From: Escherichia coli
Lineage (GTDB): Bacteria > Pseudomonadota > Gammaproteobacteria > Enterobacterales > Enterobacteriaceae
DNA length: 64,000 bases
NCBI RefSeq assembly: GCF_003334255.1
Contig: NZ_QOWU01000011.1
Direction: 5' to 3' (one strand)
Both the position numbers and the translations under genes were made by a program. The notes beneath the pieces were generated by a model. The model was not told where the DNA came from and made no database searches. It saw nothing but the letters and a program-made list of their open reading frames with translations. Shown here piece after piece: positions 1-64,000 of this stretch (positions are counted from its first letter, which is position 1; each line of letters starts with the position of its first letter).

Positions 1-97
1 ACGCGAGGCATCGTCTTAACGAGGCACCGAGGCGTCGCATTCTTCAGATGGTTCAACCCTTAAGTTAGCGCTTATGGGTTTTACCCCCGCGTGGTGG

Positions 98-250
98 CTA
101 CTTCTTCGATTCGTAAGCGAGAACTGCCTTAAACTCCATACCACGTTCTCTGATACTCAACTCACACAACGAGTCGCCTACCATCAGCGTGAATCCCAGT
201 ACTGTAAAACACAGCACTATGATTGCCACAAGGGCATATTTTGTCAGCAT
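98..250 (-). CDS. Hok/Gef-family type I toxin, 50 aa small membrane peptide (below ORF-track cutoff)
   Basis: Minus-strand [53 protein letters not shown]: N-terminal hydrophobic helix, conserved SLCE and C-terminal AYES motif typical of Hok family; GGGAGG Shine-Dalgarno 6 nt upstream; a 12-codon upstream ORF (244..282) stops overlapping the start codon. Confidence 0.7.
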
Positions 251-514
251 GTCTTGCCTCCCTGCAAAGAAGAGACTAACATTCGAATTGTTTGGGTTCG
301 AACGTAAGCCTCAGGTTGATAGAAATATCGCCTGGGGCTTTTGTCCATCTGGAACCTCGCGAATGCTTAACGCCAGACAGCCTCAAGCACCCGACGCCAT
401 TCTATACCTGATAATTCTTCCAGCGGCGTTCACGTTTAAAATCAGGAATACTGCTCGCAAAATAAAAACGCCCCCATCATTTCTGACAGAGGCGTTTAAT
501 TTATCCGGCAATAT

Positions 515-1249
515 TTACCCTTCGTGCAATCCACATTCCCTTTTTAAGCCAAAGAAACGTGTTTCTTCTTCCGACATGCCAGGTTCCCATTTACGGGTTG
601 TATGGATATCACCGACCGATAAATATCCTTCATCCCATAATGGGTGATATTTCAGGCCATGTTTTTGCAGGTACTGATAAATAGTTCGGTTATCCCAGTC
701 GATAATCGGCAGCACTTTAAATACGCCACGCTGAATTGCCAGCACCGGTAAATTGGCGCGGCTGCCGGATTGTTCGCGGCGCAGGCCAGCAAACCAGGTT
801 TGCGCGTTAAGTTCTTTCAGCGCCCGGTTCATCGGTTCGACTTTGTTGATGTCATTGTACTTTTCAATGCCTTCAACGCCCTGTTCCCACAGTTTGCCGT
901 AGCGTGCTTCCTGCCAGGCGGCGCTTTCGGTAGCACGGTACACTTTCAGGTTGAGCTTGAGTTTGTCCGTTAACTCGTCAATAAAGCGGTAGGTTTCCGG
1001 AAACAGATAACCGGTATCGGTGAGGATCACTGGAATATCCGGCCGAATCTGATTCACCAGATGCAGGCTCACCGCCGCCTGAATGCCGAAGCTGGAAGAA
1101 AGCACATATTCACCGGGCAGATTATCCAGCGCCCAGGCTACGCGGCCTTCAGCGTCCAGTTTTTCCAGTTGGGCGTTAGTTTCCGCCAGCGCCAGAATGC
1201 GATCTACCTTCGGCAGTTCGTTCAGGGCGTTTAGATCGAGTTTGGACAT
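515..1249 (-). CDS. cysH: phosphoadenosine phosphosulfate (PAPS) reductase, 244 aa
   Basis: ORF 515..1402; internal Met giving [23 protein letters not shown]... matches remembered CysH; in operon with cysI/cysJ. Confidence 0.95.
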
Positions 1250-1270
1250 AGATTCCTCACTGTTTGCCTT

Positions 1271-1308
1271 GCCTGATGCGACGCTCACGCGTCTTATCAG
1301 GCCTACAA
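1271..1308. repeat. REP (repetitive extragenic palindromic) element in cysI-cysH intergenic region
   Basis: gcctgatgcgacgct...gcgtcttatcaggcctac palindromic REP consensus. Confidence 0.8.
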
Positions 1309-1322
1309 GACCGGGCTGATGG

Positions 1323-3035
1323 TTAATCCCACAAATCGCGCGCCGGATCGAGCACCGGGCGAATGATGCCCGCACGCACCGTAAAGTCGCCGAAGCCTTC
1401 ACCCGCTTCGCGCTCTTTCGCCCAGCGCCCTATCAGTTCATCAAGCGACGCCAGGATTTCCGGCTCGGTGATGTTTTCTTTATACATCCGAGGGATACGT
1501 GTCCCAATGCGGTTGCCGCCAAGATGCAGGTTGTAGCGACCCGGCGCTTTACCCACCAGGCCCACTTCCGCCAGCATCGCGCGACCACAACCGTTCGGGC
1601 AGCCTGTTACACGCATCACGATATGCTCATCGCTGACACCATGTTTCGCCATTAAATTATCGATGTTGTCGATAAAAGACGGCAGGAAACGCTCCGCTTC
1701 CGCCATCGCCAGCGGGCAAGTCGGGAATGACACGCAGGCCATTGAGTTTTCACGCTGCGGCGTGACGGCATTCATTAACCCGCTCTCTTTGGCGATCTTC
1801 TCGATCTTCGCTTTCTCGCTTTCCGGTACACCGGCGATGATCAGATTCTGGTTCGCCGTAATGCGGAAATCGCCTTTGTGGATCTTCGCGATCTCCAGCA
1901 GGCCGGTTTTCAGCGGACGCGCCGGATAATCAAGGATGCGACCATTTTCGATAAACAGCGTCAGGTGCCAGTTATCATCAATGCCCTTAACCCAGCCAAT
2001 ACGATCGCCTCGTCCGGTGAACTCATATGGACGGATCGGTTCAAATTTGATCCCCGCGCGACGCTCCACTTCCGCTTTAAACGTCTCAACCCCCACGCGC
2101 TCCAGCGTGTATTTGGTTTTGGCATTTTTACGATCGGTTCGGTTACCCCAGTCACGCTGAGTTGTCACGACGGCTTCGGCCACCGCCAGCGTATGCTCCA
2201 GCGGCAGATAGCCAAACTCACTCGCGGTGCGGGCGTAGGTTTTCTTGTTGCCGTGTTCGATGGAAAGCCCACCGCCCACCAACAGGTTAAAGCCCACCAG
2301 CTTGCCGTTTTCGGCGATCGCCACGAAGTTCATGTCGTTGGCGTGCAGATCGATATCGTTCTGTGGCGGGATCACTACCGTGGTTTTGAATTTACGCGGC
2401 AGGTAGGTCTGGCCGAGGATCGGTTCTTCATCAGTAGTGGCGACTTTTTCCTGGTCGAGCCAGATCTCCGCATACGCGCGGGTACGCGGCAGCAGATGCT
2501 CAGAAATCTTCTTCGCCCACTCGTACGCTTCCGCGTGTAGCTGCGACTCGTAAGGGTTCGAGGTGCAGAGTACGTTACGGTTCATGTCGTTAGCGGTCGC
2601 CAGCGCATCAAGACCAACCGAGTGCAGCATCTGGTGCACCGGTTTGACGTTCTTTTTCAGAATGCCGTGGAACTGAAACGTCTGGCGGTTGGTCAGGCGA
2701 ATGCTGCCATAGATGGTGTTTTCACCGGCAAATTTGTCTATCGCCTGCCACTGTTTAGTGGTAATCACCCCACCCGGCAGACGGCAGCGCAACAGCATCG
2801 CGTGGCGCGGCTCCAGCTTCTGTTCAGCACGTTCGGCGCGGATGTCGCGGTCATCCTGCTGATACATGCCGTGGAAGCGGATCAGCAGGAAGTTGTCGCC
2901 CTTAAAGCCGCCGGTCAGACCGTCGTTTAAATCTTCCGCAATGGTGCCGCGCAGGTAGTTGCTTTCAAGCTTCATGCGCTCGGCGTCTGTCAGTTTTCCT
3001 TCGACCACTAAAGGCCCTGGATGTTTTTCGCTCAT
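1323..3035 (-). CDS. cysI: sulfite reductase hemoprotein beta subunit, 570 aa
   Basis: Full-length [25 protein letters not shown]...; siroheme/4Fe-4S sulfite reductase; overlaps cysJ stop by 1 nt. Confidence 0.96.
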
Positions 3036-4834
3036 TAGTAGACATCTCGCTGATAACGGCGCTCTACGCGCAGCTCACTTAAAAATTCATCCGCCGCTTC
3101 GGTGTCCATGCCACCAAATTCGGCAATCACTTCCAGAAGTGCCTGCTCAACGTCTTTCGCCATGCGATTAGCGTCACCGCAGACATAAATGTGGGCACCG
3201 TCATTGATCCAGCGCCACAGCTCCGCGCCCTGTTCGCGCAGTTTGTCTTGTACGTAAACTTTTTCTTTTTGGTCGCGCGACCAGGCGAGATCGATCCGCG
3301 TCAGCACACCCTCTTTGACGTAGCGCTGCCACTCCACCTGGTAGAGGAAATCTTCCGTAAAGTGCGGGTTGCCAAAGAACAGCCAGTTTTTTCCCGGCGC
3401 TTCATCGGCAGCACGTTGCTGCATAAAGGCGCGGAACGGCGCGATGCCGGTGCCTGGGCCAATCATAATCACCGGGGTTTCTGGATTGGCTGGCAGGCGG
3501 AAGTTATCGTTATGTTCGATAAATACGCGGACTTCGCCCTCTTCTTCCACGCGGTCAGCGAGGAAGCTGGAGGCACCACCGGCACGGGCGCGGCCTTCCA
3601 CGTCGTAACGCACCACACCAACGGTGACGTGTACTTCGTTCTCGACTTCCGCCTGCGAGGAGGCAATGGAATAGAGACGCGGCGTCAGCGGGCGCAGCAG
3701 ATTAATTAGCGCTTCGGCATCAAGCTGTGCCGGGGAGAAACGCACCATGTCAACAATCGGCGTCGTCGCGGCGTAATGCTGTAACTTCGCTTTATCGCCC
3801 ACCAGCGGCAGCAGTGTTTCACTGCGGGTAAGCGTGGCGTAATTCTCAACAATGTTGGCGGTGTTGACGGTCAGTTCGAAGTGCCACTGTAGCGCTTCGT
3901 TCAGAGGCAACGTTTTGCCCTCGACGGTGACAGGTTCATCGCCTTTCAGCCACAGCAGTTCGACAAGTTCTTTCACCAGTGCCGGATCGTTCTGATACCA
4001 GACGCCCAGCGCGTCACCCGGCTGGTAACGCAGGCCCGAGTCACCTAAGTCAATTTCGATATGGCGAACGTCTTTTTCAGAGTTACGCCCGGTAATTTTC
4101 TGGTTAACAGAGAGGCTAGCCACCAGCGGCGCGTCTTTGCTGTACGGGCTGGTGTGGATTTCATTTACCGCGCCAGTAGCGACGGATTGCGAAGGTGCCG
4201 CGACAGGCGCACGCGATTTAAGCGCATCAACCACGCGGGCGCGCCACTCGCTGGCAGCAGCCTGGTATTCAACATCGGCATCGACACGGTCGAGCAGGCG
4301 TTCACCACCCAGTTCCGCCAGCTTGCTGTCGAAATCTTTCCCGGACTGGCAGAAAAATTCATAAGAGCTATCGCCGAGGCTAAACACGGCAAACGCGGTG
4401 TTTTCCAGCTTTGGCGCTTTTTTGGAGAACAGGAACTTATGCAGCGCGACGGCTTCTTCCGGCGGTTCCCCTTCCCCTTGCGTTGACGTCACTACGATGA
4501 GCAGTTTTTCGCTGGCGATTTGTTTGAATTTATAGTCGCCCGCGTTCACCAGCTTAACGTTCAGTTTTGCTGCTAATAAATCATCACGTAATGCTTCAGC
4601 AACCCGGCGCGCATTGCCGGTTTGCGAGGCGGAGATAATAGTTATACCCGGCATTTCTGCGGCTGGCGCTGGCGTCGCTGCAAGCGCAGCAGGCTGCTGA
4701 TTGAGTACGCCCCAGAAATAGCCAGAAACCCAGGCAAGCTGGGTGGGAGTTAAATCGGTCGTGGCCGCCTGAAGGCGTGCCAGTTGCTCCGGGTTCAACG
4801 GAAGCAACGCGGAAGGTGGGACCTGTGTCGTCAT
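3035..4834 (-). CDS. cysJ: sulfite reductase flavoprotein alpha subunit, 599 aa
   Basis: Full-length [31 protein letters not shown]...; flavodoxin + FAD/NADPH domains. Confidence 0.96.
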
Positions 4835-5149
4835 GCGTCGTTATGTTCCAGTAAGCAAAGCTGTTTCTGCGCCCTGTCAGCGCCCATAAAACAGAAGAGA
4901 AGGTAAGGTTAACGGGGCAAACGGTGTGGATTAAAGACGGGATAGCGATAACTAATAACCAAATCGACTAACCTGTTTTAGCAATAGTCTTTAACAACAA
5001 AATAGATTAACCAACCTAATGAAAAACAAATGAATTTAGCCAATCATTAAGATAAATCAGCGATTTTGCGCAACAAAGTCGTTTTAGATAATGCGAAAAA
5101 ACAGCCTTTCCGGTACTCTACGGCGGTTTTATCGTCCTGTAGAGAAATT

Positions 5150-5515
5150 ATGATGTCCACCACGTTATTTAAAGATTTCACCTTCGAAGCCGCTCACCGC
5201 TTACCACACGTCCCGGAAGGGCATAAATGTGGTCGCCTGCACGGGCATTCCTTTATGGTGCGACTGGAAATTACCGGGGAAGTCGATCCGCATACGGGCT
5301 GGATTATCGATTTCGCTGAACTAAAAGCGGCGTTTAAACCAACCTACGAGCGCCTCGATCACCATTATCTCAATGATATTCCAGGTCTGGAAAACCCAAC
5401 CAGCGAGGTTTTAGCAAAATGGATTTGGGATCAGGTTAAACCCGTTGTGCCGCTGTTAAGTGCGGTGATGGTAAAAGAAACCTGCACCGCAGGTTGTATC
5501 TATCGCGGCGAATGA
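5150..5515 (+). CDS. queD: 6-carboxy-5,6,7,8-tetrahydropterin synthase (queuosine biosynthesis), 121 aa
   Basis: ORF 5066..5515; start at [35 protein letters not shown] (Cys/His zinc motif). Confidence 0.92.
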
Positions 5516-5592
5516 TAAGAGTGTGTCGGCGGTCAATTTCCCTTAAGTAACGCTATGTTAGGGTGTTGTGTTCTGGATATCTGGGGCATGAC

Positions 5593-6864
5593 ATGGAAGA
5601 CGACTGCGACATTATTATTATTGGTGCCGGTATTGCAGGCACCGCTTGCGCGTTACGCTGCGCGCGAGCGGGTTTATCCGTTTTGTTACTGGAACGCGCT
5701 GAAATCCCCGGCAGCAAAAATCTTTCCGGCGGGCGGTTATATACCCATGCACTCGCGGAACTCCTCCCGCAATTTCATCTGACCGCGCCTCTTGAACGAC
5801 GCATCACTCACGAAAGCCTTTCCCTGTTAACGCCCGATGGCGTAACGACGTTTTCCAGCTTACAGCCCGGCGGTGAATCCTGGAGTGTATTACGTGCACG
5901 ATTCGATCCGTGGCTGGTTGCCGAAGCCGAAAAAGAAGGTGTCGAATGCATCCCCGGAGCGACGGTGGATGCACTGTATGAAGAAAACGGCAGAGTCTGT
6001 GGCGTTATTTGTGGTGACGATATTCTCCGCGCCCGTTATGTGGTGCTGGCAGAAGGTGCCAACAGCGTCCTGGCTGAACGTCACGGGTTAGTGACTCGTC
6101 CTGCTGGCGAAGCGATGGCGTTGGGGATCAAAGAAGTGCTGTCGCTGGAAACATCCGCTATTGAAGAACGTTTTCATCTGGAGAATAACGAAGGCGCAGC
6201 GTTGCTGTTCAGCGGCAGGATCTGTGATGACTTACCCGGCGGCGCATTTCTTTATACTAATCAACAAACGCTCTCGTTAGGGATTGTTTGCCCGCTCTCT
6301 TCCCTTACGCAAAGTCGTGTTCCGGCAAGCGAGCTGCTGACTCGCTTTAAAGCGCATCCGGCAGTGCGCCCGCTTATCAAAAACACGGAATCACTGGAGT
6401 ATGGTGCGCATCTGGTGCCAGAAGGTGGCTTGCACAGTATGCCGGTGCAATACGCCGGTAACGGCTGGCTGCTGGTGGGCGATGCGTTGCGCAGTTGCGT
6501 CAATACCGGAATTTCCGTGCGCGGCATGGATATGGCGCTGACTGGCGCGCAGGCGGCGGCACAAACGCTGATAAGCGCCTGCCAGCACCGCGAGCCGCAA
6601 AATCTGTTTCCGCTTTATCATCACAACGTAGAGCGCAGCCTGCTGTGGGATGTTCTACAGCGTTATCAGCATGTTCCGGCGCTTTTGCAACGCCCGGGAT
6701 GGTACCGTACGTGGCCTGCGTTAATGCAGGATATTTCCCGCGATTTATGGGATCAGGGTGATAAACCTGTTCCACCGCTGCGCCAGTTATTCTGGCATCA
6801 TTTACGTCGTCACGGCCTGTGGCATCTGGCGGGCGATGTTATCAGGAGTCTGCGATGTCTGTAG
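5593..6864 (+). CDS. ygcN: FAD-dependent oxidoreductase, FixC/ETF-QO-like, 423 aa
   Basis: ORF 5563..6864 (GTG at 5563); MEDDCDIIIIGAGIAGTACA dinucleotide-binding motif; start choice 5593 matches remembered 423-aa length. Confidence 0.88.
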   Translation: MEDDCDIIIIGAGIAGTACALRCARAGLSVLLLERAEIPGSKNLSGGRLYTHALAELLPQFHLTAPLERRITHESLSLLTPDGVTTFSSLQPGGESWSVLRARFDPWLVAEAEKEGVECIPGATVDALYEENGRVCGVICGDDILRARYVVLAEGANSVLAERHGLVTRPAGEAMALGIKEVLSLETSAIEERFHLENNEGAALLFSGRICDDLPGGAFLYTNQQTLSLGIVCPLSSLTQSRVPASELLTRFKAHPAVRPLIKNTESLEYGAHLVPEGGLHSMPVQYAGNGWLLVGDALRSCVNTGISVRGMDMALTGAQAAAQTLISACQHREPQNLFPLYHHNVERSLLWDVLQRYQHVPALLQRPGWYRTWPALMQDISRDLWDQGDKPVPPLRQLFWHHLRRHGLWHLAGDVIRSLRCL

Positions 6865-7115
6865 CCCGTAATCTCTGGCGCGTTGCTGATGCGCCGCACA
6901 TTGTTCCGGCTGACTCCGTTGAGCGCCAGACGGCAGAACGGTTGATTAACGCCTGTCCGGCAGGTCTTTTTTCGCTCACACCGGAAGGTAACTTACGTAT
7001 TGACTATCGCAGTTGCCTGGAGTGTGGCACCTGCCGTTTGCTGTGCGACGAATCAACACTACAACAGTGGCGCTATCCGCCTTCCGGATTCGGCATCACC
7101 TACCGCTTTGGATAA
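6855..7115 (+). CDS. ygcO: ferredoxin-like protein, FixX-like, 86 aa
   Basis: ORF 6819..7115; start MSVARNLW... preceded by AGGAG; CxxCxxC cluster (CLECGTCRLLC); overlaps ygcN 3' end by 10 nt. Confidence 0.88.
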   Translation: MSVARNLWRVADAPHIVPADSVERQTAERLINACPAGLFSLTPEGNLRIDYRSCLECGTCRLLCDESTLQQWRYPPSGFGITYRFG

Positions 7116-7131
7116 ATAATAAGGATAATTT

Positions 7132-7707
7132 ATGCCCCTCTTACACCTGCTCCGCCAGAATCCGGTGATTGCTGCCGTTAAAGATAATGCCAGCCTGCAA
7201 CTGGCAATCGATTCTGAATGCCAATTTATTTCCGTGTTGTACGGCAATATCTGCACCATCAGTAATATCGTTAAAAAGATTAAGAACGCCGGGAAATATG
7301 CTTTTATTCATGTTGATTTGCTGGAAGGCGCGTCAAATAAAGAAGTCGTTATTCAGTTTTTGAAACTGGTGACCGAGGCGGACGGCATTATCAGTACCAA
7401 AGCCTCAATGTTGAAAGCGGCAAGAGCGGAAGGTTTTTTCTGTATTCATCGCCTGTTTATTGTTGATTCAATTTCGTTTCACAACATTGATAAGCAAGTT
7501 GCGCAATCGAATCCGGATTGTATTGAGATCCTGCCAGGCTGTATGCCCAAAGTGCTGGGCTGGGTGACAGAGAAAATCCGCCAACCGCTGATTGCCGCTG
7601 GGCTGGTGTGCGATGAAGAAGATGCGCGTAATGCGATTAACGCGGGTGTCGTGGCGCTTTCCACCACGAATACCGGGGTCTGGACGTTAGCGAAAAAATT
7701 ACTTTGA
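7132..7707 (+). CDS. ygcP: GlpP-like (glycerol-3-phosphate-responsive antiterminator family) putative regulatory protein, 191 aa
   Basis: Full ORF MPLLHLLRQNPVIAAVKDNASLQ...; family assignment from memory of YgcP annotation. Confidence 0.85.
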   Translation: MPLLHLLRQNPVIAAVKDNASLQLAIDSECQFISVLYGNICTISNIVKKIKNAGKYAFIHVDLLEGASNKEVVIQFLKLVTEADGIISTKASMLKAARAEGFFCIHRLFIVDSISFHNIDKQVAQSNPDCIEILPGCMPKVLGWVTEKIRQPLIAAGLVCDEEDARNAINAGVVALSTTNTGVWTLAKKLL

Positions 7708-7742
7708 CGGGATAATCGTAACCAATTGAATTTGGTTTGATT

Positions 7743-7849
7743 TGTAGGCCGCACGCCACATCCGACATTCAGCGCCTGATGCGACGCTTGACGCGTCTTA
7801 TCAGGCCTACAAGTCCCCAGGCCAGAACCGTAGGCAGGATCATCCGGCA
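7743..7849. repeat. REP/BIME cluster between convergent ygcP and ygcQ
   Basis: tgtaggccg...catccgaca, gcctgatgcgacgcttgacgcgtcttatcaggcctac, ...taggcaggatcatccggca REP-type palindromes. Confidence 0.75.
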
Positions 7850-7854
7850 ACACG

Positions 7855-8715
7855 TTATTGGCAATCTGCGTGAATGTTTGTCACCAGTGCCTCCAGCACC
7901 ACTTTCCAGTCATCAACCACGCCAACATCTGCCTGTGAAAATACCGCAGCGCTGGCGTCATGATTAATCGCCACCACAAACTTGCTATTGCGTACGCCCG
8001 CCATTAACGCTGCTGCGCCAGAAGCGCCAACAACAATACACACCTCAGGTGCCAGCAGATGTCCGGAAATACCAATCACTTTTTCAGCATCAACGCCACC
8101 GTTCATCACTCGCGCCCGACTGTAGCCCACTTCGGCTCCCAGCTTTTCTGCCAGCATAGCGATTTCCTGGTTATCTGCCTCTCCGCCCTGCCCCACCACC
8201 AGCACCCGTCTGGCCTCAGCTAATGGGTCGCGGGTAACATTTTTCAGATCCTCTGTGCTAACCAGCCAGTCCGGAAGCGCACCCGGGACAATGTTCAGTT
8301 GTTGCATTCCAGAGGGCAACGTGGCGTTTTTCGCTGCTCCCGCCTGACGCGCCAGGGAAAGGCATAGCGGGCGTTTTTCTGTTTGCAGCGTCGCCGTTAG
8401 CGCATTTCCCCAGTGGGATTTGCGCACGCTTACGGTTGGAATATCTAACGAAGTCACCTGGCAGATGCTTGCACCATGTAAACGCCAGGCCAGCCGGGTC
8501 GACAGTTCATCGCCAAACGTTCCCGGCGGAAAGAGAACAACGTCCGCAGGCGTTCGCTGCCACTGTTCCACCAACGCATCCAGCACCTGTTCCGCCACTA
8601 CAGGCTGAGGTTCAATCTGCCAGTGCGCCAGGGTACAACCGCTGAAATCCTGCGCCGCCAGCCAGCTTGCTATTGCGGCATTCTCCTGATTTATTGTCAC
8701 AATTGCGATATTCAT
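7855..8715 (-). CDS. ygcQ: electron-transfer flavoprotein alpha-subunit-like (FixB-like), 286 aa
   Basis: ORF 7855..8748; start MNIAIVTINQ...; ATGA overlap with ygcR stop. Confidence 0.9.
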   Translation of the reverse strand: MNIAIVTINQENAAIASWLAAQDFSGCTLAHWQIEPQPVVAEQVLDALVEQWQRTPADVVLFPPGTFGDELSTRLAWRLHGASICQVTSLDIPTVSVRKSHWGNALTATLQTEKRPLCLSLARQAGAAKNATLPSGMQQLNIVPGALPDWLVSTEDLKNVTRDPLAEARRVLVVGQGGEADNQEIAMLAEKLGAEVGYSRARVMNGGVDAEKVIGISGHLLAPEVCIVVGASGAAALMAGVRNSKFVVAINHDASAAVFSQADVGVVDDWKVVLEALVTNIHADCQ

Positions 8716-9491
8716 GGCTGCATCCTTTGGCGTAAATAGTCCTGCCATAGCTTTTGAGCTTTTTCTGCTACCGTTTGCCCATCAATCAGCGTCGCTCCGC
8801 GTCGTTGCTCTGCTCTTGCCAGTTGCAGACACTGCATCGCTGGCATTTCGGCAGCAACAGTTTTACGGATAATTTCTGCTTTCCCCGCAGCCATTCGCTG
8901 GCGCATTCCCGGTACTGGCAAGGCCACTTCACCGCACTGACGCACGGCAATCACCGCAGGCAAGCGAACCCGGCAACAACGCAACCCATGTTCAGTACGC
9001 TGTTCGAGGGTGATAAACAGCGCGTCGAGAGTGAAACGCTCCACCTGGGTGAAGCAGGGCCAGCCCAGCATTTCCGCCAGCAAAAATGGCGTTTGCCCAT
9101 TCTGCCCTTCGCTGCTTTGGCAGCCGGTAATTATCAGATCCAGCGGATTCTGATGCTGCCATTCGGCAATATGGCGAGCGACAAATTCCGGCGCAAAGCG
9201 CAGATCTGCCGCCGTCTCCAGCAATACAGCTTCCTCAAACCCAAGAGCCATGAGATAGCGCAGCCAGTGCAATGCCCGTTCATCCCCCATGCTCAACGCG
9301 GTTAAAGACATCGGCGTACCGTTTTTTCTCTGCGCCAACAGCAGCGCGGCAGCGGCCTGTTCATCAGCACCGAGTAAACTTCGCAGTAGCGAAATATCCG
9401 GTCCGCTTTTACCCTGAGCCGCCGCCTGCCACTCTTTTTCCGCCAGCATTCCGGCATCCGGTTCGGCTTTAAACGCTAACAGAATGTTCAT
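8712..9491 (-). CDS. ygcR: electron-transfer flavoprotein beta-subunit-like (FixA-like), 259 aa
   Basis: ORF 8712..9497 begins at GTG; ATG at 9491 (MNILLAFKAEPD...) preceded by GGAGGTG. Confidence 0.9.
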   Translation of the reverse strand: MNILLAFKAEPDAGMLAEKEWQAAAQGKSGPDISLLRSLLGADEQAAAALLLAQRKNGTPMSLTALSMGDERALHWLRYLMALGFEEAVLLETAADLRFAPEFVARHIAEWQHQNPLDLIITGCQSSEGQNGQTPFLLAEMLGWPCFTQVERFTLDALFITLEQRTEHGLRCCRVRLPAVIAVRQCGEVALPVPGMRQRMAAGKAEIIRKTVAAEMPAMQCLQLARAEQRRGATLIDGQTVAEKAQKLWQDYLRQRMQP

Positions 9492-10806
9492 TCGCACCTC
9501 CTACATTTCCCGCCGCCACCAGCGGGAGGGCTTTAGTTTCTGGTGCCCATAGCCAGGTCACAACAAAACCAACCAACAACACTGTCGCCAGGAGCAATAA
9601 GGTGACTTGCATTCCCCACTGCGCCAGCACCCACGGCAGCAGGCCAGTACTTACCGCCGCGCCAAGTCGACTCATGGCAGTGGCAAAACCGACGCCCAGC
9701 GAGCGAATGTCAGTAGGAAAACTTTCCGCAGGCAAAATGCCCACCAGATTACTGACTGCCGAAATGGTGGTGCTGAAGAGAACAAAAAGCAGCAGCGTTA
9801 ATGAACTGCCGGAAGGCAAACAGGCCATGACTACCAGCGTTGCCGCCAGCAGCAAAAAACTTCCCAGCAAAAATTTGCGATGTGCCAGCAGGTGCGTCAG
9901 AACTAATCCCAGCAGCGCGCCCACAATTAACAACGCATTAAGCATCAGGCTGGCAGTCAGCGCATCTTCCAGACCAATAGTCTGGGCGATAGTTGGCAGC
10001 CAGGTATAAATCACAAACCATGGGATTACGAGGCAGACAAAGAAGACGCTGTTAAACGCCGTGCGCCGCCAGTAACGCGAAGAGAACAAGGTTTTGATGT
10101 GTTTATGGGTCGCCGTTACCACTTCATCGCCCAGTAAAACATGGGGACCAAAATAGCGATGCACGATAGCGTGAGCTTCTGCAAAACGCCCCTGGCGCAG
10201 TAGCCAGCGTGGTGATTCTGGCGTTCCCCAGCGTAATAACGTAATCAACAACGCGGGCAGAGCTGCCGATGCCAGTAGCCAGCGCCAGGCCTCCGGGTTT
10301 TCGGAAATAAAGTGATGTCCGGCAATACTTGCCAGCACATAGCCTACGGTCCACACCACGCTGAATGCGCCCAGCAAAATACCGCGATGGCGGCGCGGGG
10401 AAAATTCAGCCAGCAAGGTGTGACCTACTGAATAATCGCCTCCCAGACCAATGCCAATCAAAATGCGCAGTCCAATAAGATGCTCTGGCGTGGTGGCAAA
10501 AAATTGTAAAAACGAAGCAAGCGTAATCAGCAAAAAGCTGAAGGTGAAGATTTTTTGCCGACCAATATGGTCGGAGATCCACCCAAGAACCAGGCTGCCA
10601 AGGAACAAACCAAGGAGCGCCGAGCCGCCGATCATTCCCGCCATAAACGGCGTCAGTTGCATGGCGGGCGTAAGCTGAATAATGGCGTAACCAATGACGC
10701 CGAGAACATAACCGTCGGTCAGGTGTGCGCCGAAAGTGAGCGCAGCAATGCGGCAGTGAAAACGGTTAAGCGGTAAATCATCCATTCGCACCGGTGAAGT
10801 GTTCAT
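9469..10806 (-). CDS. ygcS: MFS-family transporter, 445 aa
   Basis: ORF 9469..10878; start MNTSPVRMDDLPLNRFHCRIAALTFGAHL...; multiple TM segments; 3' end overlaps ygcR start by 23 nt. Confidence 0.9.
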   Translation of the reverse strand: MNTSPVRMDDLPLNRFHCRIAALTFGAHLTDGYVLGVIGYAIIQLTPAMQLTPFMAGMIGGSALLGLFLGSLVLGWISDHIGRQKIFTFSFLLITLASFLQFFATTPEHLIGLRILIGIGLGGDYSVGHTLLAEFSPRRHRGILLGAFSVVWTVGYVLASIAGHHFISENPEAWRWLLASAALPALLITLLRWGTPESPRWLLRQGRFAEAHAIVHRYFGPHVLLGDEVVTATHKHIKTLFSSRYWRRTAFNSVFFVCLVIPWFVIYTWLPTIAQTIGLEDALTASLMLNALLIVGALLGLVLTHLLAHRKFLLGSFLLLAATLVVMACLPSGSSLTLLLFVLFSTTISAVSNLVGILPAESFPTDIRSLGVGFATAMSRLGAAVSTGLLPWVLAQWGMQVTLLLLATVLLVGFVVTWLWAPETKALPLVAAGNVGGANEHSVSV

Positions 10807-10825
10807 CTTTACCCCTTCATTGTCC

Positions 10826-10858
10826 GGTAATAAGAACGGCTTCTCGCCTGAGAAGCCG
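10826..10858 (-). terminator. hairpin + U-rich tract in ygcU-ygcS intercistronic region (intrinsic terminator/attenuator candidate)
   Basis: Minus-strand RNA CGGCUUCUC-AGGC-GAGAAGCCG followed by UUCUUAUU, 25 nt upstream of ygcS ATG; second imperfect hairpin GGCAGCG...CGUUGCC immediately upstream. Confidence 0.5.
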
Positions 10859-10899
10859 AAAAGGCAACGCCCCGTCATCGCGGAACGCTGCCTGACACA

Positions 10900-35408: not shown

Positions 35409-35858
35409 TCAGGACAACAGCGTGCCCCACTGTTCGACCCACGGATTTGATTCCGTTTCCGGTTCCGGGTTCTCACTGGCGTCAATCAACAGCATTTCGC
35501 CAACCCGCAGAGCGCTCTGTTCCTGCAACAAGGCATCGAACTGTTTGCCGCCATTGCAGAAATTCACATAACTACTGTCGCCGAGCGCAATCACGCCATA
35601 ACGCAGATTCGGCTGGAAGCCCAGACTATCTTTGATTCCCTGAAAGAGTGGCACAATGCTATCAGGAAGGTCGCCCTGCCCGGTCGTGGACGTAACCACC
35701 AGAACATACTTATCCTGATAGGGCAGCCAGTCGCTTAATTCAGGATCTTCAAATACCGTTGCTTTGTGGCCCTGCGCGGTCAGAATCGCTTCCGCTTCTT
35801 CGGCCACTAACAGTGAATTCCCGTACATGGTGCCGACAAAAATACCAATTTCCGCCAT
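35409..35858 (-). CDS. yqcA: flavodoxin YqcA, 149 aa
   Basis: Full [47 protein letters not shown]... Confidence 0.93.
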
Positions 35859-35875
35859 ACCGTTTTCTCCCTGGA

Positions 35876-36658
35876 TTAGGAACTTATCTCTCCATCCTGA
35901 CCCGATGGCGCACTGAACTCAACCCTTTCATTTTCAGGAAGCAGACCGCGCCAGCCAAATTGTGATAACGCCTGCATCCAGGTGTCGTCCAGGCCCGCGT
36001 GAATAGTCAGCGGCTCGCCAGTAAAAGGATGCGTCAATGACAACTGACTGGCATGTAGCATTAACCGCTGGAGGCCAAAATGCTCAGCACCGCTGCGATT
36101 CTGGCGTAAATCGCCATGTTTGCTATCGCCAATAATCGGATGACGCAAATGGGCAAGATGTCGGCGAAGCTGATGTTTGCGTCCGGTTTTCGGCTCCAGT
36201 TCCACCAGGCCGTAGCGCGTGGTCGGGTAACGTCCGGTCGCTACCGGCATTTCTACGGTCGCCAGACCGCGATAATGCGTCACTGCTGGCTGCGGGCCTT
36301 TATCTTCGCGGGCAAATTTATCAGCGATTTTGTCCAGTTCTTCCACCAGTGGATAATCCAGCACCGCTTCTTCCATCAACCAGCCGCGCACAATCGCATG
36401 GTAACGTTTCTGGATTTGGTGCTGTTCAAACTGTTGTGCCAGCAGCCGTCCGGCCTCGCTGGATAATCCCATCAACAACACACCAGAAGTGGGTCGGTCC
36501 AGACGATGAGCAGTAAAAACATGCTGGCCTATCTGGTCACGCACGGTTTGCATGACCACTACTTTCTCGTCGCGATCCAGCCAGCTGCGGTGAACCAGCC
36601 AGCCGGAGGGTTTATTTACCGCAACCAGCCATTCATCCTGATAGAGTATTTCCAGCAT
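35876..36658 (-). CDS. truC: tRNA pseudouridine(65) synthase, 260 aa
   Basis: Full [47 protein letters not shown]... Confidence 0.94.
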
Positions 36659-36987
36659 TAGCTCGCATCATCCGCAAAAAGAGCATCCAGTTTTTCCAGC
36701 TCAGCCAGAATAAGCGCGCGTTGCGGATGGTCCGTCGCCAGCGCCATTTCATAATAGGGTGCAACGGCAAAAGCGCCCGGTAACGGCTGTTTGTTATCTA
36801 ACAAATCGTGCATTCGCGGGATCAGCACCCACTGCAACCACTCCAGTGGTTCCATGGTGTCCATAAAGAACGGTTGGGTACTATTAAATTGATGCGGCTG
36901 GGGTTCATCGTTTCGCCAGTGCTGATGTTCACGCAGTAACGCTTCAAGCGCCTGCAACTGGAGACGAACGCGGTCATGAGTGGTCAT
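36658..36987 (-). CDS. yqcC: DUF446-family protein YqcC, 109 aa
   Basis: Full ORF MTTHDRVRLQLQALEALLREHQHWRNDEPQPHQFNSTQPFFMD...; 1-nt overlap with truC. Confidence 0.9.
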   Translation of the reverse strand: MTTHDRVRLQLQALEALLREHQHWRNDEPQPHQFNSTQPFFMDTMEPLEWLQWVLIPRMHDLLDNKQPLPGAFAVAPYYEMALATDHPQRALILAELEKLDALFADDAS

Positions 36988-37029
36988 AAAGCAACCTCAA
37001 TAAGAAAAACTGCCGCGAAGGATAGCAGG

Positions 37030-37400
37030 AATAAAAAAAGGGAGCACTGTATTCACAGCGCTCCCGGTTCGTTTCGCAGCATTCCAGCTACTTTTGTTGC
37101 TCCCTGCTCATCCTTGACAACTTTTCCTCTGGCCTTGCGGCCAATCGTTCATCCTGAACTATTGCTTCCTGCTCACACCACCCCGATGTGATACTTCATC
37201 CTGAAGTGTCCCTGGCCTTCCTGACCCACCGAATCATCCTGACCGGTTCTCATTCTCCATCCTGGAGGTGTCCTTTAACGCGTCCTGCGTCATCCTCTTC
37301 GCTTCATCCAGAAGCCTTTCCCTGAAACACCATCCTGGTGTGTCCTGCAGAAGTGTCATCATCCTGATGTTCACTTCGTTGTCTGACTCCCTGTCGACGA
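37030..37400 (-). ncRNA. csrB: CsrB regulatory sRNA (CsrA-sequestering), ~360-370 nt
   Basis: Minus-strand sequence begins ...GAGUCAGACAACGAAGUGAACAUCAGGAUGAUGACAC..., carries >12 GGA-containing motifs (many CAGGAUG) and ends with hairpin GGGAGCGCUGUGAAUACAGUGCUCCC + U7; no long ORF. Confidence 0.93.
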
Positions 37401-37608
37401 AGATAGAATCGTCTTTTTCGCGAAGTCTTACAAGGCGCTTACAGACAATGCCTTAAGGAAAATTTCATATGAAAGTTAAGAATTAACAATCAACATTTTG
37501 ATTTTAAATGAAAATAACGATTCTTATCTTTTTAAGTATTCGCTTATTTCCTGGCGATCTCCTACAGAGTCTGTAAGAGATCTCTCACAACCAGATGGGG
37601 TATTTGGA

Positions 37609-38154
37609 TTACAGAAGAGGCTTAAGTTGATTAAGGAATTCCGCAAGATTTGAGGCTAAATGCGTCCGTTTACGTGTTCCCAGCGTCTCTTTGCACACTT
37701 CACCGGAGAGATTACACACCGAGATGACCTCTAACTCTTCTTCCAGCGTCGCGATAAATAGTGTGGGCGGCAGTTTTAGCCTTTTCTGAGTCACCAGATG
37801 ACCAATCAGATTTTCCTGCACCCGACGGAAGTCGTCTTCACTCCAGGTTTGCAGCAATGTCAGTTTGATATCGCCAAACTGCGCGTGCATATCCCCGGCA
37901 AACTGAGTCGTATAAAAGGTATGAATTGTGGGTTGTATCACAATATCAAAAGCGCGTTCAACCGCGTTTACATTTTGTTCCCCGGTAAACGGCTGGGGTT
38001 GCCAGTATACGGCATCTTCGGTAGTTGAAATAATGCACGGTGAAGGAACACCGTACAGTTCCTCACTTAACGGCCAGCTTTTATGCTCTTCATGCCACGC
38101 ATCGCAGTAGCGTGCAGTAAAATCTTTCAGGGCTTGTGCGGTCAAATCGTCCAC
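37609..38154 (-). CDS. syd: SecY-interacting protein Syd, 181 aa
   Basis: Full [59 protein letters not shown]... Confidence 0.93.
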
Positions 38155-38221
38155 TAATTTCTCTCTTCACTTAAACCAGATACACTTGTCGTTTAGTTTA
38201 TCTGGTTTATGACGGTGAAAC

Positions 38222-39070
38222 ATGTCTTCTTATGCAAACCATCAGGCACTTGCGGGCCTGACTCTTGGAAAATCAACCGATTACCGGGATACCTATGACG
38301 CCAGCCTACTGCAAGGCGTTCCACGCAGCCTGAATCGCGACCCGCTGGGTCTGAAAGCGGATAACCTGCCTTTTCACGGTACGGATATCTGGACGCTGTA
38401 TGAACTTTCCTGGCTGAATGCGAAAGGTTTGCCGCAGGTCGCTGTCGGTCATGTTGAACTTGATTACACCAGCGTAAATCTGATTGAGTCGAAGAGTTTT
38501 AAGCTCTATCTCAACAGTTTTAACCAGACGCGTTTTAATAACTGGGATGAGGTGCGCCAGACGCTGGAGCGCGACTTAAGCACTTGCGCTCAGGGTAAGA
38601 TTAGCGTGGCGTTATATCGTCTTGATGAACTGGAAGGCCAGCCGATAGGTCATTTTAATGGCACTTGCATTGATGACCAGGATATCACTATCGATAACTA
38701 TGAATTCACTACTGACTATCTGGAGAATGCCACCTGTGGTGAAAAAGTAGTGGAAGAGACGCTTGTCAGCCACCTGCTGAAATCAAACTGCCTGATCACC
38801 CATCAACCAGATTGGGGTTCGCTCCAAATTCAGTATCGTGGACGCCAAATTGACAGAGAAAAACTGCTGCGTTACCTGGTCTCATTCCGTCATCACAACG
38901 AGTTCCACGAACAGTGCGTGGAACGCATCTTTAATGACCTGTTACGCTTCTGCCAGCCAGAAAAATTGAGCGTTTACGCACGTTATACCCGTCGTGGCGG
39001 TCTGGACATTAACCCGTGGCGCAGTAATAGCGATTTTGTCCCATCGACCACAAGACTGGTTCGGCAATAA
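38222..39070 (+). CDS. queF: NADPH-dependent 7-cyano-7-deazaguanine reductase, 282 aa
   Basis: Full [47 protein letters not shown]... Confidence 0.94.
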
Positions 39071-39181
39071 ATTTTTTCTCAATTTTGCGTGCTGGATTCA
39101 CGCAGAAGGTTGTGAAAGGTCATCAGGCAGGGCTATTGTAATCAAAGGGAATGACGATATTCGTCCCATAAGGAGTTTTTC

Positions 39182-40546
39182 TTGATTACACATATTAGCC
39201 CGCTTGGCTCCATGGATATGTTGTCGCAGCTGGAAGTGGATATGCTTAAACGCACCGCCAGCAGCGACCTCTATCAACTGTTTCGCAACTGTTCACTTGC
39301 CGTACTGAACTCCGGTAGTTTGACCGATAACAGCAAAGAATTGCTGTCTCGTTTTGAAAATTTCGATATTAACGTCTTGCGCCGTGAACGCGGCGTAAAG
39401 CTGGAACTGATTAATCCCCCGGAAGAGGCTTTTGTCGATGGGCGAATTATTCGCGCTTTGCAGGCCAACTTGTTCGCGGTCCTGCGTGACATTCTCTTCG
39501 TTTACGGGCAAATCCATAACACCGTTCGTTTTCCCAACCTGAATCTCGACAACTCCGTCCACATCACTAACCTGGTCTTTTCCATCTTGCGTAACGCTCG
39601 CGCGCTGCATGTGGGTGAAGCGCCAAATATGGTGGTCTGCTGGGGCGGTCACTCAATTAACGAAAACGAGTATTTGTATGCCCGTCGCGTCGGAAACCAG
39701 CTGGGCCTGCGTGAGCTGAATATCTGCACCGGCTGTGGTCCGGGAGCGATGGAAGCGCCGATGAAAGGTGCTGCGGTCGGACACGCGCAGCAGCGTTACA
39801 AAGACAGTCGTTTTATTGGTATGACAGAGCCGTCGATTATCGCCGCTGAACCGCCTAACCCGCTGGTCAACGAATTGATCATCATGCCAGATATCGAAAA
39901 ACGTCTGGAAGCGTTTGTCCGTATCGCTCACGGTATCATTATCTTCCCTGGCGGTGTGGGTACGGCAGAAGAGTTGCTCTATTTGCTGGGAATTTTAATG
40001 AACCCGGCCAACAAAGATCAGGTTTTACCATTGATCCTCACCGGCCCGAAAGAGAGCGCCGACTACTTCCGCGTACTGGACGAGTTTGTCGTGCATACGC
40101 TGGGTGAAAACGCGCGCCGCCATTACCGCATCATCATTGATGACGCCGCTGAAGTCGCTCGTCAGATGAAAAAATCGATGCCGCTGGTGAAAGAAAATCG
40201 CCGTGATACAGGCGATGCCTACAGCTTTAACTGGTCAATGCGCATTGCGCCAGATTTGCAAATGCCGTTTGAGCCGTCTCACGAGAATATGGCTAATCTG
40301 AAGCTTTACCCGGATCAACCTGTTGAAGTGCTGGCTGCCGACCTGCGCCGTGCGTTCTCCGGTATTGTGGCGGGTAACGTAAAAGAAGTCGGTATTCGCG
40401 CCATTGAAGAGTTTGGTCCTTACAAAATCAACGGCGATAAAGAGATTATGCGTCGTATGGACGACCTGCTACAGGGTTTTGTTGCCCAGCATCGTATGAA
40501 GTTGCCAGGCTCAGCCTACATCCCTTGCTACGAAATCTGCACGTAA
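39182..40546 (+). CDS. ppnN: pyrimidine/purine nucleotide 5'-monophosphate nucleosidase (LOG-family), 454 aa
   Basis: Full-length match [34 protein letters not shown]...; first codon at 39182 is TTG (non-AUG start). Confidence 0.9.
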
Positions 40547-41102
40547 TCTCCGCTCCCCCGGTGACGTTTGTTGCCGGGTTTTCTCGTTTTTGGTCACTTA
40601 CTCATCAACTCATTTCATTTGTTATATGAATGTTTCTTACCACCCTCACGCGACAAATATCATCACAGTTAATATGTCATACAATTTATGTTGCAACGCA
40701 AACGTTTCCCTATTTTCATAAACCGTATTTTATCGCTATGAAAAAGAAATTATCGCCATGATTAACTAAAAGTATTGATTTTTTCAGTTCAACCTACATA
40801 TATTGCGCGCCCCGGAAGAAGTCAGATGTCGTTTAATGGGCAAATATTGCCCTTAAATTCTCTTTTACTTTTGATTTACAGAGTAAAGCGTTGGGATAAT
40901 CTATCTTCCAAGTAGATTATTGTATTTGAGATCAAGATCACTGATAGATACATAACTTGTGTGTATCTTTCCGCCCTCAAATTATTACGGCGGTAAATGA
41001 TTAAGCCATCGCCGATAGACAGATTTCATTTTTACGGTCAGGCACCTTCCCGGGCTGAACTGGCTAAAAGCTGAATTATTTGCATTCCTCCAGGAGAAAT
41101 AG

Positions 41103-42392
41103 ATGGAAACGACTCAAACCAGCACGATTGCGTCGAAAGACTCTCGTAGTGCCTGGCGCAAGACAGACACCATGTGGATGCTGGGCCTTTACGGCACGGC
41201 AATCGGCGCGGGCGTGCTGTTCCTGCCAATCAACGCCGGTGTTGGCGGTATGATCCCGCTGATCATCATGGCTATCCTTGCGTTCCCGATGACGTTTTTT
41301 GCTCACCGCGGCCTGACTCGCTTCGTACTGTCTGGTAAAAACCCGGGCGAAGACATCACCGAGGTTGTAGAAGAACACTTTGGTATTGGCGCAGGTAAAC
41401 TGATTACCCTGCTCTACTTCTTCGCTATCTACCCGATCCTGCTGGTTTATAGCGTGGCAATCACCAATACCGTTGAAAGCTTCATGTCTCACCAGCTGGG
41501 TATGACGCCACCGCCGCGTGCGATTCTGTCGCTGATCCTGATCGTGGGTATGATGACCATCGTTCGCTTCGGTGAGCAGATGATCGTTAAAGCGATGAGT
41601 ATTCTGGTATTCCCGTTTGTTGGCGTACTGATGCTGCTGGCTCTGTACCTGATCCCGCAGTGGAACGGCGCTGCACTGGAAACGCTGTCTCTGGACACTG
41701 CATCTGCAACCGGAAACGGTCTGTGGATGACCCTGTGGCTGGCAATTCCGGTAATGGTGTTCTCGTTCAACCACTCTCCGATCATCTCTTCTTTCGCCGT
41801 TGCGAAGCGTGAAGAGTACGGCGATATGGCAGAACAGAAATGCTCGAAGATCCTGGCATTCGCACACATCATGATGGTGCTGACCGTAATGTTCTTCGTC
41901 TTCAGCTGTGTACTGAGCCTGACTCCGGCAGACCTGGCTGCGGCTAAAGAGCAGAACATCTCGATTCTGTCTTACCTGGCTAACCACTTTAACGCACCGG
42001 TTATCGCGTGGATGGCTCCGATTATCGCGATTATCGCTATCACCAAATCCTTCCTCGGTCACTACCTGGGCGCACGTGAAGGCTTCAACGGTATGGTGAT
42101 TAAATCTCTGCGTGGTAAAGGTAAGTCTATCGAAATCAACAAGCTGAACCGTATCACTGCGCTGTTCATGCTGGTAACGACCTGGATTGTTGCCACCCTG
42201 AACCCGAGCATCCTGGGTATGATTGAAACCCTGGGCGGTCCAATCATCGCGATGATCCTGTTCCTGATGCCGATGTACGCAATTCAGAAAGTACCGGCAA
42301 TGCGTAAGTACAGCGGTCACATCAGCAACGTATTCGTTGTCGTGATGGGTCTGATTGCAATCTCCGCAATCTTCTACTCTCTGTTCAGCTAA
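41103..42392 (+). CDS. sdaC: serine:H+ symporter, 429 aa
   Basis: Full [49 protein letters not shown]... Confidence 0.96.
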
Positions 42393-42449
42393 GTCCTTTC
42401 GCGCCGCTTTCGGGCGGCGCTTCCTCCGTTTTAACGCGATGTATTTCCT

Positions 42450-43817
42450 ATGATTAGCGTATTCGATATTTTCAAAATCGGCATTGGCCCTTCCAGTTCT
42501 CATACCGTTGGACCAATGAAAGCGGGTAAACAATTTACCGACGATCTGATTGCCCGTAACCTGCTTAAAGACGTGACCCGCGTGGTGGTTGACGTGTACG
42601 GCTCGCTCTCTCTGACCGGTAAAGGCCACCACACTGATATCGCCATTATTATGGGCCTGGCGGGTAACCTGCCGGATACCGTGGATATCGATTCCATCCC
42701 CAGTTTTATTCAGGATGTGAATACTCATGGTCGCCTGATGCTGGCAAACGGTCAGCATGAAGTGGAGTTCCCGGTTGATCAGTGCATGAACTTCCACGCC
42801 GACAACCTTTCTCTGCATGAAAACGGTATGCGCATTACCGCGCTGGCGGGCGATAAAGTCGTTTACAGCCAGACTTACTACTCTATTGGCGGTGGCTTTA
42901 TCGTTGATGAAGAGCATTTTGGCCAGCAGGATAGCGCACCGGTTGAAGTTCCTTATCCGTACAGTTCAGCAGCCGATCTGCAAAAACATTGTCAGGAAAC
43001 CGGGCTGTCACTCTCTGGCCTGATGATGAAAAACGAGCTGGCGCTGCACAGCAAAGAAGAGCTGGAACAGCACCTGGCGAACGTCTGGGAAGTCATGCGC
43101 GGCGGTATTGAGCGCGGTATTTCCACCGAAGGCGTGTTGCCTGGCAAACTGCGCGTTCCACGCCGTGCTGCGGCACTACGCCGGATGCTGGTCAGCCAGG
43201 ATAAAACCACCACTGACCCGATGGCGGTTGTTGACTGGATCAACATGTTTGCACTGGCAGTGAACGAAGAGAACGCTGCTGGCGGTCGCGTGGTGACTGC
43301 GCCGACTAACGGTGCGTGCGGGATTATCCCGGCAGTTCTGGCGTACTACGACAAGTTTATCCGCGAAGTGAACGCTAACTCACTGGCTCGTTACCTGCTG
43401 GTAGCCAGCGCCATTGGTTCTCTTTATAAGATGAACGCGTCGATTTCTGGTGCTGAAGTGGGTTGCCAGGGTGAAGTTGGCGTGGCGTGCTCAATGGCGG
43501 CGGCTGGTCTGGCAGAACTATTAGGCGCAAGCCCGGCGCAGGTGTGCATCGCGGCGGAAATCGCCATGGAGCACAACCTCGGTCTGACGTGTGACCCGGT
43601 CGCCGGACAGGTACAGGTGCCATGCATCGAGCGTAACGCCATTGCGGCAGTAAAAGCGGTGAACGCCGCACGTATGGCGCTGCGCCGTACCAGCGAGCCG
43701 CGCGTCTGCCTCGATAAAGTTATCGAAACCATGTACGAAACAGGTAAAGATATGAACGCCAAGTACCGCGAAACCTCTCGCGGCGGCCTGGCAATGAAGA
43801 TCGTTGCCTGCGATTAA
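42450..43817 (+). CDS. sdaB: L-serine dehydratase 2 (Fe-S), 455 aa
   Basis: Full ORF MISVFDIFKIGIGPSSSHTVGPMKAGKQFTDDLIARNLLKDVTRVVVDVYGSLS... Confidence 0.96.
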   Translation: MISVFDIFKIGIGPSSSHTVGPMKAGKQFTDDLIARNLLKDVTRVVVDVYGSLSLTGKGHHTDIAIIMGLAGNLPDTVDIDSIPSFIQDVNTHGRLMLANGQHEVEFPVDQCMNFHADNLSLHENGMRITALAGDKVVYSQTYYSIGGGFIVDEEHFGQQDSAPVEVPYPYSSAADLQKHCQETGLSLSGLMMKNELALHSKEELEQHLANVWEVMRGGIERGISTEGVLPGKLRVPRRAAALRRMLVSQDKTTTDPMAVVDWINMFALAVNEENAAGGRVVTAPTNGACGIIPAVLAYYDKFIREVNANSLARYLLVASAIGSLYKMNASISGAEVGCQGEVGVACSMAAAGLAELLGASPAQVCIAAEIAMEHNLGLTCDPVAGQVQVPCIERNAIAAVKAVNAARMALRRTSEPRVCLDKVIETMYETGKDMNAKYRETSRGGLAMKIVACD

Positions 43818-44684
<867 letters not shown>

Positions 44685-44690
44685 CGGCGA

Positions 44691-44720
44691 GCCGGATACG
44701 CCGCAAACGTCGTATCCGGC
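44691..44720. repeat. REP-like palindrome between xni and fucO (possible bidirectional terminator)
   Basis: gccggatacg-ccgcaaacg-tcgtatccggc. Confidence 0.6.
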
Positions 44721-44738
44721 ATTATCACATCAGCGCAT

Positions 44739-45887
44739 TTACCAGGCGGTATGGTAAAGCTCTACAATATCCTCAAGCGTTGCTTCACGCGGGTTGCCAC
44801 CGGTACAAACATCATCCAGTGCCGCCTGCGCCAGTGCCGGAATGTCTTCCTTGCGTACACCAACATCACGCAAATGTGGCGGAATACCGACATCACGGTT
44901 GAGAGCAAACACCGCTTCAACAGCGGCATTACGCGCCTCTTCCAGGCTCATACCTTCCACTTTCACGCCCATAACGCGCGCGATATCGCGGTACTTCTCA
45001 CCGGTAAAGTCAGCGTTATAACGCATGACATGCGGTAACAGGATGGCGTTCGCAACACCGTGTGGAGTGTTATAAAACGCGCCCAGTGGATGCGCCATAC
45101 CATGCACCAACCCTAACCCAACATTCGAGAAGCCCATACCCGCAACATACTGCCCGAGCGCCATTTCTTCTCCGGCATCCTTATCACCAGCAACCGATCC
45201 TCGCAGCGCCCCAGCAATGATTTCAATCGCTTTAATGTGCAGTGCATCGGTTAGCGCCCACGCGCCACGGGTAATATACCCCTCAATAGCATGAGTGAGC
45301 GCATCGACACCCGTCGCAGCTTTCAGCGCTGGAGGCATACCATCCATCATGTCAGCGTCAATAAACGCCACCTGCGGGATATCATGCGGATCAACGCAAA
45401 CAAACTTGCGCCGTTTCTCTTCGTCAGTGATCACGTAGTTAATGGTCACTTCTGCCGCAGTACCTGCTGTGGTAGGAATTGCCAGAATCGGTACACTGGG
45501 TTTATTGGTCGGGGAAAGCCCTTCCAGGCTACGCACATCGGCAAACTCCGGGTTGTTGCTGATAATGCCAATCGCTTTACAAGTATCCTGTGGAGAACCA
45601 CCACCAATAGCGATCAGGTAATCCGCGCCGCTATTCTGGAATACACCGAGCCCTTCTTTGACGACAGTAATTGTTGGGTTGGGCACTACGCCGTCGTAAA
45701 TCGCCCATGCCAGCCCTGCAGCATCCATCTTATCGGTCACTTTCGCCACCACGCCGCATTGCACCAGCGTTTTATCGGTGACGATCAGCGCCTTCTGATA
45801 ACCACGGCGTTTCACCTCATCGGTTAAAGCCCCAACAGCACCCCGACCAAACCATGCCGTTTCGTTCAGAATCATTCTGTTAGCCAT
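44739..45887 (-). CDS. fucO: L-1,2-propanediol oxidoreductase (lactaldehyde reductase), 382 aa
   Basis: ORF 44739..45890 (MMANRMILNETAWFGRGAVGAL...); start may be either of the tandem ATGs. Confidence 0.95.
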   Translation of the reverse strand: MANRMILNETAWFGRGAVGALTDEVKRRGYQKALIVTDKTLVQCGVVAKVTDKMDAAGLAWAIYDGVVPNPTITVVKEGLGVFQNSGADYLIAIGGGSPQDTCKAIGIISNNPEFADVRSLEGLSPTNKPSVPILAIPTTAGTAAEVTINYVITDEEKRRKFVCVDPHDIPQVAFIDADMMDGMPPALKAATGVDALTHAIEGYITRGAWALTDALHIKAIEIIAGALRGSVAGDKDAGEEMALGQYVAGMGFSNVGLGLVHGMAHPLGAFYNTPHGVANAILLPHVMRYNADFTGEKYRDIARVMGVKVEGMSLEEARNAAVEAVFALNRDVGIPPHLRDVGVRKEDIPALAQAALDDVCTGGNPREATLEDIVELYHTAW

Positions 45888-45914
45888 CATCCTTCTCCTT
45901 GTTGCTTTACGAAA

Positions 45915-46562
45915 TTACTCTTCAATTCGTAACCCATAGGTTTTGAATTTCTCCAGCACTACGGCAATCTCTTCATCGCTCAGCACTGGCACCGGGTCCG
46001 TAATCGCCAGGGTCGTCAGGTAAAGTTGCGCCAGCACTTCAACTTCATGCGCCAGCCATAACGCTTTTTCCAGATTCACCTCACAAGCGATAAGCCCATG
46101 ATGTTGTAACAAAGTTGCCTTACGATTTTTGAGAGCCAGCGCAACATGTTCAGAAAGTTCGCGTGTTCCAAAGGTCGCATAAGGCGCGCAAGGAATAGAA
46201 TTACCGCCAGCCGCCGCAATCATGTAGTGAATAGCGGGGATCGATCGGTTAAGAATGGAAACTGCCGTGCAATGAACGGCATGATTGTGAACAACCGCGT
46301 TGGCATCCGGTCTGCTTTGATAGGCTGCCATATGGAAACGCCATTCGCTTGAGGGGAGCTTTCCTTCCTCATGTTTACCGTTGCCATCAATAAAGACAAT
46401 ATGCGACTCCGTCAGTTTTTCATATGGAATGCCTGTAGGCGTAATCAGCATCCCATCCTGATAACGTACACTGACGTTCCCCGCTGTCCCCTGGTTCAGT
46501 CCCAGGCGGGTCATTTCCAGGCAAGTGTCAATAATCTGACGAGCAAGTTTATTTCGTTCCAT
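45915..46562 (-). CDS. fucA: L-fuculose-1-phosphate aldolase, 215 aa
   Basis: Full ORF MERNKLARQIIDTCLEMTRLGLNQGTAGNVSVRYQDGMLITPTGIPYEKL... Confidence 0.96.
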   Translation of the reverse strand: MERNKLARQIIDTCLEMTRLGLNQGTAGNVSVRYQDGMLITPTGIPYEKLTESHIVFIDGNGKHEEGKLPSSEWRFHMAAYQSRPDANAVVHNHAVHCTAVSILNRSIPAIHYMIAAAGGNSIPCAPYATFGTRELSEHVALALKNRKATLLQHHGLIACEVNLEKALWLAHEVEVLAQLYLTTLAITDPVPVLSDEEIAVVLEKFKTYGLRIEE

Positions 46563-47108
46563 TAGCTACCTCTCTCTGATTCAAAACAGGGCAATAATGT
46601 TGTTCCTTTCACACTATTGAATTAGCCGTTTAATTACCCACCATCTTCTTCCTGATTAACAAGAAAGAAATTCACAAGCTTATATTTTGTGACCTGGTTC
46701 AACTAATCACAGTAAATAACTGCAAGTTCTCTTTTTATAACCCCATTAAAAATGACCGCTCTTAAAAATATTTATCAAAACGGTCATTTTTCTATTCCTC
46801 CAAGCCCGGAATGACCGTTTTCGGCACAAACAATTAATACGGTCATCTGATTTGTGTTTTTTATGATTTATTTTCTGAAACGGGCATGAAATTTCGATTA
46901 TTAAAGTGATGGTAGTCACATAAAGTCACCTTCTAGCTAATAAGTGTGACCGCCGTCATATTACAGAGCGTTTTTTATTTGAAAATGAATCCATGAGTTC
47001 ATTTCAGACAGGCAAATATTCACTGATATGAAGCCCGAACTCGCTGGTTTTGCACTTTTGAAAACATAACCGATTACGTGCTTAAGCTTCTGAACCTAAG
47101 AGGATGCT

Positions 47109-48425
47109 ATGGGAAACACATCAATACAAACGCAGAGTTACCGTGCGGTAGATAAAGATGCAGGGCAAAGCAGAAGTTACATTATTCCATTCGCGCTGCT
47201 GTGCTCACTGTTTTTTCTTTGGGCGGTAGCCAATAACCTTAACGACATTTTATTACCTCAATTCCAGCAGGCTTTTACGCTGACAAATTTCCAGGCTGGC
47301 CTGATCCAATCGGCCTTTTACTTTGGTTATTTCATTATCCCAATCCCTGCTGGAATATTGATGAAAAAACTCAGTTATAAAGCAGGGATTATTACCGGGT
47401 TATTTTTATATGCCTTGGGTGCTGCATTATTCTGGCCCGCCGCAGAAATAATGAACTACACCTTATTTTTAGTTGGCCTATTTATTATTGCAGCCGGATT
47501 AGGTTGTCTGGAAACTGCCGCAAACCCTTTTGTTACGGTATTAGGGCCGGAAAGTAGTGGTCACTTCCGCTTAAATCTTGCGCAAACATTTAACTCGTTT
47601 GGCGCAATTATCGCGGTTGTCTTTGGGCAAAGTCTTATTTTGTCTAACGTGCCACATCAATCGCAAGACGTTCTCGATAAAATGTCTCCAGAGCAATTGA
47701 GTGCGTATAAACACAGCCTGGTATTATCGGTACAGACACCTTATATGATCATCGTGGCTATCGTGTTACTGGTCGCCCTGCTGATCATGCTGACGAAATT
47801 CCCGGCATTGCAGAGTGATAATCACAGTGACGCCAAACAAGGATCGTTCTCCGCATCGCTTTCTCGCCTGGCGCGTATTCGCCACTGGCGCTGGGCGGTA
47901 TTAGCGCAATTCTGCTATGTCGGCGCACAAACGGCCTGCTGGAGCTATTTGATTCGCTACGCTGTAGAAGAAATTCCAGGTATGACTGCAGGCTTTGCCG
48001 CTAACTATTTAACCGGAACCATGGTGTGCTTCTTTATTGGTCGTTTCACCGGTACCTGGCTCATCAGTCGCTTCGCACCACACAAAGTCCTGGCCGCCTA
48101 CGCATTAATCGCTATGGCACTGTGCCTGATCTCAGCCTTCGCTGGCGGTCATGTGGGCTTAATAGCCCTGACTTTATGCAGCGCCTTTATGTCGATTCAG
48201 TACCCAACAATCTTCTCGCTGGGCATTAAGAATCTCGGCCAGGACACCAAATATGGTTCGTCCTTCATCGTTATGACCATTATTGGCGGCGGTATTGTCA
48301 CTCCGGTCATGGGTTTTGTCAGTGACGCGGCGGGCAACATCCCCACTGCTGAACTGATCCCCGCACTCTGCTTCGCGGTCATCTTTATCTTTGCCCGTTT
48401 CCGTTCTCAAACGGCAACTAACTGA
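47109..48425 (+). CDS. fucP: L-fucose:H+ symporter, 438 aa
   Basis: Full ORF MGNTSIQTQSYRAVDKDAGQSRSYIIPFALLCSLFFLWAVANNLNDILLPQFQQAF... Confidence 0.96.
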   Translation: MGNTSIQTQSYRAVDKDAGQSRSYIIPFALLCSLFFLWAVANNLNDILLPQFQQAFTLTNFQAGLIQSAFYFGYFIIPIPAGILMKKLSYKAGIITGLFLYALGAALFWPAAEIMNYTLFLVGLFIIAAGLGCLETAANPFVTVLGPESSGHFRLNLAQTFNSFGAIIAVVFGQSLILSNVPHQSQDVLDKMSPEQLSAYKHSLVLSVQTPYMIIVAIVLLVALLIMLTKFPALQSDNHSDAKQGSFSASLSRLARIRHWRWAVLAQFCYVGAQTACWSYLIRYAVEEIPGMTAGFAANYLTGTMVCFFIGRFTGTWLISRFAPHKVLAAYALIAMALCLISAFAGGHVGLIALTLCSAFMSIQYPTIFSLGIKNLGQDTKYGSSFIVMTIIGGGIVTPVMGFVSDAAGNIPTAELIPALCFAVIFIFARFRSQTATN

Positions 48426-48457
48426 ACATATTTTCCGAATAAAGTGAGGAATCTGTA

Positions 48458-50233
48458 ATGAAAAAAATCAGCTTACCGAAAATTGGTATCCGCCCGGTTA
48501 TTGACGGTCGTCGCATGGGTGTTCGTGAGTCGCTTGAAGAACAAACAATGAATATGGCGAAAGCTACGGCCGCACTGCTGACCGAGAAACTGCGCCATGC
48601 CTGCGGAGCTGCCGTCGAGTGTGTCATTTCCGATACCTGTATCGCGGGTATGGCTGAAGCCGCTGCTTGCGAAGAAAAATTCAGCAGTCAGAATGTAGGC
48701 CTCACCATTACGGTAACGCCTTGCTGGTGCTATGGCAGTGAAACCATCGACATGGATCCAACCCGCCCGAAGGCCATTTGGGGCTTTAACGGCACTGAAC
48801 GCCCCGGCGCTGTTTACCTGGCAGCGGCTCTGGCAGCTCACAGCCAGAAAGGCATCCCAGCATTCTCCATTTACGGTCATGACGTTCAGGATGCCGATGA
48901 CACATCGATTCCTGCCGATGTTGAAGAAAAACTGCTGCGCTTTGCCCGCGCCGGTTTGGCCGTCGCCAGCATGAAAGGTAAAAGCTATCTGTCGCTGGGC
49001 GGCGTTTCGATGGGTATCGCCGGTTCCATTGTTGATCACAACTTCTTTGAATCCTGGCTGGGAATGAAAGTCCAGGCGGTGGATATGACCGAACTGCGTC
49101 GCCGTATCGATCAGAAGATTTACGACGAAGCCGAATTGGAAATGGCACTGGCCTGGGCTGATAAAAACTTCCGCTATGGCGAAGATGAAAATAACAAACA
49201 GTATCAACGTAATGCCGAGCAAAGCCGCGCAGTTCTGCGCGAAAGTTTACTGATGGCGATGTGTATCCGCGACATGATGCAAGGCAACAGCAAACTGGCC
49301 GATATTGGTCGCGTGGAAGAATCACTTGGCTACAACGCCATCGCTGCGGGCTTCCAGGGGCAACGTCACTGGACCGATCAATATCCCAATGGTGACACCG
49401 CCGAAGCGATCCTCAACAGTTCATTTGACTGGAATGGCGTGCGCGAACCCTTTGTCGTGGCGACCGAAAACGACAGTCTTAACGGCGTGGCAATGCTAAT
49501 GGGTCACCAGCTCACCGGCACCGCTCAGGTATTTGCCGATGTGCGTACCTACTGGTCACCAGAAGCAATTGAGCGTGTAACGGGGCATAAACTGGATGGA
49601 CTGGCAGAACACGGCATCATCCATTTGATCAACTCCGGTTCTGCTGCGCTGGACGGTTCCTGTAAACAACGCGACAGCGAAGGTAACCCGACGATGAAGC
49701 CACACTGGGAAATCTCTCAGCAAGAGGCTGACGCTTGCCTCGCCGCTACCGAATGGTGCCCGGCGATCCACGAATACTTCCGTGGCGGCGGTTACTCTTC
49801 CCGCTTCCTTACCGAAGGCGGCGTCCCGTTCACCATGACTCGTGTCAACATCATCAAAGGCCTGGGACCGGTACTGCAAATCGCGGAAGGCTGGAGCGTG
49901 GAATTGCCGAAGGATGTGCATGACATCCTCAACAAACGCACCAACTCAACCTGGCCAACCACCTGGTTTGCACCGCGCCTCACCGGTAAAGGGCCGTTTA
50001 CGGATGTGTACTCGGTAATGGCGAACTGGGGCGCTAACCATGGGGTTCTGACCATCGGCCACGTTGGCGCAGACTTTATCACTCTCGCCTCCATGCTGCG
50101 TATCCCGGTATGTATGCACAACGTTGAAGAGACCAAAGTGTATCGTCCTTCTGCCTGGGCTGCGCACGGCATGGATATTGAAGGCCAGGATTACCGCGCT
50201 TGCCAGAACTACGGTCCGTTGTACAAGCGTTAA
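48458..50233 (+). CDS. fucI: L-fucose isomerase, 591 aa
   Basis: Full [62 protein letters not shown]... Confidence 0.96.
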
Positions 50234-50239
50234 TACATT

Positions 50240-50330
50240 ACTCCCTGATGTGATGCCCGGTCGCTCCGGCTACCGGGCCTGAACAAGCAAGAGTGGTTAG
50301 CCGGATAAGCAATGTTATCCGGCTATATTG
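50240..50330. repeat. REP-like palindromes in fucI-fucK intergenic region
   Basis: gatgcccggtcgctccggctaccgggcctgaacaag and gccggataagcaatgttatccggc hairpins. Confidence 0.6.
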
Positions 50331-50341
50331 CAGGAGCGATT

Positions 50342-51760
50342 ATGAAACAAGAAGTTATCCTGGTACTCGACTGTGGCGCGACCAATGTCAGGGCCATCGC
50401 GGTTAATCGGCAGGGCAAAATTGTTGCCCGCGCCTCAACGCCTAATGCCAGCGATATCGCGATGGAAAACAACACCTGGCACCAGTGGTCTTTAGACGCC
50501 ATTTTGCAACGCTTTGCTGATTGCTGTCGGCAAATCAATAGTGAACTGACTGAATGCCACATCCGCGGTATCGCCGTCACCACCTTTGGTGTGGATGGCG
50601 CTCTGGTAGATAAGCAAGGCAATCTGCTCTATCCGATTATTAGCTGGAAATGTCCGCGAACAGCAGCGGTTATGGACAATATTGAACGGTTAATCTCCGC
50701 ACAGCGGTTGCAGGCTATTTCTGGCGTCGGAGCCTTTAGTTTCAATACGTTATATAAGTTGGTGTGGTTGAAAGAAAATCATCCACAACTGCTGGAACGC
50801 GCGCACGCCTGGCTCTTTATTTCGTCGCTGATTAACCACCGTTTAACCGGCGAATTCACTACTGATATCACGATGGCCGGAACCAGCCAGATGCTGGATA
50901 TCCAGCAACGCGATTTCAGTCCGCAAATTTTACAAGCCACCGGTATTCCACGCCGACTCTTCCCTCGTCTGGTGGAAGCGGGTGAACAGATTGGTACGCT
51001 ACAGAACAGCGCCGCAGCAATGCTCGGCTTACCCGTTGGCATACCGGTGATTTCCGCAGGTCACGATACCCAGTTCGCCCTTTTTGGCGCTGGTGCTGAA
51101 CAAAATGAACCCGTGCTCTCTTCCGGTACATGGGAAATTTTAATGGTTCGCAGCGCCCAGGTTGATACTTCGCTGTTAAGTCAGTACGCCGGTTCCACCT
51201 GCGAACTGGATAGCCAGGCAGGGTTGTATAACCCAGGTATGCAATGGCTGGCATCCGGCGTGCTGGAATGGGTGAGAAAACTGTTCTGGACGGCTGAAAC
51301 ACCCTGGCAAATGTTGATTGAAGAAGCTCGTCTGATCGCGCCTGGCGCGGATGGCGTAAAAATGCAGTGTGATTTATTGTCGTGTCAGAACGCTGGCTGG
51401 CAAGGAGTGACGCTTAATACCACGCGGGGGCATTTCTATCGCGCGGCGCTGGAAGGGTTAACTGCGCAATTACAGCGCAATCTACAGATGCTGGAAAAAA
51501 TCGGGCACTTTAAGGCCTCTGAATTATTGTTAGTCGGTGGAGGAAGTCGCAACACATTGTGGAATCAGATTAAAGCCAATATGCTTGATATTCCGGTAAA
51601 AGTTCTCGACGACGCCGAAACGACCGTCGCAGGAGCTGCGCTGTTCGGTTGGTATGGCGTAGGGGAATTTAACAGCCCGGAAGAAGCCCGCGCACAGATT
51701 CATTATCAGTACCGTTATTTCTACCCGCAAACTGAACCTGAATTTATAGAGGAAGTGTGA
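50342..51760 (+). CDS. fucK: L-fuculokinase, 472 aa
   Basis: ORF 50312..51760; ATG at 50342 ([21 protein letters not shown]...) preceded by GCAGGAG; upstream in-frame ATG at 50312 would give 482 aa. Confidence 0.93.
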
Positions 51761-51761
51761 A

Positions 51762-52184
51762 ATGCTGAAAACAATTTCGCCGTTAATTTCTCCCGAACTA
51801 TTGAAAGTGCTGGCAGAGATGGGACATGGAGATGAAATTATTTTTTCCGATGCTCACTTTCCCGCCCATTCGATGGGACCGCAGGTGATCCGCGCTGATG
51901 GCCTGTTGGTGAGCGACTTGCTCCAGGCGATTATCCCGTTATTTGAACTGGACAGTTATGCACCGCCGCTGGTGATGATGGCGGCGGTAGAAGGTGACAC
52001 TCTCGATCCTGAAGTAGAACGACGTTACCGTAATGCGCTTTCACTACAAGCCCCGTGTCCTGACATCATCCGCATCAATCGTTTTGCGTTTTATGAACGG
52101 GCGCAAAAAGCCTTTGCGATCGTTATCACAGGCGAACGAGCGAAGTACGGGAATATTCTTTTAAAAAAAGGGGTAACACCGTAA
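51762..52184 (+). CDS. fucU: L-fucose mutarotase, 140 aa
   Basis: Full [57 protein letters not shown]... Confidence 0.95.
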
Positions 52185-52241
52185 TCTCATACCGGTACGC
52201 CCGCATGACGCGGGCGGTTATCGAATGATGGGGTGAAAAAT

Positions 52242-52973
52242 ATGAAAGCGGCACGCCAGCAAGCGATAGTCGACCTGCTGCTGAACCATACCAGCCTGAC
52301 CACGGAAGCTCTCTCTGAACAGCTAAAGGTCAGTAAAGAAACCATTCGTCGCGATCTCAATGAATTACAGACGCAGGGTAAAATTCTGCGCAATCATGGA
52401 CGCGCTAAATATATCCACCGTCAAAATCAAGACAGTGGCGATCCCTTTCACATCAGGCTGAAAAGCCATTATGCGCATAAAGCAGATATCGCGCGCGAGG
52501 CGCTCGCGTGGATTGAAGAAGGGATGGTGATAGCCTTAGACGCCAGTTCAACTTGCTGGTATCTGGCACGCCAGTTGCCTGACATCAACATTCAGGTCTT
52601 CACCAATAGCCATCCGATTTGCCATGAACTCGGTAAACGCGAACGCATTCAACTGATCAGTTCCGGCGGCACACTTGAGCGCAAATATGGCTGTTACGTC
52701 AATCCCTCGCTGATTTCCCAACTTAAATCGCTGGAAATCGATCTGTTTATTTTTTCTTGTGAAGGGATCGATAGCAGCGGCGCACTGTGGGACTCCAATG
52801 CGATCAACGCTGATTACAAATCGATGCTATTAAAACGTGCCGCGCAATCGTTGTTATTGATTGATAAAAGTAAATTTAATCGTTCAGGGGAAGCCCGCAT
52901 CGGGCATCTGGATGAGGTAACGCACATTATTTCTGATGAGCGCCAGGTTGCAACTTCTTTGGTAACAGCCTGA
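52242..52973 (+). CDS. fucR: DeoR-family activator of the fuc regulon, 243 aa
   Basis: ORF 52233..52973 begins at GTG; ATG at 52242 (MKAARQQAIVDLLLNHTSLTTEALSEQLKVSKETIRRDL...). Confidence 0.94.
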   Translation: MKAARQQAIVDLLLNHTSLTTEALSEQLKVSKETIRRDLNELQTQGKILRNHGRAKYIHRQNQDSGDPFHIRLKSHYAHKADIAREALAWIEEGMVIALDASSTCWYLARQLPDINIQVFTNSHPICHELGKRERIQLISSGGTLERKYGCYVNPSLISQLKSLEIDLFIFSCEGIDSSGALWDSNAINADYKSMLLKRAAQSLLLIDKSKFNRSGEARIGHLDEVTHIISDERQVATSLVTA

Positions 52974-53016
52974 CGGAAAGGGTAGCAGGCCGGAGACGAC
53001 GCCCCGGCCTTGCCTG

Positions 53017-54117
53017 TTATCGCTCGTCGCGACGACCACCCACCGCAGCCCAGATGCGGCGGACGTGCACCGTCACTTCTTCGCGATCGTGATACAACTG
53101 CCGCGCCTGAATCTGAGCATTTATGCCATGTTCATCAAGCTGTGCCTGAATATACGCCAGATTGTGTGACACTTCTTCGTAGCGTTTTTTCATCGGCAGT
53201 TTGAGGTTGAAAATGGTTTCACGGCACCAGCCATTAACCAGCCACTGCGCCATCAATGCCGCAACTTTCGCCGGTTTTTCAACCATATCGCATACCATCC
53301 AGGAGATATTGCTGCGCGTCGGACGGAATTTGAAACCGTCTTCCCGCAGCCACGTCACCTGTCCGGTATCCATCAGACTTTGCGCCATCGGGCCGTTGTC
53401 GACGGAATAAACCCACATGTTGCGCTTCACCAGTTGGTAGGTCCAGCCGCCAGGGCAAGCGCCTAAATCCACCGCCCACATCCCGTTCGCCAGGCGTTCA
53501 TCCCACTCATCCGCAGGAATAAACACATGAAATGCCTCTTCCAGTTTGAGCGTGGAACGACTCGGCGCATCTGCCGGAAATTTCAGGCGCGGAATGCCCA
53601 TATAGAACGGCGAATTATTGTTGCTGTATGAGTAACCGGTATAGCAGCAGCCTGGTGCAATAAAGAATACATGCACAACCGGACGCTTCGGCGTTTCATA
53701 GTTCGCCAGCACCCCGGCATCGCGCAAGGCAGCGCGTAGCGGAACAGTAAATTTACGGCAGAATTTCAGTAACTCTTTGCTTTCGTTGGTATCGGCAACT
53801 TCAACACGCAGTTCACCGCCCTTCTCTACTACGCCCTGTAACATGCCGACAATGGGGGTAATACGATCTTCTGGCGGCAAATGCTGCAGGAGTTCCCCCA
53901 CCACAAACCACTGGCGGGCAAAAATTAATGAACTGAACGGCAGCTCACGGATTAACTTATCGCCATCATCAGGTTGATAACATTCATAAATGACATAACC
54001 CGCATTCTCTTTCACGCGGGCAAAACCGAAAATTTCCCGCTGGCCGGCTTTATCGGTAATTTCTGCGGCGCACTCTTTTTCAAAGCCCGGACGGCACAGC
54101 AATACAACCTTATTCAT
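53017..54117 (-). CDS. rlmM: 23S rRNA 2'-O-ribose C2498 methyltransferase, 366 aa
   Basis: Full [62 protein letters not shown]... Confidence 0.94.
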
Positions 54118-54505
54118 GACTTACGCCCTTGCGCTTTAAACGGATAGCACCAACTAACATTAACGCCCAGCCCGCGAGGAAGCTCACGCCGCCAACCGGA
54201 GTGACAAACGCCCACAAACGCAGATGGGACAGCGCCAGGCAATAAAGGCTGCCGCTGAACAACACCGTGCCTAACGCGAGGAAAACGCTACTCCAGTAAA
54301 ACCAGATACTGATGCGACGCTGCATTGCCACCGCCAGACCTAAGATCGCCAGCGTATGAAACGCCTGGTATTCGAGGCCGGTCTGGATCCAGCCCATCTC
54401 AACGGCCCCCATGGTTTTACTTAACACATGCGCGCCAAAAGCGCCCAGAGCCACAAAAATGAAGCCGCTAATGGCGGCGAAAATCAGCATAAAACGGCTG
54501 GTCAT
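54110..54505 (-). CDS. ygdD: DUF423 inner-membrane protein, 131 aa
   Basis: Full [53 protein letters not shown]...; 8-nt overlap with rlmM start. Confidence 0.92.
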
Positions 54506-54523
54506 GGTCGTACCCTACGTAAA

Positions 54524-55441
54524 TTATTGTTCATAACGAAAGCGGAATTTTTCTTGTTCAGCAGCGGCTTTCGCCAGGATCCATTGGCGAAAGGCGGCTA
54601 TTTTACCCAGTTCTGCCTGACTGTCATGACAAACCAGATAAAAAGCATTTTTACTGACCAGAACATCATTAAACGGGCAAACAAGACGTCCGGCCTCGAT
54701 TTCAGATTGCGCCATCACGTTATTTGCCAGCGCCACTCCCTGCCCGTGGATAGCCGCTTGCAGCACCATGGCGCTATGGCTAAAAATTGGCCCTTGCTGA
54801 ACGTTGATATGATTTAACCCCAACTGTCGGGTATATGTCTGCCAGTCACGGCGCGAAGCATCATGTAATAACGTATGTTTAGCCAGATCTTCCGGTGTCT
54901 TCAAGGGTTTTTCGCCAGTCAGCAGTAGCGGCGAACACACCGGCAATAAATATTCGGCGTACAGTTTTTCCACCCGTAGCCCCGGCCAGTTGCCCCGACC
55001 ATAAAATATCGCCACATCAACATCATCCGCCAGCTTATCTTCCTGACGATCAACCGCCTGGATTCGAACGTCAATTCCCGGATAAGCTGAATTAAAGCTG
55101 GAAAGTCGCGGAACCAACCAATGAATGGCGAAACTGGGGAGTAAACTGACCGTCAACGCCCCCTTGGCGCTACGGGCCTGGAGTTTACGCGTCGCTTCGG
55201 TTAATTGCGAAAATATCTCTTTGATATCGAGGAAATAGCTTTGCCCTTCCTCGGTCAGCAGGAGTGAACGATTACGGCGGCGGAACAGTTTTAGCCCCAA
55301 AAAATCCTCAAGAGACTTGATTTGATGACTTACTGCGGCTTGGGTCACAAAAAGCTCTTCTGCTGCGCGAGTGAAACTTAAATGGCGTGCTGCGGCATCA
55401 AAAACTCGTAAGGCATTTAGCGGTGGTAATCGTTTAGACAT
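54524..55441 (-). CDS. gcvA: LysR-family regulator of the glycine cleavage system, 305 aa
   Basis: Full ORF MSKRLPPLNALRVFDAAARHLSFTRAAEELFVTQAAVSHQIKSLEDFLGLKLFRRRNRSL... Confidence 0.96.
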   Translation of the reverse strand: MSKRLPPLNALRVFDAAARHLSFTRAAEELFVTQAAVSHQIKSLEDFLGLKLFRRRNRSLLLTEEGQSYFLDIKEIFSQLTEATRKLQARSAKGALTVSLLPSFAIHWLVPRLSSFNSAYPGIDVRIQAVDRQEDKLADDVDVAIFYGRGNWPGLRVEKLYAEYLLPVCSPLLLTGEKPLKTPEDLAKHTLLHDASRRDWQTYTRQLGLNHINVQQGPIFSHSAMVLQAAIHGQGVALANNVMAQSEIEAGRLVCPFNDVLVSKNAFYLVCHDSQAELGKIAAFRQWILAKAAAEQEKFRFRYEQ

Positions 55442-55534
55442 GGCTATTAAACTTTGATGTTAAATGAATTTAACAATTAGATCACACTATGTAACCTATT
55501 AGTTTTTTTAATCTGAGCCATTATAAATTGTCCG

Positions 55535-55563
55535 TTGAGCTTCTACCAGCAAATACCTATAGT
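55535..55563 (+). promoter_or_regulatory. gcvB sigma70 promoter (-35 TTGAGC, -10 TATAGT)
   Basis: Hexamers with 17-bp spacing ending ~7 nt upstream of the gcvB 5' end. Confidence 0.6.
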
Positions 55564-55569
55564 GGCGGC

Positions 55570-55775
55570 ACTTCCTGAGCCGGAACGAAAAGTTTTATCG
55601 GAATGCGTGTTCTGGTGAACTTTTGGCTTACGGTTGTGATGTTGTGTTGTTGTGTTTGCAATTGGTCTGCGATTCAGACCATGGTAGCAAAGCTACCTTT
55701 TTTCACTTCCTGTACATTTACCCTGTCTGTCCATAGTGATTAATGTAGCACCGCCTAATTGCGGTGCTTTTTTTT
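55570..55775 (+). ncRNA. gcvB: GcvB Hfq-dependent sRNA, ~206 nt
   Basis: ACTTCCTGAGCCGGAACGAAAAGTTTTATCGGAATGCGTGTTCTGGTGAAC...GT-rich region GTTGTGATGTTGTGTTGTTGTGTTTG...terminator GCACCGCCTAATTGCGGTGC + T9; divergent from gcvA. Confidence 0.93.
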
Positions 55776-55791
55776 ACCTTGCGATCGCGAA

Positions 55792-56019
55792 TTACTGATC
55801 CAGTTCGACCATCTCTTTCACGTCAGTACGGTTGATCTGCTGTTTGTTGCCATTAGCGTCTTTATACGAAATCATACCGGTATCGTTATCAGTCTGTGGT
55901 TTGCCGTCAGAGACGATGGTACGTCCGTCATTGGTGTGCATCACATAGTTCGAACCGGAACAGGCGCTCAGGGCAAAAGTCAGCATACAGGCAGAAATAA
56001 TTGCGGCAGTCTTTTTCAT
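55792..56019 (-). CDS. ygdI: DUF903-family lipoprotein, 75 aa
   Basis: ORF 55792..56022 ([23 protein letters not shown] lipobox ...); start could be either tandem ATG. Confidence 0.9.
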
Positions 56020-56210
56020 CATCTTCTCCTTAAAGCGATTAATAAATCTTAATAGTATTGATTAACAGGCTAAAATTAACGCCTAACACTATTCAGCATA
56101 TGTTACTTACGCGGCTTCGCCAGGATATCCAGATAATTCTGATGGTTAGCACTCTCCTTGTATCAAAGTGAATTTTGCGTCACGATCGGTGCATCAAGCC
56201 GAGGAGTACC

Positions 56211-57416
56211 ATGAACGTTTTTAATCCCGCGCAGTTTCGCGCCCAGTTTCCCGCACTACAGGATGCGGGCGTCTATCTCGACAGCGCCGCGACCGCGCTT
56301 AAACCTGAAGCCGTGGTTGAAGCCACCCAACAGTTTTACAGTCTGAGCGCCGGAAACGTCCATCGCAGCCAGTTTGCCGAAGCCCAACGCCTGACCGCGC
56401 GTTATGAAGCTGCACGAGAGAAAGTGGCGCAATTACTGAATGCACCGGATGATAAAACTATCGTCTGGACGCGCGGCACCACTGAATCCATCAACATGGT
56501 GGCACAATGCTATGCGCGTCCGCGTCTGCAACCGGGCGATGAGATTATTGTCAGCGTGGCAGAACACCACGCCAACCTCGTCCCCTGGCTGATGGTCGCC
56601 CAACAAACTGGAGCCAAAGTGGTGAAATTGCCGCTTAATGCGCAGCGACTGCCGGATGTCGATTTGTTGCCAGAACTGATTACTCCCCGTAGTCGGATTC
56701 TGGCGTTGGGTCAGATGTCGAACGTTACTGGCGGTTGCCCGGATCTGGCGCGAGCGATTACCTTTGCTCATTCAGCCGGGATGGTGGTGATGGTTGATGG
56801 TGCTCAGGGGGCAGTGCATTTCCCCGCGGATGTTCAGCAACTGGATATTGATTTCTATGCTTTTTCAGGTCACAAACTGTATGGCCCGACAGGTATCGGC
56901 GTGCTGTATGGTAAATCAGAACTGCTGGAGGCGATGTCGCCCTGGCTGGGCGGCGGCAAAATGGTTCACGAAGTGAGTTTTGACGGCTTCACGACTCAAT
57001 CTGCGCCGTGGAAACTGGAAGCTGGAACGCCAAATGTCGCTGGTGTCATAGGATTAAGCGCGGCGCTGGAATGGCTGGCAGATTACGATATCAACCAGGC
57101 CGAAAGCTGGAGCCGTAGCTTAGCAACGCTGGCGGAAGATGCGCTGGCGAAACGTCCCGGCTTTCGTTCATTCCGCTGCCAGGATTCCAGCCTGCTGGCC
57201 TTTGATTTTGCTGGCGTTCATCATAGCGATATGGTGACGCTGCTGGCGGAGTACGGTATTGCCCTGCGGGCCGGGCAGCATTGCGCTCAGCCGCTACTGG
57301 CAGAATTAGGCGTAACCGGCACACTGCGCGCCTCTTTTGCGCCATATAATACAAAGAGTGATGTGGATGCGCTGGTGAATGCCGTTGACCGCGCGCTGGA
57401 ATTATTGGTGGATTAA
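56211..57416 (+). CDS. csdA: cysteine sulfinate desulfinase / cysteine desulfurase, 401 aa
   Basis: ORF 56175..57416; start [35 protein letters not shown]... preceded by GAGGAG. Confidence 0.94.
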
Positions 57417-57859
57417 TGACAAACCCGCAATTCGCCGGACATCCGTTCGGCACAACCGTAACCGCAGAAACGTTACGCAATACCTTCGCACCGTTGACGC
57501 AATGGGAAGATAAATATCGCCAGTTGATCATGCTGGGGAAACAGCTTCCGGCATTGCCAGACGAGTTAAAAGCGCAGGCTAAAGAGATTGCCGGATGCGA
57601 AAACCGCGTCTGGCTGGGATATACAGTGGCTGAAAACGGCAAAATGCATTTCTTTGGCGACAGCGAAGGGCGCATTGTGCGCGGCCTGCTGGCGGTGTTG
57701 TTGACTGCCGTTGAGGGGAAAACCGCCGCCGAGTTGCAGGCACAGTCACCACTGGCATTGTTTGATGAGCTGGGATTACGTGCGCAGCTTAGCGCCTCAC
57801 GCAGCCAGGGGTTAAATGCGTTAAGCGAGGCGATTATCGCTGCGACGAAGCAGGTTTAA
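57416..57859 (+). CDS. csdE: sulfur acceptor protein CsdE (SufE-like), 147 aa
   Basis: Full [55 protein letters not shown]...; start overlaps csdA stop. Confidence 0.93.
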
Positions 57860-57909
57860 GCACAGAACCGGGTCGGATAAGACGTTCGCGTCTCATCCGA
57901 CCTGATTGT

Positions 57910-58716
57910 TTAACCCTGACGCGCCGCTTTCGCCATCATCTTCTTCAGCGCATGAGAAACCGCAACAAACCCAAAGGTGGCGGTCACCATCGTTGCCGCG
58001 CCAAATCCAGATGCACAATCCATCCGCTTCGGCCCTTCTGCCGTGGCTTTCATCGCACACACCGTACCGTCTGACTGCGGGTACACCAGCGCTTCAGTAG
58101 AAAACACGCAATCCACGCCGAGCTTACCTTTACTGTTTTTCACTACGCCAAAATCGCTTTTCAGGCGCTCGCGCAACTTCGCCGCCAGCGGGTCCTGAAT
58201 CGTTTTCGCCAGATCGGTAACCTGAATCTGCGTCGGATCAATCTGCCCACCCGCGCCACCGGTTGTGACCAGTGGGATTTTATTGCGCCGACAATAAGCA
58301 ATCAGCGCCGCTTTGGGCCGTACACTATCAATGGCATCAATCACGTACGAATAACCCACGCTCATATACTGCGCTACGTTATCCGGCGTCACGAAATCAT
58401 CCACCACCGTTACACGGCACTCCGGGTTAATCTGGCGAATACGCTCCGCCATAACTTCCGCTTTTGCCAGCCCAACGTTATCGCGCAGGGCATGAATTTG
58501 CCGATTGGTATTGGTGACGCACACATCATCCATATCGATAAGCGTGATTGCGCCAATCCCCGTGCGCGCCAGCGCTTCCGCCGCCCAGGAACCGACACCA
58601 CCGATACCAACCACACAAATATGCGCGTCAGCAAACAGTTGCAACGCTTTTTCACCATACAGACGCGCTGTGCCACCAAAACGCTGACGCCATGCATCAC
58701 TAATTACCACAGACAT
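57910..58716 (-). CDS. tcdA: tRNA threonylcarbamoyladenosine dehydratase (E1-like), 268 aa
   Basis: Full ORF MSVVISDAWRQRFGGTARLYGEKALQLFADAHICVVGIGGVGSWAAEALARTGIGAITLIDMD... Confidence 0.93.
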   Translation of the reverse strand: MSVVISDAWRQRFGGTARLYGEKALQLFADAHICVVGIGGVGSWAAEALARTGIGAITLIDMDDVCVTNTNRQIHALRDNVGLAKAEVMAERIRQINPECRVTVVDDFVTPDNVAQYMSVGYSYVIDAIDSVRPKAALIAYCRRNKIPLVTTGGAGGQIDPTQIQVTDLAKTIQDPLAAKLRERLKSDFGVVKNSKGKLGVDCVFSTEALVYPQSDGTVCAMKATAEGPKRMDCASGFGAATMVTATFGFVAVSHALKKMMAKAARQG

Positions 58717-58740
58717 AGCACCTCAGAATTAAAAAGGGCG

Positions 58741-58919
58741 AGGTTATCCCTCACCCTAAACGCATAAATGCCTGATGCGCTACGCTTATCAGGCCTACAT
58801 AACTCCTGCAATATTTTGGATTTGCATGATTTGTAGGCCGGATAAGGCGTTCACGCCGCATCCGGCATGAACAACGCGCACTTAGTCAATAATCAGGATG
58901 TGAGGTTACCCCTCACCCT
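58741..58919. repeat. REP/BIME cluster flanked by ~18-bp direct repeats, tcdA-mltA intergenic region
   Basis: REP palindromes gcctgatgcgctacgcttatcaggcctac and gtaggccggataaggcgttcacgccgcatccggca, flanked by GAGGTTATCCCTCACCCT (58741..) and GAGGTTACCCCTCACCCT (58901..). Confidence 0.7.
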
Positions 58920-58954
58920 GTCATATCCGTAAAAACGGCATACAGAATATCACA

Positions 58955-60052
58955 TCAGCCGCTAAAGACGTTACCTGCGCCCGGGGCGGTTTTCAGCACC
59001 CAGACACGTCCATAGTGGTTGTACCAACCTGCGCGGTGTCCGGCTTCCGGCCCGATCCCTTGATAGATATCGAAGTGTTGGCCTTTGATTGCACCACCGA
59101 CATCCAGCGCCACCATCAGACGCAGTTCGTACTGACCATTAAATTTGCCGTTATTATCCAGCAACGGCACTTCTGCCAGCAAGGTAGTACCTGGCGGAAT
59201 AATGGAACGATCAGAGGCAACTGACGCGCGACCAACCAGCGGCACCGCACTTGCCCCTTTCACCGGAGCAAAAGATTGCGGTTTAAAGAAGACGAAAGAC
59301 GGGTTCTGTTCCAGCAGCTCGCGAACCTCGGCTTCACTGTGTGTTTCGCCCCAGTGACGAATCGCCTGCATCGACATATCTTCTTTTTTCACTTCGCCAC
59401 GGTCGATCAGCACCTTACCAATGCTGCGATAGGCATGACCGTTTTTCCCTGCATAGCTGAAAAAGTTAAGCGGACTGCCATCACCAAAGTCGATATACCC
59501 ACTACCCTGCACATCCATAATGAAGTTATCCATCAGGGAGTTACTGTAAGCGAGAATATATTTATCACTCAATGCCCCCGCGTAGATCTCCGCACGAGAC
59601 GGCAGACGACCACGTTTTGGCGGCATACGGTAAATAGGATACTGGAACTCGCCCTGGCGGGTATGGCGCGCCTGAATTACCGGCGTGTAATAACCGGTAA
59701 ACTGCACGTTACCATAGTTGTCGGCACCTTCCATCTGCCAGGCATCAATGCCGAACTGGCGCATATTGCGGGTATCACCGCCTGCGCGCAGCCACTCTTG
59801 CACCGCGTTATAAACATTACTCTGGTTGCCATACAGACGCGGTGACGAATTACGGATATGGTTAATTTGCTCGGCAAAATCACCGGCGTTAATCGGCGCG
59901 CCAACGGCATCTGGCTGGTTCACCAGAGAGAAAGGCTGGGTAAATTTCCCGTCTTTATATTGCTGTCCGCGATCGGTTGGTTTGGAAGAGCAGGCGGCAA
60001 GCATTGCCACAACCGTGCCCATAAGAAGGTACTTTACCCAACGTCCTTTCAT
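58955..60052 (-). CDS. mltA: membrane-bound lytic murein transglycosylase A, 365 aa
   Basis: ORF 58955..60481 (spurious 5' extension runs antisense across the tRNA); start MKGRWVKYLLMGTVVAMLAACSS (lipobox). Confidence 0.94.
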   Translation of the reverse strand: MKGRWVKYLLMGTVVAMLAACSSKPTDRGQQYKDGKFTQPFSLVNQPDAVGAPINAGDFAEQINHIRNSSPRLYGNQSNVYNAVQEWLRAGGDTRNMRQFGIDAWQMEGADNYGNVQFTGYYTPVIQARHTRQGEFQYPIYRMPPKRGRLPSRAEIYAGALSDKYILAYSNSLMDNFIMDVQGSGYIDFGDGSPLNFFSYAGKNGHAYRSIGKVLIDRGEVKKEDMSMQAIRHWGETHSEAEVRELLEQNPSFVFFKPQSFAPVKGASAVPLVGRASVASDRSIIPPGTTLLAEVPLLDNNGKFNGQYELRLMVALDVGGAIKGQHFDIYQGIGPEAGHRAGWYNHYGRVWVLKTAPGAGNVFSG

Positions 60053-60219
60053 TGTTCTCTTCTTCAGGTTAAAAAATAAGGCGCAACGAAGATAACAAAC
60101 CGCCGCGTTTAATGAAATGAGCAGCCTCTCCCTGACGCAAATTTTGCACAAAAAATAGGCTTTAGTGATTTGTTTTTGTTCAAAATCATGCCAAATCCGT
60201 GATCGGGGTAAAAAAAAGG

Positions 60220-60247
60220 TTGCATGAAAACGCGAGCGGAGTATAGT
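60220..60247 (+). promoter_or_regulatory. sigma70-like promoter of the tRNA-fMet gene (-35 TTGCAT, -10 TATAGT)
   Basis: Hexamers with 16-bp spacer about 13 nt upstream of the mature tRNA 5' end. Confidence 0.55.
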
Positions 60248-60260
60248 GCGCATCCACGGA

Positions 60261-60337
<77 letters not shown>

Positions 60338-60345
60338 ATTATTGA

Positions 60346-60368
60346 ACACCCTAACGGGTGTTTTTTTG
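60346..60368 (+). terminator. rho-independent terminator after tRNA-fMet
   Basis: ACACCC-taac-GGGTGT followed by T7. Confidence 0.8.
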
Positions 60369-60410
60369 TTTCTGGTCTCCCATAAAAAAGCGCCATTCAG
60401 CGCCTTTTTA

Positions 60411-64000: not shown

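Follow-up and report, generated by a model that had tools for sequence, protein, structure and literature searches.

IS186 in the 3′ hairpin of the chromosomal hokX/sokX toxin-antitoxin locus next to cysH in Escherichia coli

In the hok/mok/sok system of plasmid R1, the full-length mRNA is inert, its 3′ end is trimmed, and the open form is then either bound by Sok or translated (PMC9841398). A chromosomal relative of this system, for which the literature uses the name hokX/sokX (PMC7232551, PMC12736100, PMC3903273), was first named in E. coli B, and its antisense gene sokX is b4701 in K-12. Among 237 urinary isolates, hok and sokX adjoin cysH in 90%, and the remainder carry sokX alone as K-12 does (PMC12736100). 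The hok sok system has been described in all strains except where the cas genes are of the E2 variant (PMC3903273), and in O157:H7 EDL933 the RNA-seq and ribosome-footprint counts over the Rfam RF01794 element are low (PMC5331693). The module next to cysH is already known and already annotated in thousands of genomes. For gef (hokC), the literature suggests that fbi and processing are disrupted by IS186 and describes an mRNA that ends within the element (PMC3562002).

We analysed the left edge of the window, a 64,000-nucleotide stretch of E. coli DNA (contig NZ_QOWU01000011.1). Positions 77 to about 430 almost certainly correspond to hokX/sokX, a type I toxin-antitoxin locus of the E. coli chromosome. 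Very likely, the segment as a whole is explained by this locus together with an IS186 insertion in its 3′ hairpin and the loss of the inert mRNA reservoir. The features are as follows.

1..76, plus strand: right end of IS186 (IS186/IS421 family), with the 23-bp terminal inverted repeat CAACCCTTAAGTTAGCGCTTATG at 54..76.
77..86, no strand: target-site duplication of 10 bp, GGTTTTACCC, hok-proximal copy; it flanks both IS ends in strain 602354.
76..92, minus strand: remnant of the GC-rich 3′ hairpin of the hok mRNA, from comparison of the window with the uninterrupted O26 allele.
98..250, minus strand: hokX toxin ORF, 50 residues, ATG 250..248, TAG 100..98; allele WP_000956460.1, with Phe15.
257..261, minus strand: hok Shine-Dalgarno sequence GGAGG, ending 6 nt before the ATG and unchanged in every allele aligned.
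244..282, minus strand: mok-like 12-codon upstream ORF (ORF list), whose UGA overlaps the hok AUG as AUGCUGA.
254..282, plus strand: proposed sokX promoter, −35 TTGCCT at 254..259, 17-nt spacer, −10 TAACAT at 277..282.
235..392, minus strand: hok mRNA leader, Rfam RF01794 (113 bits against a gathering threshold of 59, E 1.5e-26, model 1-157 of 157).
272..312, minus strand: Sok-target (sokT) hairpin GAGGCU...AGUCUC, from the RF01794 structure line.
290..348, plus strand: sokX antisense RNA, mapping onto K-12 b4701 sokX (NC_000913.3, 2887353..2887411, plus strand).
334..338, minus strand: ucb-like box GCCCC (mRNA +55..+59), named by analogy with R1 (PMC9841398).
380..392, minus strand: tac, GGGUGCUUGAGGC, at the putative mRNA 5′ end; first RF01794 position, common to hokC and hokE.
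399..404, minus strand: putative hok promoter −10 box TAGAAT, 6 nt before the putative +1, with no good −35.
466..497, minus strand: cysJIH terminator, the right-hand boundary of the module (14-pair stem and T-run in the scan described below).

A preliminary description of this DNA had proposed a 50-residue Hok-family toxin gene at 98..250 with a strong Shine-Dalgarno sequence, and both stand. The ORF is in the ORF list, GGAGG reads from 261 to 257 at 6 nt ahead of the hok ATG, and the peptide carries both the DSLCEL and the LAYESKK motif. The profile search suggested there matched residues 5-46 to the full length of the Pfam model HOK_GEF, PF01848 (E 3.5e-11, 43 bits, model 1-42 of 42); this match and that of the leader to RF01794 are far above chance. 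The peptide scores below the cut-off of the NCBIfam HokA equivalog NF007290 (57.7 bits, cut-off 89), on which ground HokA identity was rejected, and below that of the Hok subfamily model NF007279 (41 bits, cut-off 73). These two scores account for the generic RefSeq name ‘Hok/Gef family protein’. No in-frame upstream ATG, GTG or TTG was found for HokX in the ORF list, which rules out an in-frame N-terminal extension of the mokC type.

We searched the 5426 complete E. coli genomes in RefSeq for matches to at least 80% of window 1..514. Such a match is present in 4145 of them, and in every sampled row the ORF is called ‘Hok/Gef family protein’ and lies between cysH and cas3 or iap. The gene had earlier been taken for a hidden one, which does not hold in view of this RefSeq annotation. 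The ORF is full-length and undisrupted in all 15 alleles examined, the conservation that had been proposed as a check. These alleles comprise seven ORF haplotypes, which differ by nine synonymous changes and one non-synonymous change (Cys15 to Phe) in a comparison of 35 synonymous and 115 non-synonymous sites. The common HokX allele, WP_000956458.1, has Cys15, and the Phe15 allele WP_000956460.1 is common to the window, BL21(DE3), strain 602354 and strain 800. One protein accession is seen repeatedly across alleles that are up to 6.6% divergent in the DNA around them. The pattern of changes indicates that the HokX peptide is under purifying selection, and hence no decaying remnant.

K-12 gives some grounds for regarding 98..250 as a chance ORF or a decaying pseudogene, with sokX alone real. 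K-12 and related strains live without the ORF, and the hok loci of K-12 are generally considered non-functional (PMC7232551). Against this stand the Pfam E-value, the full-length ORF in 15 of 15 alleles with its excess of synonymous changes, and the presence and CDS annotation of the block in the sampled rows of the 4145 genomes. Together, the Pfam match, the genome annotation and the haplotype changes refute the chance-ORF reading, and we regard it as having practically no probability. As the preliminary description stated, K-12 annotates solely sokX in the cysH-cas3 region. K-12 retains window 248..514; identity ends exactly after the hok ATG and is followed by cas3-upstream DNA, the hok ORF being absent.

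The leader upstream of hokX has the organization of a hok mRNA. With +1 set at window position 392, the hok AUG falls at +143. RF01794 is named ‘sok’ but matches the hok-sense strand, not the antisense RNA, and its elements are all present: the 5′ stem, a second hairpin, the Sok-target hairpin and the hairpin of the hok ribosome-binding site. The sokT GAGG (312..309; +81..+84) aligns with the mok Shine-Dalgarno sequences of R1 and hokC. Between hokX and hokE, the sokT stem shows compensatory differences (UUCGAA/UUCGAA against UCCAAA/UUUGGA). Further upstream, the ucb-like GCCCC (+55..+59) pairs with GAGGC (+81..+85) in the full-length fold (MFE, intact O26 mRNA).

A consensus scan for promoters and terminators over 1..560, with a promoter cut-off of 9 of 12 matches, yielded just two features, the cysH terminator and, within hok, a promoter-like site of no relevance. 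The hok and sokX promoters were both under this cut-off and were therefore placed by alignment with hokC/hokE and sokC/sokE, respectively. TAGAAT is the probable hok −10 box, since in the alignment hokC has TATAAT and hokE has TAAGAT in its place, at an equal distance from GGGTGC. The boxes at 254..282, with eight of 12 consensus matches, align with the regions upstream of the curated sokC and sokE, and we infer that they form the sokX promoter. The two transcription starts would follow from these placements. For the window strain, SokX synthesis, the 5′ and 3′ ends of the mRNA, translation of the leader and toxicity are all taken from homology.

An antisense Sok-like RNA had been expected on the plus strand at 250..330. 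The strand is right and the coordinates were approximate, 254..282 being the proposed promoter and the RNA beginning at about 290. The window sokX differs from that of K-12 by three bases. It consists of the 5′ tail GUUUGGGUUCGAACG, the terminator hairpin GCCUCAGG...CCUGGGGC and UUUU, and folds at −24.7 kcal/mol into an architecture that matches sokC and sokE; the real 3′ end is probably near 343-345. The tail is complementary to the loop and 5′ arm of the sokT hairpin, the loop being CCCAAACAA. The window sokX has the layout of an antisense Sok RNA, with a predicted promoter, a single-stranded 5′ tail and a terminator hairpin, and its promoter boxes, start and hairpin align with those of sokC and sokE.

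The leader also contains the candidate mok equivalent. The 12-codon ORF at 244..282, noted earlier, exists, and its TGA at 246..244 shares bases with the hok ATG. A 34-codon ORF beginning at ATG 348 (+45) has this shorter ORF as its 3′ part. From ATG 282 (+111), the 12-codon ORF is identical in all nine hok-bearing alleles compared (93-100% identity), divergent ones included, and its ATG is conserved in hokE. In favour of the 34-codon frame, GAGG stands 6 nt upstream of ATG 348 at canonical spacing (GAGGUUCCAGAUG), both are conserved in hokE, where the frame continues into hokE, and the SokX complementarity begins right after this ATG. However, in seven of the nine alleles changes in the hairpin loop stop this frame at +101, 40 nt before the hok start, while the ATG-282 frame is unchanged in all. 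In addition, ATG 348 lies within the 3′ arm of the conserved 5′ stem (Rfam structure and full-length fold), and hokC has no ATG at the equivalent position. The 34-codon ORF was rejected as the conserved mok frame for its interruption in these seven alleles, and it is improbable that it is the functional leader.

The allele comparison thus favours the 12-codon ORF from ATG 282 as the mok equivalent. An ORF that ends on the hok start would also agree, by analogy, with the finding that in R1 mok translation is needed just as far as the hok start (PMC9841398). The invariance of the 12-codon ORF could have another cause, namely RNA structure and the sokX promoter that overlaps this ORF. Because the invariant stretch also contains the sokX promoter and the hok ribosome-binding site, conservation alone is not proof that the leader is translated. 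ATG 282 has no Shine-Dalgarno sequence at canonical spacing, the sokT GAGG lying 26 nt upstream, across the hairpin. Tentatively, the 12-codon leader of hokX may be a natural ‘minimal mok’, with a stop that overlaps the hok start and with a split ribosome-binding site, a suggestion to which we give a rather low probability. ATG 282 would sit at the 3′ foot of the sokT hairpin, the hairpin would bring the Shine-Dalgarno sequence and AUG together for initiation, and SokX would act by unfolding it. If this were true, the minimal-mok leader would be a design unlike either the R1 mok or the in-frame mokC and mokE extensions.

The left edge of the window belongs to IS186, of which just the last 76 nt lie inside, the remainder being to the left. 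Over 1..76 the sequence matches the right ends of IS186A and IS186B of K-12 without a difference, which identifies it as IS186 (IS4 family; PGAP label ‘IS421 family’), and alignments of the window to uninterrupted alleles begin at 76. The best match, strain 602354, is 100% identical over 1..514 and has a complete IS186 of 1339 bp, identical to K-12 IS186 at 1338 of 1339 nt. The 10-bp sequence GGTTTTACCC is present as a single copy in the uninterrupted O26 allele. The insertion lies 21 nt past the hokX stop codon, with the duplication inside GCGGGG...CCCCGC. In O26:H11 the uninterrupted hairpin is ACGCGGGG-GUAAAA-CCCCGCGU, beginning 5 nt after the stop, and it is predicted in the folds of the intact mRNA. 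The target of IS186 is the loop of this GC hairpin, and the insertion destroys the hairpin, of which the window allele retains just the 5′ arm and loop together with 3 nt from the 3′ arm. The fbi element is moved 1.3 kb away by IS186, or deleted as in E. coli B. The earlier words ‘apparently intact’ fit the ORF but not the 3′ part of the mRNA, where the hairpin and fbi are gone. Of the elements proposed for a search, tac and a ucb-like box are present and fbi is missing from the window allele, for which the fbi/tac check accordingly has a negative outcome.

When the hok strand of the IS186 end was scanned for terminators, no canonical one emerged. By eye, an imperfect stem with UUUUU after it can be seen beyond the window, some 140-175 nt behind the stop, and is a candidate for the reported end of gef mRNA within IS186.

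[quoted passage not shown] Left of the IS, cas3 is kept in strains 602354 and 800 and deleted in BL21. Tandem Repeats Finder detected no CRISPR arrays; a separate repeat search did detect them.

We estimated how common the junction is with a 61-nt probe (window 50..110, at least 80% coverage), which was found in 948 genomes. The ranking was sampled at even spacing, about 66 records per row, and the sampled rows comprised 10 with hokX and IS186 in the window orientation, two with hokX and the opposite orientation and three with hokE and IS186. By this sampling, an estimate and not an exact count, approximately 750-800 genomes have IS186 in the hokX hairpin, which is about 14% of all genomes and about one fifth of the hokX carriers. 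IS186 occurs at hokX in both orientations, the opposite one having been confirmed, and the IS-bearing alleles keep an intact peptide, with Cys15 and Phe15 both seen. Since both orientations and both peptide variants are found, either the site was hit at least twice or the alleles recombined.

Comparison of the predicted folds of interrupted and uninterrupted transcripts indicates what the insertion may change. In the intact 360-nt O26 mRNA, the MFE structure pairs the 5′ GGGUGC..GAGGCU with the 3′ GGUCUC..GCACCC, tac GGGUGCUUGAGGC with fbi GGUCUCCUGCACCC, with z = −3.8 relative to shuffles, and conservation among the alleles ends just past fbi and its U-run. Pairing of the 5′ and 3′ ends is predicted for the reconstructed pre-insertion hokE mRNA too. 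The modelled IS-interrupted transcript of the window allele and the 3′-trimmed RNA lack the end pairing and form the sokT hairpin. These MFE predictions are suggestive only. The IS186 end was considered as a substitute for fbi, as its GCCUCGG could pair with UUGAGGC of tac; the modelled MFE structure does not use this pairing.

As modelled, the hokX folds reproduce the R1 scheme. We propose that the hok mRNA starts near 392 on the minus strand and that its leader ORF (282..244) ends at the start of the 50-residue membrane toxin HokX. SokX, an RNA of about 55 nt (290 to about 345), would pair with the leader hairpin and so prevent the leader and the toxin from being translated. Where no IS is present, the 3′ fbi with its U-run would fold back on the 5′ tac, and the full-length RNA would stay inert until trimming of its 3′ end had reached the protective GC hairpin; the trimmed open form would then be either bound by Sok and degraded or translated. 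IS186 in the hairpin loop destroys the hairpin, and fbi is displaced or deleted. The interrupted transcript could then form no stable inert reservoir and would be in an open form that SokX can bind, leading to continuous neutralisation. With the hairpin cut and fbi displaced there would be no stable mRNA reservoir, and on these models the window allele is probably disabled as a delayed-killing module, its toxin ORF and sokX remaining intact. IS-flanked hok loci, that of E. coli B hokX included, are treated as inactivated in the literature (PMC7232551), a status that is itself an inference.

The main rival to the disabled-module reading is that the IS186-bearing hokX is still a working toxin-antitoxin pair, its mRNA ending in IS186 under SokX control and the toxin being made once SokX levels drop, as they might under stress. 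In that case the insertion would alter the kinetics instead of inactivating the locus. The window allele has an intact ORF, Shine-Dalgarno sequence, leader ORF, sokT hairpin and sokX, and other IS-bearing alleles likewise retain an intact peptide, whether Cys15 or Phe15. The gef gene of K-12, with the same IS186 arrangement, is still transcribed and antisense-regulated (PMC3562002), and R1 hok carried on the chromosome is lethal when Sok is missing (PMC9841398). However, the protective 3′ hairpin is gone, and in R1 mutations that weaken the last 3′ stem-loop abolish toxicity, for which the authors blame exonuclease degradation (PMC9841398). Without fbi there would also be no inert mRNA reservoir, which delayed killing requires in the R1 model, and the literature cited above counts such loci as inactivated. 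We consider a working pair possible, though distinctly less probable than a disabled delayed-killing module. As a second suggestion, weaker than the minimal mok, the IS186 alleles, which occur in both orientations and in about one fifth of the hokX carriers, may be kept because they turn the module into a constitutively Sok-titrated form and do not just kill it.

The practical value of these results is in annotation. A real small toxin gene lies here below the usual ORF cut-off, an RF01794 ‘sok’ match marks the hok leader on the sense strand, and the first 76 bases of the window belong to IS186. The locus illustrates a documented pattern in which IS186 is found repeatedly in the GC hairpin that follows a hok gene, at hokC and hokE in K-12 and at hokX in E. 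coli B and many other strains. Our analysis adds that the window edge is an IS186 junction, that the allele comparison favours the 12-codon leader over the 34-codon one, and that the RF01794 match lies on the hok-sense strand. The findings on hokX/sokX open no new question.

We compared the locus to the known systems, beginning with E. coli strains that share its position. K-12 shares the site between cysH and cas3 or iap and differs in having no hok ORF. BL21(DE3) has the same HokX protein, WP_000956460.1, and an IS186 junction 100% identical to the window. Its cas operon left of the junction is deleted down to a CRISPR remnant, which is the IS186-mediated cas deletion scenario proposed in PMC3903273; the left flank of the IS copy analysed here lies outside the window. 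The window is not BL21(DE3) itself, as the identity over the aligned 45 kb is 99.76% and 99.09%.

Alignment with the hok paralogues, which the preliminary description had suggested, shows the closest to be hokE/sokE of K-12 (IS186B), with 40 of 50 residues identical. It shares with hokX the leader architecture, both upstream ATGs, the layout of the Sok promoter, and an IS186 copy that occupies the corresponding GC hairpin at its loop and is accompanied by a 10-bp duplication. It is at another chromosomal site and its IS186 is oppositely oriented relative to hok. In addition, its upstream frames run in frame into hokE, owing to a 4-nt difference before the ATG, whereas those of hokX stop on the hok start. 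In hokC (gef)/sokC of K-12 (IS186A), the IS186 has the same orientation as in hokX and lies at a near-equal distance behind the stop, the spacing from the insL stop to the hok stop being 193 nt in both. The hokC peptide is distant from HokX, with seven identical positions in an ungapped comparison, and the annotated mokC extends the hokC frame at its N-terminus, beginning within the 5′ half of the target hairpin.

Plasmid R1 hok/mok/sok differs from hokX first in being plasmid-borne and not chromosomal. The leader ORF of R1 has 70 codons and overlaps hok out of frame, whereas that of hokX has 12 codons and ends on the hok start. The leader ATG is 8 nt from GAGG in R1 and 26 nt from it in hokX, in the 3′ half of the hairpin, and hok starts at about +175 in R1 and at +143 in hokX. 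The window allele of hokX, unlike R1, has lost fbi. The two systems share the Pfam family of the toxin, the 5′ tac, ucb and GAGG/dcb target hairpin, a leader ORF, an antisense RNA with a single-stranded 5′ tail and, in the uninterrupted hokX alleles, the 3′ fbi.

The K-12 deletion and replacement has its end-point at window position 248 (~4001 in the K-12 locus, L002), exactly after the hok ATG. Thus, K-12 has kept the hok promoter, the leader, the start of the mok-like ORF and sokX, while the toxin itself is absent.

The match to Rfam RF01794, named as the sok antitoxin, covers 235..392 on the minus strand, which is the hok-sense strand, and the consensus of this model starts at the 5' end of the hok mRNA and extends as far as the region of the hok start. 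In K-12, the curated sokX is encoded on the other strand, at window 290..348 (+). Annotation based on this Rfam model therefore marks the hok leader and not the antisense RNA.

Comparison of the hokX loci shows that IS186 has entered the same hairpin in reversed orientation in NZ_CM136163.1 (L018, 1856..3197) and likewise in some other strains. The opposite orientations at one hairpin indicate independent insertions at a single hot spot. In BL21(DE3), the IS186 adjoining hokX borders a CRISPR remnant next to iap (L007, 2467..4274), and the type I-E cas operon is entirely absent. This arrangement is consistent with the IS-mediated deletion proposed in PMC3903273.

The window carries type I-E CRISPR repeats in two arrays between ygcE and queE, one of 2 repeats and the other of at least 6, with a repeat unit of CGGTTTATCCCCGCTGGCGCGGGGAACAC and a period of 61 nt. 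Neither array was detected by Tandem Repeats Finder. Over the ~46 kb in which the window runs collinear with the annotated region of BL21(DE3), no cas genes were found. These arrays and the further features of the window are listed here.

Features of the window outside the hokX/sokX locus.
1270..1302: REP-like palindrome between cysH and cysI, sub-threshold match to Rfam naRNA4 on both strands
16359..16443 and 16952..~17300 (+): type I-E CRISPR arrays
~24100..24700: mazEF, type II toxin-antitoxin pair expected downstream of relA
37030..37389 (-): CsrB match
55570..55775 (+): GcvB match
58791..58833 (-): ES036 sRNA match
60261..60337 (+): tRNA-Met gene match

The naRNA4 matches reach 33.6 bits on one strand and 22.8 bits on the other, where the gathering score is 59.5. 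The mazEF position is inferred from the BL21 annotation (L007, 28144..28727) by collinearity. The CsrB, GcvB, ES036 and tRNA-Met matches are all ordinary for this E. coli region.

Among the hokX alleles, the leader varies most at window 283..300, the hairpin loop that forms the Sok-recognition loop, for which we observed the variants CCCAAACAA, CCCUAAGCAA and CCGUAGCAA. In hokE, from the nearest K-12 paralogue of hokX/sokX, the counterpart loop reads CCCGAACAA. Such loop differences might determine which Sok paralogue recognizes which leader.

Follow-up and report, generated by a model that had tools for sequence, protein, structure and literature searches.

The 93-nt spacer between ygcU and ygcS of Escherichia coli encodes tandem hairpins on the coding (minus) strand, and we consider it fairly probable that the second of them (HP2) is a leaky Rho-independent terminator inside an operon which, together with a further hairpin (HP3) that would occlude the ygcS ribosome-binding site, steps down expression of ygcS-ygcR-ygcQ. 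Both termination at HP2 and its partial nature are predicted here from sequence. All positions refer to the window, that is, the whole 64,000-nt stretch of DNA that was analysed, unless another genome is named. An initial annotation of this DNA had described tandem hairpins in the spacer; these are real and the sequence reads as it was given there.

Results

The spacer occupies 10899..10807 on the minus strand, in agreement with the annotation of K-12 MG1655, and directly follows the TAA stop codon of ygcU (10902..10900, minus strand), which is evident from both sequence and annotation. The minus-strand genes ygcW (12424..13209) and ygcU (10900..12354) are followed by ygcS, ygcR and ygcQ; ygcP-ygcO-ygcN lie on the opposite strand beyond these genes, and yqcE-ygcE are divergent from ygcW. 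YgcW is a KduD-like short-chain dehydrogenase, YgcU a GlcD-like FAD oxidase and YgcS an MFS transporter, and YgcR/YgcQ are two electron-transfer flavoprotein subunits. YgcP is a full-length match to Pfam PF04309, the glycerol-3-phosphate responsive antiterminator family (E = 1.6e-62), and ygcP is retained in nearly all orthologous clusters. In the literature that names the ygc genes we found nothing on operon transcripts or YgcP function.

Of 5426 complete E. coli genomes, 5094 contain the ygcU-ygcS junction, once each, at 95–100% identity and always on the chromosome. The 126-nt stretch that contains it folds with -48.4 kcal/mol, compared to -34.2 ± 3.6 kcal/mol for 200 shuffled sequences (z = -3.9), none of which equalled it. 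The two tandem hairpins (HP1 and HP2) occur at a median of one place per genome and at two places at most among 5093 E. coli genomes, and are present as a single copy in the window; a REP/BIME or other dispersed repeat is ruled out for HP1 and HP2 on these grounds, and the MG1655 annotation carries no repeat feature at the spacer. Rfam covariance models searched against 9000..14500 of the window, with E values up to 10, gave no relevant match. Orthologous loci were collected by a YgcU search with one genome per species, which yielded 67 loci. One of these, from E. coli 2015C-4136CT1, lacks the entire spacer together with the end of ygcU and codons 1–24 of ygcS (at about 3070..3095 of locus L002), and its annotation gives ygcU as a pseudogene and ygcS in a shortened form. 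Two loci have labels that are likely due to contamination or mis-binning, namely a Planctomycetota MAG (L003) and Chryseobacterium sp. 18061 (L027), in which YgcU is 100% and 88% identical, respectively, to that of E. coli.

HP2 is a 9-bp hairpin with six G-C pairs, CGGCUUCUC-AGGC-GAGAAGCCG, at 10858..10837 (minus strand), and was recognised by folding, scanning and conservation; its energy is -14.9 kcal/mol (z = -4.5 against shuffled sequences). It is followed at 10836..10829 (minus strand; MG1655 2897893..2897900) by the U-rich tail UUCUUAUU, the last U of which also opens HP3. In E. coli six of the eight nucleotides of the tail are U and the tract is interrupted. The hairpin with its AGGC loop and U-rich tract (10858..10829) had been correctly described in the initial annotation, which also rightly put the tail shortly before the ygcS start, although the distance is 22 nt and not about 25 nt. 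In a consensus terminator scan HP2, but not HP1, was terminator-like.

The initial annotation had made its reading depend on whether the structure is present in orthologs, and HP2 with a U-rich tail after the ygcU stop codon is kept in 34 loci that represent 12 named enterobacterial genera. From Escherichia through Citrobacter, Klebsiella, Raoultella, Yokenella, Pluralibacter, Mixta and Cedecea to Buttiauxella, ygcS follows ygcU in all loci and a U-tailed hairpin lies just 5′ of ygcS. In the 34-sequence alignment the HP2 partners can pair in 91.9% of cells, compared to 39–58% when the 3′ partners are slid out of register. Changes on both sides of the helix are seen at eight of the nine pairs and the observed score was matched in none of 500 shuffles, with some of these both-side changes stemming from Cedecea and Buttiauxella rows that MAFFT had misregistered. 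Read directly, the misregistered rows contain hairpins of other sequence, for example GGUCGGCUC/GAGCCGACC and GCGGUCUC/GAGGCCGC; another ortholog stem at the site of HP2 is GGCUCCUC/GAGGAGCC. Hairpins at the HP2 position range from -8 to -20 kcal/mol among orthologs, and several orthologs have an A-rich stretch 5′ of the stem. Over the 34 orthologs the eight nucleotides after the stem contain on average 5.5 U, compared to 2.4 in the eight before it, and at least four U are present in the tail of 32 orthologs, the other two having only three of eight. These counts were taken in a fixed register because automatic scoring of the best hairpin and T-tail was unreliable, extended stems often having absorbed the U-tract. 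In most genera, where nothing is inserted, the hairpin begins 6–12 nt past the ygcU stop codon. Clusters in which ygcU comes last have another hairpin after its stop codon, and the regions upstream of stand-alone ygcS genes (Erwinia, Pantoea, Serratia) contained no HP2-like hairpin. Overall, the ortholog comparison indicates that HP2 belongs to the end of ygcU and not to ygcS and that it is selected as a structure; it combines the features by which intrinsic terminators are recognised in sequence, namely a G+C-rich stem with a short loop, a U tract and compensatory change. As a separate observation, five of six loci with a stand-alone ygcS (the exception being the Pantoea locus) share the motif GGAAUR-GGGUAUGAC-N5-CGCACU about 100 nt before the start.

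A published E. coli term-seq table (Adams et al. 2021, PMC7815308) lists no 3′ ends for ygcU or ygcS, and the supplements of TERMITe contain no entry for either gene. The absence of spacer 3′ ends from the term-seq table says little, because the same table shows that transcripts in LB stop in the ygcW leader (PMC7815308), and little RNA would reach the spacer.

The tail of HP2 ends 22 nt before the ygcS ATG, and a consensus scan of the minus strand from 12229 to 10800 revealed no promoter-like site. Since so little sequence follows the tail and no promoter-like site was found, ygcS-ygcR-ygcQ would need read-through of HP2. The possibility of a promoter within the terminal part of ygcU was considered and rejected, there being no consensus match and only ordinary synonymous variation: the last 30 ygcU codons show no synonymous-site constraint. 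Further upstream, 100–135 nt before the stop codon, five of ten comparable codons are invariant among ygcU codons 440–450 (about 10999..11034, minus strand), a cluster that is within chance after multiple testing. In Firmicutes ygcU directly adjoins ygcR-ygcQ, and YgcU and the flavoprotein are therefore expected to work together and to be co-expressed.

The position of the ygcS start codon bears directly on how the spacer is read. In the RefSeq/PGAP strain records that we examined (e.g. NZ_CP152468.1) ygcS starts at an ATG at 10878..10876 (minus strand), in the loop of HP1, which gives a 469-aa product and would turn the hairpins into the first 24 codons of YgcS. We give this coding interpretation next to no credence, even though the ATG is in frame and the frame open. 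In 34 enterobacterial orthologs tblastn homology to YgcS sets in with the first residue of the short form, at a conserved ATG preceded by the Shine-Dalgarno sequence GAAGGGG; the spacer varies in length from 52 to 253 nt across orthologs; an upstream start in the same frame is lacking altogether in 19 of the 29 orthologs from outside Escherichia; and the variation in the stems tracks base-pairing. The true start codon is thus the ATG at 10806..10804 (minus strand), which yields the 445-aa form that is also annotated in MG1655. Because homology begins at 10806 and many orthologs lack an upstream in-frame start, we regard the start at 10878, which is 72 nt too far upstream, as an artefact, and the ygcS start is corrected here relative to the records examined, which run the coding sequence through the hairpins.

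HP3 (10829..10789, minus strand) is present both in the minimum free energy fold and in the RNAalifold consensus, and spans the corrected ygcS start. UACCGG (10829..10824) pairs with CCGGUG (10794..10789) and UGAAG (10819..10815) with CUUCA (10799..10795), so that the 3′ side of the hairpin consists of ygcS codons 3–6 (the stretch of the helix on the coding side is CUUCACCGGUG), half of the Shine-Dalgarno sequence (10818..10812) is sequestered and the loop contains the AUG. Its energy is modest at -11.9 kcal/mol (z = -2.3). In the 18 sequences of which HP3 is the RNAalifold consensus every pair is invariant, and as HP3 never varies there is no covariation for it. The coding side is constrained beyond its amino acids: ygcS codons 2, 4, 5 and 6, which are all four of the comparable codons there, are synonymously invariant in 13 genomes, against a background of 6.1% of 228 comparable codons (those whose amino acid is conserved and can be encoded in more than one way), and by our own calculation, in which independence is assumed, the chance of four invariant codons is about 1e-5. 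In the Pluralibacter clade the upstream ACCGGA is absent and the same Pro codon varies. The fold and this conservation suggest that HP3 would hide the ygcS ribosome-binding site and thereby lower translation. The ygcS Shine-Dalgarno sequence is also overlain by a three-codon mini-ORF, AUG-AAG-GGG-UAA (10820..10809, minus strand), whose stop codon is UAG in other genera and is lost in C. koseri, one MAG and Citrobacter MGH106, where the frame reaches a UGA that overlaps the ygcS AUG; the mini-ORF probably arises incidentally from HP3 and the Shine-Dalgarno sequence.

HP1, AGGCAGCGUUCCG-CGAUGA-CGGGGCGUUGCCU, lies upstream of HP2 at 10893..10862 (minus strand) and was identified by folding as a 13-bp helix with three G-U pairs and an energy of -22.1 kcal/mol (z = -5.3 against shuffled sequences). 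It corresponds to the imperfect GGCAGCG...CGUUGCC hairpin of the initial annotation, which exists but had been drawn too short. Only UUU(U) separates it from HP2. HP1 is confined to the seven Escherichia loci, where its helix measures 12–13 bp in all six distinct sequences; selection on HP1 is doubtful, since these variants include uncompensated mismatches, in E. albertii and in some E. coli. In other genera this place between the ygcU stop codon and HP2 is taken up by inserts of 50–195 nt that have an ERIC-like core, namely in Klebsiella spallanzanii (8456..8582 of locus L007), Raoultella terrigena, Enterobacter sp. 10-1 and Citrobacter koseri, the C. koseri copy being short. HP1 matches the right end of the Klebsiella insert over 21 nt (AGGCAGCGU...GAUGACG; p about 0.004 in a short alignment), and this insert has a second copy within the same locus; the match to C. 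koseri covers 9 nt, and two of the four comparisons between HP1 and the inserts are not significant. HP1 itself has no ERIC core. We hold, as a tentative reading and for HP1 only, that the hairpin is the decaying relic of an ERIC-like element that once inserted between the ygcU stop codon and HP2, and that it has no selected function of its own. Its absence outside Escherichia, the inserts at exactly its site, the match to the duplicated Klebsiella insert and the uncompensated mismatches are all in keeping with such an origin, whereas the shortness of the alignment, the non-significant comparisons and a helix length held across the six distinct Escherichia sequences speak against it. In Klebsiella spallanzanii and C. 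youngae a further ERIC-like copy lies downstream of the yqcE leader terminator, before the start of yqcE.

The cluster contains two further terminators, both in leaders. The ygcW leader attenuator (13301..13232, minus strand), which served here as the positive control for regulated attenuation, consists of a box (13301..13269), a 19-bp terminator (13281..13240) and a run of U (13239..13232), and the yqcE leader attenuator is a paralogous copy (13436..13502, plus strand) with its box at 13436..13467, terminator at 13455..13494 and U8 at 13495..13502. In both leaders the box, which reads CAGUUACCAGAGAUAAUGAGAAAGGUAACUU in front of ygcW and has the consensus R-UUACY-AGAGA-N2-3-UGAGAAAR-GUAAY, overlaps the 5′ arm of the terminator (17–19 bp, U8-9). 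From Escherichia as far as Serratia, Rahnella and Pantoea, both leaders are conserved at almost every base. The helix GUUACC/GGUAAC, which would compete with the terminator, covaries between the two leader copies (G-C to A-U and U-A to C-G); on its own this antiterminator helix is weak (-6.1 kcal/mol), as expected of an antiterminator that is stabilised by a protein. The leader terminator has an energy of -30.5 kcal/mol and a U8 tract, compared to -14.9 kcal/mol and six U out of eight for HP2. Term-seq places a 3′ end at MG1655 2900311 (window position 13247), 38 nt upstream of ygcW (PMC7815308, supplementary file 3), with a read count of 40640, an intrinsic score of 15.8 and no Rho dependence (PMC7815308). 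Between the divergent leaders lies a perfect CRP-type palindrome, TGTGAttacgaTCACA (13348..13333, minus strand), about 40 nt upstream of the -10-like hexamer TATGCT of ygcW; yqcE-ygcE are given as Crp-activated (PMC8085971). In Limnobaculum eriocheiris (L037, about 3057..3186) only about 130 nt remain between yqcE and ygcW; they contain one palindromic hairpin between A9 and U9, both boxes and the promoter region having been lost.

A covariance model of the leader box (R1), built from 80 leader boxes only and run with filters off, gave 48.1 and 44.3 bits for the two leaders (E about 1e-10) when the window was searched, and no hit in the spacer. The spacer, searched alone as 201 nt, scored -0.3 bits (E = 9.6). 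Over 60 loci R1 detected only the ygcW and yqcE leaders together with three Firmicute sites outside the training set, and all three of these Firmicute loci carry ygcP; none of the 60 loci had an R1 box in its spacer. The leader boxes are probably the RNA targets of the GlpP-family protein YgcP. A mini-motif that seemed common to spacer and ygcW leader, UUACC-GGAC-AAUGA-AGG-GGUAA compared to UUACC-AGAGAU-AAUGA-GAAA-GGUAA, was rejected: our own regular expression matched almost solely these two places, and the motif was dropped because the expression had been fitted to both sequences and the independent leader-only model gave the spacer its negative score. Overall, the spacer has none of the three characteristics of the leader attenuators, which are the box, a very strong terminator and a position in a 5′ UTR next to a promoter.

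Discussion

We propose that HP2 and its tail would form a Rho-independent terminator of moderate strength at the 3′ end of the ygcW-ygcU segment. Of the RNA initiated at the ygcW promoter, which is CRP-dependent and subject to leader attenuation, the larger part would stop after ygcU and a fraction would extend into the genes for the transporter and the flavoprotein; this amounts to a constitutive, fixed step-down within one operon; that HP2 would act in this leaky fashion follows from the lack of room in E. coli for a promoter belonging to ygcS-ygcR-ygcQ. On the read-through RNA, HP3 would further limit translation of the membrane transporter. HP1, as a second stable hairpin 6 nt past the ygcU stop codon, may aid termination or 3′-end stability. 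The plain terminator for ygcW-ygcU that the initial annotation had put forward is supported for HP2, given its conserved stem, its tail and its link to ygcU, but not as a full stop, with only 22 nt to the ygcS ATG and no promoter between.

How completely, and by what means, HP2 would separate the two halves of the cluster can be read in other ways. If HP2 were a complete terminator of a two-gene ygcW-ygcU operon, ygcS-ygcR-ygcQ would depend on a separate promoter located either in the spacer or within the 3′ part of ygcU. Such an arrangement is conceivable in Serratia, Limnobaculum, Budvicia and Rahnella, where spacers of 63–241 nt have a hairpin directly after ygcU and sequence to spare, and ygcS is a separate unit elsewhere in some species. 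In E. coli, however, we consider it highly improbable: the short stretch after the tail offers no promoter-like site, transcripts that start upstream of HP2 must still cross it, and the last ygcU codons vary freely at synonymous sites. It is also possible, albeit unlikely, that HP2 (with HP1 in Escherichia) is a barrier to 3′ exonucleases which stabilises ygcW-ygcU after endonucleolytic cleavage and does not terminate transcription. Differential expression would then arise through RNA decay at a stable, conserved intercistronic hairpin, and the U-tract is indeed interrupted in E. coli and low in U in two genera; in B. subtilis, GlpP is also reported to affect the stability of glpD mRNA (cited in PMC9604022). 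A barrier has no need of a U-rich tail, though, and the tail is conserved well above the composition of its flanks. The barrier and terminator roles are compatible, since a terminator hairpin also protects the 3′ end that it makes.

HP2 had also been suggested to be a second regulated attenuator. On this reading YgcP or its ligand would open HP2, and transcription of the transporter and flavoprotein genes would be confined to induced conditions. The cluster encodes a full-length and widely retained PF04309 protein, two of its leaders do use conditional terminators and ygcS-ygcR-ygcQ require read-through of HP2, yet we judge this very unlikely and do not uphold it, as the box that accompanies the leader terminators in all taxa, Firmicutes included, is missing from the spacer. 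Further, HP2 is far weaker than the leader terminators; because it begins so soon after the ygcU stop codon, an upstream antiterminator element has no room in most genera; and the UUACC..AAUGA..GGUAA similarity, being located downstream of HP2, would be unable to block its formation. Gating of the transporter, which had been part of the same suggestion, is thus not upheld as leader-type attenuation but is plausible at the level of translation through HP3, a hairpin not included in the initial annotation. A conditional gate in two layers, with HP2 and HP3 tuning the levels of transporter and flavoprotein apart from those of the dehydrogenases, appears distinctly unlikely to us. Termination at HP2 would then be set by how closely the ribosome that finishes ygcU, with the hairpin 6–12 nt past its stop codon, trails the polymerase, and the invariant UACCGG...CCGGUG helix of HP3 would be opened by a factor of the cluster, such as YgcP, or by a metabolite.

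On the reading that we prefer, a leaky terminator combined with occlusion of the ygcS ribosome-binding site, the five-gene ygcW-ygcU-ygcS-ygcR-ygcQ unit is predicted to be expressed in two tiers, which is relevant to finding the substrate of this orphan cluster. One more intrinsic terminator within an operon matters little in itself, and HP2 would be a previously undescribed instance of an ordinary kind. The analysis also sets a plain spacer hairpin apart from the two real regulatory leader elements of the cluster, and the leader boxes of ygcW and yqcE are a more interesting lead than the hairpin in the spacer.

HP2 resembles the canonical intrinsic terminators of E. coli in its 9-bp G+C-rich stem, tetraloop, U-rich 3′ tail and position near a stop codon, and differs from them in lying 22 nt before a gene of the same cluster, with no promoter between, and in having an interrupted U-tract. 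The closest regulatory parallel to the cluster as a whole is found in B. subtilis, where GlpP-dependent antitermination operates at the glpD, glpFK and glpTQ leaders (PMC9604022). The likeness lies in the GlpP-family gene of the cluster and in its two leaders, where a promoter is followed by a binding-site-like box and an inherent terminator within the 5′ UTR, whereas the spacer hairpin is intercistronic, weaker and without a box, as a plain terminator would be. HP3 is comparable to hairpins that occlude ribosome-binding sites by using the first codons of a gene, with half of the Shine-Dalgarno sequence in the helix, UACCGG set against codons 3–6 and synonymous sites frozen; it differs in showing no covariation and is known here from predicted fold and conservation.

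The genomes of enterobacteria contain ERIC/IRU intergenic repeats with the consensus core GTGAATCCCCAGGAGCTTACATAAGTAAGTGACTGGGGTGAGCG. Inserts that bear a core of this kind sit at the site of HP1 in Klebsiella, Raoultella and Enterobacter sp. 10-1, and HP1 shares the AGGCAGCGU...GAUGACG segment with the right end of the Klebsiella copy, whereas it is only 32 nt long, occurs as a single copy per E. coli genome and is without the ERIC core. Partial terminators inside E. coli operons include the attenuator in the rplL-rpoB intercistronic region and T1 between rpsU and dnaG, for both of which termination frequency and read-through have been measured, whereas those of HP2 are deduced from its sequence alone. 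HP2 shares with these two terminators a hairpin and U-tract between linked, co-directional genes, the dependence of the downstream genes on read-through and, as we propose, a fixed step-down in their expression.
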